Assembly: GCA_963749155.1 (NCBI GenBank)
Contig: CAVVLO010000001.1
Coordinates: 384,001-448,000 of the forward strand
DNA length: 64,000 bases
Reading direction: 5' to 3'
Source: an uncultured Armatimonadia bacterium
GTDB lineage: Bacteria > Armatimonadota > Zipacnadia > CAVVLO01
Under the pieces are notes generated by a model that worked only from the letters and a program-made list of their open reading frames with translations, was not told where the DNA came from and did not search any database. The position numbers were made by a program, and so were the translations under genes. Position 1 is the stretch's first letter, and each line of letters opens with the position of its first letter. Below, piece by piece: positions 1-64,000 of this stretch.

Positions 1-528
1 CCCCTGCTGCTGCTCGACGCCGATCCAGTAGATGCTGTCCCTCATCCAGCGCAAGCCTGCCAGCCGCATCAGCTCGGGGATAGTGGTGATATCGCCCTGC
101 CCGTGATCGAAGTGGAAACACGCGCCGAAGGGGCTGTCCTCTGCGCCCTGGGCCTGCTGCCGCGCGGTCAGAGGACGCAGCACCGCCCAGCCCTGGGTGA
201 GCACTGACTCCTCCCCCTCGACCTGCACTTGCACCTCATACCAGCCGAAATCCGGTGGCTTCAGGAAGAACCCAAGCGGCTTCTCGGTGTCTCGCTGGGT
301 GGCTACCCGCACCTTCTGTTCGTCCACGACCTGCCCGAAGGCGTCCACCAGGCGCGCCTCGACGGCAAGCGGCTCGGAGAAGCTCGTCAGCCTCACCTGC
401 ACGGGCAGCGATTGAACGCCCACAATTGCGCGCAGCGCCTGTGCCTGCCCCAATTCCAGCCTGCCCTGCGCCCAGGCGGGCAGCGAGAACAGTCCTCCCA
501 GCACCAGTGTCAGCATTAGCCACTTCAT
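1..528 (-). CDS. Secreted glycoside hydrolase-like protein (clan GH-A type), N-terminal part; runs off the window; frameshifted
   Basis: ATG at 528 after a GGAG RBS gives signal peptide MKWLMLTLVLGGLFSLPAWAQ. After a frameshift near 440 it reads ...FGWYEVQV...SPFGACFHF...LMRLAGLRWMRDSIYW..VEQQQG, typical of TIM-barrel GH N-termini. Confidence 0.55.
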   Translation of the reverse strand, partial: MKWLMLTLVLGGLFSLPAWAQGRLELGQAQALRAIVGVQSLPVQVRLTSFSEPLAVEARLVDAFGQVVDEQKVRVATQRDTEKPLGFFLKPPDFGWYEVQVQVEGEESVLTQGWAVLRPLTARQQAQGAEDSPFGACFHFDHGQGDITTIPELMRLAGLRWMRDSIYWIGVEQQQG

Positions 529-533
529 AGTCG

Positions 534-1839
534 CTACTCCCCTTGGGCCACGATGTCCGGCGGCAGGCTGATTGCCCCGCCGTTCTTCTGAAGGCGCAAC
601 TCGCCCTCTACCTTTAGATCGCGCGCCTCGATGGTACCCTCGTCCTCGGTTAGCAGCAGCAGATTACCGAGCTTGCAGTACTCCAGCACTGCCTGCCCCC
701 TGCCATAAACGCCAACCTGCCCGATGATACCCAGCCCTTCATCGAAGCGCCCTACAGTGGCGTTCTTTAGCTGCAGGAAAGCCTCGCTTGCGGTCCCTTT
801 CCGCCCGACATCCACGGTCGTTGCTGTCGTCTGGGCGTTGTAAGTGCCCTCGTCACCGACCAGCGCGACCTTGCCCTCGAAAACAAACAGCTCGCATATC
901 AGCGTCGGCCCTCGTCAGGATGAAATCGGTCTTCGGCCCATAGAGATACACGCCCCAGGTGCCGATGCCCGCCGGCTTGTCCTCGGTGCGGAAAGTAACG
1001 TTGGCCACCTTCAGACTGGTATTTGGCGTGACAAGCGGCATCGCTTCGCCCGAGGCGAGGGGATTCCACTTGCAGGGCAGCCAGGCCTCGCCGACCAGAT
1101 CGCCTCCAAGCAGAGCCGGTATCAAACTTGGACAGTCGCGCAGCACCAGCTCGGTCTCAGGTCCGCCTGTCGCCAGCCAGTTCACGAAGAGGAACCACAG
1201 GGGCACCTTAACTTGCTCCAGCCGGCAGCGGTACTGCGCCCCAGGCAAGTTGGAGGCATCGAGAGTGCGATTCAGCGGTTGATCAACCGGCAAGTCCAGC
1301 ACCCCTCTGCCGCCCGTGGCGAAGACATTCAGCGCGATGTTGAATTCGCTGTCTTTGATGATCGCATCGCCGTAGCCGGTCAGGATTACACTGTCAGGAT
1401 TGGGCCCCTGCACGAGCCGGGTCGCCCTGAGCCTTGCCCCGGGCTTCTCCCAGCCGAAGGTGATGCCATAACTGTAACGGATGGTCGTGTCGGTCGCCCG
1501 CCAGGTGCCGTGGTTGAGGCTGAAGATGGTCTGCGCGATGACACCGGATTGCTGCGTGCCACCGATAGTGGTGTTCTCGGTGACCAAGAGCCCGCCCTCG
1601 AGCTTAACTGTGTGCTGGCGCGCATAGCTTCCGACGATCTCGACCACGGAATCCTTGATTATCAACTCCCCACCCGGCTGGATGATGAGGTCGCCCTCGA
1701 CGAGGTAATGCCCTCCGAGCCAGAAAGTCCGCTCCGAGATGACTACATCGCCCTCATAACGCACCTCTCGCAGTCCATCTGCCTGCGCCCAGACCAGCCC
1801 GGCAAAGGCCACGAGCATTACCAGCAGGAAACTCTTCAT
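534..1839 (-). CDS. Secreted hypothetical protein with beta-helix-like repeats; frameshifted near 880
   Basis: ORFs 853..1899 and 534..815 join. The start MKSFLLVMLVAFAGLVWAQ follows a GGAGG RBS; the protein is beta-rich. Confidence 0.6.
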
Positions 1840-2031
1840 CAGATTGCCTCCACCAGTGTAGTTTTCTACTAGTTCGACGCTGGCTGGGCGATTCCCCACT
1901 TATTCTGCACCATCAAACTTGCTCTGCGCCGAAGGCCTGGAATCGGGGTGCAGGGGCGCTGTGCCCCTGCGCAGGTAATCAGGCCTTCCCGCCGAATCTC
2001 TGCCCTAGCCTGATCCAGAGGAGCGACCACT

Positions 2032-3400
2032 ATGCCTCGCCAGCGCAATCTGCTTTTCGTTTTCGATGACCAGCACAGATGGTGCAGCCTCGGCTGTTAC
2101 GGCGATCCGGAGGTTAGCTCTCCCAATCTCGACCATTTCGCCACGGGAGCGCTCAGGTTCCAGCACGCTTTCACCAACTGTCCTCTCTGCGTGCCCGCTC
2201 GCGGCACCTTGCTGACCGGCCTTCACGCGATGCGCCACCGCGCTATCAGCAACGATCTGCCTATCCGCCGCGATGTCACCAGTATCGCTCACGTGCTGGA
2301 AGAGGCCGGCGTCCACACCGGCTATGTGGGGAAATGGCACCTCGCAGGCGTCCCGCGCGACAAGCCGGTCACCCAGCCCGAGCGCCTCGGTTTCAGCGAG
2401 TGGAAGGTCGCCGAGTGCACGCACGATTATCTGCATTCTTACTACTGGGATGAGGACAACGTCCATCACAATATCGAGGGTTATGAGCCCATCGGCCAGA
2501 CGGATATGGCCGTAGACTTCATCCAGCGGAACCAGGGCCACCCTTGGAGTCTCTTCCTCTCCTGGGGGCCGCCGCACGACCCCTACCAGTGGGTGCCGCA
2601 AGAGTATCTCGACCTGTTCGATCCTGCCGACGCTGAGCCTGCGCCCCAACGTCGAGGAGCCTATCATCCAGACGCGCGAGCGCCATTACGGCATCGCCGA
2701 CCTGCGCCTGTGGCTGCAGGGCTATTACGCCCACATCGCCGCGCTGGATGAGCAGTTTGGCCGCCTGATGGCAAGCCTCGAAGCCACCGGCCAACTGGAG
2801 GACACCGTCGTCGTCTTCACCAGCGACCACGGCGATATGCTGGGCAGCCACGGCTTCGAGAACAAGCAACTGCCCCACGAGGAGTCAGCGCGCATCCCAC
2901 TGCTGATTGGCGGGCCTGGTGTCAGGGCAGGAGTTACCAACGAGCTCATCGGCCTGGTGGATTTGCCTGTGACCTTGCTCTCACTGCTGGGATTGACGTA
3001 TCCGGGCGAGGTGGATGGCGCGGATCTCAGCGGTCTACTGACCTCGGACAGAGCCGAAGGCCTTCGAGAGTGCTATCTCTACGACCTCATCCCCTGCCAC
3101 CAGGCCTTCGAACGGGGCGGAGATTCCTGGCGCGCGCTGAGGACGCGGCGCCACACCTACGCGCGTACGCCGCATGACGAGGGCTGGCTGCTTTTCGATA
3201 ATCTCGCCGACCCCTACCAGCAGCAAAATCTCATCGGCGACCCCGCCCACGCCGACCTGGAGAGCCAGCTTCGGGCCTGGCTCGACGAAGCGATCGCTCG
3301 CCACGACGAACTCCTCCCCTGGGAGGACCTCGTCCGCAAGTATGACTTCACCGATGTCTGGAACAAGAGCCAATCCTACTTCGGAAAGGAAACTTTGTAG
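2032..3400 (+). CDS. Formylglycine-dependent sulfatase; frameshifted near 2630
   Basis: Motifs FVFDDQ, CVPARGTLLTG (CxPxR), GKWHL, PPHDP and FTSDHGD; split over ORFs 2032..2751 and 2768..3400. Confidence 0.9.
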
Positions 3401-3442
3401 TGTAAACGAGGCGGGGTGGATCGCCCCGCCCCCAGAAGAGGC

Positions 3443-3468
3443 GTGTTTCGGGAGCTTGCTCCCGAAAC
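3443..3468 (+). repeat. REP-like palindrome family A, solitary copy
   Basis: GTGTTTCGGGAGCTTGCTCCCGAAAC; 11-bp stem. Confidence 0.85.
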
Positions 3469-3553
3469 TCGGGGCCGGATTTGCCTCCGAGCTTTCAGCA
3501 ATTTCATCGTAGAACAGGCTTAGTCGGCTCACTTTGCGGTGCTGAGCTCCTAG

Positions 3554-3603
3554 TTGACACTAGGTTACGTCAATGGTAAGCTCTTTTCAGCAATATGCTG
3601 AAA
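3554..3603 (+). promoter_or_regulatory. Sigma-70 promoter with overlapping inverted-repeat operator of the TA operon
   Basis: TTGACA (3554-3559), 17 bp spacer, TG-G-TAAGCT (3577-3582), then TTTCAGCA-ATA-TGCTGAAA (3585-3603). Further TTTCAGCA half-sites lie near 3493 and 3653. Confidence 0.7.
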
Positions 3604-3683
3604 CAGCCTTTATACTGAAAAATAGGCGCATTATAGGCCATAATAGCTATATTTTCAGCAATAATAATATTTTCAACAGAAAG

Positions 3684-4784
3684 ATGAAAACACAAAAAAC
3701 ACTGAAAAGTAATGACCTTCTTGCAAAGGTGGAGCAGGCAGTTCGCGAGTCACTCGCGCAGGTGCCTTTCGTCGAGCTTGTCCGCATCGAACATGAAGGG
3801 CGACCTAACGGCCCTCAGGCGCGAGTTCAGTTCGACCTGCTTATGACGGTCAGGACACCCGCTGGCACGACTAACCTTGCGCTGGCGACCAAGGGGAGCG
3901 GCGAGCCACGTGTTGCCCGAGCAGCTCTCGACCAACTTGGCCGAGTTCTCCCGGCGCTGGAACCCCCCGCGTATGGGGTGCTGGCAGCCCCGTACATCTC
4001 TTTGTCCACCGCTGCTCTCTGCGTAGAGCGGAATTTTGGCTACGTTGATCTGGCGGGCAACTGCCGACTTGCCTTCTGGCCGGTGTTCATCAGTCGCGAA
4101 GGGGCACCCAATCCCTTCGCAAGGCGACAGGGTATAGTGTCGTTGTTCCAGGCTAGTTCCTTCAAGACACTCGCTGTACTGCGCGCCCTGCTGGCTTGGC
4201 CAAAACGGCGCTGGCGAACCGTCGATTTGGCCTCTGAAGCAGGTGTCAGCCTCGGCCTGGTCTCCTCAGTCAAGCAGTTGCTGGAAGACCGAGAATGGCT
4301 GGTCAGCACTAGAGACGGTTTTGTCTTGACCGAGCCCTGTTCGCTGCTAACCGACTGGGCGGTTAATTATGAACTGGACGAGGTTGCGACAAAAGGATTC
4401 TACACAAGCAAGCCCTTGCCGCAGCTTGAGGCAGAACTGACCTCGGTGGCTTCCAGGTTAGGTGTGAAGTACGCGCTGACTGGTTTGGCAGGAGCCTTCC
4501 GCCTGGCGCCAGCGGCGCGCTACCAGAGGGTAAGCCTTTATGTTGCAACTGGGCAGGAGGAGGAACTCGCGACGGCTCTTGGTCTGCGCCCTGTGCCTGA
4601 TGGTGCTAACGTCGAGTTCCTGACGTCACCAGATCCCGGAGTATTTCATTACTCCGCATTAGTGGGTGGCACCTGGATCGCTTCGCCAGTCCAACTGTAC
4701 CTCGACCTAAGGGCCACCAAGGCCCGCGGTGAGGAAGCTGCTGAGGCCCTCCTTCGCCAGGTGATTGAACCTCAATGGCGCTAG
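3684..4784 (+). CDS. Type IV toxin-antitoxin AbiEi-like antitoxin / transcriptional regulator
   Basis: N-terminal APYIS...GYVDLAGNC, an HTH (DLASEAGVSLGLVSSVKQLL) and C-terminal ANV..SPVQLYLDL...RGEEAAE. Start placed at 3684 because the 3573 ATG lies inside the promoter. Confidence 0.75.
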   Translation: MKTQKTLKSNDLLAKVEQAVRESLAQVPFVELVRIEHEGRPNGPQARVQFDLLMTVRTPAGTTNLALATKGSGEPRVARAALDQLGRVLPALEPPAYGVLAAPYISLSTAALCVERNFGYVDLAGNCRLAFWPVFISREGAPNPFARRQGIVSLFQASSFKTLAVLRALLAWPKRRWRTVDLASEAGVSLGLVSSVKQLLEDREWLVSTRDGFVLTEPCSLLTDWAVNYELDEVATKGFYTSKPLPQLEAELTSVASRLGVKYALTGLAGAFRLAPAARYQRVSLYVATGQEEELATALGLRPVPDGANVEFLTSPDPGVFHYSALVGGTWIASPVQLYLDLRATKARGEEAAEALLRQVIEPQWR

Positions 4785-5599
4785 ATCCGACGGATCGTCA
4801 GTGGGACAGCGGGGTCACTGCAGCCAGGGCAGTGCTGCTTGAAGTCACGCGTGTGCTGTCGGAGTATAAGGGCTTAGTAGTCCTGGTTGGTGGCTGGGTT
4901 CCCGAGTTGCTTTTTGGCCAGCATCCGGGCAGCCTCGATGTGGATCTTGCCCTTGACCATACAGCCTTGGACGAGGTTGGTTATGCGACTATCCGTCAGC
5001 TACTGGAACGAGCCGGGTATATACAGGATTCAGAGCGCGAGTTCGTCTTCTGGCGGCATCTAGCTGTCGAGGGGCGGGTAATTGAGGTGGAGCTTGACCT
5101 CCTCGCTGGCGAGTATGACGGCACGGCACGTAAACGCCGGCACCAGAGGGTGCAAGATATCACCGCGCGTAAAGCACGTGGTGCTGATCTGGCCCACGTT
5201 GCCCCTCTCGAGGTGCCCTTTGAGGGCACGCTCCCGAGTGGTGCGAAGGACAGAACCATCCTTCGCGTTGCCAGTCTGCCCGCCTTCCTGGTCATGAAGG
5301 CCTCAGCGCTTGCGAGCCGCCTTAAGCCCAAGGACGCCTTCGACATCGTGTTCTGCTTGCGCCACTACCAGTCCGATATCGAGGCACTCAAAGCCGAGTT
5401 TATCCCGTACCTGGTTAGACCTGTTGTGCTGCAAGCCCTCACAACCTTGGCTGAGAAGTTTGCGTCGCCTGAACACTTTGGCCCTGTGTCAGCGGCTGAG
5501 TTTCTCGGGGAGACAGACCCAGAGGCGCTTGAGATACTAAGACGTGACGCCTACGAGCGGGTACAAGCACTGCTGCGCCTGCTTGGAAACACCGCTTAG
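4775..5599 (+). CDS. AbiEii-like nucleotidyltransferase toxin
   Basis: Pol-beta-type motif LVGGW...GSLDVDL and C-terminal MKA...R.KPKDAFDI; overlaps the antitoxin stop codon. Confidence 0.75.
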   Translation: MALDPTDRQWDSGVTAARAVLLEVTRVLSEYKGLVVLVGGWVPELLFGQHPGSLDVDLALDHTALDEVGYATIRQLLERAGYIQDSEREFVFWRHLAVEGRVIEVELDLLAGEYDGTARKRRHQRVQDITARKARGADLAHVAPLEVPFEGTLPSGAKDRTILRVASLPAFLVMKASALASRLKPKDAFDIVFCLRHYQSDIEALKAEFIPYLVRPVVLQALTTLAEKFASPEHFGPVSAAEFLGETDPEALEILRRDAYERVQALLRLLGNTA

Positions 5600-5613
5600 T
5601 TGTCTCCCCCCTT

Positions 5614-6592
5614 CTACCCATACACCTTCTCGTTGACTGCCATCGCCAGGCGATACGAGGCCAGGGCATCGGCATAGGGGGAGCGGATAGGCGCCATCGA
5701 GCCTGTCTCCATCGCCTCGAAGAAGGCCAGCCACTCGACCTCAAAGCACTGGCTGTTCGGGGTGCCCTGGTAGCTCCACGGTTGCCCTGCAACCAGGCCC
5801 TGGGCCAGGTTGGCGAACATATCCACGTCCACGCTGCTGCGGTCGGTGATGATTGAGATACGACATTTCCACTGAGAGGCGCACCAGGAATGCCCGTGGC
5901 TCACCAGCGCGCCGTTCTCCATCGCCAGAGTCCAGCCGACCTTGTCCACCGTGTCGATGGCGTCGGTCAGGGGGAGCCTCTGCCGCAGCCCGAGCGCCGC
6001 GATCTGGACGGCGTCCGAGCCTGTGATATAGCGCGCCGCGTCGAGGTAGTGAACTCCCTGATCGCCGACCAGTCCGCCGGACTTGGCCAGGCTATAGGGA
6101 TTTGGATAGCCTGCGGCCATCTGGACATCCGCCATCGGCGATTCGTAGAGTATCTGCACGAGGGTCAGCTTGTCCCCTTGTACCGCCTGCATCGCCGCAT
6201 TGAGCGCCTGGTTGTAGCGACTCATAAAACCGACCGAATGGATAAGCCCCGACTCGTCCAGCAGCTTCAGGATGGCCTCGCCTGCCTCAACAGTGTGGCA
6301 GGGTGGCTTCTCCATCAGCACCGGGAGGCCTTTACTTCACGGCCAGCTCGATATATTCGAGTCGCGCATGGGCAGGCGTGAAGAGCGCAATGCAATCCGG
6401 TTTCACTTTGGACACCGCTTCGGCTGCATCAACAAAGATAGGTGCTTTGGGCGCCCATTTGGCAGCGAAAGCCTCGGCCCGCTGCTTGTCCAGGTCCACT
6501 AGTCCGACTACTTTGGCCTTGCCAGTTGTCTCGAGGGCCGCGCCATGGGAATGCGAGATGCCTCCCGAGCCGATTACGAGGACTTTCTTCAT
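5614..6592 (-). CDS. Gfo/Idh/MocA oxidoreductase; frameshifted near 6325
   Basis: VIGSGGIS Rossmann motif, EKP motif, VGFMSRY and GGLVGDQGVH; ORFs 6332..6592 plus 5614..6321. Confidence 0.85.
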
Positions 6593-6711
6593 CTGTAGAC
6601 TCCTCCAGTCAAGCGAAAAGCCGCCTCTCGGCAGCCTTTGAAGATACGCCTCTCGCAGGAGAAGCCCTGCCTGGAAGCGAAACAGGAACCAGAGTTTTGG
6701 AAGGTGATCCT

Positions 6712-8510
6712 ATGAAAGGTCTGATGCTGCTTGTTTTGCTCGGTCTCTGCCTCGCTGGCTATGCCCAACCGAACTGGCGCGTCTCGAGCGGCGACTGGCG
6801 CCTCTCTTCAGATACTCTTGCTTGCGATGATCCGGACAACCGGGGTCCTTTGGTTGGACTGCCAGGCGCAGCATACCGAGACTTCACAGCCGAGGTGAGT
6901 ATCCAGTTCCAGGCTGACCACGTCGGCGGGGGAGAGGGCTGGGCAGGCCTGCTTGTGCGAGGCCGCAATCCTGTCGCCTATGGAGTCTTCCACTCCGGCT
7001 ATCTGGCCTTGCTGCGCGCAAATGGCCGGCTAGAACTGGGTGGAGGCCTGGGCAAAGTAGAGACTGGCCTCGACCCCCTTACCGCTCCGGTGCGGCTGCG
7101 CGTCGAAGCCACAGGCGACTGGCTGCGCGTTTTCGCCGACGGCAAGCAGCTCATTGAAGCGACGGGCCAGCTCTATCCAGAGGGCGAAGTCGCCCTGGCC
7201 CTTTTCGGCGCCGAAGCCACCTTCAGTGATTTCCAATTGACCGGCCAATCAGTGCCAAAAGAGGAGTGGACCCCAGTGCAACCCATCCAGCCAGTCCCCG
7301 AAGCTGCCCCGCCCGTTACACCTCTGCCCCGCATCGCCACCAGGCTGCGCGAGGGCACCCTCGGAGAGTTCTGCGTGAAGGAGACCGGCGAGCGTTTCTT
7401 CCCCGAGGGCTACAACTACACCGTGCTGGCGAACAACTGGCATGCGACCTTCGATACCGATGTCTATGACCCGGCCAATATGGAAGCCGCTCTTGCCGCG
7501 ATGGAGGCGGCTGGCTCCAACTGCATACGCGTCTGGAGCTGGGGCAGGGCCACGCATGAGACCAGTTTCTGTGGCGCCCAGAGTGACCGCGGGCTGAATC
7601 CGCAATATATGGCCAACTATGTGGACTTCCTGCGCCGCTGCACCGCTCATCATATCTACGTCGTGGCGATGGTGGACGAGTATCCCCGCAATGCCTGGTA
7701 CGACTGGGTGGACAGGGAGAACACCGCCCCTGACGATGAGCTGACGGTGCGCGGCTACAACCGCCAGTATCTCACTAGCGGCCTCATCGCCGCCAAGGCC
7801 GAGGCCTTGGGCGATTTCATCACCTATATCAAGCAGGCCGACCCTAATCTGCTCTCAACCGTGCTTGCCTGGGCTTTCTGTAATGAGGCTTTCGTAGACG
7901 CCAAGCTTGGTCCCTTCGATCAGGAGGAGGGACTGGTAACCTGCGCCAACGGCAAGACTTACGATATGGCAGACTTCGACCAGCGGCAGGCTTGCTGGGA
8001 TGAGGGCATCGTCCACTGGGCCAATGCGCTGGACGCCGTGGTGAAGGAACTCGATCCCGAGGCGATGACTACCGTCGGGATGTGGACTTCCGATGCTCAG
8101 CGGCGGGCGCCATACAATGGGATAGACCCCACCTCTGGTGTTGTGCAGGACCAGCGTTTTTGCCCGCGGCCCTCGGTGCTGGCCGCGCCGGAGTGCAACA
8201 TCGACTTTCTGGATATCCATGTCTACCCCTGGCGCGGACCAGAGGCCGCACTTTTTGACGAGATTCCGCATGAGTGGACTGCCCTGAAGCAACTTGGCAA
8301 AACGGTGCTGGTCGGCGAGTATGGCGCCTTTACGCACCAGTCGCCCGAGCCGGGTCCGGCGATGCAGGTAGTGCTGGGGATACGGCAAGAATCACTGGCG
8401 CACGACTACGCGGGTTTCCTCTTCTGGACGTGGAACCTGTCCGGCCCCGGTTGCTGGGCTGGGGTGGACCCGGGCTGGGCAGAGTTCCTGAAAGAGCAGT
8501 TCCTCTTGAC
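6712..8510 (+). CDS. Secreted GH5-like glycoside hydrolase with N-terminal DUF1080-like beta-sandwich; end approximate
   Basis: Signal peptide MKGLMLLVLLGLCLAGYAQ; clan-A motifs GSNCIRVW, FCNE, DIHVYP, LVGEYG and FLFWTW. It has no in-frame stop and reads through a repeat-containing spacer into the next gene. Confidence 0.7.
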
Positions 8511-8589
8511 GCGTCCTCGTCTCTGTCCCCCACTAGAGGGGGTACAGGGGGGCCACCCCCTGTGCAGTTTGCCTTTGGAGGTTGCCTTG

Positions 8590-10353
8590 ATGCGGTTCTT
8601 CGCCCTTGCCTTGTTGCTCTGCGCCGCCTGGACTGCGGGCGCGGAGAATCTGACGGCTTCCCCGAGGCTATTCCAGCTTGGCGAGGGGTGGAGTGCTGCC
8701 GACGGCGCCTTGCAGTGTGATACTCAGGGCGATGCTTATGCCTGGGCCACTGGCGCTCCTTTATCTCCTGGTTGGAAGTTGCGGCTTGAAGCGACCATCG
8801 GCAAGCGCTACTCGGGAGAGGGCCAAAGCGCAGCGCTCAGCCTTGGGGTGGCGACAGAAGCCGCTCCGACCACGCCGGCGCTGCTCTTCAACGTCGAGAG
8901 CCGCACCGAGGGGAAGATAAACCTGACGGCTCAGTATCTCACCGAGGGCCAGTGGGTTCCTCTCTACGCCAGCGACTGGATTTCCTGCAAGGACGATCGC
9001 TTCACGCTGGAAGCCGAATACACGCCCGGCAACCGGTTCCTCGACCTGCGGCTGTGGAGCGGCAGCGGCTGGTACACGCACCTCCGCACTCGGCCCTTCC
9101 GCCAGGATTTGTTGAAGGCCTTGCGCTTCCCCGGAGCGCGCGTGTACGGGGGCGAGGCCCAGGTCGCGCTGCTCGAGCCGACCGAACTGCCCCAGCCCGC
9201 TGCGTGGCAGCCGCCAGCCGACCTGGTCAACTCGGCGCAGCGCGCAGGGCAAGACTTGCTTGCGGGCTACTGGGTAGGCGATGCCGTGACCGGTCACATC
9301 ATCGAGACCTATTATGGCTTCCGAAGGGAGGATGCCCCGCGGGACGATGTGCGCTGGCTGTGGGACAACGACCCTCGGGGTGGCATCTGGGAACGAGGTA
9401 CTCTGGTGTTCGCCCTTGCCGCTCTGTATGACGCCACCGGAGACGCCGATCTGCTCGCCCGCCTTAAGGCCGAATACGCCTACACTCGCGGTCGTTACAC
9501 CGCTGAAGAGATCGATTCCGCCCCCGGCACGACTATGATGGTTGGCTGCGACGATGTGGGCTGGGACGCCTGGTATTTCCTCACGCTATACCGGTATACG
9601 CAGGACCAGTGGGCTTTGGACCGCGCCCGCGCGCTGACAGAGGCCGCCTTCGCCCGGTGGGAGGACAGCGACCTCGGAGGGGGCCTCTGGTACAACGACC
9701 AGCGGCAGGCCAAGTCCACCTATCAGGCTGCGCTTTTGCTCTCGGCCCTCACCCTTTGGGAGCTGACGGGCGACGACCACTTCCTCGAATTGATGATGCC
9801 CGCCTACAACTGGACCGAGCTCAACTGCCTGCGCCCGGATGGCCTTTACTGGTGCGATTACGGCTGGGGCGGCCCGGTGGGGAAGGAGCGCCCGGGCGAT
9901 ATCCACGAGGCCGGCAGTGTCAGTTTCCTCGGCGGGAATATGATGATGGGCGTAGTGAACGCGCGCCTCTACCGAGCTACCGGCCAGCCAGAATATCTGG
10001 CTCGCGCGTTGCATTCGGTGGAGGCCATCAGCGCCCACGAGACAACCGAAGGGGTCTTGCTAAATGATCGCGATGCCTGGGCCAATGGCGCCTTCGCGCC
10101 CGAATGGGCTCGCGAAGTGCTGACCCTTCCTGGCTGCCCGGCGGAGGCTCGGGCGCTGCTTGTGCGGACAGGGGAAGTCATCGCCCAGCGCGCTCGCACG
10201 CTGGAGGGCCTCTACTCGCCTTGCTGGCTCACTCATCCCGCTGGGGAAGAGTGCCCCTGGCTCGCCGCCCAGACGACAGCCGGGCAGATAATGACTAGCT
10301 CCACGACGGCGACCTTCCTCATCGCCGCTACGCTGGGTACGTTACCGCACTAG
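8590..10353 (+). CDS. Secreted GH76-family glycoside hydrolase
   Basis: Own GGAGG RBS and signal peptide MRFFALALLLCAAWTAGA; CDDVGW (DD catalytic pair) and GGGLWY..K motifs. Confidence 0.75.
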   Translation: MRFFALALLLCAAWTAGAENLTASPRLFQLGEGWSAADGALQCDTQGDAYAWATGAPLSPGWKLRLEATIGKRYSGEGQSAALSLGVATEAAPTTPALLFNVESRTEGKINLTAQYLTEGQWVPLYASDWISCKDDRFTLEAEYTPGNRFLDLRLWSGSGWYTHLRTRPFRQDLLKALRFPGARVYGGEAQVALLEPTELPQPAAWQPPADLVNSAQRAGQDLLAGYWVGDAVTGHIIETYYGFRREDAPRDDVRWLWDNDPRGGIWERGTLVFALAALYDATGDADLLARLKAEYAYTRGRYTAEEIDSAPGTTMMVGCDDVGWDAWYFLTLYRYTQDQWALDRARALTEAAFARWEDSDLGGGLWYNDQRQAKSTYQAALLLSALTLWELTGDDHFLELMMPAYNWTELNCLRPDGLYWCDYGWGGPVGKERPGDIHEAGSVSFLGGNMMMGVVNARLYRATGQPEYLARALHSVEAISAHETTEGVLLNDRDAWANGAFAPEWAREVLTLPGCPAEARALLVRTGEVIAQRARTLEGLYSPCWLTHPAGEECPWLAAQTTAGQIMTSSTTATFLIAATLGTLPH

Positions 10354-10394
10354 CGCCTCGCCGTCTCTCTCCCTGAGTTGCCTCGAAAACTAGA

Positions 10395-10591
10395 GGGGGT
10401 GTGGGGGCAATGTCCCCACGCCTTTCAACCTTTGTTTTCATCCAAACCAGCGGGCGAAGCCCGTCCTGCTTTTGACTTTCCGCTTTTACTTACGTCCCAA
10501 CGCTTTGCGTGTTTCGGGACTTCAGTCCTGAAACCAAGCCCCTGGCGCTCTTCGTCTTGGCCCTTTGCAGGGGTAGATCTCAGACCCGCCC
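10395..10591. repeat. Degenerate mosaic of hairpin families C, A and B
   Basis: GGGGGTGTGGGGGCAATGTCCCCACG at 10395; GTGTTTCGGGACTTCAGTCCTGAAAC at 10509; GCAGGGGTAGATCTCAGACCCGCCC at 10567. Confidence 0.7.
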
Positions 10592-10669
10592 AGGCTTTTG
10601 CTGCCACCGATAAAGGGCGCTGTTAAGCCAATCCCAGGTCTTCGCAGACCCTGCTGCAACCTTCCTGCA

Positions 10670-10786
10670 ACACTTCCTTAACCCCCATCCCAAACCCCCT
10701 CCCACCCGGGGCTTCTAGCAACGCAAGAAGCGTGCCAGAAGGCCCTTATCCTGGGCAATTTTGGAATAGATTTACAAAGATTTTAC
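10670..10786 (-). ncRNA. Sigma-54 / G-tract cassette, copy 1 (candidate ncRNA)
   Basis: Minus strand: GTAAAATCTTTGTAAATCT box, TGGCACGCTTCTTGC (10737-10723), then CCCCGGGTGGGAGGGGGTTTGGGATGGG. Confidence 0.5.
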
Positions 10787-10937
10787 GTGGGCCTGGCTTG
10801 TCCGGCCTTCACCTTGGCTCAGCCAGAGGGCAAAACTGGGTCAAGGGCTCGCCCCTTCTGAAGATACTCAGGCCCCGCAGGCGATCACCAGGCCGACTCT
10901 TCCCCCTCACTTTCCTGGTCCTGCTATACTCTCCCCG

Positions 10938-13130
10938 ATGAATCTGCCACAGATTGCCAAAGTGTCTCGTTGGAGGCTCCAGATGACCGCGCTTATTCTG
11001 ATTGCGGCCTTGTGCGCCGCGCTTGCCCTTACTACACAAGCTGCCCCCGTCCAGCCGAAAGGCGAAGTCGTGCTGAAGCCTTTCGACCTGCAAGGTGTGA
11101 CCCTTGGTGGCACCCTCCGCCGGCAGGTGGAAGAGGTATCGGAATACTACCTGCGCCTGGTGAATGATGACCTGCTGATGCCCTATCGCCTGCGAGCCGG
11201 CCTGCCCGCACCTGGCGCCGGTATGGGCGGCGTCTACGTCGGTCACAATCCCTTCCCGCAATATCTCTCCGGCCTGGCGCGCCTCTACGCCGTCACTGGC
11301 GATGAGCGTTGCCGGACCAAGGCTCTGATTTTGCTGGAAGGCTGGGCCGAGTGCCTCGAGCCGGATGGGTTCTTCTTCTCCGACCGCAATCCAGGCCTGT
11401 TGCATTATTACTATGACAAACACGTCGCTGCCCTGGTGGATATCTACCTCTACTGCCATGAACCTAAGGCTTTGGAATACCTTTCCCGCATCACCGACTG
11501 CGCCGAGAAGGAACTCAGCCGCGTGAAGCTCTATGCCAGCCCCACTGGCTTTGACGGAGGCGAATGGTATACCCTCGCCGAGAATCTCTATCGCGCCTAC
11601 CTGGCCACCGGAGACACCCGCTATCGCGATTTCGCAAAGGTCTGGGAGTATCGCGACTACTGGAACTGCTTCGAATCTGACCCTGGTAAGGTGCTCTTCG
11701 AGGTGCTGGCCGAGAAGCACGGCTGGTATCACGCCTACAGTCACGTCAACACCTTCAGCAGTCTGGCTGCGGCTTATCTGACCGAGGGCAATCCAGCCGA
11801 CCTGGCTCTGCTCGAGAAGGCTTGCGACTATGTGCGCGCCACCCAGTGCTATTCGACCGGCGGCTACGGGCCTAATGAGAACCTGCTCCAACACCCCACC
11901 CTGATGCAGTTGCTTGCTGAAACCCATCGTCACTTCGAAACCCAGTGCGGCTCCTGGGCTGGCTTCAAGCTGTCGCGCTACCTGATGGCTTTCACGGGCG
12001 AGGCGCGCTTCGGCGACTGGATCGAGCTATTGTTAATCAACGGCATCGGCGCTTCTATCCCGATGAGCGGCGATGGCCGCGTCTTCTATTACTCTGACTA
12101 TAATCCAGGCGGCGCCGCCAAGCACAACATCGATGCTCCCTGGGCCTGCTGCACTGGCACCCGGCCTCAGGCGGTCGCCGAATACGCCAATCTCATCTAC
12201 TTCCACACCGAGAACGCCCTCTTCGTGAATCTCTACGCCGAGTCCACCCTCCACTGGGAACGCCCTGGCGGCGCTGTCGAGGTCGCGCAGAAGACAGTAT
12301 TCCCCGAAATCGAGCAGACGGTGCTGACCCTTGCACTCGATACTCCGGCAGAATTCGCTATCAACTTCCGCCTGCCCGGCTGGCTGGCTGGCCCTGTGCA
12401 GCTAACTGTGAACGGTGAGCAGTGTTCGCCTGAATTCACGGAGGATGGCTGGGCCAGGGTCGAACGCACCTGGCAGAGCGGTGATGTCCTTAGTCTCAAG
12501 CTGCCGATGAAGCTTTGGGTTAGCTACTACGATACGCCCAACACTTATCCAGCCGCCCTGATGTATGGTCCGGTGGCTCTGGCTGTACGCGGGCAGGAGG
12601 GCAATCCCGCCTCGCTTATTCCGCTGGACAACCTGGAGGGCGCGCTTGAACCCTCGCCAGGTGAGCCACTTACCTGGCGCGTTATCGCCAATCCTTCCGT
12701 GCTGGTGCGGCCTTTTTACGCCTTCAAGGAGGGAGAACGCTATTTCCTCTATCTCGATCCGGCCGTCATCGCTGCCTGGGCAAGCTATCGTTCTGCGCGA
12801 TTCACGGGCGAGTGGAAGGACTATGGCGACTGGATGGCCTGCTTTGTGCCTGGTTCTTATGCAGAATATGACTTTAAGGGAACTGGGTTGCGGCTCCATT
12901 ACACGCTGTTCGATGATTGCGGCCAGGTTGAAGTGAGCGTCGACGGACAGGTTGTTGCAACCTTCGATGAATATGGCCCGGTGCGGGGGGAGAAGGCTTA
13001 CTTCGACCTGACCGGCCTTTCCGATGAGGCTCACACGCTGCGCCTGACCGTGACGGGGAAGAAGGCAGACGCTTCCAAGGGCAACTATGCGAATATCGGC
13101 GCCTTCGAGCGCCTCGACCCGCCGAGCTAG
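10938..13130 (+). CDS. GH127/GH146 beta-L-arabinofuranosidase-like protein with C-terminal beta-sandwich
   Basis: HAYSH, ETQC and WACCTGT motifs, LFVNLY, and ALMYGPVAL. Confidence 0.85.
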   Translation: MNLPQIAKVSRWRLQMTALILIAALCAALALTTQAAPVQPKGEVVLKPFDLQGVTLGGTLRRQVEEVSEYYLRLVNDDLLMPYRLRAGLPAPGAGMGGVYVGHNPFPQYLSGLARLYAVTGDERCRTKALILLEGWAECLEPDGFFFSDRNPGLLHYYYDKHVAALVDIYLYCHEPKALEYLSRITDCAEKELSRVKLYASPTGFDGGEWYTLAENLYRAYLATGDTRYRDFAKVWEYRDYWNCFESDPGKVLFEVLAEKHGWYHAYSHVNTFSSLAAAYLTEGNPADLALLEKACDYVRATQCYSTGGYGPNENLLQHPTLMQLLAETHRHFETQCGSWAGFKLSRYLMAFTGEARFGDWIELLLINGIGASIPMSGDGRVFYYSDYNPGGAAKHNIDAPWACCTGTRPQAVAEYANLIYFHTENALFVNLYAESTLHWERPGGAVEVAQKTVFPEIEQTVLTLALDTPAEFAINFRLPGWLAGPVQLTVNGEQCSPEFTEDGWARVERTWQSGDVLSLKLPMKLWVSYYDTPNTYPAALMYGPVALAVRGQEGNPASLIPLDNLEGALEPSPGEPLTWRVIANPSVLVRPFYAFKEGERYFLYLDPAVIAAWASYRSARFTGEWKDYGDWMACFVPGSYAEYDFKGTGLRLHYTLFDDCGQVEVSVDGQVVATFDEYGPVRGEKAYFDLTGLSDEAHTLRLTVTGKKADASKGNYANIGAFERLDPPS

Positions 13131-13157
13131 AAAGGACAGGCGCCGCAGGCCTGGAAC

Positions 13158-13230
13158 GGGGGTGCGGGGGGTAATACCCCCTGCGCCTTCCCGCCTTGGC
13201 CTTATGTAGGGGCGGGTCTGAGACCCGCCC
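13158..13230 (+). repeat. Family C hairpin plus GTAG-type REP (family B) between convergent genes
   Basis: GGGGGTGCGGGGGGTAATACCCCCTGCGC, then GTAGGGGCGGGTCTGAGACCCGCCC (13206-13230). Confidence 0.8.
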
Positions 13231-13240
13231 AGCTTTATTG

Positions 13241-14564
13241 TTATTTGAGCCCTTCCCCGACCTCGATGCCTTCGAGGTCCAGTTCCGACACGTCACTGAA
13301 GGCGAGGGCCGGCCGCTCTTCAGGCCCAGCCGCGCTGAACCTGGCCTCTTTTAGCGACAGCCCTTCTACGTGCCGCGCCCAGAGGCCGTAAGCCGGCACC
13401 GTGCCACCCAGTTTAAAGTATTCCGGCCAGCGCACCGGGCCCGGATCGTCCTCGATGAACTCCGCGAGCCGCCCTCGCGCGTCCTCTTCAGTGCCGCCGC
13501 CAGGCCCAATATAGCTTAGCCCCTCGATATTGGCCTGCCTTATTGGATGCCCTGGCGTGCCTGTCATCATCAGGGCCGAGTCTTTGTCCAGTCCAGAATT
13601 GTCGATGCTCATCTGTTTGAAGCTGAGGTTGCGAAGCTCCCCATACGCGACCGCTTCCTCCGGCGTCTCGACCCCCGCGCGGCCCTTCGAAAGCGTCAGA
13701 AACACCGGCCGCGGGACGTTCACCATCGAGAGGTCGCTGAAGTGGAGGTCCTCAATCGTCCCGCCCTCATAGGCCTGGATCTTCAGCCCTGAATCCTCGA
13801 TATCGCGGAACTTGCAATCTCTGACGTCCAGCCGCCTGATGTCGCCATATGAGAGCAACCCGATGCGCATCCCGGCCCATTTGCTGTGGAAATCACAGCC
13901 GCTCACAGTGATATCCTGGCAGGGGTATTCGCGCTTCGAGGCCTGCAGGCAGATGGCATCATCGCTGGTGTCGAAGACGCAGTGGCGCACCTCGACACGC
14001 TCGCAGCCGTCGAAGTCGAGCCCATCGCCATTCCAGTTGGCCCGGCTGCTAATAGTGACGTTTTCCACCAGAACATCGCGGCAATACAGCCAGGCGGACG
14101 TCCACGCTGCCGGATCGCGCAAGGTCAGGTCGCGCAGAGTGACGCCCTCGCAGTTCGATAAGCCGCAGCAACATTGGCCTGGGGTCGCCGGGGAAGTGGT
14201 CTCGGTCGCCCCGCCCGTCAATCACGCCGTGGCCTTCGAGGGAAAGGTTCTGGGCGTCGCGCGCGAACAGCAGGCACCTGTCCATATGCGACTCGCCGAG
14301 GTACATAATATGGTGGGTGTCGGTGGTGTAGTCGGCGTGGTTCTGGCTGCCAAGCAGAGCGGCGTTCTCCTCGACCAGCAGCCGCACACCAGACTTCAGG
14401 TAGAGGGTTCCCGTGACGAAACTGCCCTCTGCGAGGCGAACTGTCCCGCCGCCGGCCGCCGCGCACGCATCGATTGCCGCCTGCAGCGCGCGCGTCTCGA
14501 CCCTTGTGCCATCTCCCACCGCGCCGTAGCGCTTCACGTCAAAAACCATCAGAGCCTCTCCCAT
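13241..14564 (-). CDS. GH28-like pectin-lyase-fold glycoside hydrolase; frameshifted near 14150
   Basis: FDVKRYGAVGDG..T.ALQAAID, NGDGLD and SDDAIC motifs. Confidence 0.85.
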
Positions 14565-14632
14565 GCCTGAAAGACGCAGGGGGAGCTTCCCCCTGCACCC
14601 CCACTAGCGGCTTCGCCGGACAGCGACCGAAA

Positions 14633-14765
14633 CTGCGCCGCATCCTCTTTCGCCCCGTGTTTCGGGAGCTTGCTCCCGAAACCTGAGTCGCTAGCCTTTG
14701 ATGTACCCGTAGTACCGCCCCATCCAGTACGGCAGCAGCCAGGCGGCGGCGTCCTCTTCGCTCCG
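14633..14765 (+). repeat. 133-bp direct repeat, left copy (family A REP plus duplicated 3' end of gene 16090..17932)
   Basis: Identical by eye to 16032..16164. Confidence 0.9.
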
Positions 14766-14878
14766 TCCAGCCTTTCTTCTGAGACTGTACTGACTGAGTA
14801 TACGAGATGAACGGTGGTAGAATGAAGAGGGACAGATCAACCCAATTCCTCAACGAGACGAGCGCCGGGAGGCGAGGC

Positions 14879-15309
14879 ATGAAGACAGTCTATCTGGTTT
14901 CGTGTGTGAGCAAAAAGAGATCAGGAACCTGCTGCCGCAAAAGACCTCTATATGTCAGACTGGTTCCTGAAAGCTCGCTCCTACGTCGAGAAGAGGGACG
15001 GAGCGTGGTTCATCCTGTCCGCCAAATATGGACTGCTGGACCCAGACCAAAAAATCGAGCCGTACGAAGTGACACTCAACACAAGGTCGGTCTCTGCTAG
15101 AAGGGACTGGGCCCAGAACGTACTCAAAGCCCTCGAGACGCAGATCGAGCCAACAGATCGCGTGGTCATCCTGGCGGGCGCCAGGTACCGGGAGTTCCTG
15201 ACCGAGCGCCTGGAAGACGCTGTGTGCCGAGGTTGTGATTCCAATGGAGGGGCTGCGCATTGGGGAACAACTGGCATGGCTAAATTCGCAGGGGGCGTAT
15301 GATGAGTAG
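14879..15309 (+). CDS. DUF6884-like protein; two frameshifts
   Basis: Reconstructed sequence: MKTVYLVSCVSKK...AKDLYMSDWF.KAR...WFILSAKYGLL.P...IEPYEVTL...LAGARY...PMEGLRIGEQLAWL. Confidence 0.75.
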
Positions 15310-15998
15310 GGCAGAGCACCTCCAAGAGTTTTACGCGCTCATCGATGAATTGAGTGACCGGGTAGGCGGGGCGCGCTTGCTGGGAGAGTGCAGCGCGAGG
15401 TCGGGATGGCCCAACCGCGGCGTGTATTTCTTCTTTGAGGAGGGAGAGACTCGCAGCGGGCCTGATGCCAGGCCAAGGGTCGTTCGCATTGGCACCCACG
15501 CGGTGACAGGCCGGTTCGAAGACCACGCTCTGGCACCGGCTTTCCCAGCACAAGGGCGTCGAGAAGAGCGGTGGAGGCAATCATCGCGGCTCTGTGTTCC
15601 GCTTGTGGGTGGGTGCCGCGCTCATCGAGAAGGATCCTGCGCTCTGTTGCTCCACCTGGGGTTGTGGCTCATCGGCTCCGAGAGAGGTGCGGGAGGCCGA
15701 ACACGATTTGGAATGCCTGGTAAGCCAGCACATCGGCAGGATGCGCGTGCTAGGGGTGGCGGTCGATGACGCTGCTTCGACTGCAAGCCTGCGTGGCCTC
15801 ATCGAGCGCAACGCCATCGGCCTTTTGAGCAACTACAATACCCCTGACAGAATTGATGCTCCCTCAGCGCAGTGGCTTGGCCGGTCATGCCCGAGCGAGC
15901 GGATCAAGCAGTCGGGACTGTGGAACTCGAACCACGTAGACGAGGGTTACAACCCAGCCTTCCTCGAGGTGTTGGCCACCCTAATCAGGTCGACATAA
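15302..15998 (+). CDS. GIY-YIG-like nuclease-fold protein; frameshifted near 15510
   Basis: GVYFFF...RVVRIGTH...TTLWHRLSQH...NHRGSVFR...IERNAI...SGLWN; overlaps the DUF6884 gene end. Confidence 0.6.
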
Positions 15999-16031
15999 GA
16001 CGGGAGCGGCTAGCTGCCCCCTCATCCTGAG

Positions 16032-16164
16032 CTGCGCCGCATCCTCTTTCGCCCCGTGTTTCGGGAGCTTGCTCCCGAAACCTGAGTCGCTAGCCTTTGA
16101 TGTACCCGTAGTACCGCCCCATCCAGTACGGCAGCAGCCAGGCGGCGGCGTCCTCTTCGCTCCG
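16032..16164 (+). repeat. 133-bp direct repeat, right copy
   Basis: Identical to 14633..14765; contains a family A REP at 16056-16081 and the stop codon of the 16090 gene. Confidence 0.9.
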
Positions 16165-17932
16165 GCCGCCATCTCCACCGTCGGGCATCCAGGGATTGCC
16201 GTTCCAGCGCCAAACGCGACGTTCGTTCATCGCCAACACGCGAGTGAGCTGGCGCCTCGGCGTGCCCGGCGCGGTGCGAAATTCCACATCGTCTCGGTGG
16301 CTGTTGCGCATATCCCACTGAACCAGCTCCCAGGGCCACTCTTCAAGCGTCTGAACGCTCTCCTCCACGTCGCACGGCGCCCCGGACAGCGCCCCGTAGA
16401 AGAAGTTATAGAAGGGCGACCGCTCCGGCCTGATGCCCTGCCAGGTCTGCTGGAGTGTTGCAAGCAGCACCGAGCGGCGGATTGGGTCTTCTTCCAGCGA
16501 CAGCAGCGGGAAGTAAACGCAATACGCCAGCTCATCGTCCGAATGGTTGATGCCGTACCAGGGATACTGCCGCCGGTAGGTCAGCGAGTTCAACAGGTAG
16601 TGATGCTCGCGGATGAGTTCGTCATAGGCCACCTGGTATTTGGCTGACGGGACTATATGGGAGGCGACCTTGAGATAGCATAATAACTCGGTGGAGTTGA
16701 GCCCGCGCTCCTCGTTCCAGAAGGGATCGTCGTTGAGGAACTGCGGCCCGAAGACGCCCCAACGCGTCTTGCGCCCTGTGTGCCCGACCAGGGTGTAATC
16801 ATGCTGTAGCAGGTTGTCGGTCACCGCTGCAACCACCTGGCGAAGCTGTGCCTTCTCGGCTTCATCGGCCACCAGTTCGTGGTAGAGATACCAGGCCAGA
16901 TAATGCCCGTCCAGCTCATCGGAGGAGCAATCACCTTTGCAGATAACTCCAGGGTGCGTTGGCGACTCGTACCAGATCAGATCGTCTTCCTCTGGGATGC
17001 GCACTGTCTCGGTCGGGTCGAAGCCGTCTACCTCCTCGCCGCGGTTGATGATCGCCCGCGCAGGGCAGCCCGGATAGCCCGATAGCCGCGTCAAATCGAG
17101 CAGCGCCTCATGGCTTTTCTTCGCCAGGGCTCGCGCCTCCTCACTGCCCGTGACCGCATACCGGAAAGCTTCAGCCGCCACGTAGAGAGCCGTCCACAGC
17201 CCGTCATTGTCACTGGCTTCGTGGATGAACCCGCCTTCAGGGTCGACCGGGTGTCTTCAGATGGCAGCCCGTTACCCAGCCGCGCCGGTTGTGCCGCGCC
17301 GCATTGCTCTCCTCATAATGGGCAGCTTTCTCCTCGAGCGTAATCTCGGCCTCCCAGATACGCCCCACCCCGCCGTCGGTCGCCAGCAACACGGAGCCAT
17401 CGTCCTGGGGAAGCAGCCCTGTCACTTTGTTGCCCGGTAGCCAGCGCTTGCCCCAGAAATAGGTAAATTTGCCCGCCCTGAGTCGCCAGGCGCCCTCGCT
17501 CGTGCCTGCCCAAAGGTCGCCGTTTTGCGCGAAAGCGAGGCACAGCACGTCCTCATAAGGCATCCCGTCGAACCTGTCGAAGGTATGCCACCAGTCTTCG
17601 CCATCACTTGCCACGATGCCCTGGCTGGTCGCAAGCCACACCTGCCCGCGTCCATCGGCCAGTACCTGGCGGAACTCGGCGTCCATCCGGATTGTCGGCT
17701 GATTCAGTTTGTAGGTGGATGGCGCCTTCAGCGGCTGCCAGCCTTCCACCGGCCTCCAGCGGAAGGCCCCAGCGCTGGTGATAACCCACCAGCCGACTTG
17801 CGTCCGGGCAGCGCTCCTTACCTCGGCTCCAGCCGGCAACCCAGGAGGCAGCAAGGGTATCTCCGGCGCAGGGAAGGGCTCCTGACACTCGCAGCGCTCC
17901 GCCCTCAACTGCGGAAAAGTCCTCTTTTGCAT
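16090..17932 (-). CDS. Hypothetical protein: N-terminal two-component-regulator-type propeller repeats plus (alpha/alpha)-barrel domain; frameshifted near 17240
   Basis: VWLATSQG, LWAGTSEG and VLLATDGG repeats; SDNDGLWT and SSDELDGH motifs; ORFs 17237..17989 plus 16090..17181. Confidence 0.65.
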
Positions 17933-17960
17933 AAGTCGCTCCTTGATATTTGGAAACGTC

Positions 17961-18058
17961 ACAGGGGGAAGCTCCCCCTGCACCCCCACTAGCGGCTTCG
18001 CCGGACAACTTCGCGACCTCGCCGCTGACCGCGTGTTTCGGGAACTTGTTCCCGAAAC
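17961..18058. repeat. Family C (inverted) plus family A module
   Basis: CAGGGGGAAGCTCCCCCTGCACCCCCACTAGCGGCTTCGCCGG, then GTGTTTCGGGAACTTGTTCCCGAAAC. The same layout occurs at 14575-14682. Confidence 0.8.
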
Positions 18059-18068
18059 CCCCTTTCGC

Positions 18069-19127
18069 TTAGCCTTTCATCACTTCGTCCCAAAAGGCCA
18101 GATAATTCGCCAGCGGCACGTTGGGCTCCATCTCGGTGGAGCTTCCAATCAGCAGTCGCCCCTCCGAGCCTGTCTCCCTGATCATCCGGCGCGTCTCGGC
18201 GCGCACTTCCTCGGGCGTGCCGTTCGGCATCAGATGGGTGACGTCCATCCCGCCGACCAGAATCGTCTCCGGCTGCTGCCTGCGCAGCTCGTAGACGTCC
18301 ATCCCAGCGGCCTTCTCGAGCGGGTTGATGCCATCCACGCCCGCTGCGATCAGGTCAGCGATGATATCCATAATATAGCCATCCGAATGGAAGATGACCT
18401 GCAACCCGCGTTCGTGACACTGGGCACATATCCGCTCCACATCCTCGAAGAAGCCCATCTCCCCGAACATCTCGCGGCTGAACATCAGCCTCTGCTTGTA
18501 GGCGATGTCCGAGTAGATCATCGCCAGACCCGCCGTTTCTTTGTGCGCGGTGAGTGCGATATGGTCGGAATTGGCTTGCTCCAGCGCCCGCAGCCATCTC
18601 AGCACCAACTCGCGGTCGTCCGCCCACAGGTAGGAGAAGACCTCCAGCCCACAGCCTCCGAACAGCGCGTGGTTTATGGCCGTCGAGGGCGTGCAGAAGA
18701 TGAACTGCGTGCCGTCCAGCTTCTCGAGCAGCTCCAACTGGCCTGGGATGGCTGCCTGACACTGCTCGGGAGTTGGGCGTTCGTTTGCTTCCATCTGCTT
18801 GCAGGAGGCGGTTATCCACTGCTTCCAGCGCTCGATATCCGGTCGCGCGTGTTTACGCTGCCAGACGGTCCAGCGATAGGCCACATACTCGTTGCCCCAG
18901 CCATCGGTCCAGGTCTTGCCCTCTTCATTGGGCACCGAGAGATGCCTCGTCCCGTCAAGTGCCCGCCCAATCGCGCGCGCCGAGACGCTAAGGTCATCTG
19001 TACCGTCCAGAGGCGCCCCTGCAAAGTGGGCAATTATCGCATCGTTCACAAGAATATCGAAGATTGGCGTCCGTTCGGGCCTCTCGCCCCTGCACGCCTC
19101 GGCCATCAGTCGGGCTGAATCCTGCAT
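18069..19127 (-). CDS. Uroporphyrinogen decarboxylase / MtaA-like TIM-barrel family protein
   Basis: YSDIAYK, IFHSDG, GVDGINPLE and LVGGMD...GTPEEVRAE motifs. Confidence 0.8.
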   Translation of the reverse strand: MQDSARLMAEACRGERPERTPIFDILVNDAIIAHFAGAPLDGTDDLSVSARAIGRALDGTRHLSVPNEEGKTWTDGWGNEYVAYRWTVWQRKHARPDIERWKQWITASCKQMEANERPTPEQCQAAIPGQLELLEKLDGTQFIFCTPSTAINHALFGGCGLEVFSYLWADDRELVLRWLRALEQANSDHIALTAHKETAGLAMIYSDIAYKQRLMFSREMFGEMGFFEDVERICAQCHERGLQVIFHSDGYIMDIIADLIAAGVDGINPLEKAAGMDVYELRRQQPETILVGGMDVTHLMPNGTPEEVRAETRRMIRETGSEGRLLIGSSTEMEPNVPLANYLAFWDEVMKG

Positions 19128-19139
19128 CCGGTGCTCCTG

Positions 19140-20831
19140 TTACTTGAATTGGAACCCATACAGCTTGGTCGCGCGCGCCTCGATATGCAGTCTGAGGGGC
19201 CTGCCAGCGAGAGCTGACAGGTCGCTTGCTCCCTTCCACGAGACCACTTTCCGGATGTAGTTGCCGCCGATCTCATCAGAGTCGGCAAGCGCAAAGCCGG
19301 GCAAGGCGTTGCCAGCGGCATCCTGGAGTTCTACCCGCAAGGTGCCTGCCGCCTGGGTGTCGACGTTCAACTCAAGCCGGTTGCCGGAAAAGCTCATCGG
19401 TGGGCTGGTGAACTCTCCCCCGGTGTAGTCGAAATCCAGCGAGACGAAACCATCCAGTCGCTGCCTCGCGCACCAGAGCCTGCCTGCGAAATAACGCTCT
19501 AACTCGGCCCTCGAAAGGTCGTTCAGACTGCCGTGGTGAGTACCCGCCTGGATCACATAGTACTGATAAATCCAGTCACCGAATCTCGCCATCCCCAGTA
19601 GCATAAAGTTGTAGTCGCGTGTGCACTCGGTCGAAAGACCAGGCGCGAGGTAGGGTTTGCGCTCAGGACGCATCCAGAAGACGCCATCTCGGCTGCATGC
19701 AAACTGGGTCACCAGTGGCCCATCATTCCCGTCCAGTCCCACGGGCGGCGGGGTATGCCGATACAGCGGAGGGAAGCCGAGATACACGTCCTCTGCCCAC
19801 GGATACTTGTGCGGGCAAAGCTGGTAGAAGTCGCTGTCCGGCGGATCCTGCGCATCTGGCCCCCAAACGAAATCCGGTGGCTGGGTCCAGGTGCTGTAGA
19901 TATCGTCCAGCTCGACCCGAGAGGTGCCCCGGCTCTGACTGGTTGGCGTCACGAAAACGTCTTTGCTGCCTGTCAGAATCTCGGCTGCGCGCGGCGCTGC
20001 TTCGATGACGCGCGTAAGTCCGCCCCGGCGCTCATAGGCCACATACTTGCCAAGCCGGTCATCCCACCAGGCGGGGATTGGCGTTTCGACATTATCATTG
20101 GTCAGCATATTGGGCTTGCGCGTGAAGCTCTTGCCATCAGGAGAAACCCAGAGCGCCAGGCCCTGCTCTGCCGGTCCCTGCGGATTGTCCAGCATCATTG
20201 GGGTGTTCTCGCTCGTAATCAGCTTCCAGCGTTCCTCGGGCGGGCAAGCGGGATTTGTGTCGTAGAAGGGAGTTGCTTCCACCCGGCCTGTCAGCACGAC
20301 ATTATTGGCTGTCGAGCCCTTACGCTCGAACAACCCAAGCTCGGGTCGAGTGAATTGCAACCCGTCGGTTGATTCATAAAGGCGCAGTGTAACGTCCCTG
20401 ACAGGGGGCAACTCGCCTCTGGATCGCTCAGGCCAGCGCTGAATGCGCCCCGCCATAAAATCAGAGATTACCGGGCCATAATCCTCCAGCCGGCAAGCGT
20501 AGATCCGCACTGGTCCATCGGCTTCAGTCTGGACGAGGGTCGAATAGGCGAAATACTCTTCCTCATACCCTTTGCCAGGCAACACGGGGAAGGTCTCGCG
20601 GGGGGGATTTACCCCAAGCTGGCAGCCGGTGCCGTCTTCGATGAACCGGTGGTCGATGAAGAGCTGCTTCCTGTCACCGACATCCCATATAGCAGGAGGA
20701 GGAGCAATCTCATATTCGACCTGTGCCAGCGCAAAACCTGCGACCGCAATCAGCAAGAGAGCAAGCTGGGTTGGCACCAGCACTGCCACCAGTCCTGCAA
20801 TCAGCAGTTGAACCACCAGGCGCCCTCTCAT
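19140..20831 (-). CDS. Secreted five-bladed beta-propeller glycoside hydrolase-like protein
   Basis: QLFIDHRFI, Asp-box-like ESTDG, SPDG and SRDG repeats, and C-terminal RLDGFVSL...KLYGFQF. Confidence 0.65.
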   Translation of the reverse strand: MRGRLVVQLLIAGLVAVLVPTQLALLLIAVAGFALAQVEYEIAPPPAIWDVGDRKQLFIDHRFIEDGTGCQLGVNPPRETFPVLPGKGYEEEYFAYSTLVQTEADGPVRIYACRLEDYGPVISDFMAGRIQRWPERSRGELPPVRDVTLRLYESTDGLQFTRPELGLFERKGSTANNVVLTGRVEATPFYDTNPACPPEERWKLITSENTPMMLDNPQGPAEQGLALWVSPDGKSFTRKPNMLTNDNVETPIPAWWDDRLGKYVAYERRGGLTRVIEAAPRAAEILTGSKDVFVTPTSQSRGTSRVELDDIYSTWTQPPDFVWGPDAQDPPDSDFYQLCPHKYPWAEDVYLGFPPLYRHTPPPVGLDGNDGPLVTQFACSRDGVFWMRPERKPYLAPGLSTECTRDYNFMLLGMARFGDWIYQYYVIQAGTHHGSLNDLSRAELERYFAGRLWCARQRLDGFVSLDFDYTGGEFTSPPMSFSGNRLELNVDTQAAGTLRVELQDAAGNALPGFALADSDEIGGNYIRKVVSWKGASDLSALAGRPLRLHIEARATKLYGFQFK

Positions 20832-20918
20832 TGGCGAGTGCCTCCTCGGTTTCCAGAGCTGCCCGAGTGTTCGTCATATGAGCGCGCGCCCCTGCGAAGT
20901 CCGACCTTTTCGGCCTTG

Positions 20919-21737
20919 CTACCCCGCCTGGAAGAGGCCCAGATGCCAAAAGGCGCGGACAGTTAACACGGCGCCGACAGCAGTTATCAGGATTGCGCTC
21001 ACGACCGGTGCCCACGAGACCGCTCTGCTGTTCGCCTCAAGGCGTTTGCTGGCAAAGTTGGCGGCTTTCACCATAACGATGCCAATTGCAACTAATACGG
21101 CTGCCATCCCCAGGCTGAAGATAAGCACCAGGCTGAGCCCCTTCATGAATTCACCATACGCCACCGCTGCAAGCAGCACCGTCAGGGCCGCAGGGCAGGG
21201 CACGATACCACCGGAGATACCCAGTGCTACCAGTTGGCCAAGTGAAGGACGTTCGCCGGGCTTTACCTCGGGCGCGCGGGGATGAGAGTGGCTCTCTCCA
21301 CCCCAATGACTGTGGCCAGCCTCTGTTTCGTGAGAGTGATGATGGTCGTGGTCATGCGTCAGACCCTGGGCGTGCAGCTCTTCATGCGAGAGCTGCTCGT
21401 GTTCGTGGTGGTGATCATCGCCTGCCTTTGCTTGCCGCAGCCGCACGGTCAACATCCAGCCCCCGACGAGGATGACCAGCAGTCCAGAAACCACCTCTAG
21501 CACCTGGCCGACCGTTTCGGGAACAAAGTAGGCCGCGGCCACAGTCGAGAGCACTCCCAGCAGTATCACGCTGCCGGAGTGAGTAAGAGTGACCACGATC
21601 CCAAGCAATATTGCATCACTAATGCGGCCTTTGGAGCCTATCAGATAAGCGCCAACGACCGTCTTGCCATGCCCAGGCTCCAGTGCATGGGCCGCGCCTA
21701 GCCCGAACGAGCCCAGGGCAAGCCAAATAAACTCCAT
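20919..21737 (-). CDS. rcnA: Ni/Co efflux permease, RcnA (NicO) family
   Basis: HALEPGHGKT signature, His-rich loop and GIVPCPAA. Confidence 0.85.
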   Translation of the reverse strand: MEFIWLALGSFGLGAAHALEPGHGKTVVGAYLIGSKGRISDAILLGIVVTLTHSGSVILLGVLSTVAAAYFVPETVGQVLEVVSGLLVILVGGWMLTVRLRQAKAGDDHHHEHEQLSHEELHAQGLTHDHDHHHSHETEAGHSHWGGESHSHPRAPEVKPGERPSLGQLVALGISGGIVPCPAALTVLLAAVAYGEFMKGLSLVLIFSLGMAAVLVAIGIVMVKAANFASKRLEANSRAVSWAPVVSAILITAVGAVLTVRAFWHLGLFQAG

Positions 21738-21751
21738 TTCAGGTCCTCCAA

Positions 21752-22033
21752 TCAGGTGATGAAACGTTCCAGTGCCTCGCGCAGCTCCAGAAGATGCGCT
21801 TCTACATCGCCGTCAGCTACTGAATCCAGCACGCAATGCTCCAGATGGTCCGACAGTAGTAGCTTGGCCGCTTTGTCCAAGGCTGACCGGATGGCTGAAA
21901 GCTGGATGAGTACTTCAGGGCATGACCTGCCCTCCTGTACCATCCGTTTCACTGCACCTACATGACCCTCGACACGGGCTAGTCTTGCGACAATCTGCTT
22001 TGTCTTGGTATGCGGATGAGTATGCTCTGCCAT
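21752..22033 (-). CDS. CsoR/RcnR-family metal-sensing repressor
   Basis: RLARVEGHV..V.RM....R.C.EVLIQ...HLEHC, with N-terminal His residues. Confidence 0.9.
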   Translation of the reverse strand: MAEHTHPHTKTKQIVARLARVEGHVGAVKRMVQEGRSCPEVLIQLSAIRSALDKAAKLLLSDHLEHCVLDSVADGDVEAHLLELREALERFIT

Positions 22034-22043
22034 AACAGCCTCC

Positions 22044-22097
22044 TATCCCCCCAGGGGGGATATATTGACCATACAGCAAGTGGACAAGGGTAGTCAA
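22044..22097 (-). promoter_or_regulatory. Promoter and CsoR/RcnR-type operator
   Basis: Perfect palindrome TATCCCCCC-A-GGGGGGATA (22044-22062) next to the RBS. On the minus strand: TTGACT (22097-22092), 18 bp spacer, TATGGT (22073-22068). Confidence 0.8.
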
Positions 22098-22180
22098 GGT
22101 AGTAAGCGACTGCGGGTGATCCGGCGAAGCCGCTAGTGGGGGATTACCGGCGGCAACTTGCTCCGCCTCGTGAGCTTGCC

Positions 22181-23503
22181 TTACTGTGCCCTTACCTGCA
22201 GCACCCAGTCGCCCTCGCCTGGTGTAATGAAGTCGCGCGCGCCGCCGGCGTGATCGAAGCGTTCCTTATCTGCCCAGCTTGCTGTGCGAGGGTTCCACCA
22301 GCGGGCCTCGTAGCGGCCGGGTTCAAGGCTTAGCCCCTTGTCGCCGCCCTTCGGGAAGTAAGCCACGTACTCGACGCCCGGCTGGGCCATACAGTAGCCA
22401 TCGCCAGTCGTCACGAGGCTGCGGTTCGGTGCCGCGTGGACGAAATCCCACTTCGAGGCGCGCAGCCACTTCTGCATCAACTCTACCTGCTCGACAGGCC
22501 TGGCCTCAGGGGTTGGATCCTCGATATGGTAGTTGCCGCCCGACATCAGGATGGTCCAGACCATCTGCCGCAGCACGTCCGGGTCGCCCAGCCCGTTGGC
22601 GAACTCGTCGACATTCATCGCCTTGCCGCGCTGCCAGTGGGGCTCCAGGTAGCGGTTGAGCTGGTCGGGATTCACTTCTTGACTTCGCCCACAGTGCCAG
22701 TTGATGATGTCCAGCTCCGGCACGTCATAGCACGCTTCGAGGTCGCTCTGTAGACTGCTGTAAGAGACCAGCCTCGGCCGGTCGGGGTAGTGCTCGGTCA
22801 GGTAGCTCTTGATAAACCGCGCCCAGTGGATGGCCCAGTCCGGGTGAGCCCAGGTGAGATGCTCGTTCTCAATCTCATACAAGATGCACTGATACTGACA
22901 GGTCTCGTCCAGGAACTTGCTGACCCATCGCTGCTGGTACCTTGCCAGCCTGGGACGGTTCTCCCACTGGTAGAAGTCTGGCGTACCCGAACTGCTTGCC
23001 GGCGGTGTCTCGATTCGGTTGATATTGTTGTCGCTGGCCCAGGGGTTGCCCTGCCAGCGGTTGGGGGCTGGCGGGTTCATACCGCAGCGGTCGAAGAGAT
23101 GCGGTTCTGCATAGGCCCCGAGCTCATCTGCCAGCGCGAGCGCCCCGCGCATCCGCTTCCAGTATTCGGGATTCCACCGGTTGAGGTCGAGTTTGTTGCC
23201 GCCCATTGGCGCGCCGGGGACGCTGCTGCGCTCCCACGGCCAGATGGCGCTCTCGCCCGCCCACGGCAGGAAATGCCAGATGCGCCAATACAGCACGTCG
23301 TGTTTGGCCTGCTCGCGCGCATCTGCCTGCCAGTCAAAATCGTGCGAGGTTGGCACCAGCCCACCGCAACTGGCGAATAGCACTGGCTTGCCCGTCTGCG
23401 TCTCAAGGAAGTAATGCGGGTTCTCAGGATGCAGCACCAGATAGCCGCAGGCCTGTCCGGTCAGTACGCCAAGTAGAATCCCAACTAGCCAAAAGCTTCT
23501 CAT
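22181..23503 (-). CDS. Secreted TIM-barrel glycoside hydrolase (DUF4038/apiosidase-like) with C-terminal beta domain
   Basis: Signal peptide, ENPHYF, YEIENE, and the C-terminal ARWWNPRT...DWVL domain. Confidence 0.65.
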   Translation of the reverse strand: MRSFWLVGILLGVLTGQACGYLVLHPENPHYFLETQTGKPVLFASCGGLVPTSHDFDWQADAREQAKHDVLYWRIWHFLPWAGESAIWPWERSSVPGAPMGGNKLDLNRWNPEYWKRMRGALALADELGAYAEPHLFDRCGMNPPAPNRWQGNPWASDNNINRIETPPASSSGTPDFYQWENRPRLARYQQRWVSKFLDETCQYQCILYEIENEHLTWAHPDWAIHWARFIKSYLTEHYPDRPRLVSYSSLQSDLEACYDVPELDIINWHCGRSQEVNPDQLNRYLEPHWQRGKAMNVDEFANGLGDPDVLRQMVWTILMSGGNYHIEDPTPEARPVEQVELMQKWLRASKWDFVHAAPNRSLVTTGDGYCMAQPGVEYVAYFPKGGDKGLSLEPGRYEARWWNPRTASWADKERFDHAGGARDFITPGEGDWVLQVRAQ

Positions 23504-23538
23504 CGCCCTCACTCCATCCGCTGCTCCACTCGGCTGGC

Positions 23539-23566
23539 GTGTTTCGGGAGTCTCTGCTCCCGAAAC
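23539..23566 (+). repeat. Family A REP
   Basis: GTGTTTCGGGAGTCTCTGCTCCCGAAAC. Confidence 0.85.
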
Positions 23567-23591
23567 CCAGCCGACACGCAGCGCCCGGTCT

Positions 23592-24647
23592 TCACTCCTC
23601 AATATTGTCCTTAACAACGCACCCAGTCGCCTCACCGAGCACCAGCGCCGCTTCTGTGTTGTTCAGGAGGAAATTGTCCTTGATCAGCCAGCCGTGGCAC
23701 CCGCGCGCCAGCACCAGGCTGGACTTGTGTTTGTAGTCTTTTGCGTTCCAGCTAAAGACCTGGTTGCTGGAGAAGAGCGTCTGTTTCGCATCGAAAGCCT
23801 CGACGGCTGGCCACTTGCCTGACTCGCCCATCGAGTTGGTGTGGAAGGTGTTGCCGAGGAAGATATTGAGCCAGTTGTCCCAGCCCCCCTCGGGGTCGCC
23901 GATGATGACGCCTTGCTCATAGCTCATCTCGAACCGGTTGTTCTCGACGCGATTGTAGTTGGAGCCTGGCCCCAGCCTGAAGGCCACCCGGTTGCTCCAG
24001 TGGTAGTTCATCGAATAGGTGCCGGCCGAGGAATATTCGAGTCGCGCCCCGGTCTGCGGCGCGTTTTCGCCCTCTCGACTGTGCGCTCCGAACTGGTTGC
24101 CGACGATGTAGAAGTCATTGTTGCGACTGCTGTAGAGCTGGTCCTGCCCGTTGTCTATGAAGTGGCAGTTGCTGACTGTGTTGGACGACTGAGAACCCTT
24201 ATCAGCGGTTCCCTCGAACCTTAGGCCGCTCTCCGCGAAACTTGTTAGCCTGCAGAAGTCCACCACATTCGAGCCACAGGCGCCTTCGAAGACAATTCCC
24301 GCCCCTTCAGTGGCCGTTGGATCGCCGTGGATCATCATATTCCGCACGGCCGAGAAGCTGCAGTCCACGAACCTGATGGCATCGCCCGGGCCTTGACGCC
24401 GCAGCACCGTGCCCCAGCCGAGGCCTGAGACAGTGATGGAATGGGCCCCTCGAAACAGCAGCGTCCCCTCAAGCAAATAGGTGCCGGGGTGGATTATAAT
24501 CGTCCCGCCATCTTTCGGCATCGCCGCCGCCGCCGCCACCAGCTCCTCGGCGGTATTTACCTCGAAATATCGCACTGGCGCCTGCGCAAGAGCCAGATTC
24601 ATTACAGCCATCAGCCCTGCCAGTGCCACTAGCCAAACAAGCCTCAT
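23592..24647 (-). CDS. Secreted right-handed beta-helix protein
   Basis: Signal peptide, GGTIIIHPGTY and Asn-rich parallel beta-helix repeats. Confidence 0.75.
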   Translation of the reverse strand: MRLVWLVALAGLMAVMNLALAQAPVRYFEVNTAEELVAAAAAMPKDGGTIIIHPGTYLLEGTLLFRGAHSITVSGLGWGTVLRRQGPGDAIRFVDCSFSAVRNMMIHGDPTATEGAGIVFEGACGSNVVDFCRLTSFAESGLRFEGTADKGSQSSNTVSNCHFIDNGQDQLYSSRNNDFYIVGNQFGAHSREGENAPQTGARLEYSSAGTYSMNYHWSNRVAFRLGPGSNYNRVENNRFEMSYEQGVIIGDPEGGWDNWLNIFLGNTFHTNSMGESGKWPAVEAFDAKQTLFSSNQVFSWNAKDYKHKSSLVLARGCHGWLIKDNFLLNNTEAALVLGEATGCVVKDNIEE

Positions 24648-24652
24648 AGCTT

Positions 24653-26503
24653 CTACTCCTTGATTGTAACAGTCAGTTCTGCTCCGGGCGCCAGGTCGAA
24701 CCCCAACACCAGGTGGTACTCTCCGGCGGTGTTCCAGGCCAGGGTTGTCTCCTTCGCGTTTGTCTCCAGCCTGGCCGGGTCGGGATGGCGGGTGAATTCT
24801 TCGGGCAGGCCCCACAAGGCGATTGCATAATCCATCTGACTCGCTTCAGTATCCATCCTCAGCTTCAAGGTCAGCCCGGCCTCGGTCTGCTGCCAGCGTG
24901 TACGCTCGACGCGCACCTGGGGCGTTGGGTGGAACTTGATTAGGCTGCCCTCGGGCGTGAGTTCGCTTTCCTGGCGTGTATAGTCGAACCACCAGATAGG
25001 AGTTGGACACTCTCGCTCGAACCTCAGTTGCCGTTTCTGGTCCTCTATCAGCAGGTATTCGGTCGACCGGGGATCTTTGTAGACATAAGTAAGCAGGTCC
25101 CGGAAGGCCTCAAGCGTCTGCGCGCGCGTCTCCCACGGGATGCGCTCACTCGTGACCAGCACCCGGTCGCCCGCGTAACCTGCAAGCCACCAGTGGTCAT
25201 AGTCGAGATGGTCAGTCCGACTGACAAATACTGTCCTCGGAGTCGCCTCATAATGGTTGCGATAGTAATCAGCCACATCCAGTGAACGCGCATAGACCAG
25301 CTTGAACTCCGATGGATAAGTGAAGGCCATCCGCCCGATATAGCGTTCGAGGTAACTCACCATCCCCGGCAGGTCCCAGGCCTCGCCCATGAAGTGGCTT
25401 GGGGGATAGTCTATCGGCTCGCCCTGCGCCCCGCCGAACAGGGGCATCAGACACCGCCGGATGACCGCTCATCCTGGCCAGATTCTCGCCTTCTCGAAGC
25501 GCCTGCCTGAGGCACTTGTCAGTCTCCTCGAAGTTGCCCTCGGCCACCTGGTAATGCCAGGGCGGCGGCCCAAGGAAATGCCAGCCCCCGCAGAAGTCCC
25601 ATTGGTGCGCGATCAGCTCTCCGCTGGTCGCCTGGTTCGGCTTGCGCTCGTCCAGTGGCGAGGCGAAGTAAGGGAACTCCGGCATCCCCAGCCACGGCCC
25701 ACCGTTTGACTCCCACATCCCGCCCTGGTCGTTAACTCCAAGCTGTATCAGCGCCTTGGCATAACCCGGCTCAAGCGGATGAAACTGCGGCACCTGCACT
25801 GCGCGCGCATCGCCCGGGTCAGGCAGCACTCCTCGCGCCCGGTCGAGGTCCGCGCCCCACTGGGCCAGGCGCTCTTCCGTGGAAAGGTCCGGCGTGTCCT
25901 GGAGCAGCGGCACGACACCATCGCCGAAGCGCCGTTGATAATCTGATATCAATACGCACTCCGGGTCATCTGCCGAAAAGCGATTTGCTTCGAGTCGGTA
26001 TTCGATTGCGATACCTGTCGCGTGGTAGTTGGGCCGCCAGTCCCCGCCCGTCGTGTAGCGCACCACTACGTATTCGTCTGTGACCACTGCGAAATAACGA
26101 TAAAGCTTCTCCCCGCCCACGGTCCACCGAGCCAGGTAGTTGCCAGGCTCTTTCGGGGTATAGGTGATACTCGCTCTGCCACCTTCGAACTCCAGCGGCA
26201 CGCCCGGTGAGGGAGACGCCTCCAGCCAGTCGAGGTTGCCGTCATCTTTGAAGCCTTCGGCGCGACCGCTGGATTGTTCGAGATACCTGGGAAAGACCAC
26301 CAACTCGCCAGGCGCCATTCCTTCGGGCAGATAGAAGCGGAAGTCGATACTTTCTCCCAGCTTGATGAGCCTCGGTCCAGTGAGCCATTGCGATTTGAGC
26401 CAGTTGCCCCGCCGGTGGCTCAACCTGCGCTAGCCCTGCGACCTGTGAGCCAGCTTGCCATCATCATCACCAATCCTGTCCAAAGGAGGTATGGCTTTCT
26501 CAT
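24653..26503 (-). CDS. Secreted hypothetical protein, paralog of 47553..50038; two frameshifts
   Basis: Start MRKPYLLW after GGAGG. Shares GPRL.KLGES.DF, PWLGMPEFPYF, HQWDFCGGWHFLGP and RFERECP.PIW.FDY with the paralog. Confidence 0.7.
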
Positions 26504-26603
26504 AATGCCTCCTGCAACCTGCCTCTCGGCCCTTCCTTTGCTTTACCCGCAGGGCTCCAGGCTCCTAGGCCGAATTCTCCCTCCACCGAAGGAGGCCTGC
26601 CGG

Positions 26604-28068
26604 ATGCTTCAGCGATTAAGTCTGGGTGTTCTATTACTGGTGTTGCTTGCCCGGGCTAGCCTGTGCCGTGCCAGGCCAGCCCCAGGTCGCTACTTATCTC
26701 TTCTACTGGTACAACTCCGACCGGGGTATCGGCTTCCAGAATGCCCAGGGCAAGCACTTGCTGACCCATCATCCCTGGAATCCTGTCGGTTATTCCTGGG
26801 ACAATCCCGACTGGTATTATCGCGAACTAAAAGATATGGCAAGCGCAGGTATTGATATTGTCTTGCCAGTCTACTGGGGCTACCCCGGTGGAGAAGAGAC
26901 CTGGTCCTTCGTTGGCCTTGCGCCTCTCGTCGAGGCTGAGCGCCGCCTGCTGGCCGAGGGTGTGAAAGCGCCGAAAATCGGGCTCTTCGAGAGCGGCGCC
27001 GGTCTGGTTCATAACCAGAGCAACTATCAGGCCGACTTTACCACCGAAGAGGGCAGAGAGTGGCTCTATCAGACTGTCAAGCTGTTTTTTGAGCGCATAC
27101 CGCGCGACTTGTGGGCCACTGTAGAAGGCCGCCCGCTGGTCGTGAACTACACCAACGAGCACCGCATCTCTCACGATGACACCTGGCCTGGCTACCTGCG
27201 CGCCCGCTTCGAGCAGGAGTTTGGCGTCCAGCCTTATCTGGTGAAAGACGCAAGCTGGTCAGGGCCTGCCGACAGTGCTTATTGTTGGGGCTCGGCGCTG
27301 TATGGCCCCTCCGATTTTGGCGTTGCAACGCTCGGGCCAGGGTTCGATTCCTCCGCGGTAAATGGCCCGGACGCTCCCAAACGCGACAGGGAGGAGGGCG
27401 CTTTCTATCGTCGCTCCTGGGAGTGGCTTCTTGCGCGTCCCTTCGAGTCGCGCTCGAAACTGGTGCTGCTCGAGACCTGGAACGAACTTTTCGAGGGCAC
27501 CGATCTTTGCCACAGTCATGAATATGGTCGCGATTATATCCGCCTGACCCGCCGCTACGCCGAGGCCTTCCACCGAGGCGAGGTCTGGCCTTCGGCCTGG
27601 CTGCCCCTTGAGGCCAGCCTCTCTCTTGGCGAGACGAACACCAGCGCCGGCCTCACCCAGACTGACGTGCCCGATGGCGTAACCGAGCCTGTCGTTGTGG
27701 AGGGCGTTAGCGCTCGCCGCACCCTGGCTACTGATTATGAAGGTCGCTATATGCTGTTTGCGGTGGATGATTTCCTACCCCGAGGGAAGGGAGTTGTAGT
27801 GGAAGTCCAGGTGACCTGCCTGGACGATACCCCAGGCGAGTTGCTGCTCGAATACGACTCTCTAGATACCAGCCTGCCCTACACTGGTCGCTTCAAAAGC
27901 GCCGGCCTCGTCAAGCGAAAGGGCAAGGGAGGCTGGATGACTGCCACTTTCAAGCTCGTAGAACCTGCCTTCGCCAATCGCCTGCACGGGCAGGATATCC
28001 GCCTGGTGGATATCTCCAAAAACCTGACTGTGAAAGCAGTCCAGCTCAAAGTGTTGCGCTGGCGGTAA
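26604..28068 (+). CDS. DUF5010 / GH99-like glycoside hydrolase; frameshifted near 26660
   Basis: YLFYWY, AGIDIVLPVYWG, LGPGFD and ETWNELFEGT. Confidence 0.7.
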
Positions 28069-28111
28069 GTGAGTATAATTAAGTTAGCAGTATGCTCCAC
28101 TGGAGGCGCCT

Positions 28112-29368
28112 ATGGCTGGTTCCGGTGATGCCCGTTTTGCCCGTTCGCTACTCAAAACACTGCCTGAGTGGGAGGCCGAAGGCCTCGTCAGTCCCGAGCA
28201 GGCAACCGCTTTGCGCGAGCGATACCAGGTAGACGAGACGACGCATGCCAGGCTCTCTACTGGCACTCGTCTGGCCTGGTTACTCGGCTCCCTGGGCGCA
28301 ATCCTGATCGGCACCGGTGTCGTGATGGTGTTTGCGCGCAACTGGTGGGAGATCCCAATGGCCTTGCGCCTTGGCCTGATACTCCTGCTGATTGGGGGCA
28401 CCTATGCCCTGGGCGACCAGCTTGCCTTGCGTCGCAAGACGAGTCCCGTGATCGGCGCGACACTGCTCTTCCTCGCCACACTCTTCTTTGGCGCTGGCGT
28501 TTTTCTGGTTGGCCAGATGTACCATGTACAGGTGGAATGGGCCCACGGCCTGTTGGTATGGGGACTGGCGGTGCTGCCGCTTGCGTATCTCCTGAGGTCA
28601 GCGCCCATCCTGGCTGAAGCGGTTCTCGCTCTGTCTCTGTGGGTATTCTTCGTGTCAGTCCAGGTAGCCGAAGGAAGGGGCGATGGACAGAATGCCGTCT
28701 TCGGAATTGTATTACTGCTCGGACTTGCGCTCTACGGCCTGGGTCAGGCTCACCAGGCTCGCTGGCCAGAGAAGCGCCTATACCTCCCCCTACTGGTTAT
28801 GGGCACTCCGCTCATAATGCTCTCCCTTTACTTCCTGACTTTCAATCTCAGAGACGACGAATATTCGACTGCAGCCGGCTCCTGGCCTCTTCCCCTGCTG
28901 CCGGTCGTGCTAGGTTTTATCGCACTGGGAACGCTGTTGCTTGACCTCTTCCGTAATTCGGACTCGGTGCCAACTGCCCCTTACACCATCGGCCTGGATG
29001 CCTTGCTCATTGCACTAGGCGCGCTTGGATTCAGCCTGGCTTTCGGTTTCGCTCCCCACTCTAGTCTTGGCGCGCAGGGGCTCTACAACCTGCTTTTCCT
29101 CGTCGCTTCACTGCTCTTTATCGCCGCGGGTACGGAACGCCGCCAGCTTGGTCTGGTGAATTTCGGCCTGGGCGCTTTTGGTCTGTTAGTCATCACACGC
29201 TATTTCGACTGGTTCTGGGGACTGGTGCCGGGCGCGCTTGCCTTCATCGTTGGGGGACTAGTGCTGCTGGGATTGGCTTTTGGCCTCGAGCGGGCTCGCC
29301 GACGCCTTTTACACAGGATGCATCTGAAGCATAAGGCTGCCCCCCTTACAGGAAGTGAGCCCCAATGA
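28112..29368 (+). CDS. DUF2157-family membrane protein
   Basis: W.AEGLVS.EQA, FARNW..IP and LVGQMYH; multiple transmembrane segments. Confidence 0.8.
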   Translation: MAGSGDARFARSLLKTLPEWEAEGLVSPEQATALRERYQVDETTHARLSTGTRLAWLLGSLGAILIGTGVVMVFARNWWEIPMALRLGLILLLIGGTYALGDQLALRRKTSPVIGATLLFLATLFFGAGVFLVGQMYHVQVEWAHGLLVWGLAVLPLAYLLRSAPILAEAVLALSLWVFFVSVQVAEGRGDGQNAVFGIVLLLGLALYGLGQAHQARWPEKRLYLPLLVMGTPLIMLSLYFLTFNLRDDEYSTAAGSWPLPLLPVVLGFIALGTLLLDLFRNSDSVPTAPYTIGLDALLIALGALGFSLAFGFAPHSSLGAQGLYNLLFLVASLLFIAAGTERRQLGLVNFGLGAFGLLVITRYFDWFWGLVPGALAFIVGGLVLLGLAFGLERARRRLLHRMHLKHKAAPLTGSEPQ

Positions 29369-29910
29369 GAGCGCGCCTCTGGCTCCTTGTCGGCCTCCAG
29401 GTGCTGGTGCTGCTGGCGATGGCCGGTTATTACCAGTACATAATCAGCTTTGGCACTGTAGTGCGTCTGCAGGCGGACCCTTATGACCCGCTCAGTCTGT
29501 TTCAGGGCCGCTATGTCTACCTGGCCTACAACATTACAGAACTGGACGAAGAAGCGCTGCACGCGCCCAGGCTTACGCCTTCCGACCCACGCGCAGCCAG
29601 TTTCTGGGTAACCCTTGAGCGGGCCGATCCTTACTGGAAAGCCATCGCCCTCGACCTGCGGCGCCCTGTGGGTCTTCCCGAGAACCAGGTAGCCTTGAAA
29701 GGCAGCGCCATCTGGGGACAGGAGAAAGGTAAAGTAAGGTTGAAATACGGTATCGAGAGCTTTTTCGCACCTGAGGAACTCGCCCCCGAGCTTGAAGCTC
29801 GCGGTCGCAAGGACAGTTTCGAGGTGGATGTCGCAATAGGCCCAGGCGGACGCGCCCTCATCAAACAGGTCTTCCTTAAGGGCAAACCCGTGGACCTTAT
29901 ACCCAGATAA
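29365..29910 (+). CDS. GDYXXLXY-family protein
   Basis: PYDPLSLFQGRYVYLAY and YGIESFF.PE; ATGA overlap with the DUF2157 gene (a known pairing). Confidence 0.85.
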   Translation: MRARLWLLVGLQVLVLLAMAGYYQYIISFGTVVRLQADPYDPLSLFQGRYVYLAYNITELDEEALHAPRLTPSDPRAASFWVTLERADPYWKAIALDLRRPVGLPENQVALKGSAIWGQEKGKVRLKYGIESFFAPEELAPELEARGRKDSFEVDVAIGPGGRALIKQVFLKGKPVDLIPR

Positions 29911-29984
29911 TTATAAATGTACTTTTTTCTTTCCAGAGGGTAAGCTTCGGCTTGCCCTCTTCTTTTGGAGGAGTATCACTACCG

Positions 29985-32639
29985 ATGGCCAACCAAAACC
30001 GATTCTTGCTCTCGCTCCTGCTCGTTGTTTTGCTGCCTTGCTTTGCTTATCCCGCCTCTGGAGACGATGGTGCTTTGTCTGCTTACAAGGGTCGCTATTT
30101 CGCTGGCGCTGGCGATACCCAGTATCTGGAACTCCTCGATATGTGCGCGCGCGTATTCTGGCCCGACCCCGAATATCAGAACCTCTCGATGCTCTACTCC
30201 CCCACCTGGAACGGCTTTGTAGAGGGCCCAACCTGGGGCGCCTGGTGGATCCAGAATAGCTACGGGCCGACTTATTGCGAATTGCCTTTCCTCACCGAGC
30301 CGTATACCACTTTCCTCCAGAACGCGCAGGACCTCTGGTTCGACCAGATGGGCGATGGCCTTCGTAAGGGCGCCTTCGACTGGGTCGCCCCCGACGGGTG
30401 CCTTTGCGATGCCGCCGCACCCGGCTGGATTGTCTACAGGCAAGGCGATGGCCGCACTGATATCCACGATTGGGCCGTCGAATTCACCGCCGCCGGTATC
30501 GTGATGCAGGCGGAGTTGCTGTTAATCAGCCGGGATGTTGAGGCTATCAACCACTATCTGCCGCTGCTGCGCCGGTCGGCCGACTTCCTCGAGTCGCGCC
30601 GAGATTCGACTAATAACCTCTTCCTCGCTGGCCCAGCCGGCAACCTGCTCGCGCCTAGCTATGCCGGCTACCACAAGCCTGATGATACCTATGGGATGGC
30701 TTATCTCGCCGGCCTCTCCATCACCACAATCGCCGCTCTCGACCGCCTGATAGAACTGGAGAAGCTCGCCGGCGATCCCGACCATGTCGCCACCTGTGAG
30801 CGCAGGCGCAACCTCGCTCGCCAGGGTCTGTCCGAGCTGGAGACGGACGAGGGCTATTTCATAAAGTCGCTCGATCCTGATGGCACGCGCCACGGGGTGT
30901 ATGGCGCCGAGAAGTATGGCTATTTCGAGGCCGTCTGCAACCATGACGCCATCGCCTTCCGTGTGGTGGATGACGCTCAGTCGCGCCGCATCTACGACAA
31001 GATTGCCTCGATCCCCGGCCTGCGTCCGGTCGACCTCATCATCACCAACTACCCCTCGCTGGACGATATGTATATGCCTGCAGAGGGCCTGTGGGGCTTC
31101 GGCACCTGGGTAAATGGCGGTCACTGGACGACCTGCGAGGCCCGGATGATGCTTGCCTACTTCCGCCTGGGCCAGTACGCGGACGCTCAGGCCTCGATGG
31201 AATACATCCGCACCCTTTACGAGACCTTCCGCACCGACAATCCGCTGGTCGAGTTTGGCGCCAAGCCCTATCAGCCCAGCCTGCCCATCAACTGTGTCTA
31301 TGACACCTGGGGCGCCCCTGCGGGGATGCTTCGCGGCCTTTTCGAGTATCTCTACTCCGCCGAAGGACTCACTCTGGTGCCGCATATCCCGACCGGAATA
31401 ACGCAGCTAGAGCAGCGTTTCCCCGTCCGGCTTGGGGACAAGCGCCTGTTTCTCTCCACTCGCGGGCAAGGCGAGATAACCGGCGTCCAGGTCAACGGCG
31501 CCCCGTGGAAGGACTTCGATGCTACCTCGGTGCGCCTTCCGGCTGATTCCCTACCCGCAAAAGCCCAGGTGGTAATACTGCTCGGGGGCGCTGAGGCTGG
31601 ACTTGCCAAGGCAGTCCTGCCAGGCTCCGAACCTGTCCTCGTGCCTGCGCCTGAAGATGACTTCTGGGACCTCACAGGCTACCTGCCTTTCGCCTCCGGC
31701 AACCTGCTGCCTCTGCGTCTGGGCGCGGATTCGAGCGGAGCCTGCCGCCTGCAAGGCTTGATGAAGCGCGCGCTTGTCTACGAGCGCGAACTGACGCCCG
31801 AGGAAGTCGCCACCCTCGCCGATCCAGCCTCTGAAGTGCCTGCAGACGGTTTGTTGCTTCACTTCGACCTGGGCGATTATGCCGATGGCGCCGTGCCTAA
31901 CCGGGCCTCAGCGGCTTTCTTCGCCGAAGTGCGCGGCGAGGTTGAACTGGTTGATACCCCCTTCGGCAAGGCCTTGCGTCTTGGTCAGGCAGGTTATCTC
32001 GAGGTGCCCTTCGACCCCCGTCTCAACCTGGCTGGCCCCTATACCCTAGAAGCCTGGGTCTGCCCGGAGCAGTTTGCCGAGGGCGGCAGCCGCCTCATCG
32101 ACAAGGTCACCGCTGGCGTTGATGACGCTTATCTCTTCGACACCTACCCGAGCGCCAGCCTGCGTCTGATAACCGAGCGCGGCCATCTGCACTTCGAGGC
32201 AGGCCTGCAACTGAATACCTGGGTTCACCTGGCGGCGACTTACAATCCCGAAGGAGAATTGCGTCTCTATGTTAACGGCCAGCTTGTCGCTTCAAGCCCC
32301 GCTGCTCACGTTAACCTGACCACTCCGGTCCCCTGGCCCAAGGTCGGCGCCTTCTACCAACGTCTAGTAGGAGAAGGGCTTTCCGATACCTACGAGGCAG
32401 CTCACGCCCGGTTGCTACTGGACTATGTGGAAGCTATGCATCAAAGAGAGAGCCTGCGCGAGGCTGGCATTCTTGCGCCTCTGCCGCCAGAATCGCAGCT
32501 TGCCGCCGACAAGAGCTATGTGGATGCCGCCAACCGGCTTGTCCAGGGCCTGGCCCAGCATATGCAGGCGCTCGAAAGCTCCAAAAATCCGAGAGAAGCG
32601 CAGCTTGCTGCCTTCTGGCGCGAAGCCCTGGCGGACTAG
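29985..32639 (+). CDS. Secreted (alpha/alpha)6-barrel glycoside hydrolase-like protein with LamG domain
   Basis: Signal peptide; six-hairpin-like region (WVNGGHW); LamG motif YTLEAWV...WVHLAATY....LRLYVNG. Confidence 0.65.
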   Translation: MANQNRFLLSLLLVVLLPCFAYPASGDDGALSAYKGRYFAGAGDTQYLELLDMCARVFWPDPEYQNLSMLYSPTWNGFVEGPTWGAWWIQNSYGPTYCELPFLTEPYTTFLQNAQDLWFDQMGDGLRKGAFDWVAPDGCLCDAAAPGWIVYRQGDGRTDIHDWAVEFTAAGIVMQAELLLISRDVEAINHYLPLLRRSADFLESRRDSTNNLFLAGPAGNLLAPSYAGYHKPDDTYGMAYLAGLSITTIAALDRLIELEKLAGDPDHVATCERRRNLARQGLSELETDEGYFIKSLDPDGTRHGVYGAEKYGYFEAVCNHDAIAFRVVDDAQSRRIYDKIASIPGLRPVDLIITNYPSLDDMYMPAEGLWGFGTWVNGGHWTTCEARMMLAYFRLGQYADAQASMEYIRTLYETFRTDNPLVEFGAKPYQPSLPINCVYDTWGAPAGMLRGLFEYLYSAEGLTLVPHIPTGITQLEQRFPVRLGDKRLFLSTRGQGEITGVQVNGAPWKDFDATSVRLPADSLPAKAQVVILLGGAEAGLAKAVLPGSEPVLVPAPEDDFWDLTGYLPFASGNLLPLRLGADSSGACRLQGLMKRALVYERELTPEEVATLADPASEVPADGLLLHFDLGDYADGAVPNRASAAFFAEVRGEVELVDTPFGKALRLGQAGYLEVPFDPRLNLAGPYTLEAWVCPEQFAEGGSRLIDKVTAGVDDAYLFDTYPSASLRLITERGHLHFEAGLQLNTWVHLAATYNPEGELRLYVNGQLVASSPAAHVNLTTPVPWPKVGAFYQRLVGEGLSDTYEAAHARLLLDYVEAMHQRESLREAGILAPLPPESQLAADKSYVDAANRLVQGLAQHMQALESSKNPREAQLAAFWREALAD

Positions 32640-32660
32640 CTGCTTCTTCGGAAGCCTTTC

Positions 32661-32702
32661 CGCGAAGCGGCTAGTGGGGGGTGCGGGGGTACTACCCCCG
32701 CA
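32661..32702 (+). repeat. Family C hairpin
   Basis: CGCGAAGCGGCTAGTGGGGGGTGCGGGGGTACTACCCCCGCA. Confidence 0.75.
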
Positions 32703-32870
32703 GGCCGGAGCAATTCAGCAGTAGTTGGCGAAGGAGGTGCAGGGATAGAACTCTTGATACCATCGTAGAAAAATGCGGTCTTCCAGCCTGATAATCGTCC
32801 TTATGCAACTCCGTGAAACGGCGCTGTCAAGCCAATTATTGGGCATCGGATTGTCCCTTGTCACTTCCTC

Positions 32871-32989
32871 GAAACACTTTGGAAACCCCCATCCCAAACC
32901 CCCTCCCACCCGGGGCTTCTAGCAACACAAGAAGCGTGCCAAAAGGCGGCTCAGCGTGCCAGTTGGCGAAAGATTTACAAAAGTTTTAC
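32871..32989 (-). ncRNA. Sigma-54 / G-tract cassette, copy 2 (-12 element degenerate)
   Basis: Minus strand: GTAAAACTTTTGTAAATCT box, TGGCACGCTTCTTGT (32941-32927) and the same G-tract. Confidence 0.45.
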
Positions 32990-33134
32990 TGCCTGTTTCG
33001 CCCAACGGCTAGCCTCTGGTCTCGGTGGGAAGGGATCTGAGAGCTATCCAGTATGTCGCCCGACCCATGGCAGGACTGCCCCCGCCCTGCTCGAACTAAT
33101 CCTGCGTTCGGCCAACCAATCTTCGGAGGCACTT

Positions 33135-33824
33135 ATGGAGCGCTCACAACTAGTAAAACCTGGTCTTTTCTCGGTCGGTGTAGCTGCTGATAGCAGGCGC
33201 GGAGAGTTCGATTTCGGCAATGAATCGCTGGTGCTGCAGGGGATGCGCCCCGATTTCGTCTTCATCGGCGACAGTATCACCCATCTCTGGGAGCTGCAGG
33301 CCTACTTTGGCGGCACTGGGAAGGTGCTCATCAACCGCGGAATCGGTGGAGATGTCTCCACTTTCGTACGCAAGCGCTTCGAGGCCGATGTAATCCAGCT
33401 TCAGCCGAAGTGCGTCGTGATGAAGATCGGCACGAACGACCTGGGCTGGGCGCTCGAGCAGCTGAGTCCGGCCATCTCGGAGGTCATCTTCGAGAACGAT
33501 TCGGCGATGCTGGACAGGGCGAAGGCGGCGGGTATTACGATGGCGCTCTGCTCCATCCTGCCTGTCTGGGGTCCGAGCTGGTACCCTTCGGATGAGTTCT
33601 CAAAGCTCAAGAACGCCCAAATCGTGGCGCTCAACGCGAGGCTTAAGCAACTCGCCGAGGAGAAAGGTGCAATCTGGGTGGACTATCATAGTCAGATGGT
33701 AGGGGAGGACGGCCAACTGCGGCCTGAACTCGCTGATGATGGCGTACATCCGCACCACTTCGGCTACGCCATAATGGCCGATGTGCTGCGCAAGACGTTC
33801 TCCGAGCATAGTGTGACCATATAA
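33135..33824 (+). CDS. SGNH/GDSL esterase
   Basis: FIGDSIT, NRGIGG, IGTND and DGVHP blocks. Confidence 0.92.
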   Translation: MERSQLVKPGLFSVGVAADSRRGEFDFGNESLVLQGMRPDFVFIGDSITHLWELQAYFGGTGKVLINRGIGGDVSTFVRKRFEADVIQLQPKCVVMKIGTNDLGWALEQLSPAISEVIFENDSAMLDRAKAAGITMALCSILPVWGPSWYPSDEFSKLKNAQIVALNARLKQLAEEKGAIWVDYHSQMVGEDGQLRPELADDGVHPHHFGYAIMADVLRKTFSEHSVTI

Positions 33825-33829
33825 AAAAA

Positions 33830-33995
33830 CCGGCGAAGCCGCTAAGGGGGGTGCAGGGGGTATGATCCCCTGCGCCTTTCAGTTCTTGGTCTTCCAGCTT
33901 TGGATCTCAAACTGGTGCAGGGGTTTTTCCTGCACCCTTGCTTTTCAGCCTTTAGCCCTTACTTTTGGCGTGTTTCGGGAGCTTGCTCCCGAAAC
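33830..33995 (+). repeat. C-C-A hairpin module
   Basis: Two GGTGCAGGGG...CCTGC hairpins plus a family A REP at 33970; a homologous module lies at 36221-36356. Confidence 0.8.
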
Positions 33996-34018
33996 TAGAA
34001 GTCGCATCCGTTGGCCTT

Positions 34019-34456
34019 TCAGCCTTCCGTCCTCGCCCGCAGTTCAGCCAGCCAACGGGTGTTGTCGCGCGCGATGAAGGCCGCCTCGCGCCCATCGCGC
34101 AGCCTGACCACGAGAAACTTGCGCCCGCCTTTCCAGTTGCCGCGGAAGGTAGTCGTCTCCTCAAGCCGCGCCACGTCTGCGAGCGGCAGTATAATTTCTC
34201 CCCCGAAAGGTTTACGGAAGATCAACCGAGCCTCAGTCAGCGCCAGCGTCCCGTCGGTCTTCACCACACCGAATCCCTGCCCAGGCGCGAAGTGGGCAAC
34301 TTCCGGCCCCAGTATCGGCGGCTCTCCACCCAGGATTAGCTCCTGCCCAAGCTGCTCCGCCTTCTTGCGAAACTGCACAGCAAGCAGCCCGAACACCAGC
34401 GCTAGTAGGGCCAGTATTACGATACTTAGGAGTATCCAGGGTGTCGCGTCCATCAC
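34019..34456 (-). CDS. Hypothetical membrane-anchored protein
   Basis: N-terminal transmembrane helix followed by a PH-like beta domain (GTLALTEARLIF). Confidence 0.65.
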   Translation of the reverse strand: MMDATPWILLSIVILALLALVFGLLAVQFRKKAEQLGQELILGGEPPILGPEVAHFAPGQGFGVVKTDGTLALTEARLIFRKPFGGEIILPLADVARLEETTTFRGNWKGGRKFLVVRLRDGREAAFIARDNTRWLAELRARTEG

Positions 34457-34511
34457 AACTCACCAACCTAAAATGGCGTGTTGAGGGAGCTTGCTCCCGC
34501 AACCTGCCTTA

Positions 34512-35354
34512 TTAGTCTATCACCCGCGCTTCCCCATCGCCCGGATGCAGTACGAACAGTGTAACTTCCGGCCTGCACAGGAAGCGCGCGGTGGGCATGG
34601 ACATCCCCAGCCCGCGACTCACATACATCAGTGCCTGCCCCTCCCGATACCAGCCCGAGATCCACTTCGACCTGAAGAGCAGTCCCGGTATCCAGTTGCG
34701 CGGGATGGGCGGCACTAGCACCTGCCCGCCATGCGTGTGACCGACGAGCAGCAGGCACGAGCGGTCCACGAACCGCGCCGATGACTTCGGGTCATGCGCC
34801 AGCGCGATCAGCGCCGTGCCTTTGGGTACCTTATGCAGCGCCGAATCCTCATCAGGCCTGCCGCTGCTCTCATCATCAATCCCCGCCACCCAAAGGCCAG
34901 GCGACACCTCGGCGGCATCATTATCGAGCAGCTGGATTCCGTGCGCCGTCAGCGCTTCCTTCGCGTGGGAAGGTCCAGCCCAGTGGTCATGGTTACCCAG
35001 CACGGCGAACGCGCCAAGTCGAGTCTGCACCTGCGCAAGCAGCGCCGCAGAGGGCTCATAATCTCTCTTGTCCTGCCCAGCATAGTCACCTGTCAGCACC
35101 AGCAGGTCGGGGCTGGTCGAGTTCGCCATCGCCACCCCGTGCGCGATCAGCGAATCCGACAGGCGCGTATGACGATGCGGGTCGGTTATCTGGCAGACGC
35201 GCAGACCGTCCAGTTCCGCCGGTAAGCCCGGCAGAGCTATATCATAGGTGGTTAGCTGAGGGTGGCGCGGCTCCCACCAGAGGGCATCTCCCGCCAGCAG
35301 GGCTACCATGACGAGGACTACTGCCACCAGAACGCGACGCTTCTGGCCTCTCAT
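34512..35354 (-). CDS. Metallophosphoesterase (YkuE-like), copy 2
   Basis: TDPH, LTGDY, LGNHD and GHTHGGQ. Confidence 0.88.
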   Translation of the reverse strand: MRGQKRRVLVAVVLVMVALLAGDALWWEPRHPQLTTYDIALPGLPAELDGLRVCQITDPHRHTRLSDSLIAHGVAMANSTSPDLLVLTGDYAGQDKRDYEPSAALLAQVQTRLGAFAVLGNHDHWAGPSHAKEALTAHGIQLLDNDAAEVSPGLWVAGIDDESSGRPDEDSALHKVPKGTALIALAHDPKSSARFVDRSCLLLVGHTHGGQVLVPPIPRNWIPGLLFRSKWISGWYREGQALMYVSRGLGMSMPTARFLCRPEVTLFVLHPGDGEARVID

Positions 35355-36207
35355 TGCTGCACCTGGGGCTCGCCCTGCCCCGGATGCAGCACGATAAAGT
35401 GTAACTTCTGACCGGCACAGGAAGCGCACAGTTGGAGTTACCATCCCAAGTCCCCGATTCACATACAGCAGCGCCTTGCCTTCCTGATACCAGCCCTCCA
35501 CCCACTTCGAGCCCAGCAGCCCAGGCAGCTTGTTGCGGGGGATGGGCGGAAGTTGCACCTGCCCGCCGTGGGTGTGGCCCGAGATAATCAGACAGGGCAC
35601 CTTCAAAAATCGCTTCGAGGACTTCGGGTTATGCGCCAGCACGACCAGCGCCTGCCCGGGAGGTATTCCTGCAAGAGTCCTGGCTTCGTCAGGCTTGCCC
35701 GCCCATTCATCGTCGATGCCCGCAAGCCACAGTCCAGGCGCGAGCTCGACGTTCGAGTTGTCCAGCAAGGGGAGGTTATGCGCTCGCAGTGCCAGCTCCG
35801 TATGTTCGCGCCCGGCCCAATGGTCGTGGTTGCCCAGTACCGCGAAGCTGCCCAGCCGCCCCCGTGCCTCTGAAAGCAACGCCACACAAGGCTCATAGTT
35901 TTCCGGATCGCGCCCCGCGAAATCTCCAGTCAGCACGACCACATCGGGATTGGCGGAATTTGCCAACTCGACGGCCCGGCGGATTACTGGATCAAAGCTG
36001 GCGCTTCGCCTGTGCGGATCACTTATCTGAAATATCCGAAATCCGTCCAGTTCAGACCGGCAGCCCAGGCAACGCCACATCGTAGGTCGTTAGCTGAGGG
36101 TGACGCGGCTCCCACCAGAAGGCATCCACCGAGGCCAGCGCGAAGCAGATGACAAACGCCACCAGCAATAGCGCGCAACTGCATCTCGGTTTCTTCCGCT
36201 CTGCCAT
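35351..36207 (-). CDS. Metallophosphoesterase (YkuE-like), copy 1; frameshifted
   Basis: Start MAERKKPR; SDPH, LTGDF, LGNHD and GHTHGGQ; probable ATGA overlap with copy 2. Confidence 0.8.
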
Positions 36208-36220
36208 CTTCACTCCAAGG

Positions 36221-36356
36221 CCGAAGCCGCTAATGGGGGTGCGGGGGTACTACCCCCGCGAGGTTTGTCCGTAACTGGTGCAGGGGCTTTATCCTGCACC
36301 CTTGTATTTCAGCCTTTAGTCGTTACCTTTGGCGTGTGGGAGCTTGTTTCCAAAAC
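36221..36356 (+). repeat. C-C-A hairpin module (degenerate A)
   Basis: Homologous to 33830-33995. Confidence 0.7.
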
Positions 36357-36361
36357 AACCC

Positions 36362-36937
36362 CTAATTGTCCCTCGTTGCCCCTTCGACGAGTGGCAGGAA
36401 CATCCCGCGCTCCCATTCCGTCTCGCCGCTGGCGGTCTGGTACTCTACCTTGCCAAAATACTCAAAACCCAGCTTCTGATACAGGTGGAAAGCCCTGTCA
36501 TTATCGGGCATACAGGTTAGTTCGATGCCGCGCTTGCCCAGCCGCCGCCCGTCCTCGATGAGCTGGTTCATGAAGAGATGCCCAAGCCCCTCGTTCTGCC
36601 AGTCATCTGCGACACCGATGCCCAGCACTGGTACCGGTGCGCCGATGTTCCAGAGGAAGAAGTACCCGACGACAGTCTCACCATCGAAGCCCAGATACAG
36701 CCAGTCCTCGCCGCGCTCGCCCCGCGCCAGCCGTTCGGTGATGACCTCTGGCTCATAGCCATGCGGATGGAAGCAATGCCACGACCGCTCCGAAAGGCCC
36801 ATCAGGAAAGACCTCAGCCCCTCTGCATCCGCCGATGTCGCCCTGCGGACCCAAATTACTCGCCCACCGCGCAGCGTCAGCTCACCCTCAAAACCTGTGT
36901 AGTCACTCACTCGGCTCCCTCCATCAGATAGCAACAT
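36362..36937 (-). CDS. GNAT acetyltransferase
   Basis: VADDWQNEGLG and N.RA..LYQKLGF motifs. Confidence 0.88.
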   Translation of the reverse strand: MLLSDGGSRVSDYTGFEGELTLRGGRVIWVRRATSADAEGLRSFLMGLSERSWHCFHPHGYEPEVITERLARGERGEDWLYLGFDGETVVGYFFLWNIGAPVPVLGIGVADDWQNEGLGHLFMNQLIEDGRRLGKRGIELTCMPDNDRAFHLYQKLGFEYFGKVEYQTASGETEWERGMFLPLVEGATRDN

Positions 36938-36947
36938 CTCTCGTCCA

Positions 36948-37103
36948 GTTGGTGTTTCGGGGACTTCAGCCCCGAAACCAACGCCTCCTCTGGCTCCGCC
37001 CTTGGCCTGGTTTCGGCACTAAAGTGACCGAAACACCAGGCCGGAGTTCGAACTCCTAGGCCTTGCCAGTTGGTGTTTCGGGGACTTCAGCCCCGAAACC
37101 AAC
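36948..37103. repeat. REP triplet (forward, inverted, forward) on the left flank of RAYT1
   Basis: GTTGGTGTTTCGGGGACTTCAGCCCCGAAACCAAC twice, around the inverted GGCCTGGTTTCGGCACTAAAGTGACCGAAACACCAGGCC. Confidence 0.9.
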
Positions 37104-37113
37104 GTCGCTGCCA

Positions 37114-37638
37114 TCACAGCCCCAGGCTTGGGTCTACGGGGAGCAGTCCCTGCTCGCCATACTCGTAGAAGCGGAAGCTTGACCATGGCCAGTCAGCAGG
37201 CTCGATAACCAGTCCGCGTCGGACGGGATTGAAATGTATGTAATCCACCTTCTCACCCAGTTTGCGGCTCGTTTCCAGCCCAAGTGTGCGGGCTTGCTCC
37301 TTCCAGAACCGCACTTCGCCAGAACCAGCCAACCGGGAAAGTCCCGCCTCGTCGCCATCCGCCCTCAGCCTGGCCAGGACCAGGCGCGCGCTCCGCCCCC
37401 TCCATAGCTGGTTGAACCTGTGAAGCCGGCCTTCTTCAGGAAGGTACACCACCAGATGCAGATGCTCAGGCATCACGACCCAGGCCAGTAGTGAGGCACT
37501 GCACTCGGTAAGTGTCTCCCCCAGCGCTTCGCACACGATGGAGCGGACTTCCACTCGTTCCAGGAGGGGAGCCCAGAAGGCGACTGTACCAGTGATGAAG
37601 TACACTCCAGCTCCAGAGTCTACGTTCTTCCACTTCAT
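37114..37638 (-). mobile_element. rayT: REP-associated tyrosine transposase (RAYT/TnpA-REP, Y1 HUH), copy 1
   Basis: YFIT, VMPEHLHL (HUH), catalytic YIHFNPV..GLV and WPWSS; bracketed by palindromes. Confidence 0.9.
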
Positions 37639-37654
37639 TGGCGCCTCTTCCCGC

Positions 37655-37809
37655 GTTGGTGTTTCGGGGACTTCAGCCCCGAAACCAACAATTCTTCTCG
37701 TTCCGCCCTTGGCCTGGTTTCGGCACTAAAGTGGCCGAAACACCAGGCTTGAGTTCGACTCTTGCGCTTCCCGTGTTGGTGTTTCGGGGACTTTAGCCCC
37801 GAAACCAAC
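37655..37809. repeat. REP triplet on the right flank of RAYT1
   Basis: Same forward/inverted/forward arrangement as 36948-37103. Confidence 0.9.
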
Positions 37810-37817
37810 GAGCTTCC

Positions 37818-38588
37818 TTACCCCTTCCTCAACAGGCCCGACAGTGGCCTGAATAGACCATCCAGCGGCAGTGACTCCTCGCGCAACTCGCCGCGTAACC
37901 AGTACACTCGATACCCCGCCGCCCCCTCGCGCGAGGTCAGCAACCGCCACTCTCCATCAATAATTTCCAGTGCACAGCAGTCGTCCAGCGCGAGCCCCAC
38001 CCCTGCCGTCGTGCGCATTATCCGCGCAAGCTCCGGGCGGCGGTCTTTCTCGGAATCATAATGAGGGCACATCGTCGCCCCGACCAGCCCGAGCGCTCGC
38101 ACCCGGATAAGCCCGCGCGCCGGATTTACTTGCCTGGCGGAACTGCTGCATCCGAACCGGAACCAGCAGATAGCCCCCGCCGAGAGCCCGCTCATAACCG
38201 CGCCGCGGCGCCACGCCACCGCAAGCAACGCATCCAGCCCATGCTTGCGCCAGGCTTGCATCAGCCGCATGGTGTTGCCCCCGCCCACATAGACTGCGTC
38301 AGCCTTCGCAACCTTCTGAGCCAGATCTCCTGCTTCGCCTGGTCTCTTCCCGAACAGCTTCGCCAGGTCGCAAGCGCAACCCAGCAGCTTGCCATACTGA
38401 TGTCTAAAGCTCTCCCAATAACGCTCTGAGTCTCCGCTTGCCGTGGGAAGAAACAACACACGCGGCCGGCCTTTCCCCGTCAGCCGCGTGACGTGTTCAT
38501 CTAGTGCCATCGTGGTAGAGGAGAGCCCAACCCCACCGAGCTCCCCTCCCCCGATAGCAAAAATCCGCCGGGTTGGTCTCCCGCTCAG
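37818..38588 (-). CDS. Peptidase E / S51-family protein; start uncertain
   Basis: IFAIGGG, FLPTAS.D, YVGGGNT, GLSAGA nucleophile elbow and CPHY. Confidence 0.85.
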   Translation of the reverse strand: MSGRPTRRIFAIGGGELGGVGLSSTTMALDEHVTRLTGKGRPRVLFLPTASGDSERYWESFRHQYGKLLGCACDLAKLFGKRPGEAGDLAQKVAKADAVYVGGGNTMRLMQAWRKHGLDALLAVAWRRGAVMSGLSAGAICWFRFGCSSSARQVNPARGLIRVRALGLVGATMCPHYDSEKDRRPELARIMRTTAGVGLALDDCCALEIIDGEWRLLTSREGAAGYRVYWLRGELREESLPLDGLFRPLSGLLRKG

Positions 38589-39625
38589 AAGTACACCCGC
38601 TTGCCCTGCTGGTTCGATTCATAGCAGGCCAGCATCATCCGCAGCACGTCCCGCCCTTCCCGCGCGCTTGCAATCGGCCCGCGTTTGCCGTGGAAGAAAT
38701 CCGAAAGCGGTTCCGCCAGCCCTGCGATACGTACACCCTGGTGGGCGACCTCTGGTACATCCGGGACAGTCCAGTTGCCATCTTTTGCCAGGTAATACTT
38801 TAACTGGATGGCCCCCTCCGGCCGCGGGATGCCGCTGCTCGGGCCATCGCCATAGTTGCCGATGATGCAACCGTTTTCGCAATGGATCTCCAGGTTGTTC
38901 TCCCCGCCCACTTCGACGAAGGTGCTGGACACCTCGCCAATTCTGCCGTCCGCATAGCGGAACAGTGCGATACCGTTATCGTTGGGGATCTTCGGGTTCA
39001 GCACCGTGGTCATCTCGCAACTCACGCTGACGGGCATCCCCATCATCCAGTAGATGAAATCCATCGGGTGCGAGGCGTCATCGGCGAAGATGTCGCGGTT
39101 CATCGCCGGGTCCACATGCCAGGTGGTCTCGAAATTGCCCATCGCCTGCGTGGTGAGGCAGTGACGCCGCCTGATCATCCACACGCGCCCAAACTCGCCG
39201 CTCTGGACGAGTTCCTTCGCCTTCACATTATGCGGATCAACGCGCATCTGCCAGGCCATCGTGAAGGGCACGCCTGCCTTCTCGACGGCGGCTACGATGC
39301 GGTCGGCCTGGTCCATCTCGAGCGCCATCGGCTTCTGCAGGCTAATCATCTTGCCCGCTGCCGCGGCCAGTTCGACCATATCAGCGTGATAGGCCGTCTC
39401 GGCCGAGATATGCACCGCGTCGATGTCATCGCGCGCGAGCAGCGCCTCGGCTGAGTCCATTACTTCCATACCGTTGGCCTCGCAACTGGTTTTGGCGCGT
39501 TCGGCGTCATGATCCCAGCCCGCGACCGCCTTCATCGCCAGTTCTGGGCGCTCTCTCCACTGACCCAGATATGCGAATACATGCCCGTGCGCGAGTCCCA
39601 GCACTCCGATCCTGATCTCGTCCAT
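38585..39625 (-). CDS. Gfo/Idh/MocA oxidoreductase
   Basis: IGVLGLAHGH, QKPMA and DDASH. Confidence 0.85.
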   Translation of the reverse strand: MDEIRIGVLGLAHGHVFAYLGQWRERPELAMKAVAGWDHDAERAKTSCEANGMEVMDSAEALLARDDIDAVHISAETAYHADMVELAAAAGKMISLQKPMALEMDQADRIVAAVEKAGVPFTMAWQMRVDPHNVKAKELVQSGEFGRVWMIRRRHCLTTQAMGNFETTWHVDPAMNRDIFADDASHPMDFIYWMMGMPVSVSCEMTTVLNPKIPNDNGIALFRYADGRIGEVSSTFVEVGGENNLEIHCENGCIIGNYGDGPSSGIPRPEGAIQLKYYLAKDGNWTVPDVPEVAHQGVRIAGLAEPLSDFFHGKRGPIASAREGRDVLRMMLACYESNQQGKRVYF

Positions 39626-39688
39626 CTGTCTCCCTGCCTGTATAAGTAAACTAGGTGCAATACTCTTGTAACCAATCTCATTGTGTTT

Positions 39689-39771
39689 GTGTTTCGGGAG
39701 TCTTCGCTCCCGAAACCATGGTCCACAGCCCCGCTCTGCCTTTGTGTTTCGGGAGTCTTCGCTCCCGAAAC
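39689..39771 (+). repeat. Two tandem REPs on the left flank of RAYT2
   Basis: GTGTTTCGGGAGTCTTCGCTCCCGAAAC at 39689 and 39744. Confidence 0.9.
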
Positions 39772-39798
39772 CATGGTCCATGGTGGGCATCTAGCCCC

Positions 39799-40335
39799 TC
39801 AGAGTAGCAGGCTCGGGTCAACTGGCAGCAGCCCCGGTTCGTCAGTCGAATAAAATCCGAAGCTTGACCAAGGCCACTCTTCTTCAGTGTCGACCAGGCC
39901 TCGCCGGATAGGGTTGGCGTGGATATAAGCAAGCTTCTGCTCGAGTTTCAATTCACCTTCCAGCGCCAGTGCCCTCACCTGCTCCTTCCAGAAGGCATAC
40001 TTCCCGCCCGAATGGGCATGTTCGGCCAGGACTGCCAGCGTCGTCTTGTCACCTTCACACTGCAGCACCTGCAGGCAGCGCCACGCGCTCTGACCGCGCC
40101 ACAGGCGGTTAAATCTGTGCAGCAACCCGCCGTCAGGCAGGTAGACGACAAAGTGGAGATGGTCAGGCATGAACACATAAGCCAGCAGAGACGCTTCGCA
40201 TCGGGTGAGCGCAGCTTCGATCGCCTCACAGACCACTTCACGGATACTAGGACGCTCCAGCAAGGGCATCCATTCAGTGACTGTACCTGTGATGAAGTAG
40301 CATCCTGCCCCGAGGTCCAAATTCTTCCACTTCAT
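39799..40335 (-). mobile_element. rayT: REP-associated tyrosine transposase (RAYT), copy 2
   Basis: YFIT, FMPDHLHF (HUH), YIHANPI..GLV and WPWSS; clear paralog of copy 1 (both start MKWKN). Confidence 0.9.
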
Positions 40336-40355
40336 TGGCAGTTACCTTGCCCTTG

Positions 40356-40510
40356 ATGTTTCGGGAGTCTCTGCTCCCGAAACCACGGTTCACTCCGCCC
40401 TTCCCGAAACCATGGCGCCACACCATGCCCTTCCCGAAGCCACGGCTCACATCCCGCCCTTGGTGTTTTGAAAGTCTGTTTGGTTTCGGGAGCGAAGACT
40501 CCCGAAACAT
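40356..40510. repeat. REP cluster on the right flank of RAYT2
   Basis: Forward REP 40356-40383, two half-sites (TTCCCGAA) and an inverted REP 40483-40510. Confidence 0.85.
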
Positions 40511-40568
40511 AAATTGTGAGCACTGCAGCTGCCTTAGTTGGCGTCTTCTGGGTGGTTCTTGCCCACTC

Positions 40569-41333
40569 TCACGCCTTCACTTCATACCCTTTGTCCCTGA
40601 GGAAATCCTTCAAATCGGGTATGGCGATCATCCCGAAGTGGAAGACCGACGCCGCGAGCAGCACGGTCGCGCCAGCCTCGGCCGCTTCGGCGAAATGCTC
40701 CAGCGTGCCCGCGCCGCCCGAGGCCACGATGGGCACGTCGGTCAAAGCGGCCAGCGCGCGAAGGAGGGGCAACTCGTAGCCCGTCTTCGCCCCATCGCCC
40801 GCCTTGCTGGTCGGCAGCAGGCAGCCCACCCCATACCCCAGCGCCTGTTTCGACCACTCTACGGCGTCAGCGCCCGTCGCGGTCCGTCCGCCATCGATGT
40901 AGACCTCATAGCCCGAGGGCATCGCGCTGTTCTGATCCACGTCTATTGCGATCGTAACGCGGTCCGAGCCAAACTCCTTCACCATCTCGCCGAGGACTTC
41001 AGGCTTGCGGAACGCCGCGCTGCTCGTGGAGATCTTGTTCGCCCCCGCCTCCAGCACTCGCCCCGCTGTTGCGACATCCGAGATGCCTCCACCGACCGTG
41101 AACGGCACGGTGGTGACGACCGCAACGCGCCGCACGACCTCGAGCATCGTCTCGCGTCCCTCGACCGTCGCTGTGATGTCCAGCAACGCGAGTTCATCCG
41201 CCCCCGCTTTGCAGTATGCTTGCGCCGACTCGACGGGATCGCCCGCATCGCGGATATCCACAAAATGGATGCCCTTGACCACGCGCCCGTTCTGCATATC
41301 CAGGCACGGCATTATGGAAATGCTTTTTGCCAT
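40569..41333 (-). CDS. hisF: Imidazole glycerol phosphate synthase cyclase subunit
   Basis: PCLD..NGRVVKG, AGDPVE, GADEL..LDITA, PFTVGGGI, PIVASGGAG and LAASVFH. Confidence 0.88.
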   Translation of the reverse strand: MAKSISIMPCLDMQNGRVVKGIHFVDIRDAGDPVESAQAYCKAGADELALLDITATVEGRETMLEVVRRVAVVTTVPFTVGGGISDVATAGRVLEAGANKISTSSAAFRKPEVLGEMVKEFGSDRVTIAIDVDQNSAMPSGYEVYIDGGRTATGADAVEWSKQALGYGVGCLLPTSKAGDGAKTGYELPLLRALAALTDVPIVASGGAGTLEHFAEAAEAGATVLLAASVFHFGMIAIPDLKDFLRDKGYEVKA

Positions 41334-41454
41334 AAGTCCACCCTCCCAAAGCGTTTTGCCTAGTTTGGCTTGCGGCGACCTTTCTCCTGCCGCAGGAGCC
41401 GGGGCTCTCCTGGCGAATCCCCACTGCGACTTGGACCTCGGGAGGTATTCCTTA

Positions 41455-42417
41455 ATGAACACCAGGTTCTGGAAGCTCTTCTCATCCGACTGGCAGGCCA
41501 ACTGCCTCGCCTGGCAACACTGTCCCGCCAATCCAGTTGTGCCTCCTGGCCAGCCTGCGTGGAAATCTCGCTGGACCGCCAACCCGCATTTCTTCGAGTG
41601 GGAGGGTCGCTTGCTGCTGGCTTATCGGGGGAATGGCGAAGCCCAAAATCGCCCGGGCGAGTTACACGACCGCATCGCGATCGCCGAGGTCCTCTCAATC
41701 GGCCCTGAAGGCCTCTCAATCCGCGACCTGAACGACGGCAGTTTCGCCATCGACTGCGGCGCCCCGGGCCAGTTCGACGACCAGGAAGCTCTCGACCCCG
41801 CGCCTGCGCTCTTCAAGGGCCAGGTGTGGCTCTACTACTCCGCCGTCGGGACAGGCCAGCCCGACAGCCTGGGCCTTGCGACCAGCCCCGATGGAGAACA
41901 CTTCACCAAGCGCGGCCAGGTGATGGTCGGCCGGGCGCCCACCGTCCTCGTGCGCGGAGAACGCCTCTATATGGCCTACCAATTGCAGGATGAACAGGGC
42001 AACTACGTCCCGGTGCTCGCAAGCTCCGAGGATGGCTTCCACTTTGAGCCAGTCGACGACGGCAAGATTCGCGGTCTAATCCTGCCTGACACCTGGGCGT
42101 CTCTTTCAGTCGGCACGATGCGTCTCTACGACGACGGTGACTGGGCCTACCTGCTGTATGGCGGAAGCTCCTACCTGGCCGATGAGCCCGACTTCTTCGG
42201 CCTGGCGCGCTCGAAGGACCTTCTGAACTGGGAGCAACATCCTGGCAACCCAATCTTTGGATGCGGCCCGAAAGGCGCTGCCGACGGCGGGGCCATCTGG
42301 TCGGCTGCCTGTATCGAGTGCGAGGAGGGCTACGCGCTGGTGCACGAGGGCAGCCCTGGGAAATACTCCTGGGCGCTGGATTCGCATATCTGCCTGAGCT
42401 GGCTAAAGAAAAGCTAA
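41455..42417 (+). CDS. Five-bladed beta-propeller glycosidase (GH32/43/130-like)
   Basis: Repeated NPVV, ALDP, GLATSPDG, GLARSKDL..W and NPIF blades. Confidence 0.7.
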   Translation: MNTRFWKLFSSDWQANCLAWQHCPANPVVPPGQPAWKSRWTANPHFFEWEGRLLLAYRGNGEAQNRPGELHDRIAIAEVLSIGPEGLSIRDLNDGSFAIDCGAPGQFDDQEALDPAPALFKGQVWLYYSAVGTGQPDSLGLATSPDGEHFTKRGQVMVGRAPTVLVRGERLYMAYQLQDEQGNYVPVLASSEDGFHFEPVDDGKIRGLILPDTWASLSVGTMRLYDDGDWAYLLYGGSSYLADEPDFFGLARSKDLLNWEQHPGNPIFGCGPKGAADGGAIWSAACIECEEGYALVHEGSPGKYSWALDSHICLSWLKKS

Positions 42418-42483
42418 CCCAGACAATCACAGGGGGTAGTACCCCCTGTACCCCCATACTGGCTCCGCCCGTCGGAGGTTACT

Positions 42484-43909
42484 GTGAAGGAAGCTAGCTT
42501 GCTCGTTTTACTGCTGCTTATGATTCTGGCCTCGCTTGCTTCTGCGTGGGAGCCTGTCGCCGAGGGCATCGAGTACCAGACCTTCACCTTGCCCGACCCC
42601 AACAACCTCTATGTCGCCAGGATGGACCGCGCTAATCCTGCCGTGATGATCGAGAGCAGCCTGCCGCAGGGCAAGCTGTCGGGCGTCCGCGAGACCGTCG
42701 CCAGGCAGTCGGCCCGACTCGATGATGCCATCGGCTATTGGGATCGCGAGTGGGGGAGGCGCAATCAGGTCGTCGTCGCCATCAACGGCGACTGGATCAA
42801 CCTCGATAATAACGTCGTCTTCGGCGGGCAGTTCCACTCTGGCTGGTATGCCAAGCAGCTTCAGGGCATCTGGGGAGGCTCCACCTTTGCCTGGACTTTC
42901 GACCGCCAGGTGCATTTCAACGCATGCAACGAGTTCACCACCGACGTCCTCACAGTCCATTACCACGCCACTGGACGTAACTCAGACCGCCCAGGGCCTT
43001 GGCCGGCCGCGCGGCGAAAACGAACTTGTGCTCTACACGCCCCAGTATGACGCCACCACCGGCGCCGATGCCACCGGCGTTGAGGTCGTCATTCAGCTTG
43101 CTACGCCGACTCTGGCTCTCTCCCCGCCAGACGAAGTGACCGGGCAAGTGGTCGAAGTCCGCGTGGGGAAGGACGCCGCGCCCCTCCCCTTCGACTGCCT
43201 CGTGCTGTCCGCAACTGGCGAAGCCGCCGAGATGCTCCGCGCTAACGCGCCCCTTGGCAGTCAGGTGGGCCTCTCGCAGCACATCATCGGAATCGGCCTC
43301 GATGGCGCCACTCCTGACGGCTTCGACTGGCGGAACACTTATGCGGCAGTCCGGGGCAACCATCTCTTCCTGCAGGAGGGCCAACCCGTTGGCGGCCCGC
43401 ATGACCTGGCCCAGCGCCATCCGCGCACGGCCGTTGCCTGCAACGACCAGTATGTCTTCTTTATCGTGTGTGATGGCCGCTCTGAGGTGAGCCGGGGGAT
43501 GACCGCCATCGAACTGGGCGAGTTCTGCCGCGACCACCTGGGCGCCACCTGGGGACTGAACCTCGATGGTGGCGGCTCGTCCACGATGATTATCAAGGGC
43601 ACCGTGATGAACATGCCTTCCGACGGTCGTGAGCGTCCAATCGGCAACGGTCTGATGATGGTGAACCCGCAGCCGAAGCGCACCTCGACCGTTTTTGGAG
43701 CGGGGCAGACCGTTGCCACCACCACCGAAGCCAACCTGCGCCTCGGCCCTGGCACAAATTACGCTGTACTGGCGACTCTGCCGGTCGGGACAGAAGGCAT
43801 CCTGCTGCCGCACCAGCTTGCCGGTGTCTTCGCCAAGGGTGACTTCTGGTGGAAGGGCCTCTTCGCCGGTCAGTCCGGCTGGGTCGCCGAGTCGCTGCTG
43901 GCGCCGTAG
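42484..43909 (+). CDS. Phosphodiester glycosidase (NAGPA/DUF2233) with C-terminal SH3-like domain; frameshifted near 42980
   Basis: VAINGD, RHPRTAV, DGR, NLDGGGSS and NLRLGPGTNY. Confidence 0.85.
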
Positions 43910-44071
43910 ACTTGCATCCTGGTTTTGCCCGCCCTTCCCAGATAGGGGTGCAGGGGTGAGTCACCCCTGCGCCTTTAAAGCCTTCGCTCTTGGTGCCGAT
44001 CTCTGCAGGAGAAGATCACTCGACGCCGTAAGTGGTACCAACGCTCACTACAATGACAAGGAGAGTGACTT

Positions 44072-44950
44072 ATGAGAAGACTGTTCTGGATGCCCTTGCT
44101 GCTGATCGCCGCTTTGACCTTGCCTGCTGTGGCTGCACCTTCGCTCGGTGTGCCTTCAGGCTATCTCTTCCTGCCCAATGCCCAGGTTGCCCCGATGGAG
44201 GCCTGGGACGTAGGCCTTGCCTATGTCCACACCGCTGGTGACAATCAGCTTGGCGCCCTCGACGTAAGCGGTGGCCCACCTTGTGACAGCGACGGATTTG
44301 TCCTGCGCGGCATAACTGGCCTGTCCGAGACCGTAGAGGTCGGCGCCGGCCTGCAATATGTAGACAAGAGCTACGGCAGCGCCACTGCCTATATCCTCTC
44401 CGCCAAGGCTCAGGTCTGGGACGATGCCGCCCAGGGGCTGTCCGCCGCGGTTGGGCTCCTCTATCGCGACTGGAACGCCAACATGAGCTTTGATACCTTC
44501 AGCGGTTCCATCGATATGGAACTGCCCTCGATTTTCTCCGCTTACCTGGCTGTCGACAAGGCCTGGGGCGGGGAAGACGGCGAGGCGGCCGGCCTGGCAA
44601 CCCTTGGCCTGATGTACGACCGCTTCAAGAGCGCCAGGCAGCTCTCCAATACTGGCTGGGTGGTAATGCCGATTTCATGGCCTATCGATTTCGATGGGAC
44701 GGTCCAATCGAAGACTGCTTTGACACCCTTCCTGGCAATCCAGGTGACCCAGGATGATCTGACCTTCCTTGGTGAATACAAGCCGAAGATCGACGACAAC
44801 GGCTTCAACTATGCTGATGACTTGTGGGGGCTTGCGGTCCGCAAGCAGTTGAATCCAGACCTTACCCTTACAGCCGGCGTGACCAGCTTCAACCTGCCCT
44901 ACACTGACGCCGATATGGGCTTCTATCTGGATGCCGCCTGGGTGTTCTAG
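44072..44950 (+). CDS. Probable outer-membrane beta-barrel protein
   Basis: Signal peptide, G.SGY..LPNA N-terminus, amphipathic strands and C-terminal W-x-F. Confidence 0.6.
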   Translation: MRRLFWMPLLLIAALTLPAVAAPSLGVPSGYLFLPNAQVAPMEAWDVGLAYVHTAGDNQLGALDVSGGPPCDSDGFVLRGITGLSETVEVGAGLQYVDKSYGSATAYILSAKAQVWDDAAQGLSAAVGLLYRDWNANMSFDTFSGSIDMELPSIFSAYLAVDKAWGGEDGEAAGLATLGLMYDRFKSARQLSNTGWVVMPISWPIDFDGTVQSKTALTPFLAIQVTQDDLTFLGEYKPKIDDNGFNYADDLWGLAVRKQLNPDLTLTAGVTSFNLPYTDADMGFYLDAAWVF

Positions 44951-44969
44951 GTAAACCATCCTTGCTTGC

Positions 44970-45823
44970 GTGTTTCGCGAACTCGTTCCCGAAACCCAGC
45001 AAAGATTGAAAAAATACGATGGTGCAGGGGTTCTGCCCCTGCACCCGCCTTCTTACTTGCGTGTTTCGGGAGTCTTGCTCCCGAAACCTGGGCTCGCTGC
45101 ACTGATCCTTGCCGCGAAGCGGCGGGTCTGGAGCCTCTGAGCTTGCACCTGAGGTGCCTTTGCCTTATGTAGGGGCGGGTCTGAGATCTCCGCCCAGCCC
45201 GAGGCCGTTGGAGCCGAGGCTCCTGAGCAGGCGGCTGCCAGGCCTTGCCTTATGTAGGGGCGGGTTGAGACCGCCCAGCCCGAGGCCCTGAGGCTCTCGA
45301 AGGGCCAATCCAATTACCTTGATGCAAGTGAACCGGCAAAGAATCGATGGTGCAGGGGTTCTACCCCTGCACCCGCCTTCTTACTCACGTGTTTCGGGAG
45401 TCTTTGCTCCCGAAACCTTGGAGCCTGGCTTGCACCTGACGCCTTTGCCTTATGTAGGGGCGGGTCTGAGACCCGCCCAGCCCGAGGCCCTGAGGCTCTC
45501 GAAGGGCCAATCCAATTACCTTGATGCAAGTGAACCGGCAAAGAATCGATGGTGCAGGGGTTCTACCCCTGCACCCGCCTTCTTACTCACGTGTTTCGGG
45601 AGTCTTTGCTCCCGAAACCTTGGAGCTTGGCTTGCACCTGATGCCTTTGCCTTATGTAGGGGCGGGTCTGAGACCCGCCCAGCCCGAGGCCCTGAGGCTC
45701 TCGAAGGGCCAATCCAATTACCTTGATGCAAGTGAACCGGCAAAGAATCGATGGTGCAGGGGTTCTACCCCTGCACCCGCCTTCTTACTCACGTGTTTCG
45801 GGAGTCTTTGCTCCCGAAACCTT
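44970..45823 (+). repeat. Mosaic tandem array 1 (BIME-like), 202-bp unit, about 2.8 near-identical copies plus one degenerate copy
   Basis: Unit phase points at 45281, 45483 and 45685; each unit contains hairpins E, C, A and B. Confidence 0.92.
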
Positions 45824-45855
45824 GCAACCTTGGAGCTCTTTCCAGCCAATCCATG

Positions 45856-45985
45856 GTAAAACCTTTGTAAATCTTTCGCGTAGTCGACCCTGAAACGCTC
45901 GGTCTGGCACGCTTCTTGCATAATATAACCCCCGGGTGGGAGGGGGTTTGGGATGGGATTCCCGGGGGTTGCGAAAGTGTTTCGG
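45856..45985 (+). ncRNA. Sigma-54 / G-tract cassette, copy 3
   Basis: GTAAAACCTTTGTAAATCT (45856), TGGCACGCTTCTTGCA (45905-45920), and a stem AACCCCCGGG/CCCGGGGGTT enclosing the G-tracts. Confidence 0.55.
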
Positions 45986-46063
45986 AAACCTGACAATCCT
46001 TGTTCCCACGAGCTTTTTAGGACGCCTTGAGGCCCTTTACTCGCTCTTTCCAGGTGATGCGCA

Positions 46064-46891
46064 ATGCCCGAACCTGACGCTGGCCAGTCTCAATATGCTT
46101 TTCCCAGGCTCAGCCTCGCCCCCTTTGTTCACGAATACGCACCCAAAGAGACCGTTCGCGTGGACTATACGAGCCTCGTAGATGGCTTCGCCGACTGGGC
46201 CTTGCTCTGTCCTCCTCGCCACGAGTCGCTTTGGCTTGTTTTCGTCCACGGTCATGGCTCAGCGGGCGATCAGCTCTTCGTGCGCGAGGATATCCGGGAG
46301 CGTCTCCTCTTCCCGGCGCTCGAACGTGGCCTCGGACTGCTGATGGTCAACCTGCGCGGCAACGCCTGGATGGGCCCGGCTGCGGCTGAAGACCTGCTCG
46401 CTCTGATCAAATTCATCCGCGGCGATTATGGGGCAAAGAAGCTGATTTTCCCAAGTGGCTCGATGGGCGCAAGCAGTAATCTCATCTTCGCCCGCATGTA
46501 TCCTGAGGAAGTCGCCGGGGTCGTGGCCCTTTGTCCGGCTACTGACCTTGCCTCCTATTGGGCCTGGTGTAAGGAAAAAGCTTCGCCGATTACACTCGAG
46601 ATAGCCAGTGCAATCCAGGAGTCATACGGAGGCGTCCCTTCCGAGCGGCCAGCTCTTTATGAAGTCCACTCCGCGCTGTTTGGGGCGGACCGGCTCAGGA
46701 TGCCGCTCTTCCTCGCCCATGGTACCGCCGATGACATCATCCCTGTGGAACAGTCTCGGCGCCTTGCAGAGCGGCTTGCCACCAAGCCAACGTTCACTTA
46801 TGTAGAACAACCTGGCGGCCACCATGACACGCCACTAGCCCTGGCCACCGAGGCCCTGGACCAGGTCCTCTCCCAGGTCGAAACGGGCTGA
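46064..46891 (+). CDS. Alpha/beta hydrolase (S9-like esterase/peptidase)
   Basis: FVHGHGS, GSMGA nucleophile, HGTADDIIP and GGHH. Confidence 0.85.
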   Translation: MPEPDAGQSQYAFPRLSLAPFVHEYAPKETVRVDYTSLVDGFADWALLCPPRHESLWLVFVHGHGSAGDQLFVREDIRERLLFPALERGLGLLMVNLRGNAWMGPAAAEDLLALIKFIRGDYGAKKLIFPSGSMGASSNLIFARMYPEEVAGVVALCPATDLASYWAWCKEKASPITLEIASAIQESYGGVPSERPALYEVHSALFGADRLRMPLFLAHGTADDIIPVEQSRRLAERLATKPTFTYVEQPGGHHDTPLALATEALDQVLSQVETG

Positions 46892-46917
46892 AAGCCAGAC
46901 TTCGGAGTCGCGCATCG

Positions 46918-47485
46918 CCCCTGCACCCGCCTTCCGACTCACGTGTTTCGGGAGTCTTTGCTCCCGAAACCTTGGAGCCTGGCTTGCACCTGACGCCTTT
47001 GCCTTATGTAGGGGCGGGTCTGAGACCCGCCCAGCCCGAGGCGCCCCAGGCGCCGAGGCCCTGAGGCTCTCGAAGGGCCTTATTCATATCCCCGCCGAGG
47101 CCGTCAGGCCGCCTTGTCGAAGGACCCTGTTCATATCTCTACCGAGGCCCTGAGGCTCTCGAAGGGCCAATCCAATTACCTTGATGCAAGTGAACCGGCA
47201 AGGAATCGATGGTGCAGGGGTTCTACCCCTGCACCCGCCTTCCGACTGACGTGTTTCGGGAGTCTTTGCTCCCGAAACCTTGGAGCCTGGCTTGCACCTG
47301 ACGCCTTTGCCTTATGTAGGGGCGGGTCTGAGACCCGCCCAGCCCGAGGCGCCCCAGGCGCCGAGGCCCTGAGGCTCTCGAAGGGCCTTATTCATATCCC
47401 CGCCGAGGCCATAGGCCGCCTTGTCGAAGGACCCTGTTCATATCTCTACCGAGGTCGTGAGGCTCGCGAAGGGCCAATCCAATAA
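46918..47485 (+). repeat. Mosaic tandem array 2, 308-bp unit, about 1.8 copies
   Basis: Family A at 46943 and 47251, family B at 47008 and 47316, and several family E motifs. Confidence 0.9.
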
Positions 47486-47552
47486 CTTACAGTGTTACGC
47501 CTTTGCCCTCCAGCAGGCTTCTCCTCGCCTGCCGTCGAACCCTTGCTGCATT

Positions 47553-50038
47553 ATGAAGTCAGCCTGGGAAATCAGCTTGTTCGCCTGCCTTGTTCTGGTT
47601 CTCCAGACTACCTTCACCTTTGCCCAGGGGGAGCTACCGATGCCTGATTCTGCCCTTGCCACGCCCCAGCTTTGCACTGGCCCGCGCCTGCTCAAGCTTG
47701 GCGAGAGCCTTGATTTCGAGCTTCACGCCCCCGAGGGAGTCCAGTGTGGCCCGCTTGTGGTTTTCACGCGCTATCTCGAGCAAGCTAATCCGGGCGAAGC
47801 CTTCCAGCTCAACGATTCGCTCGCCTGGGTGGAATCTCAGCCAAAAGTCGAGGTGCCGGTCCAGTGGTCAGGTTCTCTTGGGACAGCCACCTACACCCCC
47901 TCCGAAACCGGCAGTTACCTCGCCAGGTGGACAGTGGGAGAGGAGACCTTCTACAGGTATTTCGCCGCCATCGAGGACGACTCTCTGGTGCTCAGCTTCA
48001 GCCCCTTCTGCCCGCTCGAGCCAACGCCCACGCTCCATTCGACGGGCATCCCGCTTGACTACCGCATGCCCGCCGACCGCCTTCAGCCGGGCGATGCCCT
48101 CTGCGCCAGGCTGCTCAGTTACAACCGGCTTTGGGGCGATAACTTCCTGCCCATCCTGCCTGACACCCCCGACCTCGATGCCGCTGCCAGGCAAGCCCAA
48201 TATGGTGAAGCGCTTGGCAAGGTCAGAGCTTTGCTGCCGGATCCTGCGGATGGGCGCTCTGCCTGGCTCGAATGCAATCACGAACTCGACCCCGGTTATG
48301 GCGACCTCCTGTCAAAACTCGGGATAAACGACCATTGTGGCCTCTGGTGCGCCAATGCCAAGCCCTGGCTGGGGATGCCCGAGTTTCCCTATTTCACCTC
48401 GCCTGCGGATTGCCGCAAGCCTTGTCAGACGGGCAACGTCGGGCTGGTCTCCCACCAGTGGGATTTCTGCGGTGGCTGGCACTTCCTCGGGCCTGTGAGC
48501 TGGCATTTCAAAGTGACCGAGGGCAACTGGTCAAAGGCTGAAAGCTGCATGCTGCAGGGGATCACGGAATACGAGAATCTGACTCAGATGTCCGGCCATC
48601 CTGCCTTCTTGAATCCCCTCTACGAAGCGCTTGATGTCGGGCTGGGTTATCCGAATCCGGATTTTGAAATCGGCACTGGCGAGCCGCGCAACTTCAAAGG
48701 CCTGGTTGATGAGGCCTTTCTGTGCAACCGGGCTCTCACTCACGCGGAGCTTCAAGCCCTTATCGCAGAAGGCCTCAGCGCGCTGGAAGCGCCTCTTGCC
48801 GCCTGGGACTTCGAGGGAGACGGGCTTTCCTTTAACTGACGTCTCAGGTCACGGTCACCACGCCGAACTGATAAACGGCGCCCATCTGGAAGAAGGCCGT
48901 CGGGGTAAAGCTCTCGCGCTTGATGGTGTAGATGACAGCCTGGCCATCAAAACCGCCCTCTTTGTCGACACAACTGACTTCTCAATGGGTTGCTGGGTAA
49001 AGCCTGGCGCGGAGCAAAGGCAGTATGCCAACCTGCTTTCGAGCCATAACGCAGGCGGCAGTGGCCCCTTCAGGGGGATATCCTTCGAACAGGATTCAAC
49101 CAACGCCAACCGGTTCCATCTTATCGCTGGAGATGGTACCGGCTGGTATATCTCCGACAATGTGCAACTCGAAGCAGGTCGCTGGCAGCATCTGGCCGCA
49201 GTGCGCGAGGGCCGGCGCCTTGGCCTTTACCTGGATGGACAGCTTGCCGCCCAGAACGAACTGCCTTCCGAAGCGCCTTTCCCGGCAGCCACAGACGGCC
49301 TGCGGATCGGAGACTGGGTAAGGGGTACGCCTGATGTTAATCGCGCCAGGCAGTTCCTGGATTTCGTCGAGCGCTACCAGCGCTTCATCGCCTTCGACCT
49401 GCCAAAATCGCATAAGCTGGTCTTTGCCCGCTCGCAGGATGTTGCCGATTATTACCGCCGGCACTTTGTGACCACGCCGCGCACCGTCTTCTCAAGCAAG
49501 ACTGACCACGTGACTTATGACATTTGGTGGACCTATCAGTGGGATATGAACCGGTATTTTATGGTCACTCGCGAGCGGCTCCCCTGGCTGACCCGAGTCT
49601 TGAAGGTGCCGCGGATCGGTTACAAGGATCCTCTTTCTTATGAGTTCCTTCTCCTCGAGGACGAGCCGGTGGTCCATCCGGTTCGAGCGCGAGTGCCCGC
49701 ATCCCATCTGGCGTTTCGATTACCGCATGCAGGAGACGACCGAGGAAGGCAGCGCTGTACTCCGGACCGAGCTGCCAGATGTCTACACCCCGGTGCCGAA
49801 GTGGGAGAGGGACGGGGAGGAGTTGGTACTGCGTGTGCGACTGACCTCGCCGGCGCCCTTCGACGATTATGCCCTCTGCATCTGGGCCTTGCCGCCTGAA
49901 CTGGACGCCTCGACCCTTACCTGTGCGGGCGCGAAAGAACTCATCCTCGCCCGCAACACCGATAGCGAGCGCCACGTCGTCCTTTTCTTCGACCTGAAGC
50001 CAAGCCTGGTGTTGGAACTGCGCGGAAAGGCACTCTAG
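47553..50038 (+). CDS. Secreted hypothetical protein with internal LamG domain; paralog of 24653..26503; two frameshifts
   Basis: ORFs 47421..48839, 48631..49899 and 49640..50038 join; LamG motif FSMGCWVK...WQHLAAVR...LYLDG. Confidence 0.7.
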
Positions 50039-50048
50039 CCCTGGCCAC

Positions 50049-50680
50049 GTGTTTCGGGAGTCTTTGCTCCCGAAACCTTGGAACTCGCTTGCACCAAACG
50101 TCTTTGCCTTATGTAGGGGCGGGTCTGAGACCCGCCCAGCCCGAGGCCATAAGGCCGAGGCCCTGAGGCTCAGGCTGCCAGGCCGCTCTCGAAGGGCCAA
50201 TCCAATAACCTTGCCGCAAGCGTCCTGGCAAGAAATCGATGGTGCAGGGGTTCTACCCCTGCACCCGCCTTCTTACTCACGTGTTTCGGGAGTCTTTGCT
50301 CCCGAAACCCTGGAGCTCGCTTGCACCTAACGCCTTTGCCTTATGTAGGGGCGGGTCTGAGACCCGCCCAGCCCGAGGCCATCAGGCCGAGGCCTGAGGC
50401 TGTCGAAGGACCATGTTCATATCTCCACCGAGGTCCTGAGGCTCTCGAAGGGCCAACCCAATAACCTTGCCGCAAGCGTCCTGGCAAGAAATCGATGGTG
50501 CAGGGGTTCTACCCCTGCACCCGCCTTCTTACTCACGTGTTTCGGGAGTCTTTGCTCCCGAAACCCGGAGCTCGCTTGCACCTGACGCCTTTGCCTTATG
50601 TAGGGGCGGGTCTGAGACCCGCCCAGCTTTAACCCAACCAGGCTAAGTGTTTCGGAGTCTTTGCTCCCGAAACCTTGGAC
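50049..50680 (+). repeat. Mosaic tandem array 3 (units of about 232 and 256 bp)
   Basis: Family A at 50049, 50281, 50537 and 50647; family B at 50113, 50345 and 50600. Confidence 0.9.
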
Positions 50681-50707
50681 CCTTGGAGCCTTTTCCAACC
50701 AGCTTCG

Positions 50708-50846
50708 GTAAAACCTTTGTAAATCTTTCGCGTAGACACCCCCGAAACACCCGTTCTGGCATGCTTCTTGCATAATATAACCCCCGGGTGGGAGGGGGTT
50801 TGGGATGGGATTCCCGGGGGTTGCGAAAGTGTTGCGAAAGTGTTTC
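50708..50846 (+). ncRNA. Sigma-54 / G-tract cassette, copy 4
   Basis: Box at 50708, TGGCATGCTTCTTGCA (50757-50772), and the same stem and G-tracts as copy 3. Confidence 0.55.
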
Positions 50847-50987
50847 AAAGCCGCCGCCGACTCACCTTAACGCACCTTCAACCGGATTCGCGCCGGCGAA
50901 GCCACTTCCGATGGTGCAGCGGCAACTCCTGAGCTTTGCTCACGCCGCCCCTGGGGTGTTCTGCCTTTACCCCTGCAAAGTTGGCTT

Positions 50988-52013
50988 TCAGCCTTTCGGA
51001 GGGCGCTCCATCAGTTCCTGGATGATCTCGGCAATCGCCTCCGAGCTTGCTACCTGTTCGAGGCATATCTGTTTTGAGGTCGCATCCTCAATCCACTTGT
51101 GCTCGCCAGTTGCTGCATCGATCTCTACGCGCCAGCCGCGCCTCTCTTTCCACAGGTCGCCTGGCCCCTTCACTGCATAGAGGGCTGCGCACTGGTCCCA
51201 GCTCGAACGCAGATAGGGCGCTCTTAAGGTATAGATCTCATAAGCCAGCCGCACTGGGTTGGCCGCCGGGCCTTCGGTCACCAGCTTGCCTCCGGTCAGG
51301 ATATCCTCCCCCGAGGGCGACACCACGAGTTCTACCGGCCAGTTGTTGACGACCCTCACTGCCGAAGCCAGGTCCGCAGCCCAGTTGAAGGTGTCTTTTC
51401 CCCTTGGCCAGACCCCCATCGCCATCGAGACAAGCCTCTTCACCTTTCGCTGGACCAGTTCTTCACCGCTAAGAGGACTAAATATATCCGGCTGAGAGTC
51501 TAGTAGCCCAGCGATTCCAGACAGTTGGCCTACCGCGCAGATCGTGATGGAGCCATCCTCCGCCCTGGCTAGCAACTTGCGATACTGGGTAACTGTGTTC
51601 GGGATAGGCGCGCCTTCTACGGTCCGAGTGTGAGGGAAGTTTTTCGCTACCGCCTCGACATAGTCGTGGCCGTGTTCAGCTACGTAAGCCGCCGCGTTAC
51701 GATAAAGCTGATACTCGGGCGCCGTCTCGTAATTTGCCCACATCATACCGCCGATGGGCAGCTCGCCTCGCCCATACCAGGTGTTGATGGCGTCGATGCA
51801 GTGGGGCCCGAAGTCCGTCGGCGCCGAGTGAAGCGCGCCAATCAGGTTGACCAGCCCTTCATCCGCCAGCGCGTGCAGTACCGCAAGTGCTCCGCAATCA
51901 TCCACATCAGAGTGCATATCAGTATCGAATATCAGGTCCACAGGCGCCCTCCCACTAACTGCCACCGAGGTAATCCCCAGCATCAGGACAAGTCCAATTA
52001 TCAGATAACGCAT
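50988..52013 (-). CDS. Secreted nucleoside hydrolase-family protein
   Basis: IFDTDMHSDVDD, VGQLS and SSWD; N-terminal signal peptide. Confidence 0.85.
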   Translation of the reverse strand: MRYLIIGLVLMLGITSVAVSGRAPVDLIFDTDMHSDVDDCGALAVLHALADEGLVNLIGALHSAPTDFGPHCIDAINTWYGRGELPIGGMMWANYETAPEYQLYRNAAAYVAEHGHDYVEAVAKNFPHTRTVEGAPIPNTVTQYRKLLARAEDGSITICAVGQLSGIAGLLDSQPDIFSPLSGEELVQRKVKRLVSMAMGVWPRGKDTFNWAADLASAVRVVNNWPVELVVSPSGEDILTGGKLVTEGPAANPVRLAYEIYTLRAPYLRSSWDQCAALYAVKGPGDLWKERRGWRVEIDAATGEHKWIEDATSKQICLEQVASSEAIAEIIQELMERPPKG

Positions 52014-52211
52014 TTTTCTCTCACTCCAGCCAAGGGTGAACTGATTCGTGCTTTTGCCCTTGATACCTGTTGAAGTCTGCCTGTAAAATCTCTCTCTCTC
52101 GCCTCGCTCCCAAGCCTTGTTGGTCCTCTGGCAGGAGACAAAACTCTCGCGCCGAAGCAATAATTAGTCTCATATGTGACCTTTCAGATTCCTGTAATTG
52201 GAGTTTCCCTG

Positions 52212-52907
52212 ATGACCCTGCCTGCGCCAGTGGCGCCGCTCAAAGACACTAACGAACTGCGCGAAGAGATAATCGCGGCGGCGCGTTTCTGGACCGAACG
52301 CGACCTTACTATTGGCACCTGGGGCAATATCTCGGTCCGCGTCGAGGAAGGCTTGCTGGTTACGCCCTCGGCGATGGATTATGCCACTCTAGTTCCCGAC
52401 GACCTGGTGGTCGTTTCCTGGGAAGGCGTCCGTATCAAAGGCCACCGGCTCGCTTCTTCCGAAACCCAGACCCACCGGCTGCTTCTGCTCGCGCGGCCCG
52501 ATATGGTCGCATCAGTCCATGCGCATGCCCCCTATGCCTGTATCTGCTCCTCGGCGCACAGGACAATCCCTGTGGTAATGGAAGATATGGCCCAAAGCCT
52601 GGGTGGCGAGGTGCGTTGCTCGGTCTACGTGGCCGGTGGTCGCCATATGGAGCTTGCCGAAGCTGCCGTCGCCGCGCTCGGGCATCATTCCCAGGCGGTG
52701 CTCCTCGCGAATCATGGCCCCTTCGTGCTGGGCGCCACCCTCCGGGCCGCCGCAGTTGGGATCCAGGTGCTCGAGAAAGCTGCTATGGCTTTTGTGCTTG
52801 GAGGCCTCATAGGAGGCGCGGTGCCTATCCCCCCCGAACTCGTCGAGGAAGAACACGATCGCTTCACAAATAAATACGGCAGACCTGAAGACAAATCTAC
52901 CGGCTAG
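52212..52907 (+). CDS. Class II aldolase/adducin-family protein (FucA-like)
   Basis: GTWGNISVR, VTPS, ASSE..TH, VHAH and LLANHG. Confidence 0.9.
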   Translation: MTLPAPVAPLKDTNELREEIIAAARFWTERDLTIGTWGNISVRVEEGLLVTPSAMDYATLVPDDLVVVSWEGVRIKGHRLASSETQTHRLLLLARPDMVASVHAHAPYACICSSAHRTIPVVMEDMAQSLGGEVRCSVYVAGGRHMELAEAAVAALGHHSQAVLLANHGPFVLGATLRAAAVGIQVLEKAAMAFVLGGLIGGAVPIPPELVEEEHDRFTNKYGRPEDKSTG

Positions 52908-52916
52908 TCGATTATT

Positions 52917-52936
52917 TGGTATGATTGGCCAATTGG
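52917..52936 (+). promoter_or_regulatory. Possible extended -10 promoter and palindromic operator upstream of the RuBisCO-like gene
   Basis: TG-G-TATGAT (52917-52925) overlapping ATTGGCCAAT (52924-52933) and CCAATTGG. Confidence 0.4.
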
Positions 52937-53000
52937 AAATACCCAGCCTCGTTGCTGGTAATAGCCCTGGATTGACTCGGAGAAGTCAGGAGGAAAAGTA

Positions 53001-54344
53001 ATGAGCTGCACTAGACCAACAATGAAGCATGACCCACTTATTTGCACAATGCAGGAAGGCATCAACTACGAAGACTATGTGGTAGCAACCTATATTGTCG
53101 CAAGCGGAATGCGCGCCGATGTACTTTCCAAAGCAGTAGCGCTGGCTGTAGAGCAATCGACAGGCTCCTGGACCTCGGTACCTGGAGAGACCGAAGAAGT
53201 AAAGAGAAGGTCGGTTGGCCGGGTAATCGGCGTCTACGGAGTGCCCGACTACGAGCTTATCGCGACGATGCCCACTGACCAGAAGAAGAGAGATTTCGTC
53301 GTGCGCGTTGCGTATCCGGCCCTCAACTTCTACAACAACATCCCGCTGGTCCTCACAACGGTAATCGGCAATATCTCCAGTATGCCTTTCCTGAAGCTGG
53401 TGGACCTGGAATTTCCCCAGAAGTTCGTGAACGATTTCAAAGGCCCCAAGTTTGGCGTTCAGGGGCTAAGAGATATACTGGGTGTTCAATCGCGTCCCCT
53501 CCTCAACAATATGATCAAACCTTGCACAGGCATCACCCCCGAAGAGGGCGCCGCTCTGCTTTATGAGGCCGCCAGGGGCGGGGTCGACATTGTCAAGGAC
53601 GATGAGGTCATCGGTAGCCCCGCCTTCTCTCCACTGGCCAAGCGAGTCGAGGCCTATATGGCGGCTGCTGCAAAGGCCGACCAGGAAAAGGGCGAGAAGA
53701 CGCTCTACACGGTCAATATCACCGACGAGGTTAACAAGCTAGTCGATAATGCCAAACTCGCTATCGACGCCGGCGCCAACGCCCTGATGGTCAGCGTCTA
53801 CGGGATTGGCCTTTCTGGGCTCAGGCAACTGGCCGAGCATCCCGACATCAACGTGCCGATTATGGCCCATTCCTGCTATGGCGGAGTTCAATTCGCTCAG
53901 GCTTATTCGGGAGTCAGCACTTCCGTGCTGGCCAAGCTGGTCCGTATGTGCGGGGCCGATATGTATCTGAACGTAGCCCCCTCGGCCAAGTTCAATGCGC
54001 TTGAAGAGAAGTTCCTGCGCGTCCAGCAGATTCTGGGCACCAGCTTCTTCCACATCAAGCCCGCGATGGCTCTGATAGGCGGAGGCGTCTCCCCAGGGAT
54101 GGTCCCCTACCTGATCAACGTTGCCGGTCTGGACACCCTGCTTGGCGCAGGTGCCGGCATCCACGGCCACCCAATGGGCGCGAAAGCTGGCGCCATCGCC
54201 ATGCGTAAGGCCATTGATGCAACGCTCGAGGGCGTTTCGCTCGAGCAAGCCGCGCTCGCAAGCCCCGAGCTTAAAGTTGCTCTCGAGGTCTGGGGCGTAT
54301 ACGGCGGCGAGGAATACGACCGGCTGTTCGATCTCGAGATCTAA
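53001..54344 (+). CDS. RuBisCO-like protein (form IV)
   Basis: EQSTGSW, GPKFG, IKPCTG, GGVDIVKDDE and GAGIHGHPMG; lacks the HR motif of true RuBisCO (AHS here). Confidence 0.92.
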   Translation: MSCTRPTMKHDPLICTMQEGINYEDYVVATYIVASGMRADVLSKAVALAVEQSTGSWTSVPGETEEVKRRSVGRVIGVYGVPDYELIATMPTDQKKRDFVVRVAYPALNFYNNIPLVLTTVIGNISSMPFLKLVDLEFPQKFVNDFKGPKFGVQGLRDILGVQSRPLLNNMIKPCTGITPEEGAALLYEAARGGVDIVKDDEVIGSPAFSPLAKRVEAYMAAAAKADQEKGEKTLYTVNITDEVNKLVDNAKLAIDAGANALMVSVYGIGLSGLRQLAEHPDINVPIMAHSCYGGVQFAQAYSGVSTSVLAKLVRMCGADMYLNVAPSAKFNALEEKFLRVQQILGTSFFHIKPAMALIGGGVSPGMVPYLINVAGLDTLLGAGAGIHGHPMGAKAGAIAMRKAIDATLEGVSLEQAALASPELKVALEVWGVYGGEEYDRLFDLEI

Positions 54345-54450
54345 TTAAGCTGCCGAAGCGTCAGCGAGGCTTCTCCTCGAGAAGCTGCTGCCCTTCGATT
54401 TGGCTACAGGTAAGCATTAACTGGGCTGTATCGCCAGTTGGAGGTTCAAT

Positions 54451-55353
54451 ATGATAATCAACACGAACCCCAGGATCCTTGGCGCGGGCCTTGCTTGCCT
54501 CGACTATATAGTAGTGTCTCCCCAGGTGCCCTGGGGAGACACTGCCATCGTGACCGAGTTCGATATGCAAGGTGGCGGCCTGGTCGGCACCGCGCTGGTC
54601 GCCTGTGCTCGCCTTGGCGCCAAAGGCACGCTCCTTACCCTGCTTGGGCAGGATAATGTGGCTGACCTGGTGCTCAAAGAGATCGAAGAAGAAGGCATCG
54701 ACACCTCGCGCGTGACTCATATCGCAGGAGGTCAGACCGCCTTCAGTTTCGTCCACGTAGACAACACCAGTGGTGAACGCACCATCTTCCACAGGCCAGG
54801 TTCCAAACACGCCGAACCTCCCAAGATTCCGGATATCAAAGATTATGCGGTCGTGCTGGTGGACGATATGTTCCTGACTTTGGCTCTGGCGACCGCAAAG
54901 GCGGCCAAGCGCGCAGGGGTGCCCGTTGTGGCCGACCTGGGCCCCTCGGAGGGTTGCGGGGCGCTGCTCCATTTCGTAGATGTCCTGATCGCCCCTCGTC
55001 ACTTCGTGCAGGAACTCGGTTATCTCGGCAAGCCCGAAGCGGCTCTCAGCGAGATCCACAAGCTCGGGCCGACAACCGCGGTAATCACCCTCGGCTCGGA
55101 AGGGTGGCTCTATTCCGGACCCTCTGGCAAAGGTCGTGGGAAAGCCTTCAAAGTGGACGTGGTGGACACGACCGGCGCTGGTGATGCCTTCCACGGCGGG
55201 TTCGCCTTCGCGCTGGCCCAGGGCTGGGATACCGCCCAGTGTTGCGAATTTGCCGCCGCTGTTGCTGCCATCAAGTGCACCAGTTTTGGCGGAAGGAGCG
55301 GCCTGCCTTCTCTGGAGCAGGTCGAAGCGTTTCTAAAAGAGCGGAGAGCTTAG
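54451..55353 (+). CDS. PfkB-family carbohydrate kinase
   Basis: GGG..GTA.VACARLG and VVDTTGAGDAFHGG. Confidence 0.92.
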   Translation: MIINTNPRILGAGLACLDYIVVSPQVPWGDTAIVTEFDMQGGGLVGTALVACARLGAKGTLLTLLGQDNVADLVLKEIEEEGIDTSRVTHIAGGQTAFSFVHVDNTSGERTIFHRPGSKHAEPPKIPDIKDYAVVLVDDMFLTLALATAKAAKRAGVPVVADLGPSEGCGALLHFVDVLIAPRHFVQELGYLGKPEAALSEIHKLGPTTAVITLGSEGWLYSGPSGKGRGKAFKVDVVDTTGAGDAFHGGFAFALAQGWDTAQCCEFAAAVAAIKCTSFGGRSGLPSLEQVEAFLKERRA

Positions 55354-55417
55354 CCAGCTGGTCTGGAGTTTCAGGATCAGTGTGGGGGGAGCACAGGCTA
55401 GCCACTCCGCAAACCCA

Positions 55418-55462
55418 GGGCCGCGCCTTTTAGGCGCGGCCCGCTTCGTTTTTCTATTTTAT
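55418..55462 (+). terminator. Rho-independent terminator
   Basis: 11-bp stem GGGCCGCGCCT/AGGCGCGGCCC followed by a T-rich tail; lies between convergent genes. Confidence 0.7.
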
Positions 55463-55471
55463 TTGAGCAGC

Positions 55472-56799
55472 TTAGTCGGCTTCTTCTACTGGTTCCACCG
55501 TGACAATCAAAGGCAGGGGATCCACCAGACAGGGGCTCTCGAACAACTTGGGATTCTCCTGCCCCTCGCGGTCTCCGGCGAAGCTCTGGATGACCTGTCC
55601 AGTTGCGTAATCCACTGTGTAAGCCGCTTGCCTCGTACCCAGCTTGCCCCAGATGAAGGCGAACCTGGCGTGATCGGCTTCGTTAGCGCCAATCAACTCA
55701 TAACCTGCAAGCCTAAGCCGGGGGATCCGTGCGATTACAGTGCAATCTCCCAGAAAGTGCCTCTCGCCGATCTCAACGCCTGGCGCCACCGGGGTTGTCA
55801 CTACCGCTGCGGTATCATCAAACAGGCCAGCGAAAGCCCCCTGTCCGGAGATAGGCGCTGGCCCAATGACCAGCGAGAAGCTCTTGTTCAGCAGCATCGT
55901 CTCTTCCCACTTGAGGGGGGGATAATAACTGCCAGCGGGCGCCCATTTGGGCTCCTTTTCAGAGGTGTCAGCCTCAAGCAATAGCTGTCCATCGGCCTTC
56001 TGAACCAGCACTACAATCTTTTCTCCCGCCCAGGCAACCCTGGAAAGCCACCCCTGCGCGCCTTCCGGCAGAGGCAATACTCTGGCTTCCGATCCGGCCA
56101 AGTATGCCGTATTCCACCTGCCATTCGGCGCCCATCCCGGGCTTTGCGATAACTGCCCAGGCCTCGCCAGCTTCGTTGATAGCCGCATCGCTGTAATCCA
56201 TCGCGCTGCCAAGCAGTCTGGGCTCCTGCTCGCCATCTACCCTCATCCAGTACATCTCGTGAGTAGAGCGCGACATCCGACGCTTGAATACTACCAGTCC
56301 GTTGCCTTGCGGGTAGAAGTCACTGACACTGTCGGCAATTTTGATATGGTTGGTGCCCATAAGTGACGACTGCCAAAGCTCGCTGTTGCCGTTAGGCTCG
56401 TCAGGATTGGGCTGCAGATAGAGCAGCGAAGCTGCCCCACAGCGGTACCGGTCCGCCATATTTGAAATTCCGGTCGCTGGTGGTGTACAGATGCAGCAAC
56501 CCCTTCGCCTCAAACAGCAATTGCCAGCCAGGGGTCATTACTTGAGCGTACATCAGCCCTGGCTCCGGCAGCCCGAGCGAAGTGTCGTTCCAGGTGGTCA
56601 CATAGGCGTCCGTCAGTTGGATATCTTCCTCGGCCACTTCTAGCCGGCCGGCCAGGTCCGCCGCGCACTGGGAAACCAGGTCGCTGCCTGGCTTTGCCTC
56701 TTCAGCCCAGCCGCAGGTCATCAGTCCGAGCAAGCCGATCATCAGCATTAAGGTCAAGCTTGCCACCGTTAGCTTTGCACTGCCTGTTACTCTGGTCAT
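55472..56799 (-). CDS. Secreted hypothetical protein; two frameshifts
   Basis: ORFs 56401..56799, 55974..56513 and 55472..56236 join; N-terminal W.DTSLG.PEPG.MYAQV.TPGW domain. Confidence 0.6.
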
Positions 56800-56898
56800 C
56801 TTGGTTGCCTCCTGTTACAGTAGAACGAGTTGGTTCGCTGCTTGGACTGGCTGTTGTCGAAGAAAGTTCCCGGCAGCTTCCTCACCTGGGAGGGCTCT

Positions 56899-57333
56899 AT
56901 GGACATCCGCAGACTTGGAGAAGCCGATTTGCCCGCCCTGGCCGCGCTATACAAGCAATTCAAAGGCGACGACTCCTCGCTGGAAGCCATGCGCGCGACC
57001 TTCGCGCGGATTGCCGACAGCCCGGATTACGCCGTGCTTGTGGCCGAGGTTGAAGGACGGCTTGCCGGCTCCGCAATGGGTATCGTCTGCGCCGAACTCT
57101 ACGGCCAGTGCCGGCCCTTCCTTGTCATCGAAGACGTGATAGTGGATGCCGACCATCGGCGCCTGGGCGTCGGCACCGCGCTGATGAACGCCCTCGAAGA
57201 CTTTGCTCGCGCCACCAACTGTCATTATATGATGCTCGTGACGGACGCGGACCGAACCTGGGCCCACAACTTCTACGCCTCGCTCGGTTTCGGCCGTGAC
57301 ACTCATCGCGGCTTCAAGAAACGCCTGCCCTGA
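56899..57333 (+). CDS. GNAT acetyltransferase
   Basis: IEDVIVD..HRRLGVG and AHNFYASLGF. Confidence 0.9.
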   Translation: MDIRRLGEADLPALAALYKQFKGDDSSLEAMRATFARIADSPDYAVLVAEVEGRLAGSAMGIVCAELYGQCRPFLVIEDVIVDADHRRLGVGTALMNALEDFARATNCHYMMLVTDADRTWAHNFYASLGFGRDTHRGFKKRLP

Positions 57334-57449
57334 TTTCCGTTGACGGCGCTCCCTCTTCCCGCACTATATTGAGAGGACAGCCGCTCTATCCGCTCCAGTT
57401 CTTGCGTCCGAGGTCGTAGTTGTCCTTCACACTGCCCCCAATGAAGAGG

Positions 57450-57900
57450 TCGGCCAGGAAGTGTCCTTGAAGGTGCGCGTGATGAGGTTGCGCGCCACTC
57501 AGCTCCGAGCTCCGTCAGCTCAGGCGCGAAGGAACTGGCGAACTTCTCCGCCGCCCGCAACTTGCGCTTCATCAGCGGCTGGAAGAGGCGCTGATTACTC
57601 CGCGAAGGCCTGCTGGTAGTCGCCCTGGCCTTCGCCCGCTCCCCGACCAGTACATAGGCGCCCGCCATCCCGAGCGAAGATTTCACGCGGCCCGGCGCTC
57701 GAGGGCCAAAGGCGGGCATCTCGAACGAGCCACCACCTATCGCCGCTGGCCACCTGTCCAGGTGGATCTACGGCTGACCCTGTCGAGGTAGACCTCCTCG
57801 CACTTGTCCATCCTCGGCCACGCTCAGCCGGGCACTCCCAACCCGCTTCGTCAAACTCTCGGCGCAGCGCCTGTCTTTGCGCTTCCACCTCGCCGAGCTG
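57450..57900 (-). pseudogene. FAD-dependent monooxygenase, C-terminal remnant (boundaries approximate)
   Basis: Fragments LRREFDEAGWECP, GMAGAYVL.GE, DYQQAFAE and KLRAAEKFASSFAP, spread over several frames. Confidence 0.6.
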
Positions 57901-58049
57901 GGGTTCGAGCGTAAGGCGACCAGACTTACGTGGTCACAAAGAAGAACATCGTTACGTCCTCGCGCATCGCAAAGCGCACCACTTGCTTGCCCGGCAGTTG
58001 TAAGTCTGTAGACCGAGCTCATCACGAGGCTCGTTGTAGCCGCGCAGCT

Positions 58050-58835
58050 GTCGAAGGCCGCCGCAACGTAATGTGCCGAGGCTCTTTAGGTCGAACGGTT
58101 CCCACCCTCTGGCAAATGACCTCGACGGTCCAGCGACCAGTCGGCTCCCTGACCGAACTCCTTACCGCTCTTTTTCCCTGTGCCTCTATCACCGGCGCGC
58201 CCAAGTCCGCGCTGCGAGCTTATCGCCGAGGTCGAAGACTCCCGTGAGGCCTGTACGGCGCGATCGGCTACATGGCCCCGAACGGAGACGCCCTTTTCAA
58301 CGTCGCCATCCGTTCTGTCGACAGGCGCACAACGGAGTGATGGACTGCCCCGAACAGCGTCTCGACCTGGGCCCGCCCAGGCTGCCATGAGACGACCTCG
58401 GCGCAGGTGACCGGCACGCGCGGTAGGCTGACGAACCTTGCTCTGGCGTCCTCAAAGGGCTATTTCCTGCGGACGCCCGTCTGTATCACGTGGTCAGTCT
58501 GCCGAACACTTCGATTAAACCTTCGACTACGCACTCGTTGGCCTCGTTCACAGACCTGCGGGATTTCCTCAAGCGTCATCGGGTGCGCTTGGCTTGATCA
58601 GTGGGCGCCTCCAGCTCGCGGCAGGCAAGCGCATCCGCTCCGCCACGCGTGTAGGCCAGGCCCGCGAGACGTCGATTTTATCACAAACCGACCCGCCGCA
58701 GCTTGGGCGCGCGCCGATCGACCTCGATGACGTGCTGCTCTGGAACGACCGGGCGAAGTGACGGAATCCACCATCGCCAATGTGGTGGTCCGCCAGGAGG
58801 GGCGCCTGCTGACCCCGCCTGTTGCTGCGGCCAGC
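58050..58835 (+). pseudogene. pabB: Decayed aminodeoxychorismate synthase/lyase (PabB-PabC fusion) fragment
   Basis: LWQMTSTV, LFPCASITGAPK, AIGYMAPNGDA, FNVAIR, DVLLWND and VTESTIANVV...LLTPPV in shifting frames. Confidence 0.7.
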
Positions 58836-58924
58836 ACCGGCTGAAAGCCATAGCGCCGCAACCAGTAGGCAAGCGTGGGTCCCACGACTCCTGGCCCGGA
58901 GATCAGTATCTCGCCTTGTGCCAT
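58832..58924 (-). pseudogene. FAD-dependent monooxygenase, N-terminal remnant
   Basis: MAQGEILISGPGVVGPTLAYWLRRYGFQP after a GGAGG RBS. Confidence 0.65.
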
Positions 58925-61787
58925 CCCGTTCGCCTCCCCACCATTACCTCCTCGCTCTCAAACCGCACCCTAAGCACATAGCGCGCCAGTTCTCCATCCA
59001 GGTGAAGCTCCTTTGTCCTCAACAGGGGGCGTAATCCGTCCAATCGGCTCAGCGACTCCTTCTGCGAGCACCTCGACCAACTCGATTGTTTCGCCAAAGC
59101 ATACTTTTGTCGGCTCACTCGCCAGCAGCCGAAGCCTCGCGTGCCTGCCCAAGTGGCTTGCCCTCATCAGAGGCTACAATCAGCCGGCCGCGTTCCACCT
59201 CGCACAGCAACTCGCCGTCAACTCGAAGTTCTCCGCTCCCTTCGATCAGGCGGAAGCCTCCCGCAATCTCTTCTGCCATCGCATATTCTGCAAGCCCCAG
59301 TTCCACTGTATGCCCCTCGTGGGCCAGTTTCACTCGGCGAGAGGGCCCCTCTGCGAATAGTCCATAAAGCGTCCCTCCGACCGTCCGCCTTACTAGCGCG
59401 TCTACGTCTTCGCCAGGCTCGACGGTTACTCTCGGAAGGCGCTCCGAACTCCGCCACTCCTCCCCGTAGCCTTCGTAGACCTCCACCCCCAGCTTGTGGA
59501 AGCGCTCAAGCGTTGCCGCTTTGTCGGGACCCACTCCGGCAGGGCATATCAGCACTCTGGACGTCTCGGGCAAGGCCTCCAGCAGCGCCTCCTGCCACAC
59601 CCCAAAGACCACTTTCGCGCGCCAGAGGTCAGTGATTACTTTGTGAAAGGCGTCATAGTCAGGTTGCCGCCCCGCAGGAGCCAGCACATAGACTTCCTCC
59701 GCCTGGAAACGCCGCCCCAGCCCCTGGCCCATCAGCCCCCAGCGCCCAAGTGCGACCGCCGCCGAGGCGGGGAAGGGCGTCCCATTGTGCAGCGTCCCGT
59801 ACCCGAATCCACTTGGCCAGGCGCAAAGCCCGGCCCCCTCTTCAAAGGTCGCTTCTTTCGCATAGATGGACAAAGGCTCGAACCAGCGCTCATCAGGCGC
59901 CAGTCCTAGTATCTCCCTCAGCGGCTGATACCAATAACACTGCTCCCGCGCGAGCCACGAGACCCCCCATTCATACGACATCAGCGCTGCCGCGCCCCCC
60001 GCCAGCCCATATTGTGCATTGGCCTCATAGTGCGCCGTCGGATTCCAGCCCGCCGCGCCGAACTCCTCAATAAAAAGGGGCCTGTCAGAGCCGATAGGAT
60101 CCAGATATTGGCTCATCATCGCCGTCCAGCGAGGCGGCATATAGCTGTGCCAAGGCGCCAGTTCCGCCTCGGCGTTGCCCAGATACGCATCCCCCCCGCC
60201 CGCTAGCGAAAACAGATACCCCGGCACCACCGGTTGCCTTGCCCCAGCTTCTCTCAAAGCTGTTGTCAGCTCCCGCGCCCACCGCTGGAAGAGCAATGTG
60301 TCTCGCTCGAGGCCAAGCGGCAATCTGGCTTCCTCCCACTGCCGCACTGCTGGGTCCATCTGAGACTCATCCGGGTCCTTCACATATGCCTCATTGGCCA
60401 GGTTCCAGATGACATTCCCTGCCCTTGCATAGCGACTGCCGAGGGTCGCTACATACTCCTTCTGCAGCTCCAGATGACGCAGTGACAAGCTATATATGTT
60501 GAAATCGCCGATGGTGCGGAAGTCCCACAGCACCTTCTCGCCGCTTGCCCGCTCGAAGCCCATCTCTCGCACCCACTGCGAGAAGAGGCAGATGTCCAGT
60601 ACCAGCCCATGCTGGGCCGCCAGCCATACCTCCGCGTCCAGCGCCCGCAGGCTCACCTCGTCCAGCACCGGGTCCACCCACACGCGCACAAGCCGATACC
60701 CAGCCCGCCTGATCGCTGCAAAATCGGTCTCGACCTTCACTGGGCGGAAGTCGCGCCACGGCCAGTCCAGCCACCCGCTCGAGGGATAGTAATGCGTGCC
60801 CACCCAAAAATCTTTGCGCCCCTCGAACTCGATACAAGGACCCTCAATCGCGAAACCAACCTCCGTCTCCAGCCTGTCCGCGAGCAGTGTAAAGCCGATC
60901 TCCTGCCTCAGCAGCGGCTCCTCGCCGCCCACGAGGGTTGGTTTTTCGGCGTTCACAAGGTCCACTGCGACCTCGACTCTGAGCCGCCACAGGCCCTGCT
61001 CGCCCTGGGGAAGGAAATCCAGCACCGCTTCGGTCTCGCCCTCGCCGGGCGCTACTCGACGCATCCGCTCGATAAGGGAGAAGCCCTCCTCGCCGGGCGC
61101 CTGGGCATACCAGCGCGCCTCCAGCGCCCTCGCCCTCGGCCTGCTGTTCGCGACGCGCAGCCGCGCCTGGACGCGCTCGCCGGGCTTCGAGGAGGCGTAA
61201 TTCGTCTGGAGTTCAACCACCTGCAGGCCAGACTCAAAGCGCTGCGCCAGCGCCCCAAGCAGCGCCTGCCAGCCTTCCAGATCGAGGGCCGCCAGGGGCT
61301 CCTCAAATAGGAAGAATATTTGCTGGCTTCCGCCGAACCGTTTGCCCACCAGCGAAGGCGCATAGTGGTTTACCAGCACGCCTGGATAACCGACTACCTG
61401 TCCGAATCGGTCGCGCGCCTCCAGAATCGGCTCCAAATCGAAGCGCAGCTCCTCATCGAGGTTGTGCCTGGGGAAGTCGCCAGGGGGAGAGATAAAGGCT
61501 GACTGCGCCCGCGCGGGCTGGAAGGCAAGCTCCGGCAGCAGCACCGGCGAGCCTTCAGCCTGGGTAAGGGCAAGCTCGGTCTCGGTCGGCTGGAATACTC
61601 CTAGCCACAGCTCTCGCGGCAGTGCCTCGCCTCGGCCAATCCACACGAGGTGAGCGCCTTCGGCCAGGGACGCGACCAGCGCTTCGCCGGCCAGTTCTCC
61701 CAGCGCCACCGGCTCAAACCCCTCCGGCAACTTGCCAACCGCCTTCAGGAAGCGCTCCTCCGCAACAAGCAAAACTCGACGCGCCAT
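58903..61787 (-). CDS. Large clan GH-A glycoside hydrolase-like protein; C-terminus frameshifted
   Basis: GTHYYP, AGYRLVRVW, WNLANE, PWHSY and FIEEFG. Confidence 0.7.
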
Positions 61788-61940
61788 ATTGATTCTCCCG
61801 ATGCCCAATTTATGCCGGATTTATTGGCCAGTGCTGGAAACATCCCTGTCTGGTCGGCCGCCCCTCCCAGGCAGGGATTTGGCCGACAAGGTGCAATTGA
61901 AAGGGCAGCTTGTGTCAGGTCATTTGCCAGGAGGCCACCG

Positions 61941-62915
61941 ATGTCAGCCCAGTTCCCTTTTCAGCCTGCCGAGTTTCTGCCTTTCCGCGATGCCGCCGTT
62001 TGCGAGCGCGTCCGGAATATCCCCAAATCCGAGCTGTGCAACCATCCAAATCCCAACTTCAAAATACGGATCATCGAGAGCGATCAGGCCTTCGCCTGGT
62101 CGTATATCATCGACATCGTCTCGAACATCAAACGCGCCCTCGATGAGGGCCGCCAGTTCGTGGTCATCCTGCCCGCGCCCAATCCAAATTATGCTTTCGT
62201 CGCGCAGCTAATCAACCAGTTGCGCCTCCCTTGCCATCACGTCCATACCTTCAATATGGACGAGTACGCGGATGAAGCTGGCAACACTGCCCCGCGCGAG
62301 TGGCGCGGCGGCTTCCAGTACTGGATGTGGAACGATCTCTTCAGCCAGATCGACCCCGCCCTGCGGATGCCCGAGAGCCAGATCCACTTCCCCAGCACCG
62401 AAAACGTGAACGACTACTCCCGGATGCTGGAGGACCTCGGCGGTGCGGACGTCTGCTATGGCGGCATCGGCTGGGCCGGCCACATCGCCTTCTTCGAGCC
62501 CCATCTCGGCGTCGAGTTTGGCGACGATATCGAGGCTTATCTCAACGCAGGCTCGCGTATTGTGGACCTGCACCCCATCACCGTCTGCCAGAACAGCCTC
62601 TTCTGCGATTGCGGCGCCGCCGGCGACTGGTCCAACTGCCCGCCAAAGGCCGCCACTATCGGCCCGCGCGACCTCAAGACCTCCAAACTGGTCAGCTTCT
62701 GGGATGGCTTCGCCTACGGCGATGTCTCCTGGCAGCGGTTCATCTCGCGCCTGGCCGCCCACGGCCCGGTGACCCCGCTCGTGCCCGCAAGCATCTTGCA
62801 GGTGTTGAACAGCGAACTCCTCCTCTCCGGCAATGTCGCCGCCGACTGTGACTGGGAGATCGCCGAGCGCGCCGTGCCAATTGATATCTTCAAGGGGGAG
62901 GGCCGACCCTGGTAG
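61941..62915 (+). CDS. NagB-like sugar-phosphate deaminase/isomerase
   Basis: HTFNMDEY, GGADVCYGGIGWAGHIAFFE, A.TIGP and VPASILQ. Confidence 0.8.
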   Translation: MSAQFPFQPAEFLPFRDAAVCERVRNIPKSELCNHPNPNFKIRIIESDQAFAWSYIIDIVSNIKRALDEGRQFVVILPAPNPNYAFVAQLINQLRLPCHHVHTFNMDEYADEAGNTAPREWRGGFQYWMWNDLFSQIDPALRMPESQIHFPSTENVNDYSRMLEDLGGADVCYGGIGWAGHIAFFEPHLGVEFGDDIEAYLNAGSRIVDLHPITVCQNSLFCDCGAAGDWSNCPPKAATIGPRDLKTSKLVSFWDGFAYGDVSWQRFISRLAAHGPVTPLVPASILQVLNSELLLSGNVAADCDWEIAERAVPIDIFKGEGRPW

Positions 62916-63917
62916 AGCGCCATCTGACAGCCGCTGACCTCGCTGGCAAGACACTGGATGCCCACGCCCATCTCGGCGTGAGCCTCAAGGCCTATGCCAA
63001 CCTGGAATATCCTTACGCCCAGAGTATCGAGGGCCTCTACTACCGCCAGCGCGCCTCGGGAGTGGACGCAAGTGTCGTCTTCCCCTTCACGCCTGACCTC
63101 TACTTCGACCTGGCAGGGGTCGTGAGAAGCGAACTCGTGCCTGCGAATCCGCCTCTTTCGGAGGCTCCTTATGCGCTGGAGAACCGCCTGGTGATGCAGG
63201 AGGTGTTCCTCTTCTGCCCCGAGTGGAGCGACCGCTTCCTGCCCTTTGTCTCGATGGACCCGGGCCGCGCCGTGGGAGAGCAGACTGGCCGCTCTGGATG
63301 CCCTGGCCGAGGAGTATCCGATCTACGGCGTGAAGATCAGCCCCATCTTCTGCCAGTCGCCCATCACGGCGCTGCTTTCAGAGGGCCGGCCTTTGGTGGA
63401 ATGGGCCGCAGAGCGCGATCTGGGGTTCCTCCTCCACATCAGCGCCGACCCGGACGAGGCCTATTCCCAGGTGCGGGCGACCTTCGACCTGACGCAGGAA
63501 TTTCCCGAAACGCGCTTCTGTCTGGCCCACTGTGCGGCCTTCGACAAGCGGGTGCTGGAAGCCGCGGGCGCCGCGCCCAACGTCTGGGTGGACACCGCGG
63601 CTCTCAAAATCCAGGTGCAGGCGGCGCTGGAGAACAACCCCGCGATGGCCGCGCCAGCCGACCGCTTCGAGACGGATTACACCGACCACCGCCGCGTCCT
63701 TGCCGACCTGGCCGAGGCCTGGCCGGACACGATTGTCTGGGGCTCCGACTCGCCCGCCTACTCGTACATCTGCCGCCGCAAGCAAGCCGAAGGCCACTGG
63801 CTCGATTTCCGCTTGAAGGGCACTTACGAGGACGAGGTCGCCGCGCTGGACAGCCTCGATCCTGCGCTGCGACAGCAGCTGGCAAACACGAACCCTCTGC
63901 GGTTCATCTTTGGCTGA
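62909..63917 (+). CDS. Amidohydrolase-family protein; start uncertain; frameshifted near 63270
   Basis: LDAHAHLG metal motif, GVKI, LLH, LAHC, WVDTA and WGSDSP. Confidence 0.8.
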
Positions 63918-64000
63918 GCCAGACCTTTGGGTTATGCAACAGAAACACTCTACGCCGCCGGCGCCAGGCGACCCCTCGATTGCCCGCGCCGCACGTTGCC

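Follow-up and report, generated by a model that had tools for sequence, protein, structure and literature searches.

Promoters of the sigma-54 type require an enhancer-binding protein and cannot open without this ATPase activator. Among regulatory RNAs, the Qrr sRNAs of Vibrio are multicopy, sigma-54-dependent and stand-alone, end in terminators and require Hfq, while the sponges of the Rsm/Csr systems (RsmY/Z, CsrB) are G-rich RNAs with many looped GGA motifs that antagonise CsrA. What is known of bacterial G-quadruplexes (G4s) is mostly statistical and does not come from defined regulons; a very stable parallel G4 is formed by the promoter element of human c-MYC. Two published systems provide further points of comparison. 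Nijveen, Matus-Garcia and van Passel (2012, PMC3575422) describe reused, or 'putative mobile', promoters, in which similar promoter sequences are found before non-homologous genes of one genome, and Lee et al. (2020, PMC7341879) report that a G4 motif placed beyond the start site, on the non-template strand, raised the output of T7 transcription in vitro via R-loops.

The cassettes presented here come from a sediment bacterium whose metagenome-type genome comprises 4.17 Mb in 7 contigs (59% G+C). Four of them lie in the window, that is, the whole 64,000-nucleotide stretch of DNA that was analysed (contig C1, 384001-448000). Judged by their sequence, we read them as sigma-54-type promoter cassettes carrying a lineage-specific, probably G4-forming element that would act in cis and mark a carbohydrate-degradation sub-regulon, a reading which we hold with slightly less than even confidence. 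From 5' to 3', the cassette consists of an upstream box, GTAAA-N6-GTAAATCTTTCGC, a variable spacer of about 24 to 25 nt, a -24/-12 element of the form TGGCACG-N4-TTGY and, after an AT-rich stretch of 10 to 12 nt, the G-box, CCCCGGGNGGGNGGGGGNNNGGGAT. The layout of the latter can be written as CCCC-GGG-N-GGG-N-GGGGG-NNN-GGG-AT-GG.

Copy 3 (45856-45957, + strand) illustrates this organization. Its box occupies 45856-45874 and is followed by the variable spacer, the -24/-12 element (45905-45919), 10 AT-rich nucleotides and the G-box (45930-45957); after the G-box, a CCCGGGGG run extends to 45969 and can pair with the 5' C-run in folds computed by ViennaRNA with its G4 term. The gene in sense to this copy (46064-46891, +) begins 134 nt downstream of the G-box start and encodes a 275-aa alpha/beta hydrolase or esterase (Hydrolase_4, Abhydrolase_1, BD-FAE). 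The remaining three copies face the 3' ends of convergent genes. For copy 4 (50708-50809, +; box 50708-50726, -24/-12 element with TGGCAT 50757-50771, G-box 50782-50809) this is a 390-aa gene at 50988-52160 (-). Copy 2 (32888-32989, -; box 32971-32989, -24/-12 element 32927-32941, G-box 32888-32915) faces the gene for an 895-aa Laminin_G_3 protein (29952-32639, +) and is divergent from a GDSL lipase gene (33135-33824, +). Copy 1 (10684-10786, -; box 10768-10786, -24/-12 element 10723-10737, G-box 10684-10711) faces a GH76-domain gene (6442-10353, +) and is divergent from a GH127 gene (10938-13130, +).

These places and gene orientations agree with an earlier note on this DNA, and all three blocks of the cassette were recovered at each of the four sites. 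Exactly four instances of the 28-mer CCCCGGGTGGGAGGGGGTTTGGGATGGG are present in the window, and none in any of 100 shuffles; the -24/-12 string TGGCAYGCTTCTTGY also occurs four times, a count reached by 0 of 100 shuffles (mean 0.49), as does the upstream box GTAAAAYYTTTGTAAATCT, for which the expectation is 0. Alignment of the window copies bears out the divergence of the spacer between box and promoter, the TTGT of copy 2 and the threefold TGGGA of copies 3 and 4. The interval from TTGY to the G-box, put by the note at about 9 nt, measures 10 to 11 nt up to the CCCC run. Its statement that all four copies adjoin hairpin repeats stands for three of them: copies 3 and 4 have GTTTCGG/CCGAAAC repeats in the 300 nt upstream and copy 1 has a half-site downstream, and a search of 300 nt around copy 2 found none. 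A 202-bp tandem repeat (45245-45824; 2.9 copies, 98% identity) composed of hairpin modules immediately precedes copy 3; it is a neighbouring feature outside the conserved cassette. Hairpin repeats were also considered as a part of the cassette and rejected, being directly upstream in only 6 of the 17 copies of the genome. Three metatranscriptome runs from the same study were almost devoid of this genome's sampled words and gave two short pieces, both of them on hairpin repeats and neither on a cassette.

Genome-wide, there are 17 copies of the cassette and one decayed copy; all the evidence comes from paralogues within one metagenome-type genome. A 25-mer core gave 15 matches at up to 3 mismatches and none with a reversed control; the copy set was defined by permitting up to 5 free substitutions, with mismatches placed anywhere, which gave 18 matches, 17 of them with the full cassette. 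A profile built from 16 copies recovered the same 17 at 62 to 91 bits and added the decayed copy (C3:53125-53219), which lies before a gene with a signal-peptide-like start. Each of the 17 G-boxes found with a degenerate pattern has a -24/-12 element no more than 45 nt upstream, and the G-box never occurs without the promoter. The reverse does not hold, as the genome contains 34 TGGCA[CT]G-N4-TTG[CT] sites, 16 with a G-box and 18 without.

In the promoter block, TGGC is found in 17 of 17 copies, ACG in 16 and TTG in 16 to 17, the final C of TTGY in 13 (T in 4). Because the four bases between the -24 and -12 elements are kept in only 10 to 12 copies and the flanks in 9 to 15, the positions read by sigma-54 are better conserved than their surroundings, a comparison on which the earlier note had staked its promoter claim beforehand. 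Within the G-box, all seven positions other than G or C vary, in contrast to 3 of the 20 G/C positions; one of these three is a C/G swap at the border of C-run and G-run (4 copies), and the other two are each found in a single diverged copy. The five main G-box variants differ exactly at the loop positions. Since the substitutions avoid the G-tracts, selection appears to act on the G-box itself.

Two departures from the common layout are of interest. Three copies, all from one region of contig C3, are without the AT-rich stretch, and their G-box begins 1 to 3 nt after TTGC; the G-box of the other 14 begins at the predicted +1, and that of these three about 9 nt further upstream. The copy at C1:95294 has only three G3 tracts. 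In ten copies of the main variant the G-box is directly followed by GGGG and then TT to TTTTT, a weak hairpin-plus-U feature. In pairwise BLAST among the copies, homology tends to begin at -75 or -26 and to stop between +26 and +33.

The machinery expected for such promoters is present in part. A single rpoN ORF of 468 aa, on contig C1, carries the Sigma54_AID, CBD and DBD domains, which answers in the affirmative one of two gene checks proposed by the earlier note, and perfect TGGCAC-N5-TTGC sites number 38 genome-wide, where the reversed pattern has 4. The nearest relative encodes an RpoN homologue of 63% identity. Together with the near-invariant elements and the variable N4, the gene sustains the -24/-12 assignment at the level of sequence, and the cassettes are very probably real sigma-54-type promoters. 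They share with canonical sigma-54 promoters the TGGCACG-N4-TTGC consensus, the three-domain rpoN and a conserved upstream site. ORFs following 14 sites without a G-box include a response-regulator/kinase hybrid, an OmpR-type regulator, FliM, a Wza-like polysaccharide exporter, an M14 peptidase and AdoHcy hydrolase; several of these are classic sigma-54 targets, and promoters before FliM, two-component genes and a polysaccharide exporter represent another likeness to the canonical system.

Three features set this system apart from canonical sigma-54 promoters. The G-box, an invariant G-tract element of 27 nt, abuts the start site; the spacing between the upstream box and the -24 element is fixed and, at about 24 nt, unusually short; and the assembly yielded no gene for an AAA+ enhancer-binding protein. 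The second of the two gene checks came out negative by three routes: a PF00158 search of the genome returned only two matches (38 and 33 bits), both Clp-type ATPases, no GAFTGA motif occurs in a fitting context, and tblastn with the NtrC-type protein of a relative found receiver domains only. Of 40 genomes of the same class, 33 have rpoN and an enhancer-binding protein together and 7 lack both; in comparison with them, the present genome, with rpoN alone, is the only discordant one. Loss of the activator gene in a gap of the 7-contig assembly is a simple explanation. The continued conservation of the upstream box argues that something still binds there.

Other promoters offer a guide as to what that may be. 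Some of those without a G-box in this genome have, equally far upstream, a comparable A/T-rich ...TTTTCGC(C/G) element, and the succession of box, spacer and -24/-12 element, again without G-box, is found in 8 of 9 genomes sampled from one genus of another family in the same phylum. By a profile search of 150 phylum genomes, these box-bearing genomes have 2 to 10 sites each, and the four that were checked encode exactly one enhancer-binding protein apiece. Because the layout recurs in other sigma-54 promoters and in another family, the box is probably the common site of the single activator typical of the phylum, or else of an architectural protein. It follows that the upstream box is not specific to the cassette, and that the new part in this genome is the G-box. 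An ECF-type promoter within the upstream box was also entertained and rejected, no conserved -10 partner being present.

What the cassettes are connected to is best seen across the whole genome. Ten of the 17 copies lie 124 to 352 nt before an intact sense ORF, so the ratio of the window, in which three of four copies face a convergent gene, is unrepresentative. The products of the sense genes are an alpha/beta hydrolase, a BD-FAE esterase, a GH3 enzyme, an alpha-L-fucosidase-like and a pectate-lyase-like protein, ThuA followed by a GFO oxidoreductase, and four proteins without an assigned family; several have, by eye, signal-peptide-like starts, and scanning the unannotated ones against NCBIfam gave no further identification. 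Another copy lies within a 708-bp inverted duplication (94.8% identity) on contig C2 and leads into the truncated start of a neighbouring gene, five are convergent orphans and one is unclear. Pfam families of esterases, glycosidases and sugar utilisation are represented in 6 of the 10 ORFs after G-box copies versus 0 of the 14 after sites without a G-box, for which a rough Fisher p is about 0.002, the copies being non-independent and the ORF calls crude. It is likely that the cassettes are mainly promoters or leaders rather than genes for small RNAs; orphan copies may give non-coding or antisense transcripts.

The part of the predicted transcript that the copies have in common is short. It amounts to only about 27 to 33 nt, with a single conserved GGA (16 of 17 copies) and a threefold TGGGA in 5 of 17, and no terminator-like site follows any of the four window copies on its own strand. 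The sole CsrA gene is part of a fliW-csrA pair beside a flagellin-like gene, and the antagonist of fliW-linked CsrA is the FliW protein; no Hfq gene was found in the genome. A search of Rfam gave no matches at the gathering threshold, in keeping with the earlier note's view that no such family has been described. At E of up to 10 it returned none around copy 3 and, around copy 1, seven chance-level matches (5 to 16 bits versus gathering thresholds of 34 to 70), two of which overlap the G-box. Two other readings of this region were tried and set aside: a leader peptide starting from a GTG inside the G-box, of which only about seven codons would be shared and whose start is destroyed by the T8A variant, and a minus-strand hairpin with T-run in copies 3 and 4 as a terminator of the convergent gene, which is seen in those two copies only.

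The proposal that the G-box fits the G4 pattern, also made in the earlier note, is well borne out by the enlarged set: at least four G3 tracts with loops of 1 to 3 nt are present in 16 of 17 copies, and variation is nearly confined to the non-G positions. This occurs in a genome otherwise depleted of such motifs, which number 169 against 421 to 440 in three block shuffles; 16 of its 27 short-loop G4 motifs lie in cassettes. When the G4 term is included, ViennaRNA predicts that all 17 copies fold more stably by 2 to 19 kcal/mol, mostly as a three-layer G4, around which in many copies the 5' C-run pairs with a later G-run. Two single-nucleotide loops of the G-box resemble those of very stable parallel G4s such as that of the c-MYC promoter. 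Function via a G4 is a reasonable possibility, one that we consider somewhat less probable than its opposite. Conservation of the G-tracts only would fit a G4 and, equally, a protein that reads G-tracts.

The three short-spaced copies help to define where a G4 would act. Their predicted start lies inside the G-box, and the RNA made from it would be missing the C-run and the first G-tract. As DNA, the motif is intact in all three and spans about -5 to +19, with the bubble included. Because the start falls inside the G-box in these 3 of 17 copies, a role at the level of DNA, or a co-transcriptional one on the non-template strand, is favoured. The motifs of Lee et al. (PMC7341879), as there described, are likewise on the non-template strand and within the first 30 or so transcribed nucleotides; they differ in belonging to a T7 in vitro system and eukaryotic examples, in contrast to the dispersed bacterial family presented here. 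A literature search found no dispersed, sequence-conserved bacterial G4 family tied to one sigma factor. Articles on sigma-54 and G-quadruplex promoters contained no such element, by their titles and abstract openings; a search for sigma-54 promoter motifs of Verrucomicrobia glycoside hydrolases found none, and that for rpoN and enhancer-binding proteins returned standard regulon papers only.

The sequences searched outside this genome contain no second example. The exact cassette pattern is absent from 40 class relatives, and the profile gave nothing convincing in 78 class genomes (two matches, at E 0.005 and 0.009) and no full cassette in 150 phylum genomes. A pattern combining the promoter with the C-run and G-run matched 8 of 400 phylum genomes, at one site each, versus 4 matches for the reversed control; among the 8 sites, only that of genome L234 precedes a G4-like stretch. 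Scanning public genome contigs returned at least 121 stretches, mostly with Actinomycetes labels; the loci inspected are chance G-rich sequences, and among the matches listed none of those inspected has a -24/-12 element upstream. Public metagenome contigs yielded one match to promoter plus G-box, a homopolymer artefact, and plasmid and phage collections yielded none. Among the sequences searched, in which the nearest relatives are at class level only, the cassette is private to this genome.

The alternative that survives best retains the promoter and interprets the G-box as an operator in duplex DNA, bound from +1 to +27 by a sequence-specific repressor or activator that would give the carbohydrate sub-regulon a control of its own in addition to the shared sigma-54 machinery, with no quadruplex involved. 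Overlap with the predicted start is the usual place for an operator, and the strict coupling to the promoter (17 of 17) would be expected, as would the difference in gene class between promoters with and without a G-box. The shift of about 9 nt in three copies approximates one turn of the helix and would be better tolerated by a DNA site than by an RNA element, and in these same copies a C-run upstream of the predicted start is nevertheless conserved. Against this, the element is asymmetric and, at 27 bp, tolerates change at its non-G positions and not in its G-tracts, as a G4 would lead one to expect and as is unusual for base-specific contacts of a protein. No regulator gene adjoins the copies among the 105 ORFs scanned, and an operator that is G4-shaped by chance would be odd in a genome otherwise depleted of G4s. 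We consider the operator unlikely, if not to be neglected.

A second alternative, akin to the mobile promoter module raised in the earlier note, regards the cassette as a selfish or passively copied mobile promoter, or a MITE-like repeat, in which the G-box hitch-hikes with no regulatory role. The distribution of the copies before non-homologous genes and in orphan positions, the fairly sharp limits of the unit (-75 and +26) and recent segmental copying, as seen in the inverted duplication on C2 and in a pair on the 60-kb contig C6, all speak for it, and groups of reused promoters are on record (PMC3575422). As in the definition given in that paper, highly similar sequences, here a near-identical promoter, stand before non-homologous genes, in this case 10 intact genes of different families. 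In contrast to the reused promoters as presented there, conservation is in blocks, with substitutions only where neither sigma-54 nor a G4 needs the base, and the copies are grouped before genes of a single functional class. The hallmarks of a MITE or insertion sequence are missing as well: there are no terminal inverted repeats at the -75 and +26 ends, no uniform identity and no transposase among the 105 neighbouring ORFs, nor is there a plasmid or phage match. Block conservation with diverged spacers is unlike a recently transposed element, the avoidance of the G-tracts argues for selection on the G-box itself, and the copies are enriched before carbohydrate-active genes. Mobility without function is an improbable account of the family.

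The weakest part of the earlier interpretation is its reading of the cassettes as a non-coding RNA family. In the form considered here, each would be the gene for a short sigma-54-driven RNA whose G-rich 5' end would serve as a trans-acting seed or as a sponge, for instance of CsrA; despite five copies with no sense gene downstream, ten with a weak hairpin-plus-U feature, a CsrA gene in the genome and the precedent of multicopy sigma-54-dependent sRNAs such as Qrr, this is very doubtful because 10 of 17 copies read into ORFs, the window copies have no terminators on their own strand, just 27 to 33 transcribed nucleotides and one GGA are shared, CsrA is linked to fliW and Hfq was not found, and neither Rfam nor the other genomes searched offered a relative. 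As with Qrr, one genome contains several paralogues built on a shared conserved core, every one of them equipped with a sigma-54 promoter and an upstream site; the differences are the entry into ORFs, the lack of terminators in the window, Hfq not having been found and a shared part confined to about the first 27 nt. With the Rsm/Csr sponges the cassettes have in common a G-rich RNA containing GGA and a CsrA in the same genome, but they have neither an array of GGA loops nor, in the window, a terminator, and the CsrA is of the fliW-linked type.

To return to the reading that we prefer, in which the G-box is a cis-acting mark on sigma-54-type promoters, the following course of events can be proposed. 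An activator or architectural protein would occupy the upstream box, from about -75 to -50 and at a fixed distance from the promoter, and sigma-54 RNA polymerase would start about 12 nt after the GC of TTGC and transcribe into the downstream gene. The G-box may then act in cis as a G4-forming element, either in the displaced non-template DNA or in the first 30 nt of the nascent RNA, and would thereby determine how strongly, or under which conditions, a sub-regulon of secreted carbohydrate-degrading enzymes is expressed. Copies facing the 3' ends of genes would be by-products of promoter duplication, possibly giving rise to antisense or non-coding transcripts.

A bolder version of this scheme, which we offer as a long shot, is that of a dispersed natural G4 regulon, in which a non-template G4, located in the melting region or directly beyond it, helps to open the sigma-54 promoter, or to hold it open, via a G4/R-loop. 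Such opening might respond to K+, supercoiling or a G4-binding factor, and it would partly or wholly replace the enhancer-binding ATPase that is apparently absent from the genome.

Were the G-box no more than an operator or a repeat that hitch-hikes, the family would be a tidy case of promoter reuse, of modest significance. On the preferred reading, the 17 natural paralogues, which combine a near-consensus sigma-54 promoter with a conserved G4 motif, represent a built-in mutagenesis series in their loops, with the ordinary sigma-54 promoters of the same cell as internal controls. With them it can be tested how a promoter-proximal G4 affects sigma-54 transcription, how a sigma-54 regulon runs in a genome without a recognisable enhancer-binding protein and whether polysaccharide-degrading enzymes of an uncultured sediment lineage are under an extra layer of control.

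The gene for RpoN lies at C1:910320-911726 (L180:6321-7727) of G000, the genome under study, although a gene for an enhancer-binding protein, as recognized by the Sigma54_activat domain, was not found in the assembly of that genome. Across the class, 33 of the 41 genomes counted carry both rpoN and an enhancer-binding protein gene, seven carry neither, and only G000 has rpoN by itself; its genome holds about 35-40 good -24/-12 sites. The encoded RpoN (L180:6321-7724) contains a zinc-ribbon-like insertion, CPxCG...CxxC, at residues about 55-75, directly C-terminal to region I. This insertion is common to most of 11 aligned homologues, selected from at least 120 matches, and the source names of some homologues among the matches listed are Chloroflexi or Armatimonadota MAGs. 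The insertion is absent from six RpoN proteins encoded by genomes of the same class.

Beyond the 17 copies of the cassette (upstream box, variable spacer, sigma-54-type -24/-12 element and G-box) in G000, an 18th, decayed copy is present at C3:53125-53219 (L201:1500-1595), in which the -24 element is damaged and the G-box-like sequence reads CCAGGTGGGGGGGGATTGGGAGGGGATTT; the gene downstream has a signal-peptide-like start. A segment of about 708 bp is duplicated in inverted orientation, with 94.8% identity between C2:1354429 (-) and C2:1359630 (+), and spans the cassette together with the first 40 or so codons of a secreted-protein gene, and in one copy the gene start ends early at a stop. 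Canonical G4 motifs number 169 in the whole genome versus 421-440 in block-shuffled sequence, and are thus about 2.5-fold rarer.

Upstream of copy 3 lies a 202-bp tandem repeat (window 45245-45824; 2.9 copies, 98% identity), and shorter hairpin-repeat arrays occupy 47051-47168, 47359-47475 and about 50049-50650. All are composed of REP-like hairpins of several types, GTTTCGGGAG...CTCCCGAAAC being one, and GTTTCGG/CCGAAAC half-sites occur 611 times genome-wide. On the minus strand, a terminator-like hairpin with a T-run is predicted at 45929-45945 and 50781-50797, in copies 3 and 4 only, where it is the complement of the G-box start and the AT-rich spacer. Just past the gene faced by copy 4 stand a class II aldolase gene (52176-52907, +) and, downstream of it, a RuBisCO large-chain-like gene (53001-54344, +).

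In G082, a genome from another family of the phylum, CCCGGGG and three more G3 tracts come 9 nt after a single TGGCACGATTCTTGC site (L234 / L210), in the position that the G-box has in the cassette; this resemblance, found at one locus only, may be due to chance. A multi-copy promoter architecture occurs in g51, a genus of another family in the same phylum (loci L202-L209 and L211-L213), with 2-10 copies per genome: AAWTTTTCGAAAATTTTTCGCCC and TGGYACGAWTCTTGC, in this order, are separated by about 23 nt that contain CCCC-AAA-CCCC. Each of the four g51 genomes checked has exactly one enhancer-binding protein gene, and one site of this architecture adjoins such a gene.
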